Assembly: GCA_943372745.1 (NCBI GenBank)
Contig: CALRZV010000006.1
Location: 19,985 to 83,984 of the forward strand
From: Bradyrhizobium ivorense
GTDB taxonomy: Bacteria > Pseudomonadota > Alphaproteobacteria > Rhizobiales > Xanthobacteraceae
Direction of reading: 5' to 3'
Length of the DNA: 64,000 nt
The number at the start of each line of letters is the position of its first letter. Position 1 is the stretch's first letter. Shown in pieces: positions 1 through 64,000 of this stretch. A program made the translations under genes and the position numbers. Below the pieces are notes generated by a model, which had not been told where the DNA came from, did no database searches, and saw only the letters and a program-made list of their open reading frames with translations.

Positions 1-1
1 C

Positions 2-211
2 GGCACCAGTGGCATCGAACTCGCCCAGGGGATTCGCGAACGATATCCGGATCTGCCCGTCGTGCTGACATCGGGCTACAGTCATGTCCTGGCGCAGCAC
101 GGTACGTTCGGCTTCGAGCTGTTGCAAAAGCCTTATTCGATCGAACAACTGTCGCGCGTGCTGGCCAGGTTTGGCTCCGGGCGAAGTGCCGCTCGCGAGC
201 CCCTTGCGTGA
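2..211 (+). CDS. C-terminal receiver (REC) domain of a response regulator or hybrid kinase, 5' truncated by window edge
   Basis: Frame 2 reads GTSGIELAQGIRERYPDLPVVLTSGYS...ELLQKPYSIEQLSRVL*, with the REC beta4 Thr/Ser and the KP motif. Not in the ORF track. Confidence 0.85.
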   Translation, partial: GTSGIELAQGIRERYPDLPVVLTSGYSHVLAQHGTFGFELLQKPYSIEQLSRVLARFGSGRSAAREPLA

Positions 212-225
212 TCATGGAACCGTAG

Positions 226-250
226 GGAACCTTCTGATATCCTTGCCGTT
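226..250 (+). promoter_or_regulatory. EcfG/SigT-type (general stress response) promoter motif
   Basis: GGAAC (226-230), 16 nt, CGTT (247-250), ending 8 nt before ATG 259. Confidence 0.6.
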
Positions 251-258
251 ATCGCGCC

Positions 259-2268
259 ATGAAAAAATCCGTAGGCAAGCCAGAACAAGTTACCGTTGAA
301 CCTGCGGAAGCCAAGTCAGAAGCGGTCGCACCATCAGAATCAGGGTCCCGGGGCCCGATCGTTCCGCTCAAGAACGACGCCGGCAAGGAAATCGAGCCGC
401 CGCCGCCCGAAGTGGTGGAGCCGGATCCCGGCATGTCGCCGGAAGAGGTCGAGCAGGCGCGCAAGGATTACCTGCTGACGCGGTTCTGGATCAGCGCACG
501 CGGCTTCTGGGGACGCGCCGGCGACAAGCTCGCCTGGACATTCTGCATCGGACTGGTGCTGCTCATCGTCGCCAATGTCGCCTTCCAGTACGGCATCAAT
601 GTCTGGAATCGCGCGATCTTCGATGCCATCGAAAAACGCGACGCGGCCAGCGTCTTTCATCTGACAGGCGTGTTCTTTCCGTTGGCAATCGGCAGTGTGC
701 TGCTCGGCGTCAGCCAGGTATTCGCGCGCATGAGTATCCAGCGCCGCTGGCGTGCCTGGCTGACCCATTCCGTGATCTCGCGCTGGCTCACCAACGGACG
801 CTACTACCAACTCAATCTGGTCGGCGGCGATCACAAGAATCCGGAATATCGCATTGCCGAAGATCTTCGTATCGCCACCGATTCACCGGTCGATTTTGTG
901 TCCGGCGTCATCGCAGCGTTTCTGTCGGCAACCACATTCATCGTCGTTCTGTGGACGATCGGTGGCGCCCTGACCTTGACGATCGGCGGCACGGCGGTAA
1001 CGATTCCGGGGTTCCTGGTCATCGCGGCAGTGATCTATGCGGCGATCGCCTCAGGCTCGATCATGGTGATCGGTCGCCAGTTTGTGCAGATCTCGGAAGA
1101 GAAGAACCAGGCCGAGGCCGAGTATCGCTATGCGTTGACGCGGGTGCGCGAGAACGGCGAGAGCATCGCGCTGCTCGGCGGCGAGGATGAAGAGCGCGAC
1201 GGCATCGACAAGACCTTTGGCCATGTGCTCAGGCAATGGGCCCGGTTAGCCGGCCAGCACATGCGGACCACGCTGGTGTCGCAGGGCTCCAGCCTGATCG
1301 CGCCGGTGGTGCCGTTGCTGCTGTGTGCGCCAAAATTTCTCGATGGCAGCATGTCGCTTGGTCAGGTCATGCAGGCGGCTTCAGCGTTCACCATCGTGCA
1401 AAGTGCGTTCGGCTGGTTGGTCGATAATTATCCGCGTCTGGCGGATTGGAATGCCTGCGCCCGTCGCATCGCCTCATTGATGATGTCGCTCGACGGCCTT
1501 GAACGGGCCGAGCGCGGCGATGGCATCGGTCGCATCAAGCGTGGCGAGACATCCGACGACATGATGCTCAGCATGCAGGACCTGTCGGTGACGCTGGATG
1601 ACGGCACCGCCGTGGTTGGTGATACCGAGGTCAATATCGAGCCGGGTGAACGACTGCTGATCGCCGGCGAATCAGGCACCGGCAAGAGCACGCTGGTGCG
1701 CGCCATTGCGGGTCTTTGGCCGTGGGGTGGCGGCAGCGTCGATTTCCATCCCGATCGCCGCCTCTTCATGTTGCCGCAGAAACCCTATGTGCCCTCGGGC
1801 ACGCTGCGCCGCGCCGCCGCCTATCCGGCCGCCGAGGAAGAATGGAGCGTGGAGCAGATCGGGGAGGCGCTCGACAAGGTCGGCCTCGCGCATCTCAAGG
1901 ACAAGATCGAGGAAGAGGCGCCGTGGGATCAGACACTATCAGGCGGCGAGAAGCAGCGGCTTGCTTTCGCACGGCTGTTCCTGCACCGCCCCGACATCAT
2001 CGTGCTGGATGAAGCGACATCTGCGCTCGACGAGAAGAGCCAGGACCAGATGATGAAGCTGCTTACCGAGGAATTACCCTCTGCAACTGTGGTCAGCGTG
2101 GCGCATCGTGCCGAACTGGAAGCCTTTCACAGCCGCAAGATCGTGCTGGAGCGCCGCAAGGGCGGCGCCAAGCTGGTCAGCGATATCGATCTGATCCCGC
2201 GCAAGGGCAAGCGACGCCTGCTTGGCCGGTTCCTGCGTCACCGCAAGCCCGCTGAATCCCGCGCGTGA
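259..2268 (+). CDS. Fused ABC transporter permease/ATPase, YddA/ABCD-like
   Basis: Multiple TM segments, NPEYRIAED and EAEYR (EAA-like) motifs, Walker A GESGTGKS, signature LSGGEKQ, Walker B LDEATSALD, H-loop. Confidence 0.9.
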   Translation: MKKSVGKPEQVTVEPAEAKSEAVAPSESGSRGPIVPLKNDAGKEIEPPPPEVVEPDPGMSPEEVEQARKDYLLTRFWISARGFWGRAGDKLAWTFCIGLVLLIVANVAFQYGINVWNRAIFDAIEKRDAASVFHLTGVFFPLAIGSVLLGVSQVFARMSIQRRWRAWLTHSVISRWLTNGRYYQLNLVGGDHKNPEYRIAEDLRIATDSPVDFVSGVIAAFLSATTFIVVLWTIGGALTLTIGGTAVTIPGFLVIAAVIYAAIASGSIMVIGRQFVQISEEKNQAEAEYRYALTRVRENGESIALLGGEDEERDGIDKTFGHVLRQWARLAGQHMRTTLVSQGSSLIAPVVPLLLCAPKFLDGSMSLGQVMQAASAFTIVQSAFGWLVDNYPRLADWNACARRIASLMMSLDGLERAERGDGIGRIKRGETSDDMMLSMQDLSVTLDDGTAVVGDTEVNIEPGERLLIAGESGTGKSTLVRAIAGLWPWGGGSVDFHPDRRLFMLPQKPYVPSGTLRRAAAYPAAEEEWSVEQIGEALDKVGLAHLKDKIEEEAPWDQTLSGGEKQRLAFARLFLHRPDIIVLDEATSALDEKSQDQMMKLLTEELPSATVVSVAHRAELEAFHSRKIVLERRKGGAKLVSDIDLIPRKGKRRLLGRFLRHRKPAESRA

Positions 2269-2283
2269 TGTGCGAGCGGGAGC

Positions 2284-2670
2284 CTAGACGAAGTTGATCT
2301 GCAGCATCGGCATCGCGAAGATGGCGATGTTGGTGAAAAGCCCGCCGGCATAGGCGATCGAGCGGGCCGTCGATTTATCGGCGATATAGAGCAATGCGTG
2401 CGCGATGCGGAAGGCGAGATAGACCGCCGCGAGCACACCGATCGTGCTCGCCGAGGCACCGAACGACAACGCCCCCAGCACCGCTGCCGCGTAGAACGGA
2501 AACGTCTCATAGGCATTTTGATGCGCTGCATAAGCGCGACGCTTTGCGCCAGTGAGGTTTTCAGCGCTGTCGCGCGGTGCGTGGTTATCACGCGACCCGG
2601 ACTTGGCGTAGCCAACGATGACCAGCGGCAGCAGTGCAGCGATCAGAATGCTCCAATAGGCGAACGGCAT
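2284..2670 (-). CDS. MAPEG family membrane protein
   Basis: 128 aa with RAYAAHQNAYETFPFY and FRIAHALLY motifs and hydrophobic helices. Confidence 0.85.
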   Translation of the reverse strand: MPFAYWSILIAALLPLVIVGYAKSGSRDNHAPRDSAENLTGAKRRAYAAHQNAYETFPFYAAAVLGALSFGASASTIGVLAAVYLAFRIAHALLYIADKSTARSIAYAGGLFTNIAIFAMPMLQINFV

Positions 2671-2756
2671 CGATACGACCTCAGCGCGAGTTGCGACGGC
2701 ACCTTGATGGGTGGTTCGCGATCCGCTGTCAAATCAAAGCCGTTCCTGCTTGGCCC

Positions 2757-2781
2757 GGAACATCGGGCGCTCGGGCTCGTT
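2757..2781 (+). promoter_or_regulatory. EcfG/SigT-type promoter motif
   Basis: GGAAC (2757-2761), 16 nt, CGTT (2778-2781), followed by SD AGGAG (2791) and ATG 2803. Confidence 0.7.
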
Positions 2782-2802
2782 ACCCGGGAAAGGAGAACTG
2801 AC

Positions 2803-3288
2803 ATGGCCAATGACGAGACCCGCGATACCGATCGTGCCTGGGAGCTGATGGAGAAAATCGGCTTCACGATGCTGGTGACCCAAGATGGCGACAAGCTGCG
2901 TTCGCGCCCGATGGCGGCCTATGTCGATCGAGCCGAACACGCCGTTTATTTCCTGAGCGATGCGCGTCGTCACAAGGATGAGGAAATCCAGCAGAACCCG
3001 AACGTCAATCTCGCATTCGCGGATGCAAGCGATCAGAAGTATGTGTCTGTGAGCGGCACAGCGACGGTCTCGAACGATCGCGAGAAGATCAAGCAACTGT
3101 TCACCACCACCGCCAAGGCATGGTGGGACAGTGCAGAAGATCCGAACATCCGTGTTTTGAAGTTTGCTCCGGAAGAAGCAGAATTCTGGGACTCGCCGGG
3201 CACTGTTATCAGCTATGTAAAGATGGCTACAGCAGCTGTTACGGGTTCGCGCCCCGACATCGGCACCAATCGCAAGGTCGCGATCTGA
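2803..3288 (+). CDS. General stress protein 26-like / pyridoxamine 5'-phosphate oxidase-like FMN-binding protein
   Basis: Start reset to MANDETRD after AGGAG. LRSRPM, YVSVSG, AKAWW and AEFWD motifs. Confidence 0.85.
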   Translation: MANDETRDTDRAWELMEKIGFTMLVTQDGDKLRSRPMAAYVDRAEHAVYFLSDARRHKDEEIQQNPNVNLAFADASDQKYVSVSGTATVSNDREKIKQLFTTTAKAWWDSAEDPNIRVLKFAPEEAEFWDSPGTVISYVKMATAAVTGSRPDIGTNRKVAI

Positions 3289-3530
3289 TGACCGCGATCA
3301 ACGCAGACCCCGGTCACACGCCGGTCGAAGAGCCGCCCGTAACACCTGGCAAGCCGACGGAGCCTCCACAGGAAAGCCCGCCGGGCAATCCACGACCGGA
3401 GGTGCCTCCGCCGATCCGAGATCCGGAAGAGCCGTCACCACCGGAAGAACTGCCGGGCGATTTGCCGGCGGATATTCCGGTGCCTAATCCTGAAGAAGTG
3501 CCGGGGCAGCAACCACCGATGACAATGTAG
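3288..3530 (+). CDS. Small Pro/Glu-rich, probably disordered protein (80 aa)
   Basis: ATG overlaps the upstream TGA (TGATG). Sequence MTAINADPGHTPVEEPPVTPGKPTEPPQESPPGNPRPEVPPP... Confidence 0.65.
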   Translation: MTAINADPGHTPVEEPPVTPGKPTEPPQESPPGNPRPEVPPPIRDPEEPSPPEELPGDLPADIPVPNPEEVPGQQPPMTM

Positions 3531-3726
3531 TTCGCCGTTACTCAACAAGGGTCTGAACGTGCCATGAACAATGCACGCTCAGGCCTTTGTCGTTCTCGAA
3601 ATAAACGAGAAGCACTTGGCGAGGGCGCCACATTCCGGCCCCAAGCTTATTCCTTGATCAGGTTTGCTGATCTGATCAGCCAACGAATTTCTGTTGAACT
3701 ATCTTTAGCGAGGGCTTCAGCTCATT

Positions 3727-5721
3727 ATGACAAAACTTCGACTCGTCTTGCTGGCGACGACCGCGTTCGGTGTTACGCAGATCGCCGTTGCTGCATCCCA
3801 CGCATCCGATAGCACAGCGCCGATGCTGCTGGCACAGGCCGCGCCGGCACCTGAGGGAGAGCCTAAAGGCGCACCGAAGGGGCCGCCGCCTGCTGCGCGT
3901 CCTGCGCCGCCCGCCGGCGCTCCCGCTGCTGCTCCGCCACCGCGCGAAGCGCCGCCCGCTGCACGTCCAACGCCTCCCGCGCCACCCGCCGCTGCACCCG
4001 CTCCGCGTGCTGAGCCACCCGCTGCGCCGCGCCCGACGCCGCCTGCCGCTGCACCTGCACGCCCCGCTCCCGAAGCGGCTCCGCCGGCACGTCCGACCCC
4101 GCCAGCACCGCCCGCTGCCGCACCGGCGCCACGGGCTGAGCCTCCGTCTGCACCAACCCCACCGGCCGCCACAGCACCGCGTCGCGAAGCGCCTGCCGGC
4201 GCCGAGCGTCGGGAGGGTCCGGGCGGCGAGCGCCGTGAACCTGGTGAACGCCGTGAACCCGGCGAGCGTCGCGAACCCGGCGCCCGCCCGGCTCCGCCCT
4301 CGACGGCTACCCCACCGGCTGCAACACCGCCGGCAGCTACAGCCCCAAGCGCGACCCCACCCGCTGCGCGTCAGGCGCCAGCGGCGACCACGCCACCGGC
4401 ACCCGCAACGCCGCCGGCCGCTGCTGCACCGCCGGCTGCGGCGCCTGCGCCATCTGCAACGCCGCCCGCCGGCACTCCGCCTGGCCGCCTTGAAGGCCGT
4501 GATGGTCGCCGTGGTCAGCCAGGCGCACCGGTCGCGCCAGGCACCCCCGGTGCCCCGCCGGCCGCTGCTGCGCCCAATGCGGCGCCAGCAACGGCACCAG
4601 CCGCTGCAGCCCCTGCAGCGACACCGAGCGCTGCCCCGGTGGTGGTCGCTCCCGGTGGCGGCAACATCAAAGTCGTGCAGCCGCCTGCGCCGACGGTGAC
4701 AACGCCGATTCCGCCGGCGCCGGCACCGGCTGTTGCTTTGACGCCGATTGCTCCGGGTGCTGCTCCAACCGGCCCGCGTCGGATGGACGACTTCCGCAGT
4801 GAACGTCGCGAACGTCAGGAAGGCGGACGCACGATCATCACCGAGCCCGGTCGTATCATCGTGCAGGATCCAAGCGGCCAGTCTTTCATCCGTCACAACG
4901 AGGTCGATCGCTTCCGCTACGGCGCCCGGGACATCCGTACCCAGCGCGTCGGCAACGAGGATCGCACCATCGTCGTGCGGCCGGACGGCTCGCAGATCAT
5001 CACCGTGGTCGGCCAAGATGGTCAGCTGATGCGTCGTATCCGCAGGGATCGCGACGGTCGCGAGATCATCATCATCGACAATTCGTTCGATGGGCCGCGC
5101 GGCGGTCCGCGTGGTCCACGCGGCTTCTATGTCGATCTGCCGCCGCCGGTGATCCGCATCCCGCAGAACCGCTACATCGTCGATTACGATCAGGCCTCGC
5201 CTGATCTCATCTACGACACCCTGATCGCACCTCCCGTGGAACGCATCGAGCGTCGCTACACGCTGGACGAAATCCGCTACAGCCCGACGGTCCGCCAACG
5301 CATGCCGTCGATCGATCTCGACTCCATCAACTTCGAAACCGGCTCGTGGGAGATTGCTCCCGATCAGGCCTCGAAGCTGCAGGTGATCGCCGATGGTTTG
5401 AATCGTGCGATCTCGCGCAATCCGCGCGCAGTGTTCCTGATCGAGGGGCATACTGACGCGGTCGGCGCGGACGTCGATAACCTGTCGCTGTCGGATCGGC
5501 GCGCCGAATCCGCTGCAGAATTGCTAACGCAGCAATTTCAGGTGCCGGCGGAGAATCTGACGTCGCAGGGGTATGGCGAGCAGTATCTCAAGATCCAGAC
5601 CGACGGGGCAGAACGTCAGAACCGTCGCGTCACCATCCGCAACATCACGCCGTTGCTGAATGGTGGCCAGGCCGCCTTGCCGCCGCCACCGGCGGGCACC
5701 GCACCTCCGCCGCGTCGCTGA
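3727..5721 (+). CDS. Secreted OmpA-C-like (peptidoglycan-binding) protein with long Pro/Ala-rich N-terminal region
   Basis: Signal peptide MTKLRLVLLATTAFG. C-terminal INFETGS, IEGHTDAVG, LSDRRA, GYGE, NRRV motifs. Confidence 0.9.
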   Translation: MTKLRLVLLATTAFGVTQIAVAASHASDSTAPMLLAQAAPAPEGEPKGAPKGPPPAARPAPPAGAPAAAPPPREAPPAARPTPPAPPAAAPAPRAEPPAAPRPTPPAAAPARPAPEAAPPARPTPPAPPAAAPAPRAEPPSAPTPPAATAPRREAPAGAERREGPGGERREPGERREPGERREPGARPAPPSTATPPAATPPAATAPSATPPAARQAPAATTPPAPATPPAAAAPPAAAPAPSATPPAGTPPGRLEGRDGRRGQPGAPVAPGTPGAPPAAAAPNAAPATAPAAAAPAATPSAAPVVVAPGGGNIKVVQPPAPTVTTPIPPAPAPAVALTPIAPGAAPTGPRRMDDFRSERRERQEGGRTIITEPGRIIVQDPSGQSFIRHNEVDRFRYGARDIRTQRVGNEDRTIVVRPDGSQIITVVGQDGQLMRRIRRDRDGREIIIIDNSFDGPRGGPRGPRGFYVDLPPPVIRIPQNRYIVDYDQASPDLIYDTLIAPPVERIERRYTLDEIRYSPTVRQRMPSIDLDSINFETGSWEIAPDQASKLQVIADGLNRAISRNPRAVFLIEGHTDAVGADVDNLSLSDRRAESAAELLTQQFQVPAENLTSQGYGEQYLKIQTDGAERQNRRVTIRNITPLLNGGQAALPPPPAGTAPPPRR

Positions 5722-5741
5722 ACGAAGTATTAGAAAAGTGC

Positions 5742-5769
5742 CAATGGCCGGGAGCGATCCCGGCCATTG
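5742..5769 (+). terminator. Intrinsic terminator-like hairpin after the OmpA-family gene
   Basis: Perfect 12-bp stem CAATGGCCGGGA/TCCCGGCCATTG, loop GCGA, then CTGTTT. Confidence 0.6.
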
Positions 5770-5908
5770 CTGTTTGAGCATCGTTCGCGGTCTTGCTTGA
5801 CGGGGTGACGTCAGACGGTTGCGTCACATTGCCCGCACATGAAACTGGCGCAGCAGCCAAACGTAATTGAAAAGGCCGCGTGACGGCCAGCAATCCGAGG
5901 AGACCCCC

Positions 5909-6658
5909 ATGTCATCGTTGTCCCGACGCCATCTGATGTTCGCTGCGACTGGAATGACTGCGGCCATCGCTGCGCCGCGTCTCGCTTTCGCACAGGCGGC
6001 CGCACCGGCCGCCACGCCGACCGCCGGCAACGGCGCCTTCGTGCTGCCGCCGCTGACCTATCCGGTTAATGCGCTGGAGCCGCATATCGATGCGAAGACG
6101 ATGGAACTCCATCACGGCAAGCATCATTCTGCCTTCGTGGGCAATCTCAACACCTTCGCCAAGGACACGCCGATGCTCGGCGAAAAGCCGTTGGTCGAAG
6201 TGCTCGGCAATCTGTCCAGCGTGCCGGACAATATCCGCACCGGCGTCCGCAACAATCTCGGCGGCCACGCCAATCACACCATGTTCTGGCAGATCATGGG
6301 ACCGAATGGCGGCAAGCCGGAAGGCGAGGTGCTGGCTGCCATCGATCGCGACCTCGGCGGCATGGAGAAATTCCAGACCGACTTCAATGCCGCCGGCGGC
6401 CGTCAATTCGGCTCCGGCTGGGTGTTCGTGATCGTCGACAAAGCCGGCAAGCTGTCGATCGAGACGCGTCCAAACCAGGACAATCCGATCATGGACGGCA
6501 AGCGCGCCTTGATGGGCAATGATGTTTGGGAGCACGCCTACTATCTCACCTATCAGAACCGCCGCGCGGATTATCTGAAGGCGTGGTGGAATACGGTGAA
6601 CTGGACCAAGATTGCCGAGCGCTATGCAGCGGCGAAGGCAGGTACGCTGGCGGTGTAA
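5909..6658 (+). CDS. sodA: Mn-type (Fe/Mn family) superoxide dismutase with Tat signal peptide
   Basis: SD GAGGAG. SRRHLMF twin-arginine motif and AFA cleavage site. HHGKHH, GGHANH, PNQD, DVWEHAYY. Confidence 0.88.
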   Translation: MSSLSRRHLMFAATGMTAAIAAPRLAFAQAAAPAATPTAGNGAFVLPPLTYPVNALEPHIDAKTMELHHGKHHSAFVGNLNTFAKDTPMLGEKPLVEVLGNLSSVPDNIRTGVRNNLGGHANHTMFWQIMGPNGGKPEGEVLAAIDRDLGGMEKFQTDFNAAGGRQFGSGWVFVIVDKAGKLSIETRPNQDNPIMDGKRALMGNDVWEHAYYLTYQNRRADYLKAWWNTVNWTKIAERYAAAKAGTLAV

Positions 6659-6682
6659 CCAACAGCCTACGCAGTGCCTCAT

Positions 6683-6806
6683 CACCTCTCCCCGCCGCCC
6701 AGCGGCGGGTGAGGGGAGGTGAGCTCCGAACGAGAGGTCCCTAACCCCTCACCCAGCTGTCCTCCGCTTCGCTACAGCCATCCCACCTCTCCCTCCGGGA
6801 GAGGTG
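6683..6806. repeat. Family A palindromic intergenic element (CCTCTCCC...GGGAGAGG hairpins)
   Basis: Terminal hairpins at 6683-6721 and 6784-6806 with internal GGTGAGGGG/CCCCTCACC. Lies between convergent sod and ispZ. Confidence 0.75.
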
Positions 6807-6825
6807 TCAGGGCGTCGCTGCGAAA

Positions 6826-7440
6826 TTACTTCGTCACATCACCTTCGTCAGCAGCGCTCTCCGCAAGCGATGCTGGGGCGACGCTATATCGTTTCACCAG
6901 CGGCATCTGTGCCACGGCGAAGGCCATGGTCAGCGGGATCACGCCGAAGGCTTTGAACGTCACCCAGAAGTCCGTGCTCTGGGTGCGCCAGATGACTTCG
7001 TTGAGCACCGCCATGGCGGCGAAAAACACGGTCCAGCGCAGCGTCAGCGCGCGCCAGCCCTCGGGCGTCAAGTTGAACACCTGATCGAACATGATGGCGA
7101 TGAAGGAGCGGCCGAACAGAAGGCCGCCGCCGAGCACCACGGCGAACAGGCTGTAGATGATGGTCGGCTTGACCTTGATGAAGGTCTCGTCATGCAGCCA
7201 CAGCGTCAGCCCGCCGAACACCAGCACCACGAAAGCCGTGACGATCGCCATGATCGGCACATGCTTCACCACCACATAGGAGGCGATCATCGCCGCCACG
7301 ATGGCCACCATGAAGGCGCCGGTGGCTGCGAACAGGCCGAATTTCGCATTGGCCACGAAGAACACGATCAGCGGCCCGAGCTCGGTGGCAAGCTTGAACA
7401 GCGGATGCGGTTGCTTCTTGTCGATGATGTCGCTGCTCAT
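6826..7440 (-). CDS. ispZ: Intracellular septation protein A (YciB/IspZ)
   Basis: [38 protein letters not shown] motifs. Immediately downstream of ftsY. Confidence 0.92.
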
Positions 7441-7451
7441 GATTTGTCTCT

Positions 7452-8396
7452 TCAGCTCTCGATGCCTGCAACAGCCTTGGCGAAATCGCTGGCCGTGAAC
7501 GGCGCGAGATCGTCGATGCTTTCGCCGACGCCGATGAAATGCACCGGCAGTTTATATTTCTCCGACAGTGCCACAAGGATGCCGCCGCGCGCAGTGCCGT
7601 CGAGCTTGGTCATCACCAGGCCGGTGACGCCAGCGGTACGATGAAATGCCTCGACCTGCGACAGTGCGTTTTGTCCCACCGTGGCGTCCAGCACCAGCAG
7701 CACCGCATGCGGCGCCGTGGCATCGACCTTCTTGATGACGCGCACGACCTTTTCGAGTTCGTTCATCAGCTCGGCTTTGTTCTGCAGCCGCCCGGCGGTG
7801 TCGATCAACAGCACGTCACGATTGTCGTCACGCGCCGCGGTGACGGCGGTGAAAGCTAGGCTCGCCGAATCCGAGCCTTGGGCGCCAGCGATCACCGGCA
7901 CCTTGTTGCGATCGCCCCAGACCTTGAGCTGCTCGATGGCGGCCGCACGAAACGTATCGCCGGCGGCCAGCATCACCTTGCGGCCCTCCGCGGTGAGCGT
8001 GGATGTCAGCTTGCCGATCGTGGTGGTCTTGCCGGAGCCGTTGACGCCGACCACGAGGATCACGAAGGGCTTCTTGGTGCCGTCGATCACCAGCGGCTGC
8101 GCCACCGGCGTCAGCACCTTCTCGACTTCCGCGGCCACCACGGCCTTCACCTCATCGGCAGAGATCGCCTTGTCGAAACGGCCTTGGCCGACCGCCTTGG
8201 CGATCCGCGCCGCCACGTCGCTGCCGAGGTCGGCGCGCAGCAGCACGTCCTCGATATCCTCGAGCATCGCGCGGTCGAGCTTGCGCTTGGTCACAAGGTC
8301 GGCGACCGCCGAGCCGATCGAGCTCGAGGTGCGTTTCAACCCGTCGGAGAGCCGTCGCCACCAGCTCTGTTTTGGCGTTTCGGGAGTGTCGTTCAT
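7452..8396 (-). CDS. ftsY: Signal recognition particle receptor FtsY
   Basis: [34 protein letters not shown]. Confidence 0.97.
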
Positions 8397-8424
8397 GTCG
8401 GGGGTGTGTTAGCCGTTTCGCGCC

Positions 8425-9186
8425 ATGAATCAAAGTAACGCCGCCGCAAGCGACACCGATATCGAGCCGATGGCCGCAGTCGAGCCGGCGCTGGTCGGCG
8501 ATTTGACCGAAGCGCAGATTCTGTCGCGGGTGCTGCACCGGGACGGGTTGATGCTGGTGATCGACAAGCCGGCCGGCCTGCCCGTGCATCGTGGCCCGAA
8601 AGGTGGGCCGAATCTGGAGAATTCCTTCAAATTCCTGCAATACGGTCTGCCCCGCGCTCCTGTGCTGGCGCATCGGCTGGATCGCGATACGTCGGGCTGT
8701 CTGGTGCTGGGCCGGCATCGCAAGGCGACCGCCTCGCTGGGCCTGCTGTTCAAGCACGGTCGCATTGCCAAGACCTATTGGGCGGTGGTGGAAGGCGGGC
8801 CGGAGGCCGAGCAGGGCATCATCGACATGCCGCTCGGCCGTCTCAATGCCGAGCGCGGCTGGTGGATGAAGCCGGACCCGGCAGGGCTACCCTCGGTCTC
8901 GAATTTCAAGGTGCTTGGCCGCGGCGGCGGCATGGCCTGGCTGGCGCTGGAGCCGGTCACCGGACGCACGCATCAATTGCGCGTCCACACTTCGGCGTTT
9001 GGCTTTCCGATCGTCGGCGACAACATCTATGGCAACGGCCCGCGCTTCGGCGAACCGACGCTACACCTGCATGCCCGCGAGATCGTGATTCCAATCTCGC
9101 GCAACAAGGACCCTGTGCGCATCGTTGCGCCGGTGCCCGCGCATCTGCACGAGCGGATGCGGGCGTGTGGGTGGAATGGGGAGTAA
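8425..9186 (+). CDS. RluA family pseudouridine synthase
   Basis: IDKPAG, HRLDRDTSG (catalytic Asp), GRTHQLRVH, IVGDNIYG, LHLHA. Confidence 0.93.
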   Translation: MNQSNAAASDTDIEPMAAVEPALVGDLTEAQILSRVLHRDGLMLVIDKPAGLPVHRGPKGGPNLENSFKFLQYGLPRAPVLAHRLDRDTSGCLVLGRHRKATASLGLLFKHGRIAKTYWAVVEGGPEAEQGIIDMPLGRLNAERGWWMKPDPAGLPSVSNFKVLGRGGGMAWLALEPVTGRTHQLRVHTSAFGFPIVGDNIYGNGPRFGEPTLHLHAREIVIPISRNKDPVRIVAPVPAHLHERMRACGWNGE

Positions 9187-9193
9187 CACTTCC

Positions 9194-9294
9194 TGTCGTC
9201 ACCCGGTTTGACCGGGTGACCCAGTACACTCAGCCTCTGGTGCTTGATCTGAGGCGCCAGTGGTTACTGGATCCCCGCTTTCGCGGGGATGACA
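9194..9294. repeat. Family B palindromic element (TGTC...CCAGTA-spacer-TACTGG...GACA), 101 bp
   Basis: Two GC-rich hairpin arms in inverted orientation. Homologous copies at 38880 and 59739. Confidence 0.85.
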
Positions 9295-9315
9295 AGTAGA
9301 TCTAGCTGATGCCGC

Positions 9316-10542
9316 TTACGCATCCATCCGCTTGAACACCAGTGTCGCATTCGTGCCGCCGAAGCCAAACGAGTTCGACAGCACGGCGCCGAGCTTGGCG
9401 TTGTCGATGCGCTTGCGCACGATCGGCATGTCGGCGAACACCGGGTCTAGCTCGGTGATGTTGCCGCTCTCGCAGATGAAGCCGTTCTGCATCATCAGCA
9501 GCGAATAAATCGCCTCCTGCACGCTGGTGGCGCCGAGCGAGTGACCGGTGAGGGCCTTGGTCGCCGAAATCGGCGGGCATTTGTCGCCGACGCCGAACAC
9601 CTTACGGATCGCCTCGATTTCCGGCGGGTCGCCGGCCGGGGTCGAGGTCGCGTGCGGGTTGATGTAGTCGATCTTGATACCGCCGGTGGTCGCCAGCGCC
9701 ATCTTCATGCAGCGCTCGGCACCTTCGCCCGATGGCGCCACCATGTCGTAGCCGTCCGAGGTTGCGCCATAGCCGATGATTTCGCCGTAGATCTTGGCAC
9801 CGCGTGCCTTGGCGTGTTCGAGCTCTTCGATCACCAGCACGCCGGCGCCGCCTGCAATGACGAAGCCGTCGCGGCTGACGTCATAGGGCCGCGAGGCCGT
9901 GGATGGCGTGTCGTTGTATTTCGACGACATGGCGCCCATGGCATCGAACAGCACCGACAGCGACCAGTCGAGTTCTTCGCAGCCGCCGGCGAACACGATG
10001 TCCTGCTTGCCCCACTGGATCATCTCATAGGCATTGCCGATGCAGTGGTTTGAGGTCGCGCAGGCCGACGAGATCGAATAGTTCACGCCCTTGATCTTGA
10101 ACCAGGTGGCGAGCGTTGCGGATGCGGTGGACGACATCGCCTTCGGCACCGCGAACGGGCCGACGCGCTTCGGACCTTTGCTGCGTGTGATATCGGCGGC
10201 TTCGACGATCGTGCGCGCCGACGGGCCACCAGAGCCCATGATGATGCCGGTGCGTTCGTTCGAGATGTCCGAGGGCTCGAGGCCGGAATCCTGGATCGCC
10301 TGTTCCATGGCGATGTGATTCCAGGCCGCGCCTTCGCCGAGGAAGCGCATCGCCCGGCGGTCAATCAGATCGGCCGCATTGATGGTGGGCGCGCCCTGCA
10401 CCTGCGAGCGGAAACCCAGCTCGGCATGCTTCTCGGCACGCGTAATGCCAGACTTCGCCTCATGCAGGCTCGCAAGCACTTCCTGCGTGTTATTTCCGAT
10501 GGATGAGACAATGCCCATTCCGGTGACGACAACCCGTCTCAT
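9316..10542 (-). CDS. fabB: Beta-ketoacyl-ACP synthase I
   Basis: MRRVVVTG start. SSACATS (Cys), INPHATST and TGHSLGA (His-His), SNSFGFGG. Follows fabA. Confidence 0.95.
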
Positions 10543-10635
10543 GATCGTCTCGCCCTCTGAATTCACGTTGTTGTGGACCTGGCGGCGTCCTTTTCGAACC
10601 CCGCCGTGAAATGCAGTCGCTGTTACATCGCCGAG

Positions 10636-11172
10636 TTACATGGCCGACTGCGTTGCGGCGGCGTCCTGCTTGAAAAGCCCGACCTTGAGATCCTTCGCCC
10701 GATAGATAATCTCGCCATCAGCGGAAAGCGAGCCATCGGCAATCCCGAGCCACAGTTTCGAGCGCATCACACGCTTCACATCGATCGTATAGACGACCTT
10801 CTTGACGTTGGTCAGAACCTGACCGGTGAATTTCAGGTCGCCGAGACCAAGCGCCCGGCCCGGACCAATACCGCCGGACCAGCCCAGAAAGAAGCCGACC
10901 ATCTGCCACATGGCATCAAGGCCGAGGCAGCCCGGCATCACCGGGTCGTTCTTGAAGTGGCAGGCGAAGAACCAGAGATCCGGATTGACGTCGAGTTCCG
11001 CCTGAATGAGGCCCTTGCCGTATTCGCCGCCATTGTCGGTAATGGCGGTGATGCGGTCGAACATCAGCATCGGCGGCAACGGCAACTGGGCATTGCCCGG
11101 TCCGAACAGCTCACCGCGGCCGCAGGCCAGCAGATCTTCGTAAGTGTAGCTGTTCTTTTTATCCTGGAGCAT
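10636..11172 (-). CDS. fabA: 3-hydroxydecanoyl-ACP dehydratase/isomerase
   Basis: Start reset to [41 protein letters not shown]. Confidence 0.96.
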
Positions 11173-11228
11173 ACCGGGCTTTCTGGGTCCATCGCTGTTG
11201 AATGGCTGACCAAATCCAAGGTCAGCCA

Positions 11229-11245
11229 AATAGAATTGTTCCAAA
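11229..11245. promoter_or_regulatory. ICE-like (Irr binding) motif in the fabA-irr divergent region
   Basis: AATAGAATTGTTCCAAA matches TTTRGAAYNRTTCYAAA at 15 of 17 positions. Confidence 0.6.
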
Positions 11246-11474
11246 TCGACGGGAACCTGCCCCGTCGTGGGGCTCTCTATCATACGCTCATGAGGCGGCA
11301 AAGCGGCGTATCATCCGCTTTTTACGACATAATTGGGTTTGCACGCGTGCTGCGGTGCATGATTGCCCCGCGCGCCAGGCCTAGTTGCGAAAATCTTGCA
11401 TCTGGAGCCCATAGTTTTTATATTACTAGGGAATTTGTACGTAGACTTGCGTTTGAAGCGACAGGAATACCGAC

Positions 11475-11972
11475 GTGGATGTGAGCGACAGCAGATCGAC
11501 AATGGATGACGCGACCGCGGTCGCCGAAATCAATCATGGTCGCCAGCCGGCTCTGACGGGTTGCCCGTGGCATGACGTCAACGAGATGCTGCAGTCGGTC
11601 GGCCTGCGCCCGACGCGCCAGCGTATGGCTCTGGGCTGGCTGCTGTTCGGCAAGGGCGCACGCCATCTCACGGCGGAAATGCTGTATGAGGAAGCCACCC
11701 TCGCAAAGGTGCCTGTGTCGCTGGCAACCGTCTACAACACGCTGAACCAGCTGACCGACAGCGGCCTGCTGCGTCAGGTCAGCGTCGATGGTACGAAAAC
11801 TTATTTCGATACCAACGTCACCACGCATCACCACTACTATTTCGAGAACAATCACGAACTGGTCGATATCCCGAACCAGAGCCTGGTCTTGACCAAGATG
11901 CCGGATGTGCCGGAAGGTTTCGAGATCAGCCGCATCGACATGGTCGTTCGCCTGCGCAAGAAAAAGCGCTGA
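11475..11972 (+). CDS. irr: Iron response regulator Irr (Fur family); exact start uncertain
   Basis: GCPWHD heme-regulatory motif, LRPTRQR, SLATVYNTL, HHH motif. Divergent from fabA. Confidence 0.95.
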   Translation: MDVSDSRSTMDDATAVAEINHGRQPALTGCPWHDVNEMLQSVGLRPTRQRMALGWLLFGKGARHLTAEMLYEEATLAKVPVSLATVYNTLNQLTDSGLLRQVSVDGTKTYFDTNVTTHHHYYFENNHELVDIPNQSLVLTKMPDVPEGFEISRIDMVVRLRKKKR

Positions 11973-12010
11973 GGCCTCACGGGCGCGCCGCGCCCGGTCC
12001 TGCACCCGTC

Positions 12011-12790
12011 CTATTTGCTGCGCTGGCGCCTTGTCGGCGCAGTTTGCGTTTGGGGGGCCGGCATGGCTGCCACGATCGCGCGCGCCAATGCACGACCGGT
12101 ACATGCGTAGCCCGCCGCAGAACTATGCAGACCGTCCCAGCTCGTGAGGTCTGTCCCGGATACACCGGCCTCGATGGCGCGACGCATCAGCGCGAAACGC
12201 GAAAACAGCGGCACATTGGTCTGTCTGGCTGCTTCGGTGATGCTGGTTTGCATCTTGTCGTAGTTCGAGGCCAAGATCACAGGCGCATATTGCTGGTCCA
12301 TCAGCACCACATCGACGCCCGCGGCCTGCAATTGCCGCACGCCGGCGACGATCGTATCGGTGAGTCGGTCGCTGCTCTGCAGCCAGGTGACGTCGTTGGT
12401 GCCGATCTGCCAGATCACGAGATCGGGCGTGTGCGCGAACACGTCGCGTTCAAACCGCGCGACGTTGCCAGGGATGGTGTCCGCATTGCGGCCGCTATTG
12501 ACGATCGCGACCTGCAGGCCCGGCATCAGGCGCTCCAGTTCGGACTTCAGCATGCCGGGATAAGTCAGCGCGGGATCGGTCTGCCACAGGCCGCGGGTGG
12601 AGGACGAGCCGATCGCGACGATCCGAAGCGTGGCTTTGCTGCGCAACAGGGCAAAGCTGCGAGACAATGGTGCTGCGTCGGTCAGGCGCTCCCCGGCAGC
12701 CAGGCAGCGATCGACGGCCGACTGCGCGACCGCCGGCGTCGCAAGGGCCAGGAGCAGCGTGCAGGCGATGGCCAGCAGGCCGCGGCGCAT
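12011..12790 (-). CDS. Secreted SGNH/GDSL hydrolase
   Basis: Signal peptide. IGSSST, NSG, QIGTND, DGLH blocks. Confidence 0.88.
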   Translation of the reverse strand: MRRGLLAIACTLLLALATPAVAQSAVDRCLAAGERLTDAAPLSRSFALLRSKATLRIVAIGSSSTRGLWQTDPALTYPGMLKSELERLMPGLQVAIVNSGRNADTIPGNVARFERDVFAHTPDLVIWQIGTNDVTWLQSSDRLTDTIVAGVRQLQAAGVDVVLMDQQYAPVILASNYDKMQTSITEAARQTNVPLFSRFALMRRAIEAGVSGTDLTSWDGLHSSAAGYACTGRALARAIVAAMPAPQTQTAPTRRQRSK

Positions 12791-12794
12791 CGGG

Positions 12795-13322
12795 TTAGTT
12801 CACCTTCTCATCGGCATAGACGCCCCACAGCCGCTGCTGCTCGATCCAGCCGTCGAAGCCGTTGCCGATCACCCGGCACCAGCCGTCCCTGCAGCGCTTC
12901 ACCTGAGCCACCACGCCGGCTTGGAGGCGGGCTGCAACGCTGCTCTTGGCGTCCGGGTCGTCATAGATCGACGCCAGGTCGTCCTTCTGCTTCATGGTCA
13001 CCACGGCGGTCCGGCGGCCCGACAGCAGCGAGTGATAGACCCAGCCTTCCGCGCCCTCGGAATCGCGCACCCGGCGCCAGTTTTCATATTCCGCGGTGAT
13101 CTCCACCGGAAGTCCGGACCGGGTGTAGACCCAGGCCACGTCATTATCCTTGGTTGGGCCGGCGCGGACATTCACATGATCGGATTTCAAGCTGACATAG
13201 CGCGGCACAGGCAAGCCGCTGGCACCGAGCGGGACGCTACTGGCTGCCAAAGCCGGATCGATCGTTGCGACAATGAGCATGACAGCCGCAAAACCCGCAT
13301 ACGCAAAACGCCCCGACGCCAT
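12795..13322 (-). CDS. Bacterial SH3 domain protein (two SH3b repeats); start uncertain
   Basis: PVPRYVSLK, VNVRAGP, ENWRRVRDSEGAEGWV, second repeat ending FDGWIEQ. Confidence 0.88.
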   Translation of the reverse strand: MASGRFAYAGFAAVMLIVATIDPALAASSVPLGASGLPVPRYVSLKSDHVNVRAGPTKDNDVAWVYTRSGLPVEITAEYENWRRVRDSEGAEGWVYHSLLSGRRTAVVTMKQKDDLASIYDDPDAKSSVAARLQAGVVAQVKRCRDGWCRVIGNGFDGWIEQQRLWGVYADEKVN

Positions 13323-13546
13323 CCACTCAACCTCGTCACAATCCATGTCTGTCGCAATGCACGCGTCCCGGAGGTTCTTGTTTCGGCCTTGTTCTCTGGT
13401 AGAGAGGACCAAGGCTGAAGACACAGGGCCAAGCCACCCGGTCGAGCGTCGGGGAACCCGAGGAAACGGTGCATTTGCGCGGCTGGCAGAGTTTCGATCA
13501 ACCGGGTTAATGCGGACTGAACGAACAAGGGGCGAGTGAGCAGGAT

Positions 13547-14551
13547 ATGACGGTCAAGAAAAAGCCCCTCGTTGTCGTCACACGCCGTCTGCCGGACTCC
13601 ATCGAGACGCGGATGCGCGAATTGTTCGATGCGCGCCTCAACGTCGATGATGTGCCGATGACCCGCGAGCAGCTCGCCGAGGCGATCCGCACGGCCGATG
13701 TGCTGGTCCCGACCGTCACCGACGAGATCACCAAGGATCTGCTCGAGCAGCCCGACTGCAAGATCAGGCTGATCGCCAATTTCGGCAATGGCGTCGACAA
13801 TATCGATGTCGCCGCCGCCCAGGCGCGCGGCATCACCGTCACCAACACGCCGAAGGTGCTCACCGAGGATACCGCCGACATGACCATGTCGCTGATCCTC
13901 GCGGTGCCGCGCCGCCTGATCGAAGGCGCGGCGATTCTCACGGAAGGCCGCGAGGACTGGCATGGCTGGTCGCCGACCTGGATGCTCGGCCGGCGCCTCG
14001 GCGGCAAGCGGCTCGGTATCATCGGCATGGGCCGTATCGGCCAGGCGGTGGCGCGCCGTGCGAAAGCCTTCGGGCTGCAGATCCACTATCACAATCGCAA
14101 GCCGGTCGCCCCGGTGATCGCCGATGAACTCGGCGCCACCTATTGGGATTCGCTCGACCAGATGCTCGCGCGCATGGACATCATCTCGGTGAACTGCCCG
14201 CATACGCCGGCGACCTTCCATCTGCTGTCGGCGCGCCGCCTCAAGCTGATCCGCAAGGACGCCTATATCGTCAACACCGCGCGTGGCGAGGTGATCGACG
14301 AGGAGACGCTCACCAAGCTGATCGAAACCGGAGACATCGCCGGTGCGGCGCTCGACGTGTTCGAGCATGAGCCGGCGGTGAATCCGAAACTGGTGCGTCT
14401 GGCCAAGGCCGGTAAAGTGGTGCTGCTGCCGCATATGGGCTCGGCCACCGTCGAGGGCCGCGTCGAGATGGGCGAGAAGGTGATCATCAACATCCGCACC
14501 TTCCTGGACGCCCACAAGCCGCCGGATCGCGTGCTTGCAAACATGATGTGA
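13547..14551 (+). CDS. D-isomer 2-hydroxyacid dehydrogenase (glyoxylate/glycerate reductase-like)
   Basis: GIIGMGRIG, VNTARG, DVFEHEP, LPHMGSAT. Confidence 0.92.
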   Translation: MTVKKKPLVVVTRRLPDSIETRMRELFDARLNVDDVPMTREQLAEAIRTADVLVPTVTDEITKDLLEQPDCKIRLIANFGNGVDNIDVAAAQARGITVTNTPKVLTEDTADMTMSLILAVPRRLIEGAAILTEGREDWHGWSPTWMLGRRLGGKRLGIIGMGRIGQAVARRAKAFGLQIHYHNRKPVAPVIADELGATYWDSLDQMLARMDIISVNCPHTPATFHLLSARRLKLIRKDAYIVNTARGEVIDEETLTKLIETGDIAGAALDVFEHEPAVNPKLVRLAKAGKVVLLPHMGSATVEGRVEMGEKVIINIRTFLDAHKPPDRVLANMM

Positions 14552-14562
14552 GCGTCGCTGCT

Positions 14563-14714
14563 GCCCCCACCCCGGCCCTCCCCCGCAAGCGGGAGAGGGA
14601 GCGATCGACATGTTGATCACGGTCGTGGCGAACCAAAGTTCGCGTTGAAACTTTGAAATCGCCAGGCACTTCGTAGCCCCCTCTCCCGCTTGCGGGGGAG
14701 GGCGGGGTGGGGGC
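14563..14714. repeat. Family A long inverted repeat (about 39-40 bp arms, 73-bp spacer)
   Basis: Arms at 14563-14602 and 14676-14714 are near-perfect reverse complements. Each contains the CCCGC-AA-GCGGG hairpin. Confidence 0.85.
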
Positions 14715-14736
14715 GCCCGCCCCGCGTGACGTCGAT

Positions 14737-15447
14737 CTACTTCAGCCGAAACATCAGATACGCCGCCTTGCGCCCCTCGCGTGTGGCTTTCCGGCCATAG
14801 CGTGTCATTGTGTAGTTCGGCCAAGGCAGCCGCCAGTCGTCGGCGCGTTCGGCCAGCCAGACGAAGGCCGGCGATCGGGTGACGTGCCACAGCGTCCAGG
14901 CGACGTAGCTTTCGATGTCGCAAACGAAGCGGAATTCGCCTTGCGGCACCAGCACCCGCGTCATCTGCGCCAGCGTCGCGTCCTGCACGAAGCGGCGCTT
15001 CCAGTGGCGCTTTTTCGGCCACGGATCGGGATGGATCAGGTCGATGCGCTTCAGCGATTGCGCGGGCGCCCAGTTCAGCAGCTCTGCGGCATCGCCGGCG
15101 ACAAGACGGATATTGCGGATGTTATGGGCCTCGATCTGTACAAGGATCTTCGCCATGCCGTTGATATAGGGCTCGCAGCCGATGAAGCCGATCTGCGGAT
15201 GAGCCAGCGCCTCGGCCACCAGATGCTCGCCGCCACCGAAGCCGATTTCGAGGCGAACGGCTTCGATCCCGCCATCGAAGAGCATGCGCAAATCGGCGGG
15301 GGCGGGTTGCGTGATGTCCACGGTCAGCGCTGGCAGCAGTTCGGCCATCAGCCCCGCCTGATGGTCGCGCAGCTTGTGGCCCTTGCGGCGCCCGAAGAAG
15401 GAGCCGGTATAGCGCTTGGATTCGTCGGTATTGTCGTCAGTCGTCAT
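14737..15447 (-). CDS. trmB: tRNA (guanine-N7)-methyltransferase
   Basis: LEIGFGGGE, GCEPY, HPDPWPKKRHWKRR, MTRYGRKA. Start reset to MTTDD. Confidence 0.95.
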   Translation of the reverse strand: MTTDDNTDESKRYTGSFFGRRKGHKLRDHQAGLMAELLPALTVDITQPAPADLRMLFDGGIEAVRLEIGFGGGEHLVAEALAHPQIGFIGCEPYINGMAKILVQIEAHNIRNIRLVAGDAAELLNWAPAQSLKRIDLIHPDPWPKKRHWKRRFVQDATLAQMTRVLVPQGEFRFVCDIESYVAWTLWHVTRSPAFVWLAERADDWRLPWPNYTMTRYGRKATREGRKAAYLMFRLK

Positions 15448-15519
15448 GGCGCGGTGATAGCGCCGAAAAGCGCATCGCGCCATCAGGACAATGACGAAAT
15501 AGCGGTTGATTCAGCCCTG

Positions 15520-15936
15520 TTACGTCGCGTCGGTCACTTCGCGGGCGGCGATCTGCTCGACGAGATCGACGATGCTGCGGCGGAGCTTGGAGTCGGAAAT
15601 CCGCGTGAACGCGCGCGTCAGTGCGAGGCCTTCGGATGTCGCGAGGAAATCGGAAACGTAAGTCGGCGATGCCGCTTCACTGAAACCATTGGCGGTCTCG
15701 ATTGCGCCCGGGCCGCCTTCGAACAGGAACGAGACGGGCACCTGCAGTATTTCCGAAATCTGCTGCAGCCGACTGGCGCCGACGCGATTGGTGCCCTTCT
15801 CGTATTTCTGGACCTGCTGAAATGTGAGGCCGAGCGCTTCGCCCAGTTTCTCCTGACTCATGCCCAGCATAATACGGCGCATGCGCACACGGCTGCCGAC
15901 ATATTTGTCAACAGGATTGGGCGCTTTCGTCGACAT
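15520..15936 (-). CDS. XRE-family HTH transcriptional regulator
   Basis: PNPVDKYVGSRVRMRR...SQEKLGEALGLTFQQVQKYEKGTNRVGASRL. Confidence 0.92.
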   Translation of the reverse strand: MSTKAPNPVDKYVGSRVRMRRIMLGMSQEKLGEALGLTFQQVQKYEKGTNRVGASRLQQISEILQVPVSFLFEGGPGAIETANGFSEAASPTYVSDFLATSEGLALTRAFTRISDSKLRRSIVDLVEQIAAREVTDAT

Positions 15937-16210
15937 CTCGCATACTCCTGGTCGCATGAGGGAGACGGAGCAGAGAAGACGTCCGTCGCAGATCGGCATC
16001 AGCGGAGAGCCGGCGGTATCCTAATAAACTATATAGCAGCGACGTAAATCTTCCTAAGAAGAAATAAGCGGCGGCGCGTGCCTAATTCCGGGACACTTGG
16101 GAAGTAAAACTAACAAAGCTATCAGCGAAAGCGTTTCATTCGAGACATAGCAACAATGGATGCAACGATCGAAGTGGTTTGCCGCACTTAGAAAACAGCT
16201 GAGATACCAA

Positions 16211-17818
16211 TCAGCTATGCGGTCGCATGCGACGCCGCGCGACGAAGATGATCGCAAATGCAACGGCGATCGCTGCAGGCAGATCGCCGCTCTTGGCGTA
16301 AAACGTGGGCCGAATTGCCGCAGGCAGCCGGGAGTCGAGCACGCCCTCAATGCCCAGACCCAGTTGATTGACGATACGGCCGACCGGATCGACGACGGCC
16401 GAGATACCGGTGTTCGCCGCGCGAACCAGCGGCAGCCCCTCCTCGATCGCGCGGGCCCGGCTCTGCTGCAGGTGCTGATATGGCCCGGTGGAGATTCCGA
16501 ACCAGCCGTCATTGGTGAGGTTGACGATCCAGCCCGGGCGATCGTTTTTGATCACGATGTCGTCGGGGAAGACTGCTTCGTAGCAGACCAGCGGCAGCAT
16601 CGGCGGTGCGCCGGGCACCTCCATCGGCTTGCGCCGAAGGCCCGGAATGAAGCCGCCATGCACCTTGGTGAGTTGCTGCAGGCCGATCTTCTCGAGCAGA
16701 TTCTGGAACGGCAGATATTCGCCGAACGGCACAAGATGCAGTTTGTCGTAGACCGACAGGAAGGTGCCGTCGTGATCGATCACGAAGATCGAATTATAGG
16801 CGCGGGTGACGCGCGTGCCCGCCGGCTGATCGGGCGGACGCACCGCGCCGGTGATAAGCACGGTGCCCTTCGGCAGTAGATCAGCGATCTGCGCCATCGC
16901 ATCGGCTTCGCGCGACAGGAAGAACGGAAAGGCCGACTCCGGCCAAATCAGCACATTGGCCGATCCAACGCCGCTGTTCTCGGGCCCGGTGGAGCGATCG
17001 GACAGCGCCAGATACTTGCTCATTACATCCGCCTTGGCGGAGTAGTTGAATCGTTTGTCCTGCGAGATGGCGGGCTGCATGATCCGCAGCTTCACATTGG
17101 CGACATATTGCGTCGGCGTCTGCGCGAGGCGAATGACGCCATAGATCCCCATCACGATCAGCAGCGACACGGCAAGCACGGGCGGCAGCCAGGGCCGCTG
17201 CGTGCGCGACGGGCTGTCGATCAGAGTCGCCGGCGCTGCAAACACCGCCACCGCCACGAAGGTCATGCCCCATAACCCGATCAGCGACAGCGTCTGTGCC
17301 AGCGCCAGCGGTTCGGTCAGGGCATAGCCGAATGCGTTCCAGGGGAAGCCGGTGAGCATGTGACCGCGCAGCCATTCGCCGACGGTGAGGCTGGCGGCCA
17401 GCGCCAGCACGCGCGAGGAATCCCGAGTCCACAACAGCCGCGCGACGGCAAAGCCAAGCGCTGTGTATAGCGCAAGATAAGCGGGCAGGCCGCAGATAGC
17501 CGCCGGCAACAGCCAGGCGAAGGTCTCGGCATCGACCAGGAAGGCATAACCGATCCAGTACAGACCCGGCACGAAATAGCCGAAGCCGAACCACCAGCCG
17601 GCCATCGCGGCCGCTGGAATGCCGCGCATCTTGCCGGCTGCTGCGCCGTCGATCAGCCAGACGGCGACCGGAAACGTGATGAAGAGGATCGGCCAGGCAT
17701 TGAAAGGTGCCATCGCCAGCGACGAGAAGGCGCCGGCGAAGAAGGCAATGGCGGCGCGCCGCCAGCCCCAGGCAAGAATGATGCTGAGTGCAATCTGTCG
17801 CAGAGGCTTGGGGATCAC
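16211..17818 (-). CDS. lnt: Apolipoprotein N-acyltransferase
   Basis: IWPESA, YDKLHLVPFGEY, PLVCYE, NDGWFG, RAANTGIS. Confidence 0.95.
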   Translation of the reverse strand: MIPKPLRQIALSIILAWGWRRAAIAFFAGAFSSLAMAPFNAWPILFITFPVAVWLIDGAAAGKMRGIPAAAMAGWWFGFGYFVPGLYWIGYAFLVDAETFAWLLPAAICGLPAYLALYTALGFAVARLLWTRDSSRVLALAASLTVGEWLRGHMLTGFPWNAFGYALTEPLALAQTLSLIGLWGMTFVAVAVFAAPATLIDSPSRTQRPWLPPVLAVSLLIVMGIYGVIRLAQTPTQYVANVKLRIMQPAISQDKRFNYSAKADVMSKYLALSDRSTGPENSGVGSANVLIWPESAFPFFLSREADAMAQIADLLPKGTVLITGAVRPPDQPAGTRVTRAYNSIFVIDHDGTFLSVYDKLHLVPFGEYLPFQNLLEKIGLQQLTKVHGGFIPGLRRKPMEVPGAPPMLPLVCYEAVFPDDIVIKNDRPGWIVNLTNDGWFGISTGPYQHLQQSRARAIEEGLPLVRAANTGISAVVDPVGRIVNQLGLGIEGVLDSRLPAAIRPTFYAKSGDLPAAIAVAFAIIFVARRRMRPHS

Positions 17819-18921
17819 GGCGTCCCCGCGCTGTCGCCGGAAGGAGGCGGCGTCACGGCGTCACTGGGCTGCGCCGCGGCGGTGTCGGCTGCGGCGCCGC
17901 GCTTGCGCGGTTCTCGCACGCGCGGAGCGGGGCGCTCCTTGCGCGGGCCGATGCGCAAACGCTTGACGCGGCGCGGATCGGCGTCGAGCACTTCGATCTC
18001 GAACTCGCCGGGGCCGGCGATCACTTCGCCGCGCACCGGCAGGCGTCCGACATGGGTGACGATGTAACCGCCGAGCGTCTCGACATCCTCGCCGTCTTCG
18101 CCGGTCTCGAAATCCTGGCCGATCAGCTTGCGCGCATCTTCGAGGCTGGTGCGGGCATCGGCGATGAAATAGTCGCCCTGCTTGACGATGGAGGGCGGCT
18201 CCTCGCTGTCATGCTCGTCGTCGATCTCGCCGACGATCTGCTCGACGATATCCTCGATGGAGACGAGACCGTCGGTGCCGCCATATTCGTCCACCACCAG
18301 CGCCAGATGCAGCCGCGCGGCCTGCATCTGTGCCAGCAGGTCGATGGCGCGCATCGATGGCGGCACATAGAGCAGCTTGCGGATGATTCCGGTCTCGATC
18401 AGCGGCTGGGCGAGATCGACGAGGCGGAGGTCGAGGCCGGCCGGCAGCGGCTTCTTGCGCTTCGCCGGAGCCGGCTTCGGCTCGCTGCGCGACTTGATGG
18501 TCATGTAGCCGAGCATGTCGCGGATGTGCACGATGCCGACGGGGTCGTCGAGCGTCTCGTTATAGACCACGAGGCGTGAGTGGCCGGCGCTTTCGAAAAG
18601 GCACATCAATTCCGCCAGCGGGATATCCTGCTTCACAGCCACGATATCCGAGCGATGCACCATCACGTCGGCGATGCGCCGTTCGTTGAGGCCGAGAATG
18701 TTGCGCAACATGGTGCGCTCGACCGTGGAAAATCCGGTCTCGTCCGGCGCCGACGCGTCGAGCACAACCTGCAGATCGGCACGCACCGATCCGGTCTTCC
18801 ATCCGAACAGCGAGCGGATCGCACGCGTCAGCCAGTTGTCGGCGGCAGGGCGCATGACCTCGCCGTTATGCACAACGGCCGGCAGATTGCTCGAATTGTC
18901 GTTACTATCGCCCTCCGGCAT
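17815..18921 (-). CDS. CBS-pair/CorC-HlyC transporter-associated protein
   Basis: SGHSRL, VVDEYGGTDGLVSIEDIVEQIVGEI, C-terminal CorC domain. Located in the ybeY-lnt operon. Confidence 0.92.
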   Translation of the reverse strand: MPEGDSNDNSSNLPAVVHNGEVMRPAADNWLTRAIRSLFGWKTGSVRADLQVVLDASAPDETGFSTVERTMLRNILGLNERRIADVMVHRSDIVAVKQDIPLAELMCLFESAGHSRLVVYNETLDDPVGIVHIRDMLGYMTIKSRSEPKPAPAKRKKPLPAGLDLRLVDLAQPLIETGIIRKLLYVPPSMRAIDLLAQMQAARLHLALVVDEYGGTDGLVSIEDIVEQIVGEIDDEHDSEEPPSIVKQGDYFIADARTSLEDARKLIGQDFETGEDGEDVETLGGYIVTHVGRLPVRGEVIAGPGEFEIEVLDADPRRVKRLRIGPRKERPAPRVREPRKRGAAADTAAAQPSDAVTPPPSGDSAGTP

Positions 18922-18922
18922 G

Positions 18923-19453
18923 TCAGGTCACCTTGTCCTGATCTGTATGAGGATCGCGATCCGCATAGGGATCGGGGATGCCGAGCGTCAAAAGAATCTC
19001 GCGCTCCAGCTGCTCCATGTCTTCGGCGGCGGCATCGTTCTCGTGATCGTAGCCGACCAGATGCAGGAAACCGTGCACGGCCAGATGGCTGAGATGGTTC
19101 GCGAACGGCTTCTCTTCGTTATCCGCCTCGCGGCGCGTGGTCTGATAGGCAATCGCGATGTCGCCGAGCATGCGCGGCATGTCGTCGGGCACCGCCGCGC
19201 CTTCCGGCGGCTGCAAGGCAGGGAAGGACAGCACGTTGGTCGCCTTGTCGATGCCGCGCCAGTTGTTGTTCAGGGTGCGGATGCCGGCATCGTCGGTGAG
19301 CATGACCGCCAGTTCGGCATCGGCGGTGTCGTCTTTCACCATAGCGGACGCGGCCTCGATGGCGCGATGTATGATCGCGTCGGCATCGGCCTCGGCGGAC
19401 CAGCAATCGGCGACGACGAGAACCTCGGTCGCAGGTGGGATGTGGTTGGTCAT
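18923..19453 (-). CDS. ybeY: rRNA maturation endoribonuclease YbeY
   Basis: TNVLSFP, LGDIAI, HGFLHLVGYDH. Confidence 0.96.
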   Translation of the reverse strand: MTNHIPPATEVLVVADCWSAEADADAIIHRAIEAASAMVKDDTADAELAVMLTDDAGIRTLNNNWRGIDKATNVLSFPALQPPEGAAVPDDMPRMLGDIAIAYQTTRREADNEEKPFANHLSHLAVHGFLHLVGYDHENDAAAEDMEQLEREILLTLGIPDPYADRDPHTDQDKVT

Positions 19454-19518
19454 AGGGTGATGGTGTTTCTCATCGGCGCATCATATCGCAGATCCGCCGT
19501 TCGTTCTGGTTGATAGCT

Positions 19519-20586
19519 TCAGCTTTTCGCGGTCGGAGGTCCGGCAGGCGCTTTGGGCGCCGCTTTCTCATAGGCGGCGACGATGCGTCCCACCAGCTCA
19601 TGACGTACCACGTCTTCGCCCTTGAAATGCACCTGCGCGATCCCCTGCACGCCGTCGAGCAGCCGCACCGCCTCGGACAGGCCGGAGACCTGGCCGTTCG
19701 GCAGATCGATCTGCGACGGGTCGCCGGTGATGATCATGCGGCTGTTCTCGCCGAGACGGGTGAGAAACATCTTCATCTGCATCGAGGTGGTGTTCTGCGC
19801 CTCGTCGAGGATGATCGCGGCATTGGTCAGCGTGCGTCCGCGCATAAAAGCGAGCGGCGCGATCTCGATCTCGTTGGCGGCCAGCGCGCGTTCGACCACG
19901 CGGGCATCCATCAGATCATACAGCGCATCATAAATCGGGCGCAGATACGGATCGACCTTTTCCTTCAGGTCGCCGGGCAGAAATCCGAGTCGCTCGCCGG
20001 CTTCCACCGCCGGGCGCGACAGGATGATGCGATCGACTTCCTTGCGCTCGAACAGCATGCAGGCATGGGCGACGGCAAGCCAGGTCTTGCCGGTGCCGGC
20101 CGGGCCGACGCCGAACACCAGCTCATGGCTCTTCAGCGCGCGGATGTAGGAATCCTGCGCAGCGGTGCGGGCGCGCACCGGGCGCTTGCGCAGATTGATC
20201 GCCTCGAAATTCGAGGTCGGCTTGGACGGGTTCTTGGGATCGAACGGAAACAGCGAGCCCTGCGCCAGTGTCGCGCGGATCGCGCCTTCGACATCGCCTT
20301 GCGTCAGCTCGGTGCCTTGGGTGGCCTGGACATACAGCATTTCCAGCACCCGCCGTCCGGCGTCGCAGGCGTCGCGCGTGCCGGTGAGGGTGATGTGATT
20401 GCCGCGCGAATCGACGACGACATTGAGCCGCCGCTCGACCAGCGCGAGGTTCTGGCCATAGGGGCCGACCAATGCCGAGGCCGCGCGATTGTCATCAAAG
20501 TCGATGACGACCTGCGTCTCGGCAGCGGCGGTGAAGTCGGGTTTGCGAGCAGCGAGCGTAGACGAATCCGATGCACTCTTTGCCAA
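19519..20586 (-). CDS. phoH: PhoH-like ATPase (YbeZ type)
   Basis: TTG start after GGAG. GPAGTGKT, RPAVEAGERLGFLPG, FMRGRT, DEAQN, GDPSQIDL. Confidence 0.93.
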   Translation of the reverse strand: MAKSASDSSTLAARKPDFTAAAETQVVIDFDDNRAASALVGPYGQNLALVERRLNVVVDSRGNHITLTGTRDACDAGRRVLEMLYVQATQGTELTQGDVEGAIRATLAQGSLFPFDPKNPSKPTSNFEAINLRKRPVRARTAAQDSYIRALKSHELVFGVGPAGTGKTWLAVAHACMLFERKEVDRIILSRPAVEAGERLGFLPGDLKEKVDPYLRPIYDALYDLMDARVVERALAANEIEIAPLAFMRGRTLTNAAIILDEAQNTTSMQMKMFLTRLGENSRMIITGDPSQIDLPNGQVSGLSEAVRLLDGVQGIAQVHFKGEDVVRHELVGRIVAAYEKAAPKAPAGPPTAKS

Positions 20587-20590
20587 GAAT

Positions 20591-22018
20591 TCAGGCTCCC
20601 GTGGCGGTGAGGACTGGCTGCGATAAATCGGGCGATGAAGAGGGTGGGCGTGACGATGACGCAAACGAACGATGCGCGAGCGTGCCGATCAGGCTGTAAC
20701 GCTCGAGGCTTTCGAGATGCACCGGCAGCACCTGGCCGATGATATCGGCGGAGGCCATCACATGGGCCGGCTGCAGATAGGCGGTGCGGCCGACGATCTG
20801 ACCGGGATTGCGCGCCGCGCGTTCGAACAGCACATCGACCGTCTGGCCAACGGCAGCCTTGTTGAAGGCCGCCTGCTGGCTGTCGATCAGGGTCTGTAGG
20901 CGCGTCAGTCGCTCGTCCATGTCGGCCTGTGACACCGTCTCCTGCAACTCCGCAGCCGGGGTGCCCGGCCGCGGCGAATACTTGAACGAATACGCACCAG
21001 CGTAACCGATTTGTGTGACGAGCGCGAGTGTGTCGGCGAAATCCTGTTCCGTTTCGCCGGGGAAGCCGACAATGAAATCCGATGTGAAAGCAATGTCTTG
21101 CCGCGCCGAGCGGAAACGGTCGATGACCCGGCGATAATCCTCCGCCGTATGTTTTCTGTTCATGGCTGCGAGAATCCGGTCCGAACCGGACTGCACCGGC
21201 AGATGCACGAACGGCATCAACTGCGGCAAATCACGATGCGCCGCGATCAGCGTGTCCTCGACATCGCGCGGATGGCTGGTGGAATAGCGGATACGCGCGA
21301 TGCCGGGGATCTCGGCGAGGCGGAAAATCAGCGTGCCCAACGCCCACGGGCGACCGTCCGGCCCCTCGCCGTGATAGCCGTTGACGTTCTGGCCGATCAG
21401 CGTGATCTCGCGGACGCCGTTATCGGCCAGCCGCTCGGTATCGGCGACGATCTGGCTGACCGGGCGCGAGACCTCGGCGCCGCGCGTATAGGGCACCACG
21501 CAGAACGTGCAGAACTTGTCGCAGCCTTCCTGCACGGTCACGAAAGCCGACACGCCGCGGGCGCGAATCGCCGCCGGCTGCGGCGCAGGCAGGAAGCCGA
21601 ATTTGTCCGCGACCGGGAAATCCGTATCCAGCGCGCGCTGACCGGCTTTCGCCTTCGCCAGCAGTTGCGGCAGGTTGTGATAGCTCTGCGGCCCGACCAC
21701 GACATCGACCACCGGCGCGCGGCGAATGATCTCGTCGCCCTCCGCCTGCGCGACGCAGCCGGCCACCACGACATTCAACTGCTTGCCGTGCTGGGCCGCT
21801 TCCGCCTTGACGATGCGCAGCTTGCCGAGTTCCGAATAGACCTTCTCGGAGGCTTTCTCGCGGATATGACACGTGTTGAGGATCACCAGATCCGCGTCGT
21901 CGGCATTGGCCGTCTCGACGAATCCCTCAGGCGCCAGCGTGTCCACCATGCGCTGGGCATCGTAGACGTTCATCTGGCAGCCGAAGGATTTGATGTGCAG
22001 CTTGCGCGGCGCGGTCAT
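20591..22018 (-). CDS. miaB: tRNA-2-methylthio-N6-dimethylallyladenosine synthase
   Basis: SFGCQMN, NTCHIRE, radical [12 protein letters not shown]-terminal TRAM domain. Confidence 0.96.
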
Positions 22019-22125
22019 GAAACCTGACAGTTGAAAAAGCGCGTCTCGCGCATGACGTGGGGTTACAGGCCTGCAGTTATAGGCTTGCGCCCGAGAAATC
22101 CAGCGTCTGAAGCAAAATATAAGCG

Positions 22126-22824
22126 TTACAAAGGGTTAGCCGGATCAAAAGCCCGGGCGCCGGGCCGGCCGGCGGCGATCAGCGCCGGCAGCCGCTGCAT
22201 GTCGTCGAATACCAGATGGGCGCCGGTGGCCTGCAGCGCGGCTGCGGTGGCCGGGCCGCAATGAGCGCCGCCGTGGAAGCCGAACACGGTCATGCCCGCC
22301 GCCACTGCGCCGGTGACGCCGTGGATGCTGTCCTCGATCACTACGCAGCGGGCGGGATCGGCGCCCATCTGCGCCGCGGCAAACAGGAACAGATCGGGCG
22401 CCGGCTTGCCGCGTTCCACTTGCAGCCCAGAATACAGGTGCTCGCCGAAATGATGGATCAATCCGGTGGTGGCGAGGCTGGAGCGGATCCGCGTCGGCGT
22501 GCCCGATGACGCCACGCATTTTTTCGCGGCGAGCCCGGTCAGTACCTCGGCGACCCCCGCCACCGGTTGCAGTTGCGCGCCGAACACCCGATCGATGGTG
22601 GATTTCAGCTCGGCCGTATAGTCGTCCGGCAACACCCGGCCCATCTCGGCCTCGACCTCCGCCCGCGCCTCGCGCGCCGAGCGGCCGAGAAAGCGCTCAT
22701 GCACCTGCGCGGTGGTGATTGGATAGCCATAGGCCGTCAGCACCTCCGCATGCACCACGCAGGCCAGCGCCTCGCTGTCGACCAGCACGCCGTCGCAATC
22801 GAAGATGACGAGGTCGAAACTCAC
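22126..22824 (-). CDS. HAD-superfamily hydrolase (subfamily IA)
   Basis: [23 protein letters not shown] motifs. Confidence 0.92.
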
Positions 22825-23273
22825 TGCTCGGTCTTATCCTCGTCGAGCGGCACGCAATACAGTTCGAGCCGGTGATCGACCAGTTTGTAGCCGAGCTTGG
22901 CGGCGACCTCGGCTTGCAGTTTCTCGATCGCCTCGGAGGTGAATTCGATCACTGTGCCGTCGCGCAGGTTGATCAGGTGATCGTGATGCGCGTCGCTCAT
23001 GGTTTCGTAGCGCGCGCGGCCCTCGCGAAAATCGTGACGCTCGATGATGCCGGCATCTTCGAACAGCTTGACCGTGCGATACACCGTCGAGATCGAGATC
23101 TTGTCGTCGATGGCGACGCAGCGGCGATACAATTCCTCAACGTCGGGATGATCGTCGGCTTCCGCCAGCACGCGCGCGATCACGCGGCGCTGCTCGGTCA
23201 TGCGCATGCCGGTGGCGGCGCAGCGTGTCTCGATGCTGCTGACCTTGGAAGATGTCGTTTTCAATGCCGTCAT
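22821..23273 (-). CDS. fur: Fur-family regulator (Fur/Mur)
   Basis: MTEQRRVI, DHPDVEELY, STVYRTVKLF, HHDHLI. Confidence 0.93.
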   Translation of the reverse strand: MTALKTTSSKVSSIETRCAATGMRMTEQRRVIARVLAEADDHPDVEELYRRCVAIDDKISISTVYRTVKLFEDAGIIERHDFREGRARYETMSDAHHDHLINLRDGTVIEFTSEAIEKLQAEVAAKLGYKLVDHRLELYCVPLDEDKTEQ

Positions 23274-23314
23274 GGGTCTCGTCTCGCGTGGCTTCTTTTG
23301 CCACCGGGGCGCCG

Positions 23315-23803
23315 TCAGGACAAGTCGCGGCGCATGATCAGGGCATTCAATTCGGTGCCGTCGGCGTCCTTGTAATAGCGCGCACGCTGGCCGACCACGG
23401 CAAAGCCGGCGCGCTCATAGAGCCGCCGCGCCGGCATGTTGTTCTCCTCGACTTCGAGGAACACCGTGCGCACGCCTCGGCCGGCAAGATGGCCGAGATG
23501 GGTCTGAAATAAATCGCGCGACAGCCCGCGCCCGCGTTGCTCCGGCGCCACCGCGATGGACAGGATTTCGGCTTCGTCCGCTGCCAGCCGCGAGGCCGCG
23601 AAACCGATCAGCCGGCGGCCCTGGCACAGCCGGTGGATCAGCGTGTTGGGCTCGCGCAGCATCTGGTCGAATTCGCCGTCGCCCCAGCCGCGATGAAACG
23701 AGGCGGCATGCAGCCGCGCCAGTTGCGCCGAGTCCCGTGGCGAGGCGGGCTCGACCACCGCGGGTGGGCGGCGAAAGCGCTGCAACAGGCGATCGAGAAT
23801 CAT
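23315..23803 (-). CDS. rimI: RimI-like GNAT acetyltransferase
   Basis: EAEILSIAV, RGRG, FLEVEENN, LYERAGF, RARYY. Coupled to tsaB. Confidence 0.88.
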   Translation of the reverse strand: MILDRLLQRFRRPPAVVEPASPRDSAQLARLHAASFHRGWGDGEFDQMLREPNTLIHRLCQGRRLIGFAASRLAADEAEILSIAVAPEQRGRGLSRDLFQTHLGHLAGRGVRTVFLEVEENNMPARRLYERAGFAVVGQRARYYKDADGTELNALIMRRDLS

Positions 23804-24501
23804 GATGCCAGGGAGTTGTGGTCGAGCGCGCCCATCAGGCTGGATTGCGGCTTGGCATCGGGCGCGCGCAGATAGAACGGCCGGGCCAGCGCAGCCTGTG
23901 GATCGACGGCGGCACCGAGCCATGCCACCCAGGAAATCTCCGGCGCGGCCTGCTCGGTCACGGCGACGGGTGGCGGCGCATCGGCAGGCCACCGCGCGGC
24001 CAGTATGGTGGCGGCATTGCCGATCAGGTGCGGCGCGCCGAACCGGGCCGCTTCGAGCGCTTCGTCGATCGGGATGACGCAGGGGCGCTGCAGCGATGTG
24101 CCATTGCCGCTGACCGCCTGGAAATACACATGGTCGTGGCGCGCATCGATCACGGCAAGAACCGGCGTTTCCTCGTTGCGGCTGACCACGGGGGCGGCAT
24201 AGGCAGCGAGGGTGGTGACGCCGACCACCGGCTTGGCGGCGGCCAGGCCGATGCCGCGGCCGGCCGACAGACCGACGCGCAAGCCGGTGAAACTGCCGGG
24301 CCCCGTGGTGACGGCGACCCGATCAAGCTCCGCAAAGGCGATGCCCGACTGCTGCATCACGCGCGCCAGCAGCGGCATCAGCGCCTCGGCATGGCCGCGC
24401 TTCATCAGCAATGATTCATCGGCCAGCAATTGTCCGGTTCGGGTGTCAAGCACGCCAGCGGCGCAGGCATCGAGAGCGGTATCGATGGCAAGAATAAGCA
24501 T
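23800..24501 (-). CDS. tsaB: tRNA t6A biosynthesis protein TsaB
   Basis: MLILAIDTA, GHAEALMP, GPGSFTGLRVG, IDARH. Confidence 0.95.
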   Translation of the reverse strand: MLILAIDTALDACAAGVLDTRTGQLLADESLLMKRGHAEALMPLLARVMQQSGIAFAELDRVAVTTGPGSFTGLRVGLSAGRGIGLAAAKPVVGVTTLAAYAAPVVSRNEETPVLAVIDARHDHVYFQAVSGNGTSLQRPCVIPIDEALEAARFGAPHLIGNAATILAARWPADAPPPVAVTEQAAPEISWVAWLGAAVDPQAALARPFYLRAPDAKPQSSLMGALDHNSLAS

Positions 24502-24871
24502 GTCAGCAACGGGTCCATGCACCGGCAAGGCGCGCATTCATCGCTCGCACAAAACGCGCATACGGGCAATGGCGCCCGGTTCCCGATGCGTGCGCGTCAT
24601 CGGGCCAGGGGCCACCACGCGACTTCGTCATTTATCTTTGGAGCAAAGATAGCAAAGCCGCGGCCGCATCGGCACATCGCGCAAACCGCTCACGCGTTCG
24701 TGCGCCGGCAGCGCCCATTTTCGCAAAGTTGAAGCCCGGACTTAATTCATTTTTCGGACATCCGTGAGAGCATCATACCCATCGCGATCGCAGCTTGAGC
24801 GGGCTGTTCGCGACGGCGGTGCTCGAATACTGCCCCTCCCGTTAACTCAAAGCATTTTCAGAAAGTCATCG

Positions 24872-26551
24872 ATGTTGCAGTGGTTCAAGGCGAACGCAGC
24901 GCGTGATGCGCTCGCCAAGGCGACGGCGTTCAACAAGTCGCAGGCGCTGGTCGAATTCAATCTCGACGGGACGGTCGTCGCCGCCAACGAGAATTACCTG
25001 GCCATCATGGGCTATTCGCTCGCCGACATTCAAGGCAAGCACCACAGCATGTTCGTTGTACCGGAGATGCGCGACAGCGCGGCCTATCACGATTTCTGGT
25101 CGGTGCTGAATCGCGGCGTGCATCAATCCGGCGAATTCAAGCGGCTCGGCAACAATGGCCGTGAAGTCTGGATCCAGGGTTCCTACACACCGGTCCTGGA
25201 CGATGCCGGCAAGCCGGTCCGGATCGTCGAGTGCTGCAGCGACATCACCGCGCAGAAAATGCGCGGGCTCGAGAACAGCGGCAAGGTCGCGGCGATCGAG
25301 CGCTCGCAGGCGATGATCGAGTTCGGTCTGGATGGCACCATCCTGTCGGCGAACCAGATCTTCCTTGATGCCATGGGCTATGCGATGGACGAGATTCGCG
25401 GCAAGCATCACAGCATCTTTGTGCTGCCGGCTGATCGCGACAGCGCGGCTTACCGCGCATTGTGGGCCGCGCTCAATCGCGGTGAGTCCCAGGCTGCCGA
25501 ATACAAGCGGATCGGCAAAAGCGGCGCCGAAGTGTGGATCCTGGCAACCTATAATCCCATCCTGGACGAGAGCGGCAAACCCATCAAGGTCATCAAATTC
25601 GCCACCGACGTCACCGAGCAGAAACTGCGCGCGGCGAATTTCTCCGGCCAGATCGAGGCAATCGGAAAATCGCAAGCGGTGATCGAGTTCAATCTCGACG
25701 GCATCGTGCTCAATGCCAATGAGAATTTCCTGTCGGTGCTGGGTTATGCGCTGTCCGAGATCCAGGGCAAGCATCACAGCATGTTCGTGCCCGTCGAGGA
25801 GCGTGGCGGCGCCGCCTATCGCGGGTTCTGGGAAAGCCTGCGACGTGGCGATTATCAATCCGCCGAATATCAGCGCATCGGCAAGAACGGCAGGCAGGTC
25901 TGGATTCAGGCGTCTTACAATCCGATCATGGATCTCAACGGGCAGCCCTACAAGGTTGTGAAATATGCGTCCGACGTCACCGCGCAGGTGATCGCACGAA
26001 TGAAAAGCGAGCGCGTGCGCGGCATGATGGAATCGGTCGCTGCCGGCGCCGAGGAACTCAGCGCATCGGTACGCGAGATTTCAGACACCATGGTGAAGTC
26101 GCGCGACACTGCGATGTCCGCGGTCGGTAAGGTCGAACTGGCCGATGGTCAGGCGCAGCGGCTCACCTCGGCGGCGCAGGCAATGAGCGGCATCGTCGAA
26201 TTGATCGGGCACATCACCGGCCAGATCAATCTGCTCGCGCTCAATGCGACGATCGAATCTGCGCGCGCCGGCGAGGCCGGTCGCGGCTTTGCGGTGGTCG
26301 CGTCGGAAGTGAAGAACCTCGCGACTCAGGCCAAGCAGGCAACCGACCGGATTTCGAGCGAGATCAGCAGCCTCAACGGTATTTCCGGTGACGTCGTCGA
26401 TGCGCTGAACGCGATTAAAACCGAGATCCAGAGCGTCAGCGAATATGTCAACGCGACCGCAGCCGCAGTCGAACAGCAAAGCGTGGTGACGAGCGAAATG
26501 TCGAACAGCATGCTGCGCGCGGCGGAAGAAGCCGCCAGTATCGGCCACTGA
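24872..26551 (+). CDS. Soluble chemoreceptor with three PAS domains and a short MCP signalling domain
   Basis: Three repeats of SQAxxEFxLDG...KHHS(M/I)F...W...[37 protein letters not shown]. No TM segment. Confidence 0.92.
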
Positions 26552-26560
26552 TGCCCTGAA

Positions 26561-26584
26561 CTTCTCCCCGCGAGCGGGGAGAAG
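26561..26584. repeat. Single family A hairpin, probably a bidirectional terminator
   Basis: CTTCTCCCCGC-GA-GCGGGGAGAAG between convergent genes. Confidence 0.7.
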
Positions 26585-26589
26585 CAAAA

Positions 26590-27156
26590 CTACATTGGGC
26601 GGACTTCCTGCACTTCCGGCACGAAATGCTTGAGCAGGTTCTGGATGCCGTGCTGCAGCGTCGCCGTTGAGGACGGGCAGCCGGCGCACGAGCCCTTCAT
26701 GGCCAGATAGACGATACCGTCCTTGAAGCCGCGGAAGGTGATGTCGCCGCCGTCATTGGCGACGGCCGGGCGTACGCGCGTCTCGATCAGATCCTTGATC
26801 GTGTCCACGGTCTCGGCATCGTTCTCGTCGAAGAACTCGTCGTCCTCGGAGATGTCGCCTTCCGGCGCACTGCCGTCGGCGAGCAACGGCGCACCGGACA
26901 TGTAGTGTTCCATGATGGCGCCGAGGATCGCCGGCTTGAGGTGCTGCCAGTCGCTGTCGTCCTTGGTGACGGTGACGAAATCAGCACCGTAAAACACGCC
27001 GGTGACACCTTTGACGGCGAACAGTTTCTCCGCCAGCGGCGACCGCGTGGCAGCGTCCGGTGTGGTGAATTCCATGGTGCCGCTGGTGAGTACGTCCCGG
27101 CCCGGAATGAACTTCAGCGTGGCGGGATTCGGGGTGGCTTCGGTCTGGATGAACAT
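26590..27156 (-). CDS. nfuA: NifU/NfuA-family Fe-S carrier
   Basis: MFIQTEATPNPATLKF, RVRPAVANDGGDI, GSCAGCPSS. Confidence 0.93.
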   Translation of the reverse strand: MFIQTEATPNPATLKFIPGRDVLTSGTMEFTTPDAATRSPLAEKLFAVKGVTGVFYGADFVTVTKDDSDWQHLKPAILGAIMEHYMSGAPLLADGSAPEGDISEDDEFFDENDAETVDTIKDLIETRVRPAVANDGGDITFRGFKDGIVYLAMKGSCAGCPSSTATLQHGIQNLLKHFVPEVQEVRPM

Positions 27157-27245
27157 CGGTCTCTCCTGCGTCGCCGGTTCAAGGCCGGCGCGTGGGTGTT
27201 AGGTAGCAGATGGCGATGGAAAACGCACGAATCAAGGCTTGCTTA

Positions 27246-27463
27246 CCTCTCTCCGCATCTTGCGCGGGGAGAGGTCGCCGCGTCTTCGCGGTGGGTGAGG
27301 GGCAGGGCACGTTAGAAAGCCGGAATACCGATGTCCGGAGCGGAAAGTGTCGTGTGGCGTGAGGATTTGGGTGCGGCAGGCATTGTGCTCCGCCCCTCAT
27401 CCGACCCGGCGCCGCTGCGCTATGCCGGGCCACCTTCTCCCCGCGCAAGATGCGGGGAGAAGG
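27246..27463. repeat. Family A composite element (218 bp)
   Basis: Terminal hairpins plus GGTGAGGGG/CCCCTCATCC. Right half is nearly identical to the 41190 copy. Confidence 0.85.
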
Positions 27464-27469
27464 AAAAAG

Positions 27470-27964
27470 CTACGACAAACTGTCGATATCGAGATCGCTC
27501 AGGCTGCCCGGCACCACCACAACCGGGACGGGGAAGGTGCCGACCATTTTCGCAATCATGGTGACGATCGGGCCCGGGCCTTCAGGGCCGGCCGAGGCGG
27601 CCAGCACCAGCATGGAGACATCGACATCCTTGTCGATGACGTCGAGGATCTGCTCGGTCGGATCGCCCTCGCGGATGACACGCTCTGGCGTAATGGCGGC
27701 CAATCCGTTGGCACGGCCGGAGGCGCGGTCGAGCGCGGCGTTGGCGCCTTCCTCGGCTTCCGCGCGCATCACTTCCGCCACGCCGAGCCATTGCTGATTG
27801 CGATCGTCGGTTTCGATGACGCGCAGCATGACCACGCCGCCGCCGACGCGGACGGCCCAACGCGAGGCGTAATACACCGCGCGATCCCATTCCTCGCTGT
27901 CATCGACGACCACCAGGCATTTCGGCTTGTGGCCGCTTTCATAACTACGTCGTTGCGTGCTCAT
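27470..27964 (-). CDS. Universal stress protein
   Basis: CLVVVDDS, VIREGD, LVLAA, PVPVVVVP. Conserved position next to trpS. Confidence 0.88.
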   Translation of the reverse strand: MSTQRRSYESGHKPKCLVVVDDSEEWDRAVYYASRWAVRVGGGVVMLRVIETDDRNQQWLGVAEVMRAEAEEGANAALDRASGRANGLAAITPERVIREGDPTEQILDVIDKDVDVSMLVLAASAGPEGPGPIVTMIAKMVGTFPVPVVVVPGSLSDLDIDSLS

Positions 27965-27979
27965 GCATGTCCCGATGCT

Positions 27980-28030
27980 AGAGCATGATCCCGAAAAGTG
28001 GAGACCGCTTTTCGGATCAGATCATGCTCT
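27980..28030. repeat. Family D miniature inverted-repeat element (51 bp)
   Basis: AGAGCATGATC-CCGAAAAG...CTTTTCGG-ATCA-GATCATGCTCT. Confidence 0.7.
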
Positions 28031-28148
28031 GACAAATAATAAACGCTCTTCACGTCATGCTGCCACGGCGCATGCGCATTCGACAAGCGCGACGCAGATC
28101 TGAACCTGCGTCGCGCCGATTGTGGCGAAGACATGGAAGAACTTTGGA

Positions 28149-29258
28149 TTACCGTTTGCGTACAAACCCCATGATGTCCTTCACCGACGTCATGGTTTGA
28201 TCAGCAATGGCGCGCGCGCGGTCGCTGCCGTCGGCGAGCACAGCGTCGACATAGGCATGGTCCGCCGACAGCCGCTTCATCTCGCCCGCGATCGGCGACA
28301 GTTTTTCGACCGCGAGATCGACGAGATTCGCTTTGAAGCCGGAAAACTGTGCGCCGCCGAATTCGCCGAGAATGTCGGCCTTCGAGCGGTTCGACAGTGC
28401 CGCATAGATGCCGACCAGGTTGTCGGCCTCCGGCCGTGGCGCCAGGCCCGGCTCTTCGCTCGGCAACGGTTCGGGGTCGGTCTTCGCCTTGCGGATCTTC
28501 TGCGCAATAGCGTCAGCATCGTCGGTGAGATTGATGCGCGAGTAATCCGACGGATCGGATTTCGACATCTTCTTGGTGCCGTCGCGCAGGCTCATCACCC
28601 GCGTCGCCGGGCCGGTGATGACCGGTTCGGGCTGCGGGAAATACGGGCCGCCATGGCCCTGCGCGGCGATCGATTCGGAGAAGTCGTTGTTGAACTTCTG
28701 CGCAATGTCGCGGCAGAGTTCGAGATGCTGCTTCTGGTCCTCGCCGACCGGCACATGGGTGGCGCGATACAGCAGGATGTCGGCTGCCATCAGCACCGGA
28801 TAATCATACAGGCCGATCGACGCGTTCTCGCGATCCTTGCCGGCCTTCTCCTTGAACTGGGTCATGCGATTCAGCCAGCCGAGGCGGGCGACGCAATTGA
28901 AGATCCAGGCGAGTTCGGCATGGCCGGCGACCTGGCTCTGGTTGAAGATGATCTGCTTGGTGGGGTCGATGCCGGAGGCAATGAAGGCGGCGGTGACTTC
29001 ACGGGTGCAGCGACGCAACTCGTCCGGACCGCCCCAGACGCTGGGCGCCACGGTGATCGCGTGCATATCGACCACGCAATACAGGCAGCTATATTGCTCC
29101 TGCAGTTTGACGAAGTTGACGATGGCGCCGAGATAGTTGCCGAGATGCAGGTTGCCGGTCGGCTGAACGCCGGAAAACACACGCTGCGTGAATGCCTGCT
29201 GGTTGGCTGCCTGTGGAGCAGATGCCTGTGAAGCAGATGCCTGTGAAGCAAGGGACAT
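28149..29258 (-). CDS. trpS: Tryptophanyl-tRNA synthetase
   Basis: [39 protein letters not shown]. Confidence 0.97.
29209..29250. repeat. 15-bp tandem repeat (about 2.8 copies) at the trpS 5' end
   Basis: GCCTGTG(G/A)AGCAGAT units, encoding [15 protein letters not shown]. Confidence 0.85.
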
Positions 29259-29348
29259 GGCCTGGTTCCTTCTGCGCCCGCGGGTGGAATGCGGGGCCGG
29301 CGCGTCCTTGCCATAGGCATTGCGCTGCGTCCATGACCAATCGTGCGA

Positions 29349-30887
29349 TCAGCCGGCGGGTGTTTTCAGCGCCGAGCGGATATCGCGCCAGCGCAGCGCG
29401 CCGGAGAGCATCAGCGGCACAATATAGATCGCCAGCCCGCACAGTATCTGCAGCGCCAGCCATGCCGCCTGCGCCAGCCTGTGGTCGGCGCTCGGCATCG
29501 ATCGTGTCAGCGCCCACAGCGCGGCGCCCATCGTCAGCGCCGCCAGCACGATGACGGGCAATCTGCGTCGCGCCTCCGCATCGATCGCCCAACCGAACGA
29601 CACACCGCCCTGAATGATCAGCAACAACGCGTTGCTCCACGCCGCCAGCGCAATCGCAGCCGCAATGCCGCTGGCGCCGTACTGCGCGCCCAAGCCATAA
29701 GCGGCAACGATCGCGACGATCAGCCCGACCAGCGTGGCAATCAGCGGCGTACGCGTATTCTCGCGTGCGAAGAAAGCCGGCGACAACGTCTTGATCAGCA
29801 CATGCGCGGGCAGCCCGAGCGCGAGCCAGATCATCGCCTGCGCCGTTGCCAGCGTATCGGCCGCAGTGAAGGCGCCGTGTTCGAACAGCAGCCGGACGAT
29901 CGGCTGGCTGAGCACCATCAATCCCAATGTCGCTGGCAATGTCAGCCCGATCGCCAGTTCGAGCCCGCGCGATTGTGCATGCAGCATCAGCGCGTGATCG
30001 TCGTCGCGCGCCGCCCGCGTCAGTTCCGGGATCAGCACGCTGCCCATGGCGGTGCCGACGATCCCGAGCGGCAACTCGATCAGGCGATTGGCGAAGTACA
30101 GCCATGACACCGCCGACGGCATCGACGAGGCGACGACGGCAGCGCCGACGATGAGGAGCTGAGGACCGGAGCTGGCGACCATGCCGGGCAGTGCGTTGTG
30201 CAAAAAGCCGCGCATCTGGCGGTCGAAAGCCAGTCGCAGGGGGGCCGCATGTCTGCCGCCCGGTTGCCGCAGCATAAGCATCGCCAACTGCAGAAAACCC
30301 GCCAATCCGACGGTCGCCGCCATCACCATGGCAGCCGTCGCCGCCGACCGCGGAAACATCAGCAACAGCGCCATCACGCCGAGCAGCGCGGCGTTGAAGA
30401 GGAGGGGGGAAAATGCAGTCAATGCAAAGCGTTGCTGCGCGTTATAGAGCCCCATCAGCACCGTCACCGGCCCGGCGAAAGCCAGATAGGGCAGCATCAA
30501 TCGCGCATTGTCCGTCGCGATTTGCAGGGTCGGCTGGCCCACGAATCCAGGCGCGACGGCAGCGATCACCATGGGCATCGCCAGGCCGATCAGCAGTGCC
30601 GCAACGAGCACGGCCGCACTGATCGTGGCGAGCACGCGTCCGGCAAAAGCCGCAGCAGCGTCAGACCCTTGCGTCGCATGAATGCGCGACCACGCTGGAA
30701 TCAGCGCTGCATTGAGCGCGCCCTCGGTGAGCAGCCGCCGGATCACATTGATGAGCTGGAACGCCACCAGAAACGCATCCGCAACAGCCCCCGCTCCCAA
30801 CAGTGTCGCCACCATCGCATCGCGTGCGAAGCCGAGCAGACGCGATGCCAGGGTACCGGTGGAAACCATCAGGATGGGGCGGATCAT
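29349..30887 (-). CDS. murJ: Lipid II flippase MurJ
   Basis: SRLLGFARD, RRLLTEGAL, ANRLIELPLG, PAFFARE. Confidence 0.93.
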   Translation of the reverse strand: MIRPILMVSTGTLASRLLGFARDAMVATLLGAGAVADAFLVAFQLINVIRRLLTEGALNAALIPAWSRIHATQGSDAAAAFAGRVLATISAAVLVAALLIGLAMPMVIAAVAPGFVGQPTLQIATDNARLMLPYLAFAGPVTVLMGLYNAQQRFALTAFSPLLFNAALLGVMALLLMFPRSAATAAMVMAATVGLAGFLQLAMLMLRQPGGRHAAPLRLAFDRQMRGFLHNALPGMVASSGPQLLIVGAAVVASSMPSAVSWLYFANRLIELPLGIVGTAMGSVLIPELTRAARDDDHALMLHAQSRGLELAIGLTLPATLGLMVLSQPIVRLLFEHGAFTAADTLATAQAMIWLALGLPAHVLIKTLSPAFFARENTRTPLIATLVGLIVAIVAAYGLGAQYGASGIAAAIALAAWSNALLLIIQGGVSFGWAIDAEARRRLPVIVLAALTMGAALWALTRSMPSADHRLAQAAWLALQILCGLAIYIVPLMLSGALRWRDIRSALKTPAG

Positions 30888-31017
30888 GGAACCGTCACGG
30901 GAGGGGCGTCCTTGCTGGCGCCGGGCGGGGTGTGATAGTCGCAGCCATCAGGCCGCAGCGGGGTGAGTTGAAGACCATTCGCGCCGCGCCCGCAATTGCC
31001 GCAACGGGACAATCTTC

Positions 31018-32019
31018 ATGACTTCAGCGAAATACGACGTGCTTGCGATCGGCAATGCGATCTTCGACGTGTTGGTACAAACCGACGACGCGTTCCTTGC
31101 CGCGCATCAGATGAACAAAGGCGGCATGGCGCTGATCGACGAAGCCCGCGCCAAGGCGATCTATGATGCGATGGGCCCGGCCACCGAAATGTCCGGCGGT
31201 TCGGCCGCCAACACCGTCGTCGGCCTCGCCAGCCTCGGCGCCAGCGTCGCTTATGTCGGCAAGGTCAAGGACGATCAGATCGGCGCGCTCTATACGCATG
31301 ATATCCGCTCGGCCGGCGTGAGCTACCTGACCAAGCCCGCAGCGGCCGGTCCGGCGACCGGCTGTTCGTATATCCTGGTGACTCCCGACGGCGAGCGCAC
31401 CATGAACACCTATCTCGGCGCCGCGCAGGACCTGACGCCGGAAGACATCGATCCGGCCGCGATCGCCGCCTCGCAATATGTCTATCTCGAAGGCTATCTG
31501 TGGGATCCGGCCAGTGCCAAGGAGGCTTTCATCAAGGCCTCCAAGATCGCCCACGACGCCGGCCGCAAAGTGGCGCTTACTCTGTCGGATTCGTTCTGCG
31601 TCGGTCGCTATCGTAGCGAATTTCTCGATCTGATGCGCAACGGCACCGTCGATATCATTTTCGCCAACGAGTCCGAATTGAGCTCGCTCTACGAGACTGA
31701 GGATTTCGATGCGGCGCTAGGTCAATTGCGTAACGATACCCGGCTCGGTGTCGTCACCCGCAGCGAGAAGGGGTGCGTCGTAGCTTCGAGCGACGGCGTC
31801 GTCGCAGTGCCGGCGCACAAGATCGAGAAGCTGGTCGACACGACCGGCGCCGGCGATCTGTTTGCCGCCGGCTTCCTGTTCGGCCTTGTCCGCAATGCCG
31901 GCTATGAAAATGCCGGCAAGCTCGGCGCGCTGGCCGCAGCTGAAGTGATCCAGCATATCGGCGCGCGTCCGCAGGTGTCGCTGAAGGATCTGGCGCAGAA
32001 GCAGGGATTGCCGGTTTAA
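31018..32019 (+). CDS. PfkB-family kinase (adenosine kinase-like)
   Basis: GGSAANT, DGERTM, FANE, DTTGAGDLF. Confidence 0.92.
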   Translation: MTSAKYDVLAIGNAIFDVLVQTDDAFLAAHQMNKGGMALIDEARAKAIYDAMGPATEMSGGSAANTVVGLASLGASVAYVGKVKDDQIGALYTHDIRSAGVSYLTKPAAAGPATGCSYILVTPDGERTMNTYLGAAQDLTPEDIDPAAIAASQYVYLEGYLWDPASAKEAFIKASKIAHDAGRKVALTLSDSFCVGRYRSEFLDLMRNGTVDIIFANESELSSLYETEDFDAALGQLRNDTRLGVVTRSEKGCVVASSDGVVAVPAHKIEKLVDTTGAGDLFAAGFLFGLVRNAGYENAGKLGALAAAEVIQHIGARPQVSLKDLAQKQGLPV

Positions 32020-32068
32020 TTGAAACGCCGGCGATGCGGATTTCCCGCTGGCGGGAGGATAAGCGGCT

Positions 32069-32154
32069 GTAGGGTGGGCAAAGCGTAGTGTGCCCACCAC
32101 CATTTTTTGCGATAGATGGTGGGCACGGCGCAAGAACGCCTTTGCCCACCCTAC
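32069..32154. repeat. Family C GTAG-type REP doublet (REPIN-like), 86 bp
   Basis: GTAGGGTGGGCAAAGCG...GTGCCCACC / GGTGGGCAC...TTTGCCCACCCTAC. Second copy at 62976. Confidence 0.88.
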
Positions 32155-32158
32155 ATAA

Positions 32159-33244
32159 TCAGGCCCAGTCTTTCACAGCTTCGCCCAGCTTCGCCTTCAC
32201 CGGCATGCGCGCCGCTGATGGCGTGCGCGAGAATCGCGGCGCGGGGCCCGGCTGCGTTCCGCCGTCCTGCTCAATGAACACCTTGCGGGCCACCATGTGC
32301 GGGTGCCTGGTGGCTTCCGACATCGTCAGCACCGGCGCGAAGCAGACATCGGTGCCTTCCATGATCTTGCACCATTCATCGCGGCTCTTGGTCTTGAACA
32401 CGGCGACGAGCTTGTCCTTCAACGCCGCCCACTGCGCCTGATCCATCTGCGCATCGAAACAGCTGTCATCGAGCCCTGCGAGCTCACGCAATTGCGCGTA
32501 GAATTGCGGTTCGATGGAGCCGATCGAAATAAAATTACCGCAGCTGCATTCGTAGACGCCGTAGAAATGCGCCCCGCCGTCGAGCATGTTGCTCTCGCGC
32601 GCTTCCTTCCAGCGCCCGGCCGCCGTCATGTCGAAGAACATGGTGATCAGCGAGGCCGCGCCGTCGCACATGGCCGCGTCCACCACCTGGCCCTGGCCGG
32701 ATTTGCTCGCTTCGAGCATGGCCGCGAGCATGCCCATGACGAGATACATCGAGCCGCCGCCAAAATCGCCGACGAGGTTGAGTGGCGGCACCGGCTTGTC
32801 GGCGCCACCGATGGCGGCGAGCGCGCCGGTGATCGAAATGTAGTTGATGTCATGGCCGGCAGCCTGCGCCAAGGGACCGTCCTGCCCCCAGCCCGTCATG
32901 CGACCATAAACGAGCTTCTGATTGCGACCGAGCACGACATCGGGCCCGAGACCGAGGCGTTCCATGACGCCAGGGCGATAGCCCTCGACCAGCGCATCGG
33001 CGCTATCCAACAGTGACAGCACCTGATCGATGCTGGCTTTGTCCTTGAGATCGACCTCGACGATTGTCCGGCCACGGGCAGCTGCTCCCTTTGGATGCTG
33101 CTTCGGGCGCACCAGCGTGATCACCTCCGCGCCCATGTCTGCGAGCAGCATGCAGGCGAAAGGGCCGGGGCCGATGCCGGCGAATTCGACGATGCGTGTG
33201 CCCTTCAGAGGACCGGAGAGTTTGGATGAAGCGGTGTTCTGCAC
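32159..33244 (-). CDS. CaiB/BaiF CoA-transferase family III (alpha-methylacyl-CoA racemase-like)
   Basis: GIGPGPF, EGYRPGVMERLGLG, GHDINY, GDFGGG. GTG start inferred. Confidence 0.92.
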   Translation of the reverse strand: MQNTASSKLSGPLKGTRIVEFAGIGPGPFACMLLADMGAEVITLVRPKQHPKGAAARGRTIVEVDLKDKASIDQVLSLLDSADALVEGYRPGVMERLGLGPDVVLGRNQKLVYGRMTGWGQDGPLAQAAGHDINYISITGALAAIGGADKPVPPLNLVGDFGGGSMYLVMGMLAAMLEASKSGQGQVVDAAMCDGAASLITMFFDMTAAGRWKEARESNMLDGGAHFYGVYECSCGNFISIGSIEPQFYAQLRELAGLDDSCFDAQMDQAQWAALKDKLVAVFKTKSRDEWCKIMEGTDVCFAPVLTMSEATRHPHMVARKVFIEQDGGTQPGPAPRFSRTPSAARMPVKAKLGEAVKDWA

Positions 33245-33449
33245 GTGCGTTTCCCGTTTTTTGAAGTGTTCGTTGGGGGAAACAGTGGCTGGCCCGACCG
33301 GCGAGAGCAAGACGCTTTTGGCCGCATCAATGCATGCGGCCATGCGCGGACAATGCGGGTTGCCTCGCCCGGCTTCACCGGGCGAGGCAGGATGCGTTGC
33401 AGCAAATGAGGCGCGTTCGCTGCATGCAACGACAGATACGTGTGGAGCG

Positions 33450-34250
33450 CTACCCCGCCGACTCCACCGCCCGCTGCGCCATCACCTTGATCAGATTGGC
33501 GCGATAGGCGGCGGAGCCATGGATGTCGCCCATCAATCCGTCGGGAGAGATCGTCACGCCATCGAGGGCGGTTGCCGACCAGGTTGGTTTCAATGCGGCT
33601 TCGATGGCCGCGACGCGCATCACACCGTCCTGCGCGGCACCGGTGGCGGCGACACGCACTTCGCCGTCCTTCATCTGCGCCACGAACACACCCGTCATCG
33701 CGAAGCGCGAGGCCGGATGGCGCATCTTGGCATAGCCGGCCTTCGCGGGGATCGGGAACGAGACGGCAGTGATGATTTCATCGTCCTGCAGTGCCGTTGT
33801 GAACAGACCCTGGAAGAAATCCTCGCCCTTGATGTCGCGCTTGTTGGTCTTCACCGTCGCGTTCAGCGCCAGCACGGCGGCGGGATAGTCGGCTGCCGGA
33901 TCGTTGTTGGCGAGTGAGCCGCCGATGGTGCCGCGATAGCGCACGGCGGGATCGCCGAGCACTTCGGTGAGATGCACGATGGCCGGGATCGCGCGCTTCG
34001 CCTCGGCGCTTTGCGTGATGTCGTAATAGGTCGTGGCCGCCTTGATGATCAGCGCATCGGACGTGACTTCGATGCCGACCAGGTCCTTGATACGGGCGAT
34101 ATCGATGACGTCCGATGGACCGGCCAGTCGTTGCTTCATGACAGGCAGCAATGTGTGCCCGCCGGCGAGGACTTTTGCATCGGGATTCTTGGCGAGCAGT
34201 GCTGCGGCTTCGTCGACGCTGGCAGCACGGTGATACGTGGTCTCGTACAT
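33450..34250 (-). CDS. Molybdenum hydroxylase FAD subunit (CoxM-like)
   Basis: LAGGHTLLP, VRYRGTIGGSLANNDPAAD. Confidence 0.92.
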   Translation of the reverse strand: MYETTYHRAASVDEAAALLAKNPDAKVLAGGHTLLPVMKQRLAGPSDVIDIARIKDLVGIEVTSDALIIKAATTYYDITQSAEAKRAIPAIVHLTEVLGDPAVRYRGTIGGSLANNDPAADYPAAVLALNATVKTNKRDIKGEDFFQGLFTTALQDDEIITAVSFPIPAKAGYAKMRHPASRFAMTGVFVAQMKDGEVRVAATGAAQDGVMRVAAIEAALKPTWSATALDGVTISPDGLMGDIHGSAAYRANLIKVMAQRAVESAG

Positions 34251-34261
34251 GATGCCTCTCC

Positions 34262-36616
34262 TTACTCTGCTGCCTGCTGCAACTGCAGCGCTTCCCAGAC
34301 GCGGCCGGGCGTCGCCGGCATTTCCAGCTTGTTGTGGCCGAGCGCATCGGTGATGGCATTGATCACCGCGGGCGACGAGCCGATGGCGCCGGCCTCGCCG
34401 CAGCCCTTGATGCCGAGCGGATTGCCGGGACACAGCGTGATCGAATGCGAGATCTTGAACGACGGCACGTCATCGGCGCGTGGCATCGCATAATCCATGA
34501 ACGACGCAGTCACCGGCTGGCCGTTGTCGTCGTAGACTGCGGCCTCCAGCATGGCCTGGCCGATGCCTTGGGCAAGGCCGCCATGCACCTGGCCTTCGAC
34601 GATCATCGGGTTGATCAGGCGACCGAAGTCATCGACAGCGACAAAATCGAGAATCTCGGTCTTTCCGGTGCCGGGGTCGATCTCTACCTCGCAGATATAG
34701 GTGCCGGCCGGGAAGGTGAAGTTTGTCGGATCATAGAACGCGGTCTCCTTCAGGCCGGGCTCCATGCCGTCGGGCAGGTTATGCGCGGTGTAGGCGGCCA
34801 GCGCCACCATCGGCAGCGCGATGGACTTGTCGGTGCCGGCCACCTTGAACTCGCCATTCTCGATGACGATGTCGCCTTCCGATGCCTCCAGCTGATGCGC
34901 GGCGATCTTCTTCGCCTTGGCTTCCATCTTCTCCATCGCCTTGAAGATGGCGCTCATGCCGACGGCGCCGGAACGCGAACCATAGGTGCCCATGCCGAAC
35001 TGCACCTTGTCGGTATCCCCATGGACGATGGAGACCTGATCGATGGAGATGCCGAGCCGATCGGCGACGAGTTGCGCAAAGGTCGTCTCGTGGCCTTGGC
35101 CGTGACTGTGCGAGCCGGTCAGGATCTCGATGGTGCCGACCGGATTGACGCGCACTTCGGCGGATTCCCAGAGGCCGACGCCGGCACCGAGCGAGCCGAC
35201 GGCTTTCGACGGCGCGATGCCGCAGGCTTCGATGTAGCAGGAGAAGCCGAGGCCGCGCAGTTTGCCATTCGCCTTCGACTGCGCCTTGCGCGCGGGGAAG
35301 CCTTTGTAGTCGATAGCTTCGAGTGCCTTGTCGAGCGCCGCACCGAAATCGCCGATGTCATAGGCCATGATGACGGGCGTCTGATGCGGAAACTGCGTGA
35401 TGAAATTGGTCCGCCGCAGCTCGGCCGGATCGAGTTTGAGTTGCCGTGCCGAGGTTTCCATCAGGCGTTCGACCAGATAGCTCGCCTCCGGCCGGCCGGC
35501 GCCGCGATAGGCATCCACCGGCGTAGTGTTGGTGTAGACGCCCATCACCTCCGCATAGATGGCGGGGATGTTGTACTGGCCCGACAGCAGCGTGGCATAG
35601 AGATAGGTCGGCACCGAGGACGAGAATAGCGACATATAGGCGCCGAAATTGGCGTGGGTCTTCACCCGCAAGCCCAGGATCTTGTTGTTGGCGTCGAACG
35701 CCATCTCGGCATGCGACATGTGATCGCGGCCATGGGCGTCGGTCAGGAAGGCTTCCGAGCGATCGCCGGTCCATTTCACCGGACGCTCGACCTTCTTGGA
35801 GGCCCACAGCGCGACCATCTCTTCGGGATAGATGAAGATCTTGGAGCCGAAGCCGCCGCCGACATCGGGGGCGATCACGCGCAGCTTGTGCTCCTGCGCG
35901 ACATTGTAGAAGGCGGATAGCACCAGCCGCGCGACATGCGGGTTCTGCGATGTCGTGTAGAGCGTGAAGTGCTCTTCGGCTGGGTCGTATTCTGCGACGG
36001 CCGCGCGCGGCTCCATCGCATTCGGCACCAGGCGGTTGTTGGTGAGATCCAGCGAGACGACGCTGGCCGCCTTGGCAAAGGCGTCATTGGTCGCCTTCTC
36101 ATCGCCGATCGACCAGTCATAAACCACATTGCCCGGTGCTTCCGGATGCAGCTGCGGCGCACCGGGTGCAATGGCAGCTTTCATGCTGCTGACGGCGGGG
36201 AGTTCCTCATATTCGACGATAACCGCTTCTGCGGCGTCCTTGGCCTGGTTCTTGGTTTCGGCGATCACCACCGCAACGGCCTGCCCGACGAAGCGCACGG
36301 TGTCCGGCGCCATCGCCGGCCACGCACCCATTCTCATGGGCGAGCCGTCCTTCGACGTGACGGCCCAGCCGCAGATGAGATTGCCGATCTTGTCATCCAC
36401 CAGCTGCTGCCCGGTGAGGACATCCACAACCCCCGGCATGTCCTTCGCCGCGGAGGAGTCGATGCTCTTGACCTTGGCATGGGCATGCGGGCTGCGGATG
36501 AAATGGGCGTGGGTGAGGCCGATGACCTTGACGTCATCGACATATCGGCCGCGGCCGGTGATGAAACGCTTGTCTTCCTTGCGCACAACGCTTGCGCCGA
36601 TGCCTTCAACGCCCAT
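34262..36616 (-). CDS. Molybdenum hydroxylase large subunit, form II CoxL-like
   Basis: GGGFGSK, active-site loop AYRGAGR, GQGHET, GTYGSR, KGCGE. Confidence 0.92.
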   Translation of the reverse strand: MGVEGIGASVVRKEDKRFITGRGRYVDDVKVIGLTHAHFIRSPHAHAKVKSIDSSAAKDMPGVVDVLTGQQLVDDKIGNLICGWAVTSKDGSPMRMGAWPAMAPDTVRFVGQAVAVVIAETKNQAKDAAEAVIVEYEELPAVSSMKAAIAPGAPQLHPEAPGNVVYDWSIGDEKATNDAFAKAASVVSLDLTNNRLVPNAMEPRAAVAEYDPAEEHFTLYTTSQNPHVARLVLSAFYNVAQEHKLRVIAPDVGGGFGSKIFIYPEEMVALWASKKVERPVKWTGDRSEAFLTDAHGRDHMSHAEMAFDANNKILGLRVKTHANFGAYMSLFSSSVPTYLYATLLSGQYNIPAIYAEVMGVYTNTTPVDAYRGAGRPEASYLVERLMETSARQLKLDPAELRRTNFITQFPHQTPVIMAYDIGDFGAALDKALEAIDYKGFPARKAQSKANGKLRGLGFSCYIEACGIAPSKAVGSLGAGVGLWESAEVRVNPVGTIEILTGSHSHGQGHETTFAQLVADRLGISIDQVSIVHGDTDKVQFGMGTYGSRSGAVGMSAIFKAMEKMEAKAKKIAAHQLEASEGDIVIENGEFKVAGTDKSIALPMVALAAYTAHNLPDGMEPGLKETAFYDPTNFTFPAGTYICEVEIDPGTGKTEILDFVAVDDFGRLINPMIVEGQVHGGLAQGIGQAMLEAAVYDDNGQPVTASFMDYAMPRADDVPSFKISHSITLCPGNPLGIKGCGEAGAIGSSPAVINAITDALGHNKLEMPATPGRVWEALQLQQAAE

Positions 36617-36704
36617 GACATGGGTCTCCCTGCCGGTGTTATTTGTGTCTCGCGGCTTTCACCAAAGCACGCGGCTGGCTCAGCTCAGTTCAAGTCGCTA
36701 CGGC

Positions 36705-37190
36705 TCATTCGGCCGCTTGCGCGACCTTCATGCGTCCGGCGGCGTCAAGAACCGATTTGACGATGTTGTGATAACCGGTGCAGCGGCAGATATTGCCTTC
36801 GAGCTCTTGGCGAACGGTGTGCTCGTCGAGTTCGCCACCATGACGGTGCACGATGTCGATGGCCGACATGATCATGCCCGGCGTGCAATAGCCGCATTGC
36901 AGGCCGTGATTATCGCGGAAGGCCGCCTGCATCGGATGCAGCTGGTCACCTTTCGAGATGCCTTCGATGGTGGTGACATTGGCGCCATCCACCTGGCCGG
37001 CCAGCGTGGTGCAGGATTTCACGGCTTTGCCGTCGATATGGACGATGCAAGCGCCGCATTGCGACGTGTCGCAACCGACATGGGTGCCGGTCAGATTCAG
37101 GTTCTCGCGCAACAGATGCACGAGCAACGTCCGGTCTTCAACCTGGACAGAGACGGCTTTTCCATTGACCGTCAGCTTCACGGTGGACAT
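36705..37190 (-). CDS. Molybdenum hydroxylase 2Fe-2S subunit (CoxS-like)
   Basis: [27 protein letters not shown]. Confidence 0.94.
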
Positions 37191-37212
37191 GTGCAGACCT
37201 CCCGACGATTTT

Positions 37213-37227
37213 TAATTGGTCTAATTA
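37213..37227. promoter_or_regulatory. AT-rich dyad, possible operator of the cox-like operon
   Basis: TAATT-N5-AATTA, 23-37 nt upstream of the coxS-like start. Confidence 0.35.
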
Positions 37228-37264
37228 GAAGCGCGAGGTGCGAAGTTTGCAACTGACATTTTGG

Positions 37265-37402
37265 TTTCCCACGTTTGCTCGCAGGAGCGAAGCGAAGGCC
37301 GGAGAGGGGCAGCGCGGCATGCCTCTCCCGTCTCGCCCACTCCGCGCCAAGCCGAGCTTCGCTGGAGCGGTCGATCCACCCTCTCGCGCAAGCGGGAGAG
37401 GG
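37265..37402. repeat. Degenerate family A element
   Basis: Hairpin CCCTCTCGCGCAAGCGGGAGAGGG (37379-37402) with an eroded left arm containing GGAGAGGGG. Confidence 0.6.
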
Positions 37403-37512
37403 ACCTGCAAATTTGGCACTTCATCTCCGCATCGCACGATGCTCTAGTCCGCTCTCAAAGGGCCGCAAGCCGTTGGCTGCTATAGCAATTCCGCGACAAG
37501 GAGTTTTCGGGA

Positions 37513-38184
37513 GTGATCGACAAGAGGGTAGCCAGTGCGGCCGAGGCCGTGGCGGGCGTGAAAGACGGGGCGACTGTCCTGGTGGCGGGATTTGGCACCG
37601 TGGGGATTGCCGACGATCTGCTGGAGGCGCTGCACAAGCAGGGCGCGACCAATCTGACCATCGTCCATAACAATGCCGGCAATGGTGATGTCGGTCTCGC
37701 CCGGCTGATCAACTCCGGCCGCGTCGCCAAGGTGATCTGCTCCTATCCACGTTCGGGCGATTACAGCGCCTTCCTTAACGCCTATCGCAACAAGACGCTT
37801 GAGCTCGAGCTGGTGCCGCAGGGCATCATCAGCGAGCGGATGCACGCCCATGCGGCCGGGCTCGGCGGCTTCTTCTCGCCGGTGACGGCGCATACCAAGC
37901 TCGCCGAGGGCAAGGAGACCCGCGAGATCGACGGGGTGCTGCATGTGTTCGAGAAGCCGCTCAAAGGCGACGTCGCATTGCTGCGCGCCATGAAAGCGGA
38001 TCGCTGGGGCAATCTGATCTACAATCAGTCGGCGCGTAACTTCAATCCGATCATGGCGATGGCTGCCGATCTCAGCATCGTGCAGGTGGACGAAATGGTC
38101 GAGCTCGGCAGCATGGATCCGGAAGCCGTGGTCACGCCGAGCATTTTCATCGATCGCATCTTGGTCGTAGGAGCGACATCATGA
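37513..38184 (+). CDS. 3-oxoacid CoA-transferase subunit A (PcaI-like)
   Basis: GFGTVG, HNNAGNG, LVPQG, ADRWGNL, ARNFNP. Confidence 0.92.
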   Translation: MIDKRVASAAEAVAGVKDGATVLVAGFGTVGIADDLLEALHKQGATNLTIVHNNAGNGDVGLARLINSGRVAKVICSYPRSGDYSAFLNAYRNKTLELELVPQGIISERMHAHAAGLGGFFSPVTAHTKLAEGKETREIDGVLHVFEKPLKGDVALLRAMKADRWGNLIYNQSARNFNPIMAMAADLSIVQVDEMVELGSMDPEAVVTPSIFIDRILVVGATS

Positions 38185-38870
38185 CGACGACATACAAGCC
38201 GCTCAACCGCGATCAGATGGCATGGCGCGCCGCGCAGGACCTGCAGGAGGGTGCCTATGTCAATCTTGGCATCGGCATGCCTACGCGCGCCGCGAGCTAT
38301 GTGCCGGATGGTCGCGAGGTGATCTTTCACAGCGAGAACGGCATTCTCGGCCTCGGCCCGAAGCCGGAGCCCGGCACCGAAGACGAAAACCTGATCGATG
38401 CCGGCAAGAACTACACCACCCTGATCAAGGGCGGCGTGTTCATGCATCACGCCGACGCCTTCCTGATGATCCGCGGCAAGCATCTCGATGTCAGTCTGCT
38501 CGGTGCGTTCGAAGTGTCCGAAGCAGGCGATCTCGCCAACTGGACCACGGAAGATCCGAGCTTCCCGCCGGGCGTCGGCGGCGCCATGGATCTGGCGGTC
38601 GGCGCCAAGGAAATCCGGGTGATCATGGATCATACCGACAAATCCGGAAAGCCGCGCATCCTCAACAAATGCCGATTGCCGCTGACGGCGCCTGGCTGCG
38701 TCAAGCGCATTTATACCAATCTAGCGGTGATTGACGTCACCGAGCAGGGCCTGTTCGTACGTGAGATGGTCGAGGGCATGACGCTGGAGAAATTGCAGGA
38801 GCTCACCGAGCCGAAGCTGCAACTCGCCAATGACTGGCGCGCACTGACGCCGCCGGCGATGGCGGCGTAG
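38181..38870 (+). CDS. 3-oxoacid CoA-transferase subunit B (PcaJ-like)
   Basis: VNLGIGMP, catalytic SENG, GDLANW, GGAMDL. ATGA overlap with subunit A. Confidence 0.92.
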   Translation: MTTTYKPLNRDQMAWRAAQDLQEGAYVNLGIGMPTRAASYVPDGREVIFHSENGILGLGPKPEPGTEDENLIDAGKNYTTLIKGGVFMHHADAFLMIRGKHLDVSLLGAFEVSEAGDLANWTTEDPSFPPGVGGAMDLAVGAKEIRVIMDHTDKSGKPRILNKCRLPLTAPGCVKRIYTNLAVIDVTEQGLFVREMVEGMTLEKLQELTEPKLQLANDWRALTPPAMAA

Positions 38871-38879
38871 GTCTCTCAT

Positions 38880-38981
38880 TGTCATCGCCCGCAAAAGCGG
38901 GCGGTCCAGTAAACAAAGTCCTGAGTTTCTAGCACCCATAGCGGTGTTTACTGGGCCGCCCGGTCAAGCCGGGCGGTGACA
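38880..38981. repeat. Family B palindromic element, 102 bp, inverted relative to the other copies
   Basis: TGTCATCGCCCGCAAAAGCGGGCGGTCCAGTA...TACTGGGCCGCCCGGTCAAGCCGGGCGGTGACA. Confidence 0.85.
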
Positions 38982-39136
38982 AGTGAGCTGTGCCCCGTCC
39001 GCCTGCCGCACAACCTTCGGGGTCCCGGTAAACATTTACTCGCTCTTAGTTTCTCTGCCGTAGGTTTGGGCACTCGCCTCGGGTGCGGGCTGCGCCTGGA
39101 GACGAGGTGTTGGGAGTGATAAACGGGGGGCCCAAA

Positions 39137-41182
39137 GTGGCATCGACGACGCTTGTCCGGAAGAAGCCGGGTTTCCTGAAATTGCCGACTCTCAGATTTC
39201 GCGCCAAGGTGACGCTCGGCTTCGCCGCGGTGCTGCTGATCTCCGCCATCAGCATGGTGATGGCCTATGTCGGCTTCGAACGCATCGCCAACGGCGTCGT
39301 CTCCTATCGCACCACCGTCGCGGAATCGGGCCTGGCCCGCAATATCGATCGTGAGCTGACCTCCTATCAGGCATTGGCGCGCTATTACGTGCTGACCAGC
39401 TTCGAGGCCGATGCCAAGGCGGCTAAGACGGCGGAAGTGGCTCTCAAAGATGCCATCGACCAGTCGATGAAGGCGGCGACGGATTCCGCGCGTCTCGACA
39501 AGGTCACCTGGCTGTCGCGCGAATTCACCGCTTTCACCAAGATCTTCGCTAACATCCTCACGGTGAAGAGCGAGAACGATACGATCGCCGCCAATCAGCT
39601 GTCGCGCACCAGCCTGATGTTGCGCAACAAGATCGACGATCTTGGCGATACCGCGATCATGGCCGGCCTGGCATCGGTGCAGGATCAGGTGAAGGAAATC
39701 ACCACGCAATTTATCACCGCGACTTCGCTGGTGAACACCTATATCGGCAAGGCCGAGGACAAGACATCCAACGCTGCGCAGGCGCGTATCAAGTTCCTGC
39801 AGAACCAGTATGCGACCATCTATGCCAATGATGACAAGATCAACGGCAAGCTGAAGGAGATCGTCGCTGATACCAAGATCTATGCCGATGCCTTCGTGAA
39901 GTTCGTCGAGAACACCAAGAAGGTCGACGGCCTCGCCAAGGAGATGTCGGAATCAGCCGCGGCGATCACCAAACTCTCCGGCGAGATGAAGGCCGACATG
40001 CTGTCCGAGCAGCACCGGATGGAAACCGAATCCGACAAGACGGTCACCGATACCAAGCAGCTGGTGACAATTCTCGGCATCGGTGGTTTCGTGATCGGCG
40101 CCATCCTCGCCATGCTGCTCGGACGCAGCATTTCCAAGCCGATGACCGCGATGTGCGCAGCGATGCGCAAGCTCGCTGCCGGCGATTTCGACGTGGTGCT
40201 CCCGGGCCTCGGCCGCCGCGACGAACTCGGCGACATGGCCTCTGCCGTGGAAGAGTTCAAGGTGCAGGCGGTGGCCAAGGCCGAACGCGATGCTGCTGCA
40301 CAGGAAGAATCGAACCGGGCCGCCGATCAGATGCGCCGCGGCGAATTGATCCGCTTCGCCGACCAGTTCGAATCTGCCGTCGGCTCCATCGTGTCGAGTG
40401 TCTCGGTGTCCTCGGGCCAGCTCGAAGGCGCTGCCAACACGCTGACACGCACGGCGGAGACCACCGAACAGTTGTCCGGCCAGGCCGCGGCGACGTCGGA
40501 TGAAGCCTCGTCCAACATGCAGTCGGTCGCAACGGCAACGGAGGAACTGTCGCTGTCGGTCAACGAGATCGGCCGTCAGGTGCAGAACTCCAGCCGGATC
40601 GCCGAATCTGCGGTGGATCAGGCGCGCCAGACCGATGCCCGCATCGGCGAATTGTCGCGGGCCGCCCAGCGCATCGGCGACGTCGTCGATCTGATCACTG
40701 CGATTGCCGAGCAGACCAATCTGCTGGCCCTCAACGCGACCATCGAGGCCGCGCGCGCGGGCGACGCCGGTCGCGGTTTTGCGGTGGTTGCGTCCGAAGT
40801 GAAGTCACTGGCCAGTCAGACGGCGAAGGCGACCGAGGAAATCTCGACGCAGATCGCCGGGATGCAGAGCGCGACGCAGGAGTCGGTGGCGGCGATCAAG
40901 CAGATCGGCAATACGATTGGCGAAATCTCCGGCATTGCCTCTGAGATCGCCAGCGCCGTCGAGCAACAGGGCGCCGCCACGCGCGAAATCGCGCAAAATG
41001 TCCAGCGCGTCGCCCATGGCACGCAGCAGGTCGCCGGCAACATCACCGAGGTCAATCGCGGCGCGTCGGAGACCGGCGCGGCGTCGGGGCAGGTGCTGAA
41101 TTCGGCGCAGACCTTGTCGGCGGAAAGCACGCGCCTGCGCGCCGAACTCGACCGCTTCATGGAAAACATCCGCGCGGCGTAA
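39137..41182 (+). CDS. Transmembrane methyl-accepting chemotaxis protein (large periplasmic domain, HAMP); start uncertain
   Basis: Two TM segments, HAMP (RRDELGDMA), [31 protein letters not shown]. Confidence 0.92.
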
Positions 41183-41189
41183 TGTTGAA

Positions 41190-41340
41190 CCTCTCCCCGC
41201 CTGCGGGGAGAGGTCGACTCGGCTTCGCGTCGGGTGAGGGGGCTCTCCACAGGCGCCGTCGCCAGAGGAGAGTCCCCCTCATCCGTCCCGGCGCCGCTGC
41301 GCTATGCCGTGCCACCTTCTGCCCGCCAGCGGGGAGAAGG
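41190..41340. repeat. Family A composite element (151 bp)
   Basis: CCTCTCCCCGCCTGCGGGGAGAGG...GGGTGAGGGG...CCCCTCATCC...GCGGGGAGAAGG. Confidence 0.85.
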
Positions 41341-41359
41341 CAAGCGCTTCGCTCGACCG

Positions 41360-42988
41360 CTACTCCGCAGGCACCGCCATCGGCGGTACTGCCATTTGCG
41401 GCGCGCCGTATTTCCCAGCCGCATACAGACCAGCCGCCACCACCACATAAGCGACTGCGACCCCCGGCGTGACGCCGAAGCCGACGGCTTCGCCATGCAT
41501 GAAGCCGAACCAGGTCATCACGGCGCCGGCAAATGCGAAACCTGCCGCCTTGGTGAACTCGCGGTCGATGATGAATACGCCGATGGCGCCGAGTACGAGG
41601 CCGCCGAGGATTGAGCCGCCGCCCATCACCTCCAGCCCGTGATACAACACGCCCTGTTGCGGCAGTGATGCGATCGCCGCGGTCTTGACCTCTCCCACCT
41701 TGTCCGCACCGAGCCCCGCAGCCTGCGCGGCGGTGAGCGTGGCGCCCAGCATGGTGTCGATCTGCAATTTACCCCAGGCTGCCAGATGCGGTGTGAAAGC
41801 CAGCACGATGGCGGGCGCATGTTTGAGCGGCGTGGTCTGGAACGCCTGCGCGCCGATCAGCATGCCGATGTATAAAAGGATCGGCGAGATCGCCACCACC
41901 GGCACCAGCGCCAGCAACACGGCGATGACGCCGAACCACGACAGCACCACGACCATAAGTCCGGTGGCGGCGGAATAGCCGATCCGGCCACCCATCGCCT
42001 TCCAGCCGGGATGGCCGATATAGACAGCGTTGATGAACGGGTTGCCCATCAGGCATCCGATCAGCGACACCACGCCATCGGCGGTCAACACCCGTGTGGT
42101 CGGATAGTCGTCGCCGGCGGCCTCGGCGGACTCCACATTATCCATTGCCTCGACGAGATCGTAGATGCCGAACGGTATAGCCGTCACCAGGATGATGCCG
42201 AGAAACTCGAACCCGGAGAAGACGGCGTTGAAAGCAGGCAGTGGCACGGAGAAGCCGAAATTGGCGAAGGCGTCGCCGACGCCTTTCACGCTGAGGCCGC
42301 CGATGCCGAGACCAAACAGGTTCGAGCCCCATGCGATGACCATGCCGACGGCGATGGCGATCAGGCCGGCCGGCAGGTTGCGGAAGTAAGTCACGCCGCC
42401 GAACCAGCTGAGCATGATGATAGCAAAACAGACCAGGCCGATCTGCGGCGTCATGTACATTTCGAGTGCCGGCCGCATCGAGATGAAGGTGACGGAGACG
42501 CCCGCCAATGTGCCGAGCAGCGCCGCGCGCGGCGTGATCTTGCGGATGTAAGGCGCGATGAAGCCGCCGATCATCAGGATGAAGCTCTGGAAGAAGACCC
42601 AGACGAGCCCGGCCGACCAGCCCTTCAAGGGATCGCCGGTCTTGATGGTGATCGGCAGCATTATCACGAAGGTCACGATGAACATGTGCGGGACGCTGAC
42701 GCCGGACGGCAATGCGCAGACGTCGCTACGGCCGGTCTTCTGCGCGAGGCGATAAGCGAGCCAGGCGTAGTACATGGTCGATAGACACATCATCAGACCG
42801 AGCGCCGGCAGGATGCGGCCGAACACCAGGCTGTCCGGCATCTTCAGCACGAAGCGCAGCAGGCCGGTCAGCACCAGCATGTTGACCAGAATATTGGTGC
42901 CGAAACCGAACAGCGCATTCCAGTCACCCGGTGTCCAAAGTGCCGGCTTGAAGCCGGGCGTCGTCGTCGTCCCCATGCTCGTCGTCAT
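41360..42988 (-). CDS. Multi-pass permease, NCS2/AzgA-like, uncharacterised
   Basis: 542 aa with 12 or more hydrophobic segments, [31 protein letters not shown]-coupled to the cysteine hydrolase. Confidence 0.8.
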
Positions 42989-43716
42989 CGCAAAGCTCCC
43001 GCCAGCCTGTGTGAAGTCTCCATCGCATTTTCGGAATTGCCGATGGCATCGAGCACGGCGGCGGAGTCCGCGACCCAGCCGAAGATGCCGCCCTGGGCCT
43101 TGATCATTCTCAGGCCCATCTCGTGGAATTCGGGAAAGTAGGATGCGCAGCCATCGGCGATAACGATGCAGCGATAGCCGCGGTCATTGGCCTCGCGCAC
43201 GGTGGTGTTGACGCAGACTTCCGTGGTGACGCCGCAGACGAGCAACGTGTCGATCTTGCGTGCTTCGAGGTCGCTGCCCAGCGACGTTGCGTAGAAGGCG
43301 CCCTTGCCGGGCTTGTCGATGACGATCTCGCCTTCGATGGGATAGAGTGCGGGGATGATGTCATGACCGGCCTCGCCACGGATCAGGATACGCCCCATCG
43401 GGCCGGGATCACCGATCCGCAGGCTCGGTGCGCCGCGTTGGATCTTGGCGGGTGGGGCATCGGAAAGATCGGGCAGGTGGCCTTCGCGGGTGTGGATCAC
43501 CATCATGCCGCGATGGCGCGCGGCCGTCAGCAATGCGGCGATGGGAGCTACGGCGCGAGTGAGCTGCGAGACGTCGTTGCCCAGCGTTTCGCCGAAGCCC
43601 CCCGGCTCCATGAAGTCGCGCTGCATGTCGATGATAAGCAGGGCAGTGGAGGCGAGATCGACGTCGATCGGACCGGGCTCGGCCGCGACTGTGATTTGTC
43701 CCGTAGCATCCGCCAT
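42985..43716 (-). CDS. trtA: Isochorismatase-family cysteine hydrolase, triuret hydrolase (TrtA)-type
   Basis: Asp-Lys-Cys triad (IIDMQ, DKPGK, EVC). [25 protein letters not shown] match my recollection of TrtA rather than BiuH. Confidence 0.75.
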
Positions 43717-43751
43717 GGCCATCTCCGCGCGCGTATCGCTCACGGATATCA

Positions 43752-43767
43752 AGCAAGGCGTGTGCCA
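43752..43767 (-). promoter_or_regulatory. Sigma54 (-24/-12) promoter
   Basis: Minus strand reads TGGCAC-ACGCC-TTGCT, ending 35 nt upstream of ATG 43716. Confidence 0.85.
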
Positions 43768-43893
43768 TTGTACACAACGCGGGATGTTTTAGGTCGCAAA
43801 TACAGGGCTATAAATTTCAGAGGGTTAGGCGCGGAGGCCTAAATGCTCAAATTTACGCCCGCGCCGACTTGCCTAAAACGCAACCGGCAATGC

Positions 43894-44700
43894 TCAATCC
43901 CAACCCGTGCCTGCGATCCCGGGATTGGCGTAGACGATGCCGCCATCGACCGCGAGCGTGGTGCCGACGACATAGTCCCCGGCGCGTGAGGCGAGGTAGA
44001 TCGCGGCGCCGGCTATGTCCTCGTCGGTGCCGATACGGCCGGCTGGGACTTTGCTTGCCACGTCATCCGCATGGTCGCGCGCGGCGGTGTTCATGTTGGA
44101 CTGGAACGGACCCGGCGCGATGGCGGTAACCACCACATGATCCTTGATCAGCTTGGCCGCCATTCGTCGGGTCAGATGGATCAGGCCGGATTTGCTGGCT
44201 GCATAGGAATAGGTCTCCAGCGGATTGACGAAGATGCCATCGATTGAGGCAATGTTGATCACCTTGGCCGGACGCGCCGCGGAGCCCGCCGCGCGCAGCG
44301 GCGCGGCCAGTGCCTTGGTAAGGAAGAAAGGCGCCTTGACGTTGAGCGTCATCACCTTGTCCCAGCCGCTTTCGGGAAAATCGTCGAACTCCGCCCCCCA
44401 GGCGGCGCCGGCATTGTTGACCAGGATATCGAGCTTCGCCTCACGCTTCTTGATCTCACCGGCAAGCATCTCGATGCCGGTCATGGTCGAGATATCGATC
44501 GGCAATGCAATGCATTCGCCCGCATAGGCCTCGCTCAGCTCCTGCGCCGTGGCTTCGCAGGCGGCTGCCTTTCGCGCGGTGATATAGACCTTCGCAGCAC
44601 CCTGGCTGAGAAAGCCCGCAGCGATCATCTTGCCGATGCCGCGCGAGCCGCCGGTGACCAATGCGACGCGGCCCTTGAGCGAAAACAGATCCGTGAACAT
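43894..44700 (-). CDS. SDR family oxidoreductase
   Basis: TGGSRGIG, LVNNAG, YAASK. Start reset to MFTDLF. Confidence 0.92.
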   Translation of the reverse strand: MFTDLFSLKGRVALVTGGSRGIGKMIAAGFLSQGAAKVYITARKAAACEATAQELSEAYAGECIALPIDISTMTGIEMLAGEIKKREAKLDILVNNAGAAWGAEFDDFPESGWDKVMTLNVKAPFFLTKALAAPLRAAGSAARPAKVINIASIDGIFVNPLETYSYAASKSGLIHLTRRMAAKLIKDHVVVTAIAPGPFQSNMNTAARDHADDVASKVPAGRIGTDEDIAGAAIYLASRAGDYVVGTTLAVDGGIVYANPGIAGTGWD

Positions 44701-44886
44701 GACGCTTCCCGCTTGTTCGTTGTTTGTGGTGATCGTAGCCCGGATGGCGCGCAGCGCAAATCGGAGCCGCGGCGTCTTGCTCATGACGTGCGGCCGCTCT
44801 CTCTCCGCCAGCGGATCGATGGAGGACGGCGATTGCTCTGATTCGAAGTGGGCTTGGCCCAGCGGCGGGGTTTCTCGGTCGCCAGA

Positions 44887-45942
44887 TCAGCCCTGGCCAG
44901 TTCGCTGAAAGCCGTTCCACATCGCGGTGGCAGCGCCCGAAGTCAGCACCGGCAGGTAACGCTTGTCCTGATAGTTTCCATTCAGCGACACGCGCGGCAG
45001 CGCCGTGAGCAAAGTCGAATTCTCGGCAGCGATCACACCGGGCCGTGTCGTCACTGCGGTCTGAAAACCGGCGGCTTGTGCCAGCGCGAATTCGCGGCTG
45101 CCTGCAGCAGCACGATCGCCATAGGGATAGGCCAGATGCAGGGCAGGCTTCTGCAGGGCGTTTTCGATATTGGCGCGGCTCGCCGTCAGCTCATGGGTCA
45201 CCACGGCCTCGGTCTGCCGGGCGAGATTGCAGTGGCTCAGCGTATGCGCGCCGATGGTCACCAGCGGGTCGGCGGCAAACGGTTTGAGCTCGTCCCAGGA
45301 CAGGCAGAGTTCGCGGCTGATCGTCTCCCCGTCGATTCCGGCCTGCTGGCACAGCGCGGTCATCTCTCGGCGCAGATCGGTCTCGTCGAGGCTGCGCAGC
45401 CAGCCGTGCAGGCGGTCGAATCCCATTTCCTTTTCCGGCAGCGAGGCGGTTGCGATGCGCACCATCCGGCCATCGATAGGCGCTTCGAGAGTAGAGGCCT
45501 GTGCGACCACGCGCTCCAACGCTACCCACCACAGGCGGCCGGTGCCGGAAGCAAAATCGCTGGCGACGAAAACGGAGAAAGGGGCGTCAAAGTCCCGCAT
45601 CGCCGGCAGCATATGATCGCGATTATCCCTGTAGCCATCATCACAGGTGAAGCAGGCGAAGCGGCGCGTGAAATCTCGTTCCGTCAGGCGACGGCTCATC
45701 TCGTCGGAGGTCACGATATCGACATCGGTGGCGCGCAGATAAGCCAGCGTCGCGCGCAGAAAGTCGGGGGTGATCTCAAGATGGCGGTTGGGCTGGAATG
45801 CACCGGCATGGGCGGGGCGGACGTGATGCAGCATGAAGATCGTGCCGACGCCGCCAAAAAAAGGACGCAGCACACGATGCGCGCCGCTGAAATAGAGCGC
45901 ATCCAGCCCGGCACGAATTATCGTGTTGCGAATCTGCTTCAT
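44887..45942 (-). CDS. Polysaccharide deacetylase (NodB homology)
   Basis: TCDDGY, GAHTLSH, AYPYG, LPRV. Confidence 0.88.
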   Translation of the reverse strand: MKQIRNTIIRAGLDALYFSGAHRVLRPFFGGVGTIFMLHHVRPAHAGAFQPNRHLEITPDFLRATLAYLRATDVDIVTSDEMSRRLTERDFTRRFACFTCDDGYRDNRDHMLPAMRDFDAPFSVFVASDFASGTGRLWWVALERVVAQASTLEAPIDGRMVRIATASLPEKEMGFDRLHGWLRSLDETDLRREMTALCQQAGIDGETISRELCLSWDELKPFAADPLVTIGAHTLSHCNLARQTEAVVTHELTASRANIENALQKPALHLAYPYGDRAAAGSREFALAQAAGFQTAVTTRPGVIAAENSTLLTALPRVSLNGNYQDKRYLPVLTSGAATAMWNGFQRTGQG

Positions 45943-46106
45943 TTTGTGACCTAGCACTTGGGCGCGATCCACGAACATGATCAGGAACAGCTCAACAAAG
46001 CGTTATTCCAATACCCCGGGCGATGCTAGGGGCGGAGCCTCGATTTCAGTTTGACAGTCCCGCAAGGGTTTGTTTTCTCTCTATTTCCATTCCCGCAGGA
46101 CGTCTA

Positions 46107-47510
46107 ATGCACGGTTTTTACAGGTGGAGCGCCAAGTGGTGGCCCGGGCTCGTTCCACTCGCGGTCCTCTGGGCCGTGGCTGCCTGGTTCAGCACGCCGG
46201 TTCTCGAGGCCAATCTAACCTCGCGCAGTACCGAGGCGCTGAAAAGCACCGTGCTTGATAAAACTCAGATTTCCGTCGCCGGCCGCGACGTTAATTTCGC
46301 CGCGGAGGCGTTCTCGGAAGAGGGGCGCCGCAGTGCCGTGGGTTCCGTCGAGGCGGTGCCGGGGGTGCGTCTGGTCAATGACGGCACCCGGCTGGTGGCC
46401 GAAGCCAAGCCGTTTGTGTGGGTCGCCGAGCGCGACAATGTCCGTGTCACCCTGTGGGGCACGGCGCCGTTGCCGGCCAGCAAGGCGCGCATTGCCGAAG
46501 CGGCCAAGACAGCGCTCGCTGGAACTGAGGTCTCGGATCGCATGGGCCTCAAGCGCGGCGCGCCACCGCGTTTCGATGGTGCTGCGGTGCTGTTGCTCGA
46601 ACAGGTCGCCAAGCTGAAAGAAGGCAAGGCGACGATCATGGACGCCAATGTCAGCATCACGGGCATGGCCCGCGATCTCGGCGGACGTGAAGCCATCGCG
46701 GCAGCCCTGAAGAACCTGCCGGAAGGGTTCACGGTCGCCGCCAACGATGTGAAGGCGCCGCCTTATGTGTTCCGGGCCAACAAGGATCCCGTGGCGAATA
46801 CGCTGACATTGAGCGGCTATGTGCCGGACAACAACGTGCATGCAGCTCTGGTGGCTGCTGCCCAGCGCAAGTTCACCAATGACAAGGTCGTCGACAATCT
46901 GAAGGCCAGCATCGGTGCACCTGGCAATTTCGCACCCGCGGTGACCTCGGCGCTCGGCGCGTTGTCGCGGCTGTCCACGGGCACGCTGGTTGTCAATGAT
47001 CGCGAAGTGAAACTGTCGGGCGATGCGCTTTATGAAGCCGCAGCCGAACAGATGCGAGCCGGACTCGCGACGGAGCTTCCGCAAGGCTGGACGGCGAAGC
47101 CGGAGATCAGTGTGAAGCCTGCGGCAGCGCCGGTGGATGCCAGCGTCTGCCAGCAATTGTTCAATCAGAACCTGACCAAAGGCCGCGTCCGCTTCGAGAC
47201 CGCCAGCGCCAGCATCAACGCCGACTCAGCGGGCTTGCTCGATCGGCTGGTGGAAATCGCCATGCGGTGCCAGACCACCAAATTCGACATCGTCGGCCAT
47301 ACCGACAGCGACGGCGATCCTGCGTTCAATCAGACCTTGTCCGAGAAGAGGGCTGCGGCCGTCGAGGATTATCTGATCAAGGCCGGGCTGCCGGGCGACC
47401 GTTTCGAAGCGATCGGCTACGGCGCCACCCTGCCGCTCGCAACCAACGACACGGAAGACGGCAAGCTCCAGAATCGCCGGATCGAATTCGTGGTGAGGCC
47501 CAATCCATGA
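46107..47510 (+). CDS. Membrane-anchored BON/B-domain plus OmpA-C protein (Rv0899/ArfA-like)
   Basis: N-terminal TM, BON-like repeats (VTLWGTAP, LTLSGYVP), OmpA-C motifs GHTDSDG, LSEKRA, GYG, NRRIEF. Confidence 0.85.
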   Translation: MHGFYRWSAKWWPGLVPLAVLWAVAAWFSTPVLEANLTSRSTEALKSTVLDKTQISVAGRDVNFAAEAFSEEGRRSAVGSVEAVPGVRLVNDGTRLVAEAKPFVWVAERDNVRVTLWGTAPLPASKARIAEAAKTALAGTEVSDRMGLKRGAPPRFDGAAVLLLEQVAKLKEGKATIMDANVSITGMARDLGGREAIAAALKNLPEGFTVAANDVKAPPYVFRANKDPVANTLTLSGYVPDNNVHAALVAAAQRKFTNDKVVDNLKASIGAPGNFAPAVTSALGALSRLSTGTLVVNDREVKLSGDALYEAAAEQMRAGLATELPQGWTAKPEISVKPAAAPVDASVCQQLFNQNLTKGRVRFETASASINADSAGLLDRLVEIAMRCQTTKFDIVGHTDSDGDPAFNQTLSEKRAAAVEDYLIKAGLPGDRFEAIGYGATLPLATNDTEDGKLQNRRIEFVVRPNP

Positions 47511-47806
47511 CCATTGTTGCGACGCTTCTCTGGGGCTGGCTGCTGGGCGCCTTTCTGATCGGCTTCTGCATGGGCTGGATCGCTGTGGTCTATCGCGGGC
47601 CGTCGGTGCCGAAGGTCTGGATCCGGCGATTGTCCGTGCTTGCCGTCGTGGTCGTCGCCATCGCCGTGGCGAAACTGGTGCCCGGGCGCTTCGGCTACTG
47701 GTTCGACCTTGGTATTGCGCTGTTCGGTTTTTATCTGTTGGGCTGTGCCGTTGGCTCGTGGCTGCGCGATATCGTGGTGACGCGGCAGCAGGCCCGGTTT
47801 CGCTGA
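47507..47806 (+). CDS. Small three-TM membrane protein (99 aa)
   Basis: ATGA overlap with the upstream stop. MTIVATLLWGWLLGAFLIGFCMGW..., strongly hydrophobic. Confidence 0.8.
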   Translation: MTIVATLLWGWLLGAFLIGFCMGWIAVVYRGPSVPKVWIRRLSVLAVVVVAIAVAKLVPGRFGYWFDLGIALFGFYLLGCAVGSWLRDIVVTRQQARFR

Positions 47807-48189
47807 CGATTGCGGGGTAGTCAGGCTCGGCGACGCCCTTAGCCGTGCCGATCAAAGCGCCGTCTTCAGTCTCTGCAGGATACCATCGTCGCTCTGTCAT
47901 CAAATCGGCGACCGCGAATGACACAAGCCTGTTGCTAGAAGGGAGACCTGCGGCGGGTCGGCATTTTGCCGCAGCGTGCCGGCGCCCTGGAATGAGATGT
48001 TTGGCCGCGCTTAATCGCCTGAGCGGGCACGCTTTTATTCACGCAACCGGTTTCCGTTTGGCACCGAAACGCGCTACGAGGGTTGTGCTGGAAACGGTGT
48101 GGCGAACGTGGTGAGGTAACGGCTCCGCGACAGCGGATCTGGTTAGACTGGCCGACGTCCCAGAGCCTGGGATCGCATTCGAGGTTGAG

Positions 48190-49239
48190 ATGCTGGAAGC
48201 AATACGCAGGACGGCCACGTTTCTGCGCGAGAAGCAAATCCTGCACAAACTCGGTGTTCTCATCAGCGTCGCGGTGATCGGCGTGGCGTGCTGGATGCTT
48301 TATCACAAGCTCCGTAACGTCGATACCGCGCGGGTCCTGAAGTTCATCGCCGAGACGGAGCCGCGGCTGATCGTGTTGTCGGCCCTGTCGGTGACGGCCG
48401 CCTATTTCACGCTCACTTTTTACGACTGGTTTGCCGTACGGCACATCGGCCGCAAGGACGTGCCCTACCGCATCAATGCGCTGGCCGCCTTCACCAGCTA
48501 CTCCATCGGTCACAATGTCGGCGCCAGCGTCTTCACCGGGGGTGCGGTGCGCTATCGCATCTATTCGGCGTGGAATCTCTCCGCGGTGGATGTCGCCAAG
48601 ATCGTGTTCCTGGCCGGGCTCACCTTCTGGCTCGGCAATCTCGCGGTGCTCGGCATGGGCGTCGCCTATCACCCCGAGGCGGCCAGTGCGATCAACCGGG
48701 TGCCCCCTGCGATCAATCGCGTTCTGGCCTATGCAGTGCTGGCCGGCCTCGCCGGCTATGTCGTCTGGGTGTGGATGAAGCCGCGCAGCGTCGGCCGCGG
48801 GCCGTGGTCGGTCATCTTGCCAGGCGGACCGCTGACGCTGTTGCAGATCCTGATCGGTATCGTCGATCTCGGCTTTTGCGCGCTCGCCATGTATATGCTG
48901 GTGCCGAACACACCCGGCGTCGATTTCGTTACGGTTGCGGTGGTATTCGTGACGGCGACGCTGCTGGGTTTTGCCAGCCATTCGCCGGGCGGTCTGGGCG
49001 TGTTCGACGCTGCGATGCTGGTCGGCCTGGAAATGATGGACCAGGAGCAATTGCTGGCCGGCATGTTGTTGTTTCGGGTCCTTTACTACCTGTCTCCGTT
49101 CTTCATTTCAGTCATGCTACTGACGTTTCGCGAGCTTATTGTCGGCGCGCGATCGAAGAAGCTGCAAGCGGTCGCAACACAGGCACAGCCTCATACGGTG
49201 CGTCCATTGAACGATCATGGGAGCTCCGGTGCCGGCTAG
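48190..49239 (+). CDS. YbhN/UPF0104 membrane protein (MprF flippase-domain-like)
   Basis: LTFYDW, SYSIGHNVG, GAVRYRIYS, SPGGLGVFD, FRVLYY. Confidence 0.85.
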   Translation: MLEAIRRTATFLREKQILHKLGVLISVAVIGVACWMLYHKLRNVDTARVLKFIAETEPRLIVLSALSVTAAYFTLTFYDWFAVRHIGRKDVPYRINALAAFTSYSIGHNVGASVFTGGAVRYRIYSAWNLSAVDVAKIVFLAGLTFWLGNLAVLGMGVAYHPEAASAINRVPPAINRVLAYAVLAGLAGYVVWVWMKPRSVGRGPWSVILPGGPLTLLQILIGIVDLGFCALAMYMLVPNTPGVDFVTVAVVFVTATLLGFASHSPGGLGVFDAAMLVGLEMMDQEQLLAGMLLFRVLYYLSPFFISVMLLTFRELIVGARSKKLQAVATQAQPHTVRPLNDHGSSGAG

Positions 49240-49327
49240 GCCGGGCGGCTTGCAGCCATTCGAGATCGCGTCGCAAGATGTTGCCAAACAGGTCGCGGGA
49301 CTAGACGCCAGGAAAGATACCGATCAG

Positions 49328-50626
49328 ATGGCCGTCGAAGCTTCCCCAACGTCGATGTTCGCGCCCTGGCCGGACCGCCTGCGCCATGCCGCGATCATCC
49401 TGCTGGTTGCGGGTCTTGCGCTGGTGGCGCTGGTGCTGTTCGGCGAATTGACGCCATTGCGCGCCGTCATCGTCTTCGCCTGTATCGCTGGCGCCGCATT
49501 GGTGCCGTGGCGCCTGCACGACAGCGATGCCAAGCGGGATGAGGCGCTCGTCAGTCCGGTCGAACAGCCTGCGGTGCGGAGCATCATCGAGGGCATTCCG
49601 GACCCCGCCGTGCTGCTCGATCGCGCTGGCCGCGTGATCCATCTCAATGCCGCTGCCGCACAGCTTGCGCCCGCCCTGCGTAAAGGCGAACTGGCGCAAT
49701 TCGCGCTGCGCTCGCCCGAGATCATCACGGCCTTGCGCGAGGCGATCGCCAATACCGAACCGCGCCGCACGTCTTACCTCGATCACGTTCCGGTCGATCG
49801 CTGGATGGATCTGGTCATTACGCCGATCGCCGTTCCCACAGCCTTCGGCGGCAATGACACCTGCATGCTGATGACGTTCCATGATCAGACCCCGATCCGC
49901 CGGGTCGAGGAAATGCGCGCCGATTTCGTCGCCAATGCGAGCCATGAGTTGCGCACGCCGCTGGCGGCGCTGTCAGGCTTCATCGATACGCTGCAGGGAC
50001 CCGCGAAGGACGATCCGAAGGCGCGCGAGCGCTTCCTCGGCATCATGCACACCCAGGCTGCGCGCATGGCGCGGCTGATCGACGATCTGCTGTCGCTATC
50101 GCGGGTCGAGTTATCCGCCCATGTCCGACCGGATACGATGATCGACCTGTTGCCGATCATCCGCCAGGTCGGCGACAGTCTGGAACTGCTGGCCACCGAG
50201 CGAGGTGTGACCATCGACATGGATCTGCCGGAGGGGACAGTTTTCGTCGCGGGCGACCGCGAAGAACTGCTGCGCGTGTTCGAAAATCTGATCGAGAATG
50301 CGTTGAAATACGGTGCTTCGGGTGGTCGCGTGAAGGTGACCCTGACGGATGCAGCGTCCACGGACGGCGCCTCGGAAATTCGCGTCGCGGTCCGCGATTT
50401 CGGTCCCGGCATCGCGCCGGAGCATCTGCCGCGACTGACCGAGCGCTTCTATCGCGTGGATGTCGGCGACAGCCGTTCGCAGGGAGGAACCGGCCTCGGC
50501 CTGTCGCTGGTCAAGCACATCCTGAACCGCCACCGTGGCCGGCTGCTGATCGAGAGTGTGCCCAACCACGGCGCGACCTTCACAGCCGCGTTTCCGCAGA
50601 CGAAAACTGCCGAGCCCGGCGTCTGA
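49328..50626 (+). CDS. phoR: Phosphate-regulon sensor histidine kinase
   Basis: PAS domain, FVANASHELRTP, NLIENALKY, DFGPGI, RFYRVD, GTGLGLS. Directly before pstS. Confidence 0.92.
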   Translation: MAVEASPTSMFAPWPDRLRHAAIILLVAGLALVALVLFGELTPLRAVIVFACIAGAALVPWRLHDSDAKRDEALVSPVEQPAVRSIIEGIPDPAVLLDRAGRVIHLNAAAAQLAPALRKGELAQFALRSPEIITALREAIANTEPRRTSYLDHVPVDRWMDLVITPIAVPTAFGGNDTCMLMTFHDQTPIRRVEEMRADFVANASHELRTPLAALSGFIDTLQGPAKDDPKARERFLGIMHTQAARMARLIDDLLSLSRVELSAHVRPDTMIDLLPIIRQVGDSLELLATERGVTIDMDLPEGTVFVAGDREELLRVFENLIENALKYGASGGRVKVTLTDAASTDGASEIRVAVRDFGPGIAPEHLPRLTERFYRVDVGDSRSQGGTGLGLSLVKHILNRHRGRLLIESVPNHGATFTAAFPQTKTAEPGV

Positions 50627-50914
50627 TCGCCTCGCCCGAACTGATCAGCATTTTTGCTTCAATCGCCGCATGCGGAGCCAACCCGAGCCAAACGGTTTTC
50701 GGGGCGGTCCGCGCCTCGATTACGCCTGTGACCTGATGGTACCGCCAAGTGCGGGCGAAGGCCGGATTCCTTGCGTGGAAACATGTTGTTAACGCCTTCA
50801 GCCATGCCTTTTAGGTCGCTTGGCTGCCGTTATGGCTGTCGTCGGAGACGCAGCTCAACGGGCTTCTATCAGCTATTTGGAATCCAAAAACGTAAGCATA
50901 TCAGAGCGTTGCCT

Positions 50915-50954
50915 GCGTCATCCAACTGTCATCTCACTATCATAAAAGCACAAT
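50915..50954 (+). promoter_or_regulatory. Pho box array upstream of pstS
   Basis: Heptamers at exact 11-bp period: GCGTCAT (50915), CTGTCAT (50926), CTATCAT (50937), GCACAAT (50948). Confidence 0.85.
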
Positions 50955-51028
50955 CGACTGGTCCTAGACGATCGGGTGAGCGCAATCGGGCGCATCGGCG
51001 CGTCGCTCATGAAACATTGGAGATCTCC

Positions 51029-52039
51029 ATGAAATTCCTCAAAGCGATCGTCGCTGCGGGCCTCCTGGCCGCATCGACCTCGGCCTTCGCCGCGGACATC
51101 ACCGGTGCCGGCGCCACCTTCCCGTTCCCGGTCTATTCCAAGTGGGCTGACGCCTATAAGAAGGAAACCGGTAACGGCCTGAACTACCAGTCGATCGGCT
51201 CGGGCGCCGGCATCAAGCAGATCCAGGCCAAGACCGTGACATTCGGCGCCACCGACGCGCCGCTGAAGGCCGAGCAACTCGAAAAAGACGGTCTGGTTCA
51301 GTGGCCGATGGTGATGGGCGCGATCGTTCCGGTCGTGAATCTCGAAGGCATCAAGTCGGGTGAACTGGTGCTGTCGGGCGAAGTGCTGGCCGACATCTAT
51401 CTCGGCAAGGTCGCCAAGTGGGACGACGCCGCCATCGCCAAGCTCAATCCGAACCTGAAGCTGCCGTCGGCTGCCATCACCGTGGTTCGTCGTTCGGACG
51501 GTTCGGGCACGACCTTCAACTTCACCGACTATCTCTCGAAGGCATCGGCTGACTGGAAGTCCAAAGTCGGTACCGGTACCGCCGTCGAGTGGCCTGTCGG
51601 CGTTGGCGCCAAGGGCAACGAAGGCGTTGCGGGCAATGTCGGCCAGACCAAGAATGCCATCGGTTACGTCGAATATGCTTACGCCAAGCAGAACAAGCTG
51701 ACCTATGCCGGCATGATCAACAAGGCTGGCAAGCCGGTGCAGCCGACCGTAGCCGCGTTCCAGGCTGCTGCTGCCAATGCCGACTGGGCCAAGGCTCCGG
51801 GCTACTACGTCATCCTGACCGACCAGCCGGGCGAAGCTTCCTGGCCGATCACCGCTGCGACCTTCATCCTGATGCACAAGACCCCGGCCGACAAAGCTGC
51901 GTCCGCCGAGGCCATCAAGTTCTTCAAGTGGTCGTTCGAAAAGGGCGACAAGGCTGCCGAAGAGCTCGACTACATCCCGATGCCGGACTCGGTGGTCAAG
52001 CTGATCGAGACAACCTGGTCGTCGGATATCAAGAGCTAA
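51029..52039 (+). CDS. pstS: Phosphate ABC transporter substrate-binding protein
   Basis: Signal peptide, [27 protein letters not shown]. Confidence 0.96.
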
Positions 52040-52054
52040 GACGTCAGCTCTTGC

Positions 52055-52082
52055 GCGGAGGAGAGGGGCATCTCTCCTCCGC
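52055..52082 (+). terminator. Hairpin between pstS and pstC (partial terminator or mRNA stabiliser)
   Basis: Perfect 11-bp stem GCGGAGGAGAG/CTCTCCTCCGC followed by TTCTT. Confidence 0.6.
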
Positions 52083-52181
52083 TTCTTCCGGATTGATTTC
52101 TCGTCTTCGAGCTTCGCGCCCTGACAGGCCCATTCAGGGTGTCGTGTTTCGGGTATCAGTTAACAACACAGGGGACTGGGC

Positions 52182-53180
52182 GTGGCAGATATGGCCGTAC
52201 AGAGCTCTTCGATGGACGCCGCCGGACCGTATGACCGCGCCAAGGCGCTCAACGCATTCAAGGCCGGCGACCAGATCTTCTACTGGCTGACGCGCATCGC
52301 CGCACTGTCGGTTCTATTCATTCTGGGTGGCATCATCCTGTCTTTGATCGCCGGCGCCTGGCCGGCCCTCAAGGAATTCGGTTTCTCTTTCCTGTTCACC
52401 CAGCGCTGGGCGCCTTCGGCTGATCCTCCGGTGCTCGGCGCGCTCGGCCCGATCTACGGCACGCTGGTCACCTCGCTGATCGCAATGACCATCGCTATTC
52501 CGGTCGGCATCGGCATCGCCATCTTCCTCACCGAATTGTGCCCGATCTGGCTGCGTCGCCCGATCGGCATGGCGGTCGAACTACTGGCCGGCATTCCTTC
52601 GATCATCTACGGCATGTGGGGCTTCTTCGTGCTCGGCCCGTTCCTGGCCAACCACTTCCAGCCGTTCCTCATCTGGGCGTTCGAAGGCGTGCCCGTGCTC
52701 GGCACAATCTTCGCCGGTCCGCCGTCCTACCTCTCGCTGTTCAATGCCTCGCTGATCCTCGCCATCATGGTGCTGCCCTTCATCACGGCGATTTCGGTCG
52801 ACGTGTTCAAGACCGTACCGCCGGTGCTGAAGGAAGCGGCCTACGGCGTCGGCTGCACCACATGGGAAGTCGTTCGCAACGTCGTCATTCCCTATACCCG
52901 GGTTGGTGTGATCGGCGGCGTCATGCTGGCGCTCGGCCGTGCGCTCGGCGAGACGATGGCGGTGACCTTCATCATCGGCAACTCGTTCCGCATCACCGGC
53001 TCGATCTTCGGTCCAGGCACCACGATCTCCGCAGCCATCGCCTCGGAATTCGCGGAGAGTGACGGTTTGCATCAGTCCGGCCTGATCCTGTTGGGCCTGC
53101 TGCTGTTCGTGCTCACCTTCCTGGTGCTGTCGGCTGCGCGTCTGATGCTGCTGCGCCTCGAAAAGAAGGCAGGGAGCTAA
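52182..53180 (+). CDS. pstC: Phosphate ABC transporter permease PstC
   Basis: ELLAGIPSIIYG, LKEAAYGVG, RALGETMAV. Confidence 0.95.
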   Translation: MADMAVQSSSMDAAGPYDRAKALNAFKAGDQIFYWLTRIAALSVLFILGGIILSLIAGAWPALKEFGFSFLFTQRWAPSADPPVLGALGPIYGTLVTSLIAMTIAIPVGIGIAIFLTELCPIWLRRPIGMAVELLAGIPSIIYGMWGFFVLGPFLANHFQPFLIWAFEGVPVLGTIFAGPPSYLSLFNASLILAIMVLPFITAISVDVFKTVPPVLKEAAYGVGCTTWEVVRNVVIPYTRVGVIGGVMLALGRALGETMAVTFIIGNSFRITGSIFGPGTTISAAIASEFAESDGLHQSGLILLGLLLFVLTFLVLSAARLMLLRLEKKAGS

Positions 53181-53183
53181 ATC

Positions 53184-54038
53184 ATGAGCACCGTCAATCC
53201 GATTTACCTCGCCCGCCGCCGCAACGACATGATCATTCGTGGTCTCTGCATCGGCGCGACCTTGTTCGGCGTCACCTGGCTGGCGCTGATCCTGTTCACG
53301 CTGTTTTACAACGGCCTTGCCGGCCTCAGCGTACAGATCTTCACCCAGAACACCCCGCCACCCGGCTCAACGGAAGGCGGCCTGCTCAATGCCATCGTCG
53401 GTTCGGTCATCATGACCGTGATCGGTGTCGGCATCGGTGCACCGCTCGGCCTGCTCGCCGGAACCTATCTCGCGGAATACGGCAAGCACGACAAACTCAC
53501 TTCGGTGATCCGCTTCATCAACGACGTGCTGCTGTCCGCGCCCTCGATCATCATCGGCCTGTTCGTCTATGGTGCGGTGGTGGTACCGATGGGAGGCTTC
53601 TCGGCACTCGCCGGCGCGCTGGCGCTGGCCGTGATCGTGATCCCGGTCGTGGTTCGTACCACCGAAGACATGCTCGGCCTGGTGCCCAATCCGTTGCGTG
53701 AAGCAGCCTCGGCGCTCGGTTTGCCGCGCTCGCTGGTGATCAAGCGGATCGCCTATCGTGCGGCGCGCGCCGGTCTCATCACCGGTGTGTTGCTGGCGAC
53801 GGCGCGTGTGGCCGGTGAAACCGCGCCGCTGCTGTTCACGGCGCTGAGCAACCAGTTCTTCAGCCTGGATCTCAGCAAGACGATGGCCAACCTGCCGGTC
53901 ACCATCAACAACTTCGTTCAGAGCCCTTACGAATATTGGAAGCAGCTCGCCTGGAGCGGCGCGCTGATCATCACCCTGACGGTCCTTGCCCTGAATATTG
54001 GCGCGCGCATTCTCGGCGCCGAGAGGAAATACACATGA
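53184..54038 (+). CDS. pstA: Phosphate ABC transporter permease PstA
   Basis: [29 protein letters not shown]. Confidence 0.95.
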
Positions 54039-54859
54039 GTGATCTTTCGGTTTCCGCCAGTCCCAGCGTTACGATGCCGCCCCCGTCACTCATGCAGAGC
54101 GACGCGCGTCCGAAGGTCAGCGTGCGCGACCTCAACTTCTACTATGGTGAAAATCGCGCGCTGACGAATATCAACCTGAACCTCGCGGCCAATCGCGTGA
54201 CTGCCTTTATCGGCCCGTCCGGCTGCGGCAAGTCCACGCTGCTGCGGATCTTCAACCGCATGTTCGACCTCTATCCGGGTCAGCGCGCCGAAGGTCAGGT
54301 CATGCTCGACAACCAGAACATTCTGGACCCGAAGCTGGACGTCAATCTGTTGCGGGCGCGCATCGGCATGGTGTTCCAGAAGCCGACTCCGTTTCCGATG
54401 ACGATCTACGAAAACATCGCCTTCGGCATCCGCCTCTATGAAAAGATCTCCAAGTCGGAGATGGACGTGCGTGTCGAGAAGGCGCTGCGCGGTGGCGCAT
54501 TGTGGAACGAAGTCAAGGACAAGCTCAATGCGTCCGGTTTGAGCTTGTCGGGCGGTCAGCAGCAGCGTCTCTGCATCGCACGCACCATCGCCGTGCGTCC
54601 GGAAGTCATCCTGTTCGACGAGCCGTGTTCGGCGCTCGATCCGATCTCGACGGCCAAGGTCGAGGAACTGATCGACGAATTGAAGAACCATTACACCATC
54701 GCCATCGTCACCCATAACATGCAGCAGGCGGCTCGCGTGTCGGACACGACGGCCTTCATGTATCTCGGTGAACTGGTCGAGTTCGATCAGACCAACAAGA
54801 TCTTCACCTCACCGACCGATCGCCGCACCCAGGATTACATCACCGGCCGTTTCGGCTGA
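54035..54859 (+). CDS. pstB: Phosphate ABC transporter ATPase PstB
   Basis: [40 protein letters not shown]. Confidence 0.96.
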
Positions 54860-54887
54860 CGCGATACAATCGCGAGAGGATTGACCT

Positions 54888-55598
54888 ATGGCTTTTGAAC
54901 ACACGACCAAGGCCTTCGATGACGATCTCCAGGAGCTCACCCGTCTCGTCGCCGAGATGGGTGGCCTGGCCGAGCGCCAGATTGCGGAATCCGTCGATGC
55001 CCTGATTCGCCGCGACGTCGCCCTCGGCGCACGCGTGGTGGCCGCCGACGCGGAGATCGACAATCTGCAGCGCCTGATCGAGGAACGCGCCGTTCTGACC
55101 ATCGCCAAGCGGCAGCCGATGGCTGTCGATCTGCGCGAGATCGTGGGCGCGCTACGCGTCGCCACCGATCTCGAACGGATCGGCGATCTCTCCAAGAATA
55201 TCGGCAAACGCGTCAATGCGCTGGACAGCGATTTCCATCCGCTGAAGCTGATCCGCGGCCTCGAGCACATGACGGATCTGGTGAACACCCAGGTCAAGGC
55301 CGTGCTCGATGCCTATGCCGCGCACGACCTGCCGGCCGCAATGACCGTCTGGAAGGGCGATGAAGAGATCGACGCGATCTGCACCTCGCTGTTCCGCGAG
55401 CTGCTGACCTATATGATGGAAGATCCGCGCAACATCTCGTTCTGCATCCATCTGATGTTCTGCGCCAAGAACATCGAGCGGATCGGCGATCATGCGACCA
55501 ATATCGCGGAGACGGTTTTCTACATGATCGAAGGTCAACCGCTGATCGACAAGCGCCCGAAAGGCGACATGACCAACTTTGCAAGTCCGGTGAGCTGA
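54888..55598 (+). CDS. phoU: Phosphate signalling protein PhoU
   Basis: QPMAVDLR, DLERIGD, IERIGDHATNIAE. Confidence 0.96.
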   Translation: MAFEHTTKAFDDDLQELTRLVAEMGGLAERQIAESVDALIRRDVALGARVVAADAEIDNLQRLIEERAVLTIAKRQPMAVDLREIVGALRVATDLERIGDLSKNIGKRVNALDSDFHPLKLIRGLEHMTDLVNTQVKAVLDAYAAHDLPAAMTVWKGDEEIDAICTSLFRELLTYMMEDPRNISFCIHLMFCAKNIERIGDHATNIAETVFYMIEGQPLIDKRPKGDMTNFASPVS

Positions 55599-55651
55599 GG
55601 CTTGCTGCGACCTGCGCGCCTTTGAATGAACGACAGATAGGAACGAGCCAC

Positions 55652-56356
55652 ATGAACGCGCGCATTCTGGTAGTGGAAGACGAGGAAGCTCTGACCACGC
55701 TGCTGCGCTACAATCTCGACGCCGAAGGTTACGATGTCGAGACGGTTGCCCGCGGTGACGATGCCGATACGCGCCTGAAAGAGCGTGTCCCGGACCTCGT
55801 GGTTCTCGACTGGATGTTGCCCGGTCTGTCCGGCATCGAACTGTGCCGTCGCCTGCGGGCGCGGCCGGAGACCAAAGCGCTGCCCATCATCATGCTCACC
55901 GCACGCGGTGAGGAGAGCGAACGCGTCCGCGGCCTTGCGACCGGTGCCGACGATTACATCGTCAAGCCGTTCTCGGTGCCGGAATTGCTGGCGCGGGTGA
56001 AGGGGCTGTTGCGCCGTGCAGCGCCGGAGCGCCTCGCCACGGTGCTCGCCTTCGGTGATATCGAGCTCGATCGCGACAAGCGACGCGTTGTGCGCGCATC
56101 GCGGCCGATCGATCTCGGTCCGACGGAATATCGCTTGCTCGAGTTCTTCCTCGAGCATCCGGGCCGGGTGTTCAGCCGCGAGCAACTGCTCGACAGCGTC
56201 TGGGGGCGCGACATCTACATCGACGAACGTACCGTCGATGTGCACATCGGCCGTCTTCGCAAGCTGCTGAATCCGACCGGCGAACCCGATCCGATCCGCA
56301 CCGTCCGCGGCGCCGGCTACGCCCTCGACGACCGCTTCGACAAGGCGGCGGAGTGA
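55652..56356 (+). CDS. phoB: Phosphate-regulon response regulator PhoB
   Basis: LDWMLP, GADDYIVKPF, GPTEYRLL, RTVDVHIGRLR, RTVRGAGY. Confidence 0.96.
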   Translation: MNARILVVEDEEALTTLLRYNLDAEGYDVETVARGDDADTRLKERVPDLVVLDWMLPGLSGIELCRRLRARPETKALPIIMLTARGEESERVRGLATGADDYIVKPFSVPELLARVKGLLRRAAPERLATVLAFGDIELDRDKRRVVRASRPIDLGPTEYRLLEFFLEHPGRVFSREQLLDSVWGRDIYIDERTVDVHIGRLRKLLNPTGEPDPIRTVRGAGYALDDRFDKAAE

Positions 56357-56362
56357 TTTCTT

Positions 56363-56514
56363 CCTTCTCCCCGCTTGCGGGGAGAAGGTGGTCACGCGCA
56401 GCGTGACCGGATGAGGGGACTCTCCGCGGGCTCGAAGCGCGTGGAGAGTCCTCTCACCCGACGCCAAAATGCTTCGCATGTGGACGCCGAACTCTGCCCG
56501 CAAGCGGGGCGAGG
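56363..56514. repeat. Family A composite element (152 bp), inverted relative to 41190
   Basis: CCTTCTCCCCGCTTGCGGGGAGAAGG...GGATGAGGGG...CCTCTCACCC...GCGGGGCGAGG. Confidence 0.85.
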
Positions 56515-56522
56515 TTCGAACA

Positions 56523-56551
56523 AAAATGCCCGGCTCATCACCGGGCATTTT
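56523..56551. terminator. Bidirectional terminator-like hairpin downstream of gcrA
   Basis: AAAATGCCCGG-CTCATCA-CCGGGCATTTT. Confidence 0.7.
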
Positions 56552-56572
56552 CTTGATGCTCTGTGTGCGAGC

Positions 56573-57082
56573 CTATCGCATCGGCTTCGGCGCCGCGCGG
56601 CGGCGGTCGCTGGCGGGTTGATAGGCGATGCGCGAGTGGTGCGCGCAATAGGGCGCGCCTGCGACCGACTTGCCGCCGCAGAAATAGAAATCGCTGGTGG
56701 CCGGATCGCCCACCGGCCAATGGCAGGTGGCGTCGTTAAGCTCGACCAGCTGCAGGCGCTGGCTGATCGGAATGACGTTATCGACCGAGATCGGATCCGG
56801 CTCCATCTCGACCTGATAATCATGGGCGAGGGCCGTGTTGCCGCGGGCCACCGGGCGCGGCATGCGCACCATCTGCTGGGCCGGACGCGGCTTTCGCGGG
56901 CGCGGCGCAGCCGATGACGGGCTTTTCGCCCGTCCGGAGAGGCCGAGCCGGTGAACCTTGCCGATCACGGCGTTGCGGGTCACGTTGCCGAGTTCCGCTG
57001 CGATCTGGCTGGCGGACAGGCCGCCTTCCCAGAGTTTCTTGAGCTGTTCGACGCGATCGTCGGTCCATGTGATTACCGTCAT
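56573..57082 (-). CDS. gcrA: Cell-cycle regulator GcrA
   Basis: WTDDRVEQLKKLW, SASQIA, TRNAVIGKVHRLGLS, CHWPVGDP, YCAHH. Confidence 0.96.
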   Translation of the reverse strand: MTVITWTDDRVEQLKKLWEGGLSASQIAAELGNVTRNAVIGKVHRLGLSGRAKSPSSAAPRPRKPRPAQQMVRMPRPVARGNTALAHDYQVEMEPDPISVDNVIPISQRLQLVELNDATCHWPVGDPATSDFYFCGGKSVAGAPYCAHHSRIAYQPASDRRRAAPKPMR

Positions 57083-57156
57083 CGCTAAAATCCCTTCGTA
57101 GGCGTCAGCCGGTCGGCCGACGCCGCGACTTGAAATCCTTGAAAACCTCGTTGTCA

Positions 57157-57369
57157 GAATCCCTTAGCGCTCACCGGAGGCATGACTGCTTCCGGCCTTA
57201 CGCCGTACCGATGGTGTACAAGGGTCTACTGCCGCACGAGATGTCGTATCCGACAGGTCAAAAACTACATGATGCCGCGACTCACGCGCAAGAGTCGGCT
57301 GAGTCACATCCACATGCTTTCTGTCAACTAAGCATCAAAATCTGGAGTTTCTGCGACTTTGTGTGACTC
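57157..57369. promoter_or_regulatory. Cluster of five GANTC (CcrM) sites in the gcrA/argD intergenic region
   Basis: GAATC 57157, GACTC 57279, GAGTC 57292, GAGTC 57301, GACTC 57365. Confidence 0.6.
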
Positions 57370-57387
57370 CAGCGCCTCAGTGCGCGG

Positions 57388-57415
57388 TTGACACCCTGTG
57401 CAGCCCCCATAGAAT
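57388..57415 (+). promoter_or_regulatory. Sigma70-type promoter facing argD
   Basis: TTGACA-N16-TAGAAT. Confidence 0.6.
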
Positions 57416-57423
57416 AATGCGCG

Positions 57424-57457
57424 CGTGCCGCCCGAGAAGGGCGGCACGTTTCGTTTT
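57424..57457 (+). terminator. Terminator-like hairpin in the argD leader
   Basis: Perfect 10-bp stem CGTGCCGCCC/GGGCGGCACG, 5-nt loop, then TTTCGTTTT. Confidence 0.6.
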
Positions 57458-57541
57458 GAGGGTCCGTCGTCCCTTGTCGTACGCGTGTCATCACCTGTAC
57501 CCGACATCGGCAGGACCGCAGACTGATTGATCGGAACTGTT

Positions 57542-58765
57542 ATGACCAGCAACGCACCATCCTCGCAGATCTCTCAGGCCCATCTGCTGCCTGTCTTCGC
57601 GCGCGCGGATGTTGCTTTCGAGCGCGGTGAGGGGGCCTGGCTGATTTCGACCACCGGCGAGCGCTATCTCGATTTCACCAGCGGCGTGGCGGTCAATGCG
57701 CTTGGCCATGCCCATCCGCACATGGTTGCTGCGCTGCAGGAACAAGCCACCAAGCTGTGGCACATGTCGAACCTGTTCAAGAGCCCGGACGGCGAGCGCC
57801 TCGCCGCGCGCCTGTGCGAAAACTCGTTCGCCGATTTCGTGTTCTTTGCCAATTCCGGCGCTGAAGCGATGGAATGCGCGCTCAAGGTCACGCGGCACTA
57901 TCATTTCGCCAAGGGGAACCCGGAACGCAGCCGCATCATCACTTTCGAAGGCGCGTTCCACGGCCGCACGCTCGGCACGCTGGCGGCTACCGGCGCTGCG
58001 AAATATCTCGAAGGCTACGGCAAACCACTGGAAGGCTTCGACCAGGTTGCGCTCGGCGATCTCGACGCCGTCAAGGCAGCGATCGGTCCGGAGACCGCCG
58101 GTGTCCTGATCGAGCCGTTGCAGGGCGAAGGTGGCGTGCGCGCGGCGTCCAATGCGTTCTTCAAGGCGCTGCGGGAGCTGTGCGATCAGCACGGCATCCT
58201 GCTGATCTTCGACGAAGTGCAGACCGGCATGGGCCGCACCGGCACATTGTTCGCTTATGAACGGCTCGGCGTCACGCCCGACGTGATGTCGCTGGCGAAA
58301 GCGCTCGGTGGCGGCTTCCCGATTGGGGCTTGCCTCGTCACGGCCGCGGCGGCCGAAGGCATGGCGCCCGGCTCGCACGGCTCCACGTTCGGCGGCAATC
58401 CGCTCGCTGTGGCGGCGGCCAACTCCGTGCTCGACGTGATGCTGCAGCCGGGCTTCTTCGATCAGGTGAAGCAGAAGTCGCTGCTGCTGAAACAGAAGCT
58501 TGCCAGCGTGGTCGATCGGTATCCGACCGTGCTGTCGGAAGTCCGCGGCGAAGGCTTGCTGGTCGGCCTCAAGGCTATGGTACCGGCCGGTGATCTCGTA
58601 GCTGCGCTGCGCGAAGAAAAATTGCTGACGGTGGGCGCCGGCGACAATGTCGTGCGTTTCCTGCCGCCATTGGTGGTGACCGAGTCCGATATCGAACAGG
58701 CACTGACCAGTCTGGAACAGGCCTGCACTGTGCTCGCCAATGCAAACGAAAAGGGAGCCGTGTGA
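57542..58765 (+). CDS. argD: Acetylornithine aminotransferase (alternative TTG start at 57527)
   Basis: [25 protein letters not shown]. Coupled to argF. Confidence 0.93.
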
Positions 58766-59703
58766 TGAGCACGTCTCCGCGCCATTTCCTCGACCTCACG
58801 GCGGTATCTGCCGCCGAGCTGCGCAACATTCTCGATGCAGCCGGTGCCATGAAGGCGAAGCTGAAGAGCGAGAAGGGCAGCAACGTCGATCCCGAGCGCC
58901 CGCTCAAGAACAAGACGCTGGCGATGATCTTCGAGAAGCCCTCGACGCGCACCCGCGTCTCGTTCGAGGTCGGCATGCGTCAGCTCGGCGGTGAAGTCGT
59001 GATGCTGACCGGCGCCGAAATGCAGCTCGGTCGCGGCGAGACGATTGCCGATACCGCGCGGGTGCTGTCGCGCTTCGTCGATATCATCATGATCCGCATC
59101 CTCAATCACGACTCGCTGATGGAGCTGGCGAAAAACGCTACCGTTCCCGTCATCAACGGCCTGACGCGGTTCTCGCATCCGTGCCAGGTGATGGCCGACG
59201 TCATGACCTATGAGGAGCATCGCGGCGCCATCAAGGGCCGCACCGTGGCGTGGGTCGGCGACGACAACAATGTGCTGATGTCCTGGGCGCACGCCGCCGA
59301 GCGCTTCCACTTCAAACTCAACATCGCGACCCCGCCGCAGCTGTCGCCGAAGAAGGCGTTCAAGGATTGGGCGAAGGCGTCCGGGGCCGACATCACCTTC
59401 TCGCATGATGCCGCGGCGATGGTGAAGGGCGTCGACTGCGTGGTCACAGACACCTGGGTATCGATGGGCGACAAGGAAGGCGAGACGCGTCACAATCTGC
59501 TCAAGCCGTATCAGGTCAATGAGCGGCTGATGGGGCTGGCGAACAAGGACGCGCTGTTCATGCACTGCCTGCCCGCACATCGCGGCGAAGAGGTCACCGA
59601 TGCTGTCATCGATGGTCCGCAGTCGGTGGTGTTCGATGAAGCTGAGAACCGCCTGCATGCGCAGAAGGGCATTTTGGCCTGGTGTTTGAACGCGGTGAAG
59701 TGA
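58762..59703 (+). CDS. argF: Ornithine carbamoyltransferase
   Basis: PSTRTR, HPCQ, SMG, HCLP, AENRLH. Confidence 0.96.
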
Positions 59704-59738
59704 ACGCTGCGCTTTAGCTGATTGTTGCCGTTACTCAT

Positions 59739-59841
59739 TGTCATCGCCCGGCTTGACCGGGCGATCCAGTAAAAGCTGTCGTTAGTGATAGAACCGTACC
59801 GTATGTGTGTACTGGATCCCCCGCTTTCGCGGGGGATGACA
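59739..59841. repeat. Family B palindromic element, 103 bp
   Basis: TGTCATCGCCCGGCTTGACCGGGCGATCCAGTA...TACTGGATCCCCCGCTTTCGCGGGGGATGACA. Confidence 0.85.
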
Positions 59842-59853
59842 TGTAGAGTTTGA

Positions 59854-62067
59854 TCAGGCCGCCGCCTTCTTCGGAGCGAAACGCTCGTAGAACGTCTCGC
59901 CTTTCGCCGCCATGTCTTCCAGCAGTTTTGGCGGCGTGAAACGCGAGCCGTATTTGGCTTCGAGTTTGTGGCACAGCGCGACGAAGTTCTTGGTACCCAT
60001 GAAGTCGATATAGCTCAGCGTGCCGCCGGTGAACGGGGCGAAGCCGAAGCCGAGAATCGAACCGACATCGGCCTCGCGCGGATCGACGATCACATTGTCC
60101 TCGACGGTGCGCGCAGCTTCCACGGCCTGCACCACCAGGAAGCGCTGCTTGAGCTCCTCAATATCGATGGTGTCGGGATCGAGTGGCTGCGGCAGCAATG
60201 GCGCGAGGCCTTTCCACAACGCCTTCGAGCCCTTGCCCTTCGGCGGATAGTCGTAGAAGCCCTTGCCGTTCTTGCGGCCGAACCGCTCCTGCTTCTCGAC
60301 CATCTCGACGATCAGCTTCTTCTGCGCCTGGTCCACCGCCTGCGAACCGAGATCGGCCTCGGTGGCCTTCATGATCTTCAGCACCAGATCGAGCGCGATC
60401 TCGTCCGACAGCGACAACGGGCCGACCGGCATGCCGGCCATCTTGGCGGTGGTCTCGATCATCGCCGGCGGCACGCCCTCCAGCAGCATTTCGAGGCCTT
60501 CGGCGGTGAAGCGCAGCACGCAGCGATTGGCGAAGAAGCCGCGCGAGTCGTTGACCACGATTGGCGTCTTGCCGATGACGCGGATGTAGTCCAGCGCGGT
60601 CGCCAGCGCGAGATCGCCGGTGTTCTTGCCGACGATGGTTTCGACCAGCATCATCTTCTCGACCGGCGAGAAGAAGTGGATGCCGATGAATTTCGACTGG
60701 TCGGCAAATTCCTCGGCCAGCGAGTTGATCGGCAGCGTCGAGGTGTTCGACGCCATGATGGCGCCTTCCTTGAGCAGCGGTTGCACCTTTTTGTAGATCT
60801 CGGCCTTGACGGCGCGATCCTCGAACACCGCCTCGATGACGAGGTCGCACTCTTTGATCACGTTGAAATCCGCGGTCGCGGTGATCTTTGCCATCAGCGC
60901 ATCGCGATCGGCGTCCTTGGCGCGGCCCTTGGCGATCAGCCCGTCGATCACCGACTGGCAATGCGCGCGGCCCTTGTCGGCCGACGCCTGGTCGCGGTCG
61001 ATCAGCACGACATCGATGCCGCCCTTTGCAGAAACGTAGCCGACCGACGCACCCATGAAGCCGGCGCCGATGATGGCGAGTTTCCTCACCTTGGTCGGCG
61101 GCACGCTCGGAGGACGCCGCGCGCCCTTGTTGAGTTCCTGCATCGACAGGAACAGGCTGCGGATCATCGCCGCCGCTTCCTTGGTCTGCAGGATATTGGC
61201 GAAGTAACGCGACTCGACGCGCAGCGCTGCGTCCATCGGCAGCTGCAGCCCCTCATAAACACACTGCATCACAGCGCGCGCCGCCGGATAATTGTCGAAC
61301 GTCTCGCGGCGATAGATGGCGTTGCCGGCGGGGAACATCATCATGCCCTGCTTCGAATAGACCGGGCCGCCGGGCAGCTTGAAGCCCTTCTCGTCCCACG
61401 GCGCGATAGGCTTGCCGCCGGCCTTGATCCACTCTTTCGCGGTTGTGATCAGATCCGCCGCCGGCACCACGGCGCCGACGATGTTCATCGCCTTGGCCTT
61501 GGCGAGATTGATCTGATCGCCCTTCAACAGCATCTGCATCGTATCCTGCGGCTGCAGCATGCGAGCAAGGCGCTGAGTCCCGCCGGCGCCGGGGAACAGC
61601 CCGATCTTGATCTCGGGCAGACCGAGCCGGGTCTTCGGATTATCCGCAGCGACGCGGTAGTGACAGGCCAGCGCGACTTCGAAGGCGCCACCGAGCGCGA
61701 GGCCGTTGATCGCCGCGACCCAGGGCTTGCCGGAAGTCTCGATCTTGCGCAGCGTCAGGGACAGCTTGCGGCTCTCGTCGAACAGCATCTGCTGCGCGGG
61801 TTCCTCGCCCTTGGTCCTTCTTGTTTCGGCGAAGACCTTGTTCATGCCTTCCAGCATCGACAGATCCGCGCCGGCCGAGAACGCGTCCTTGCCGGATGTG
61901 ATGACAACACCCTTTACGCCTGCATCGGCGGTGGTTGCATCGACGATGGCACCGAGTTCCTCGATGGTCTTGCTATCCAAAACATTCATCGAACGGCCGG
62001 GAATGTCCCAGGTCACCAGCGCGATGCCATCGGCGTCGGTCTCGACCTTGAAGTTCGCGTAAGTCAT
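59854..62067 (-). CDS. Multifunctional beta-oxidation enzyme (enoyl-CoA hydratase plus 3-hydroxyacyl-CoA dehydrogenase, FadJ/FadB-like)
   Basis: LGGAFE, GLPEIKIGLFPGAGG, GAGFMG, EAVFE, SNTS, HFFSPV. Start reset to MTYANF. Confidence 0.94.
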   Translation of the reverse strand: MTYANFKVETDADGIALVTWDIPGRSMNVLDSKTIEELGAIVDATTADAGVKGVVITSGKDAFSAGADLSMLEGMNKVFAETRRTKGEEPAQQMLFDESRKLSLTLRKIETSGKPWVAAINGLALGGAFEVALACHYRVAADNPKTRLGLPEIKIGLFPGAGGTQRLARMLQPQDTMQMLLKGDQINLAKAKAMNIVGAVVPAADLITTAKEWIKAGGKPIAPWDEKGFKLPGGPVYSKQGMMMFPAGNAIYRRETFDNYPAARAVMQCVYEGLQLPMDAALRVESRYFANILQTKEAAAMIRSLFLSMQELNKGARRPPSVPPTKVRKLAIIGAGFMGASVGYVSAKGGIDVVLIDRDQASADKGRAHCQSVIDGLIAKGRAKDADRDALMAKITATADFNVIKECDLVIEAVFEDRAVKAEIYKKVQPLLKEGAIMASNTSTLPINSLAEEFADQSKFIGIHFFSPVEKMMLVETIVGKNTGDLALATALDYIRVIGKTPIVVNDSRGFFANRCVLRFTAEGLEMLLEGVPPAMIETTAKMAGMPVGPLSLSDEIALDLVLKIMKATEADLGSQAVDQAQKKLIVEMVEKQERFGRKNGKGFYDYPPKGKGSKALWKGLAPLLPQPLDPDTIDIEELKQRFLVVQAVEAARTVEDNVIVDPREADVGSILGFGFAPFTGGTLSYIDFMGTKNFVALCHKLEAKYGSRFTPPKLLEDMAAKGETFYERFAPKKAAA

Positions 62068-62189
62068 CTCGGGTTCCTTTACGGTATGGTAGTGATGAAT
62101 GCGGATACAGGTTGGCGAAGGCTGATCGTTTCGCAATTGCGCGTATTCTGATGCCGTCCAGTCACGAAAACAGAAGCGGCAAAATCAGA

Positions 62190-62963
62190 ATGGCAGTTGC
62201 ATGCGTCGGATGTCGGGACGACATCTCTCTTCCCTTCACATTCAAGATGGCGTTCCAGCCGATCGTCGATCTCAATGCGCGGCGCGTCTGGGGATACGAA
62301 GCGTTGGTGCGCGGCGCCGATGGCGGATCTGCCTATAGCGTGTTGAGTCAGGTTTCGGAGGAGATGCGCTATCGGTTCGATCAGGCCGCGCGCGTGATGG
62401 CGATCGAAACCGCCGGTCGCCTGTTCCCGTCGCGCGATCTGCGGCTGTCGATCAACTTCATGCCCAATGCGGTGTATGAGCCCAGCGCCTGCATCCAGAA
62501 ATCGCTGGCCGCGGCCAGGCGTGTCGATTTCCCCCATCGCAATCTGATGTTTGAATTCACTGAAAATGAGCGCATCACCGACACTGCGCATGTGCAGAAG
62601 ATCGTCGATGCCTATCGCAAGTTCGGCTTCCTGACCGCGCTGGACGATTTCGGCGCCGGCTTCGCGGGACTCGGCCTGCTGTCGCGGCTGCAGCCCGATC
62701 TGATCAAGATCGACATGGAACTGCTGCGCGACATCCATCTGAGCAACGCCAAGCAGGCCATCGTTGCCGGCATCGTCAGCATTGCACGGGCGCTGGATAT
62801 CCAGGTGCTCGGCGAGGGCGTCGAGAGCGACGAGGAATTGACCGTGCTGCGCGCTGCTGGCATCTCGCTGTTCCAGGGCTATCATTTTGCCAAGCCTGCC
62901 TTGATGTCGTTGCCCGATGTGCCGCTGCTATCGATGCCTGTGGAAATCCGCGCCGCCGTGTAA
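62190..62963 (+). CDS. Stand-alone EAL-domain c-di-GMP phosphodiesterase with N-terminal CxxC
   Basis: FQPIV, YEAL, SINF, EFTE, LDDFGAG, IKID, EGVE, QGY all intact. N-terminus MAVACVGCRD. Confidence 0.9.
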   Translation: MAVACVGCRDDISLPFTFKMAFQPIVDLNARRVWGYEALVRGADGGSAYSVLSQVSEEMRYRFDQAARVMAIETAGRLFPSRDLRLSINFMPNAVYEPSACIQKSLAAARRVDFPHRNLMFEFTENERITDTAHVQKIVDAYRKFGFLTALDDFGAGFAGLGLLSRLQPDLIKIDMELLRDIHLSNAKQAIVAGIVSIARALDIQVLGEGVESDEELTVLRAAGISLFQGYHFAKPALMSLPDVPLLSMPVEIRAAV

Positions 62964-62975
62964 GCCGGGATCCCG

Positions 62976-63061
62976 GTGGGTGGGCAAAGGCGCCCTTGCG
63001 CCGTGCCCACCATCTTTATTGAGCGGTCGGTGGTGGGCACGCTGCGCTTTGCCCACCCTAC
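62976..63061. repeat. Family C GTAG-type REP doublet, 86 bp, inverted copy of 32069
   Basis: Reverse complement aligns without gaps to 32069-32154. One terminal GTAG has become GTGG. Confidence 0.88.
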
Positions 63062-63073
63062 AGTTACAGCCAA

Positions 63074-64000
63074 CTACACCCGCTCGATGATCGTCGCGGT
63101 GCCCATGCCGCCGCCGATGCACAATGTCACCAGCGCCGTCGACTTGCCGGTGCGCTCGAGCTCGTCGAGCACGGTGCCGAGGATCATCGCGCCGGTGGCG
63201 CCGAGCGGATGGCCCATGGCGATGGCGCCGCCGCAGACATTGATCTTGTCACTGTCGATGTCGAACGCCTGGATGTAGCGCAGCACCACCGAGGCGAAGG
63301 CTTCGTTGAGTTCGAACAGATCGATGTCCGACAGTTTCATGCCGGAGCGCTCCAGCACTTTCTTCGTCACGTCCACCGGACCGGTCAGCATCATCGCCGG
63401 CTCGGAGCCGATATTGGCAAACGCACGGATTTTCGCGCGCGGCTTCAGGCCCGCCTGCTTGCCGGCCTCGGCATTGCCGAGCAACACGGCGGCCGCACCA
63501 TCGACGATGCCCGACGAGTTGCCGGCGTGGTGCACGTAGTTCACCGCCTCGATTTCCGGATGCGACTGCAGCGCCACGCCGTCGAAACCACCCATCTGCG
63601 CGACGGTGGCGAATGACGGCTGCAACTGGCCGAGCGACTGCATCGTCGTGGTCGGCCGCATGTGCTCGTCCTTGGCCAGAATCGTGAGGCCGTTAATGTC
63701 CTTGACGGGGATGACCGAGTTCTTGAAACGGCCCTCGTCCCACGCCTTGGCGGCGCGCTGCTGGCTCTGCACGGCATAGGCATCGACGTCGTCGCGCGAG
63801 AAGCCGTATTTGGTCGCGATCAGATCCGCCGACACGCCCTGCGGCATGAAATAGGCCGGCACCGCGATCGACGGATCAACCGGCCAGGCGCCGCCGGAGG
63901 CGCCGATGCCGATCCGGCTCATGGATTCCGCGCCACCGCCGATGGTCATGGCGTGCTGGCCGGACATCACCTGCGCCGCGGCGAAGTTCACGGCGTCGAG
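63074..64000 (-). CDS. Acetyl-CoA C-acyltransferase (thiolase), 5' truncated by window edge
   Basis: [38 protein letters not shown]. Confidence 0.94.

Follow-up and report, generated by a model that had tools for sequence, protein, structure and literature searches.

A sigma54-type operon pairing a TrtA-type hydrolase with a UraA-fold permease, a candidate unit for nitrogen scavenging from triuret

What would a cysteine hydrolase and a permease without a recognised family take up and degrade together behind a sigma54 promoter, and where would the product go? The question arises from one locus in the window, the whole stretch of 64,000 nucleotides that was analysed. Triuret (carbonyldiurea), the substrate considered here, is a low-solubility impurity of urea fertiliser and also a product of urate oxidation. 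Its hydrolase was discovered in 2020 (Tassoulas, Elias & Wackett 2020, PMC7948467), and no described triuret transporter was found in the searchable literature. The reading favoured here, with somewhat better than even confidence, is a two-gene sigma54-dependent operon that would scavenge nitrogen from triuret or a very close ureide, with the lower steps supplied by genes on contig C11 of the same genome. The features of the locus are as follows.

41185-41359, unstranded: dispersed REP-like palindromic repeats forming a composite where the permease and chemoreceptor genes converge (blastn)
41360-42988, minus strand: 542-aa permease, predicted UraA-fold (7+7 TM) family (AF2 model and linkage to trtA)
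42985-43722, minus strand: trtA-type isochorismatase-like cysteine hydrolase, 245 aa from ATG 43722 or 243 aa from ATG 43716
43752-43767, minus strand: sigma54 -24/-12 promoter TGGCAC-ACGCC-TTGCT, exact consensus, with the TGGCA[CT] and TTGC[AT] elements kept across loci
43768-43777, minus strand: inverted repeat TTGT-N2-ACAA (TTGTGTACAA), abutting the -24 element (promoter-region alignment)
about 43785-43819, minus strand: AT-rich tract between repeats and promoter, with a conserved TGAwA block (a 'TGA.a' column block in the alignment)
43844-43898, minus strand: upstream element of three direct WWTRRGCA repeats, ATTGAGCA at 43898-43891, TTTAGGCA at 43877-43870 and TTTGAGCA at 43851-43844 (alignment conservation)

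Most of this layout had been described in an earlier note made from the letters of the sequence, and it holds: the perfect promoter at 43767-43752, the D-K-C triad, the ATGA coupling to a 542-aa permease, the AT-rich tract and a downstream copy of what was there called a family A repeat are all present. The hydrolase gene stops with TGA at 42987-42985. Its true start is likely ATG 43716, which has a GGAG 6 nt upstream and aligns with the starts of homologues; the TTG start at 43752 in the open-reading-frame list was rejected because it falls within the promoter. The triad consists of D32, K137 and C170 (numbered from ATG 43722), aligning with D24, K129 and C162 of TrtA, and the Pfam Isochorismatase model PF00857 matches at 151.7 bits. 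The best PDB match is Herbaspirillum TrtA (6XIX; 291 bits, E 6e-86, ~64% identity), against 218-223 bits for BiuH structures, and the window protein reaches 258.9 of the 370 bits that the NCBIfam BiuH equivalog NF050097 requires.

Six residues that separate TrtA from BiuH have been defined (PMC7948467). In the window protein they read F35, N41, A134, E160, Y187 and I205, all TrtA-type (6/6), as is Q202, whereas BiuH carries Y, Y, S, D, T and V. The signature DFFNKKAECYQI is identical to that of 6XIX, and BiuH-type copies read DFYYKKSDCTQV. The motifs given in the earlier note for TrtA (GGF-x3-LGN, TTEVC, SYF, GGI) and BiuH (GGY-x3-MGY, TTDVC, GATD, GGV) agree with how the protein aligns to 6XIX and 6AZO. 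In a maximum-likelihood tree, TrtA-signature and BiuH-signature groups split with 100/100 support, the window protein and characterised TrtA standing on one side and the Herbaspirillum reference on a long branch. By structure match, residue signature and clade, the hydrolase is of the TrtA type, as had been proposed. It resembles TrtA of Herbaspirillum sp. BH-1 (6XIX/6XJ4/6XJE; PMC7948467) in its isochorismatase-like fold, its triad, the six second-shell residues and Q202. BiuH (Rhizobium leguminosarum 3841, 6AZO; Rhodococcus sp. Mel, 6XJM) is a paralogous cysteine hydrolase, ~50% identical, with the triad in common. TrtA converts triuret to 1-carboxybiuret and ammonia, and 1-carboxybiuret is the substrate of AtzEG (PMC7948467); the window hydrolase is predicted to split triuret in the same way.

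An ATGA at 42988-42985 combines the start codon of the permease with the stop codon of the hydrolase, a translational coupling of the two genes. The permease finds no match in Pfam (E up to 10) or NCBIfam, and none in the PDB by phmmer or with a 34-sequence profile; PF00860 is weakly matched by 3 of 34 distant relatives (best E 5e-7). A regular-expression search finds no NAT signature [Q/E/P]-N-x-G-x4-T-[R/K/G] in the protein, and TM10 carries V-Y-I-G-H-P-G-W-K, the family's own motif. The AF2 model (pLDDT 91.5, pTM 0.88) contains 14 helices and short strands at 95-97 and 320-322, positioned as in TM3 and TM10 of UraA. Foldseek with this model returns UraA, SLC26Dg, SVCT1, AZG1 and BicA at probability 1.0, the first four at E ~1e-6, with a target-normalised TM-score up to 0.59; all top matches are 7+7-TM carriers, at a structural-alignment identity of 11-17%. 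On the strength of the model, the permease is a 7+7-TM inverted-repeat carrier of the UraA fold, with core and gate domains and TM3/TM10 strands.

The predicted fold, 14 TM in two inverted repeats, is thus shared with NCS2/NAT and AzgA-like carriers (UraA 5XLS/3QE7; Arabidopsis AZG1 8WO7/8IRL; SVCT1) and with the SLC26/SulP and SLC4 families. The window permease differs from NCS2/NAT/AzgA in lacking PF00860 or PDB similarity and the NAT motif, and in being tied to trtA rather than to purine genes. From Bradyrhizobium to Verrucomicrobia, the segments predicted to form the substrate site hardly vary, and C91, D277/L278 and I319-N320-A321 set them apart from paralogues, which have T, N/F and P-T-T there. 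The family is large, 2,936 clusters at 50% identity scoring E up to 0.001, and its names disagree: 'regulator' in NCBI/RefSeq, 'AGZA family xanthine/uracil permease-like' or adenine/guanine/hypoxanthine permease at JGI. The RefSeq name looks like a propagated mislabel. Paralogues occur in xdhABC-permease-guaD (36% identity) and DUF1116-permease-carbamate kinase contexts.

Linkage between the two genes extends far beyond this genome. A related-locus search with an 8-sequence query alignment yields 80 orthologous permease loci (71-89% identity) in several phyla, 66 of them with a full TrtA-signature gene immediately upstream. The rest include two or three with an edge-truncated trtA fragment, two with trtA within 1.5 kb, one with trtA downstream, and four in which the orthologue has no adjacent trtA (L066, L079, L086, L093). 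Of 78 loci that could be evaluated across phyla, about 74 (~95%) have a TrtA-signature gene beside the permease. The same picture emerges from 401 evenly sampled Pseudomonadota genomes, with orthologues defined at 49% identity or more: in 10 of 10 orthologue-bearing genomes the permease lies next to trtA; in this sample paralogues at 30-40% identity are not trtA-adjacent, and about two thirds of TrtA-bearing genomes have no permease orthologue.

Other taxa have the pair physically joined to atzF/G/E/H or to biuH; in some other phyla true BiuH copies follow the permease (trtA-permease-biuH loci), and a Terrarubrum plasmid carries GntR, ABC, trtA, permease, atzF, an atzG-like gene, atzE and an atzH-like gene in one row. 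In the plasmid collection searched, no permease match was found in the R. leguminosarum pRL10-type trtA cluster. Because it is so tightly linked to trtA, the permease is a good candidate for a triuret importer, and from its sequence context it is probably the importer paired with TrtA. The earlier note was right to call it an uncharacterised transporter candidate linked to trtA; 'first dedicated secondary transporter' overstated the case, as other trtA clusters in published work carry ABC cassettes (PMC7948467, Fig. S1 legend; PMC12625717).

The promoter is the sole sigma54 consensus match in the window, against 0.09 expected, and 8 of 100 shuffled sequences contain at least one match. It is one of 17 strict motifs in the 5.05-Mb genome. 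GG at -24 and GC at -12 are both present, and the TGGCAC-N5-TTGCW motif lies 36 nt from ATG 43716, a correct start-codon distance. In all 18 permease-bearing genomes of Tardiphaga, the genus of the soil bacterium that carries the window, the TGGCA[CT] and TTGC[AT] elements are conserved and the 5-nt spacer varies; promoter and gene pair recur together in ~30 further loci of Bradyrhizobium, Afipia and related, partly unclassified, bacteria. It is mainly this conservation across genomes that excludes a chance origin of the promoter and gene pair, and the unit is classed as a sigma54-type operon, as had been claimed, with a promoter that is both exact and conserved. The upstream SDR gene was considered as an operon member and rejected; it precedes the pair in only some Tardiphaga genomes.

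Above the promoter, the three WWTRRGCA repeats stand at -131, -110 and -84 relative to the -24 element, and the one at 43898-43891 overlaps the stop codon of the SDR gene. In an alignment of 35 promoter regions the blocks are conserved; their spacing shifts by ~11 bp between clades and their position is kept across genera. They are candidate activator-binding sites. The half-sites that had been called NtrC-like, TGCTCAAA (43844-43851) and TGCCTAAAA (43870-43878), exist and lie within these repeats. Their assignment to NtrC finds no support within the genome, whose 16 other strict sigma54 motifs have no such repeats ahead of them; no motif is shared between those promoters and the trtA upstream region, and a generic NtrC site upstream of trtA is for this reason unsupported. 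Between the repeats and the promoter, the AT-rich tract is a candidate bending site at which IHF might act. The inverted repeat at the -24 element is nearly invariant, reading TTGTACACAA or TTGTGTACAA in Tardiphaga, Bradyrhizobium and Afipia loci. Joined to TGGCA it occurs just once in the genome, and it could act as an operator. A GntR operator common to the trtA and atz promoters was considered and is unsupported, TTGTnnACAA not being found at the atz operon promoter. The genome encodes RpoN (429 bits) and five sigma54 activators, namely NtrC (741 bits), NtrX, FlbD and two unassigned proteins; by elimination among the five, NtrC is most likely the trtA activator.

At the other end of the operon, the modules of 41185-41359 have 64 blastn matches on 30 contigs. 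They include a family D3 copy (41275-41326) that is 94% identical to 27393-27444, and a hairpin module, CCTCTCCCCGCCTGCGGGGAGAGG, with ~30 copies. The composite is likely a terminator or mRNA-end structure.

The published TrtA clusters combine trtA, biuH and atzF with trtB, a GntR regulator and an ABC cassette, whereas the window trtA has only a secondary permease and a sigma54 promoter, in a genome without biuH. The usual clustering of trtA with biuH and atzF is not found here, and the lower pathway lies elsewhere. Contig C11 carries atzG-atzE-atzH and atzF together with an Opp/Dpp-type ABC importer and a GntR regulator, unlinked to trtA in this genome. AtzE scores 747 bits (cut-off 461), AtzF 840 and 788 bits, and the AtzG-like and AtzH-like proteins are likewise above their curated cut-offs. 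The promoter of this operon is also of the sigma54 type, TGGCAC-N5-TTGCG, and is conserved in 5 of 5 further Tardiphaga genomes checked. In the genome itself, no BiuH is found above cut-off, and no AtzD (cyanuric acid hydrolase) was found in a search whose controls were equally silent. C11 resembles the AtzEG-AtzH-AtzF lower cyanuric acid pathway of Pseudomonas sp. ADP in its AtzE-family, AtzG-like, AtzH-like and AtzF proteins, and differs in that AtzD was not found and in its Opp/Dpp-type ABC importer, GntR regulator and sigma54 promoter. The AtzGEH/AtzF set would provide a BiuH-independent route for 1-carboxybiuret, with flux through AtzEG. As atzE is nearly universal in Tardiphaga, with or without trtA-permease, its phylogenetic profile against the pair is uninformative and provides no link between the two loci. 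The Opp/Dpp-type ABC importer of the atz operon could itself be the real triuret importer.

These genes change the earlier picture of a self-sufficient minimal unit, which does not hold, since lower-pathway genes sit on C11. The reported absence of biuH extends to the genome; that of atzF is confined to the window. Among the three outcomes then envisaged for the missing steps, the use of distant genes proved correct.

Planar, hydrogen-bonding substrates suit the UraA-type fold. In the proposed mechanism, nitrogen limitation would lead an enhancer-binding activator, most likely NtrC, to open the -24/-12 promoter. The permease, acting as a proton-coupled elevator-type UraA-fold carrier, would import a planar, nucleobase-like substrate, and the coupled TrtA-type hydrolase would remove one ammonia to give 1-carboxybiuret. 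With neither BiuH nor cyanuric acid hydrolase found in the genome, this product would be handed to the separate sigma54 operon on C11, where AtzEG would form 1,3-dicarboxyurea, AtzH would yield allophanate and AtzF would release ammonia and CO2, so that all four nitrogens would be recovered.

The same architecture might instead serve a natural acyl-ureide of another kind, for instance formylurea, a compound resembling oxalurate or a product of the oxidation of urate or allantoin, with triuret as a model substrate only. The ~64% identity to the assayed TrtA counts against triuret itself and leaves room for a related natural ureide; TrtA acts weakly on formylurea (PMC7948467), the AtzH-like neighbour in a related plasmid is annotated HpxZ, 'oxalurate catabolism protein', and paralogous permeases lie in purine and ureide catabolic clusters. 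Yet the six specificity-linked residues and Q202 are those of the ultraspecific TrtA, the hydrolase falls within the TrtA clade at 100/100, and the partner genes biuH, atzF and atzEGH encode exact consumers of the TrtA product. A different physiological ureide is on this evidence unlikely.

It is somewhat harder to see the permease as an ordinary purine or nucleobase carrier (AzgA/COG2252-like) that is co-located with trtA and shares no substrate with it, or as a carrier of biuret or urea, and we give these readings a low probability. The JGI names, the weak PF00860 matches in 3 of 34 distant members and the 36% paralogue in xdhABC-permease-guaD speak for a nucleobase, and in trtA-permease-biuH loci the permease could also serve biuret. 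Against them stand the adjacency of orthologues to trtA in every one of the ten sampled genomes and in nearly all loci, the translational coupling, the clade-specific residues at predicted binding-site segments and the want of a Pfam match and NAT signature; biuret import would be pointless in a genome without BiuH. A role in regulation or sensing, with the protein as a transceptor signalling ureide availability, follows the NCBI/RefSeq product name 'regulator' and is very improbable: neither Pfam nor NCBIfam gave the name any support, and the predicted structure has all 14 helices of a UraA-fold carrier and contains neither a DNA-binding nor a signalling domain.

Beyond uptake and hydrolysis of triuret or a near relative at this locus, a broader proposal can be put forward tentatively, at slightly less than even confidence. 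The permease would found a family not covered by profile libraries, its trtA-linked clade being the first carrier for linear oligo-ureides (triuret); a BiuH-independent route from TrtA through AtzEG and AtzH to AtzF would run over two sigma54 operons in Tardiphaga/Bradyrhizobium; and the atzGEH clusters without atzD, which are widespread, would in nature be fed by triuret, not by cyanuric acid.

In conclusion, a carrier that travels with trtA across phyla offers a concrete gene for triuret uptake, and it gives a name to a sizeable family that has no Pfam or NCBIfam model and is called 'regulator' in RefSeq. Two further points bear on soil-genome annotation and on ideas for slow-release nitrogen fertilisers. 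The split arrangement of TrtA and AtzEGH/AtzF, if true, would mean that plant-associated Nitrobacteraceae could use triuret without a biuret hydrolase, and would suggest a role for atzGEH clusters in genomes without cyanuric acid hydrolase.

The promoter, the ATGA coupling, the 542-aa permease and the downstream repeat described in the earlier note are all present, arranged as follows:

43894-44784, minus strand: short-chain dehydrogenase gene, upstream of the hydrolase
43767-43752, minus strand: exact sigma54 consensus, TGGCAC-ACGCC-TTGCT
43726-43723, minus strand: GGAG ribosome-binding site
43722 and 43716, minus strand: two in-frame ATGs 3' of GGAG, candidate start codons
42987-42985, minus strand: hydrolase stop TGA
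42988-41360, minus strand: permease ORF, 542 aa
41185-41359: composite of dispersed palindromic repeats, between the permease and the convergent chemoreceptor gene
39083-41182: chemoreceptor gene, convergent to the permease

The hydrolase TGA and the permease ATG share nucleotides as ATGA. Homologue alignment and GGAG spacing favor the ATG at 43716 over that at 43722 as the predicted hydrolase start. The short-chain dehydrogenase is excluded from the conserved unit because it adjoins the pair in only some relatives. The repeats at 41185-41359 have 64 blastn matches on 30 contigs, and the segment 41275-41326 is 94% identical to 27393-27444. Elsewhere in the window, at 24935-25788, a 122-nt unit is present in three copies that are 70-77% identical and spaced exactly 366 nt apart; they probably encode a repeated protein domain.

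The hydrolase is an Isochorismatase by Pfam and scores 258.9 bits against the NCBIfam BiuH (biuret hydrolase) equivalog, under the cut-off of 370. Its closest solved relatives are three TrtA entries from Herbaspirillum sp. BH-1; alignment to 6XIX, a TrtA structure from this strain, covers 212 residues without gaps (E 6e-86, 291 bits), and BiuH structures reach 218-223 bits. Six positions separate TrtA from BiuH (F35, N41, A134, E160, Y187 and I205), and the triad D24/K129/C162, K132, F29 and Q202 are also named for TrtA (PMC7948467). At these twelve sites the window protein reads DFFNKKAECYQI, the same as 6XIX in a MAFFT alignment. In the maximum-likelihood tree, TrtA-signature and BiuH-signature sequences split at 100/100 support, with the window protein and characterized TrtA on one side; the Herbaspirillum reference sits on a long terminal branch, which leaves its exact place within the TrtA side uncertain. 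These results agree with the TrtA-type reading of the earlier note, whose TrtA and BiuH motifs are every one visible in the alignments to solved structures. Judged by sequence, the hydrolase is of the TrtA type, one more member of an enzyme family already known.

The earlier note had also named co-occurrence of the permease family with trtA as a check, and the linkage is borne out. The two genes adjoin in all 18 same-genus genomes that have the permease. Of 80 orthologous permease loci, whose best segments are 71-89% identical, 66 carry a full TrtA-like gene directly upstream. In a further 2-3 the contig edge leaves just a fragment of the gene; at two loci it lies up to 1.5 kb away, and at one it is located downstream. 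Four lack a TrtA-like gene and two cannot be judged. The hosts span Nitrobacteraceae, Xanthobacteraceae, Ancylobacter, Bosea, Polyangiaceae, Verrucomicrobiota, and Gamma- and Betaproteobacteria. At these loci, all TrtA-like-scoring hydrolases of alignable length (at least 180 aa) carry the TrtA signature. Only twelve other copies show the BiuH signature; identity to the window protein is about 50% in each case, and most are located just downstream of the permease in Verrucomicrobiota and Gammaproteobacteria. In an even sample of 401 Pseudomonadota genomes, a TrtA-type gene (at least 55% identity) occurs in about 30 and a permease orthologue (at least 49%) in 10; the orthologue adjoins trtA in all 10, whereas paralogues (30-40% identity) do not.

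Neither Pfam nor NCBIfam matches the permease up to E = 10, and the PDB yields no sequence match to it or to a 34-sequence profile. JGI labels the permease 'AGZA family xanthine/uracil permease-like MFS transporter'; the RefSeq/PGAP name 'regulator', given to it and its homologues, looks like a propagated misannotation of a membrane carrier family. The family comprises 2,936 clusters (50% identity) at E up to 0.001 and 554 at E up to 1e-30, and PF00860 is matched weakly by 3 of 34 distant members. The AlphaFold2 model, built from the 34-sequence alignment (pLDDT 91.5, pTM 0.88), contains about 14 core helices, and residues 95-97 and 320-322 form short strands. All Foldseek hits in the PDB are 7+7-TM inverted-repeat carriers (UraA, SLC26Dg, SVCT1, AZG1, prestin, BicA and Bor1; E ~1e-6 to 1e-4, probability 1.0, target-normalized TM-score at most 0.59, identity 11-17%). 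The model and these fold matches suggest that the permease would work as UraA-fold secondary carriers do. Its sequence lacks the NAT signature motif, and the predicted protein fails the sequence tests for NCS2/NAT proper. Predicted substrate-site segments of TM3 (15 residues), TM8 (18) and TM10 (16) are almost invariant across phyla; within them, C91, D277/L278 and I319-N320-A321 set trtA-linked permeases apart from paralogues.

The sigma54 promoter proposed in the earlier note is conserved in 18/18 Tardiphaga loci and about 30 Bradyrhizobium, Afipia and related loci, with -24/-12 kept and a variable 5-nt spacer (for example ACGCC, ACACC, GTAGC, GCTGC and GGGGC). The strict motif is absent from loci outside this group, where the pair usually lies within larger, GntR-flanked clusters. 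The genome encodes RpoN, and its enhancer-binding proteins number just five (NtrC, NtrX, FlbD, one unassigned response regulator and one PAS-domain protein); by elimination, NtrC is the likeliest activator. The NtrC-like half-sites of the earlier note belong to three WWTRRGCA repeats with conserved positions; from clade to clade, the spacing shifts by roughly one helical turn. None of the genome's 16 other strict sigma54 motifs is preceded by these repeats. Directly next to the -24 element lies an inverted repeat, TTGT-N2-ACAA (TTGTGTACAA, 43768-43777), which hardly varies between genera; its composite with TGGCA occurs nowhere else in the genome.

In the Pseudomonas sp. ADP pathway, 1-carboxybiuret is the substrate of AtzEG. 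It is also the TrtA product (PMC7948467). The genome, 99.98% complete, encodes no BiuH above cut-off, and a search run with no positive control found no AtzD/TrzD. The absence of biuH from the window thus extends genome-wide, but that of atzF does not: allophanate hydrolase (788 and 840 bits) lies on another contig, C11, in a lower-pathway locus (L029):

C11:20591-30945 (L029:4592-14946): atz-type lower pathway, operon plus divergent atzF
L029:12950-12935: atz operon promoter TGGCAC-AAACC-TTGCG, 43 nt before the substrate-binding protein start
L029:7325-9157: fused ABC ATPase gene

The operon encodes, in order, a family-5 substrate-binding protein, two permeases, the fused ATPase, AtzG-like (PF13318), AtzE-family (747 bits, cut-off 461) and AtzH-like (PF11533, 193 bits) proteins, and a GntR regulator. 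On a Terrarubrum plasmid, all these genes stand in one row with trtA and the permease. Use of distant genes, one option raised in the earlier note, is therefore supported, with a product route that bypasses BiuH. Within 7 kb of the pair, atzE, atzG or atzH occurs in 19/80 loci and atzF in 18/80. The atz promoter is kept in 5/5 other Tardiphaga genomes examined, and this separate promoter fits co-regulation of both pathway halves. Inside the ATPase gene, a 35-nt, 94% match to a REP-like hairpin module (C11:24273-24307) falls in the inter-domain linker and is apparently translated in frame (...SPRLRGEVDTAKRSEAVAGEGESPRASE...). True BiuH occurs in 5/24 genomes of the genus. Three of these five (G003, G010 and G013) have a trtA gene without the permease, located near true BiuH in G003 and G013 and about 3 kb from atzE in G010; cluster architecture therefore varies within the genus.

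Published trtA neighbors, as named in the Fig. S1 legend of PMC7948467 and in PMC12625717, include biuH, atzF, trtB, a GntR regulator and ABC cassettes. Compared with those clusters, the window operon has a predicted secondary carrier in place of the ABC system, predicted sigma54 control and a split, BiuH-free lower pathway, an arrangement that, read from the sequence, is new. No paper in the searchable literature ties triuret to a permease of this kind, and the permease family is uncharacterized. Paralogues 36-38% identical to the permease lie in xdhABC-permease-guaD on roseobacter plasmids (L113, Pseudosulfitobacter plasmid, 267571-269154) and, on an E. coli ColV plasmid (L112, APEC p1ColV5155, 23258-24808), with DUF1116 on one side and carbamate kinase on the other. 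A truncated, 35%-identical paralogue on Pseudomonas sp. ADPe plasmid pADPe (L110, NZ_CP062123.1:25326-27300) adjoins a nucleoside deaminase and a ring-opening amidohydrolase (AtzD-like) fragment; an IS21-family element lies beside it. These neighborhoods of purine and ureide catabolism make the wider family look like purine/ureide carriers, with the trtA-linked clade apparently specialized for the TrtA pathway.
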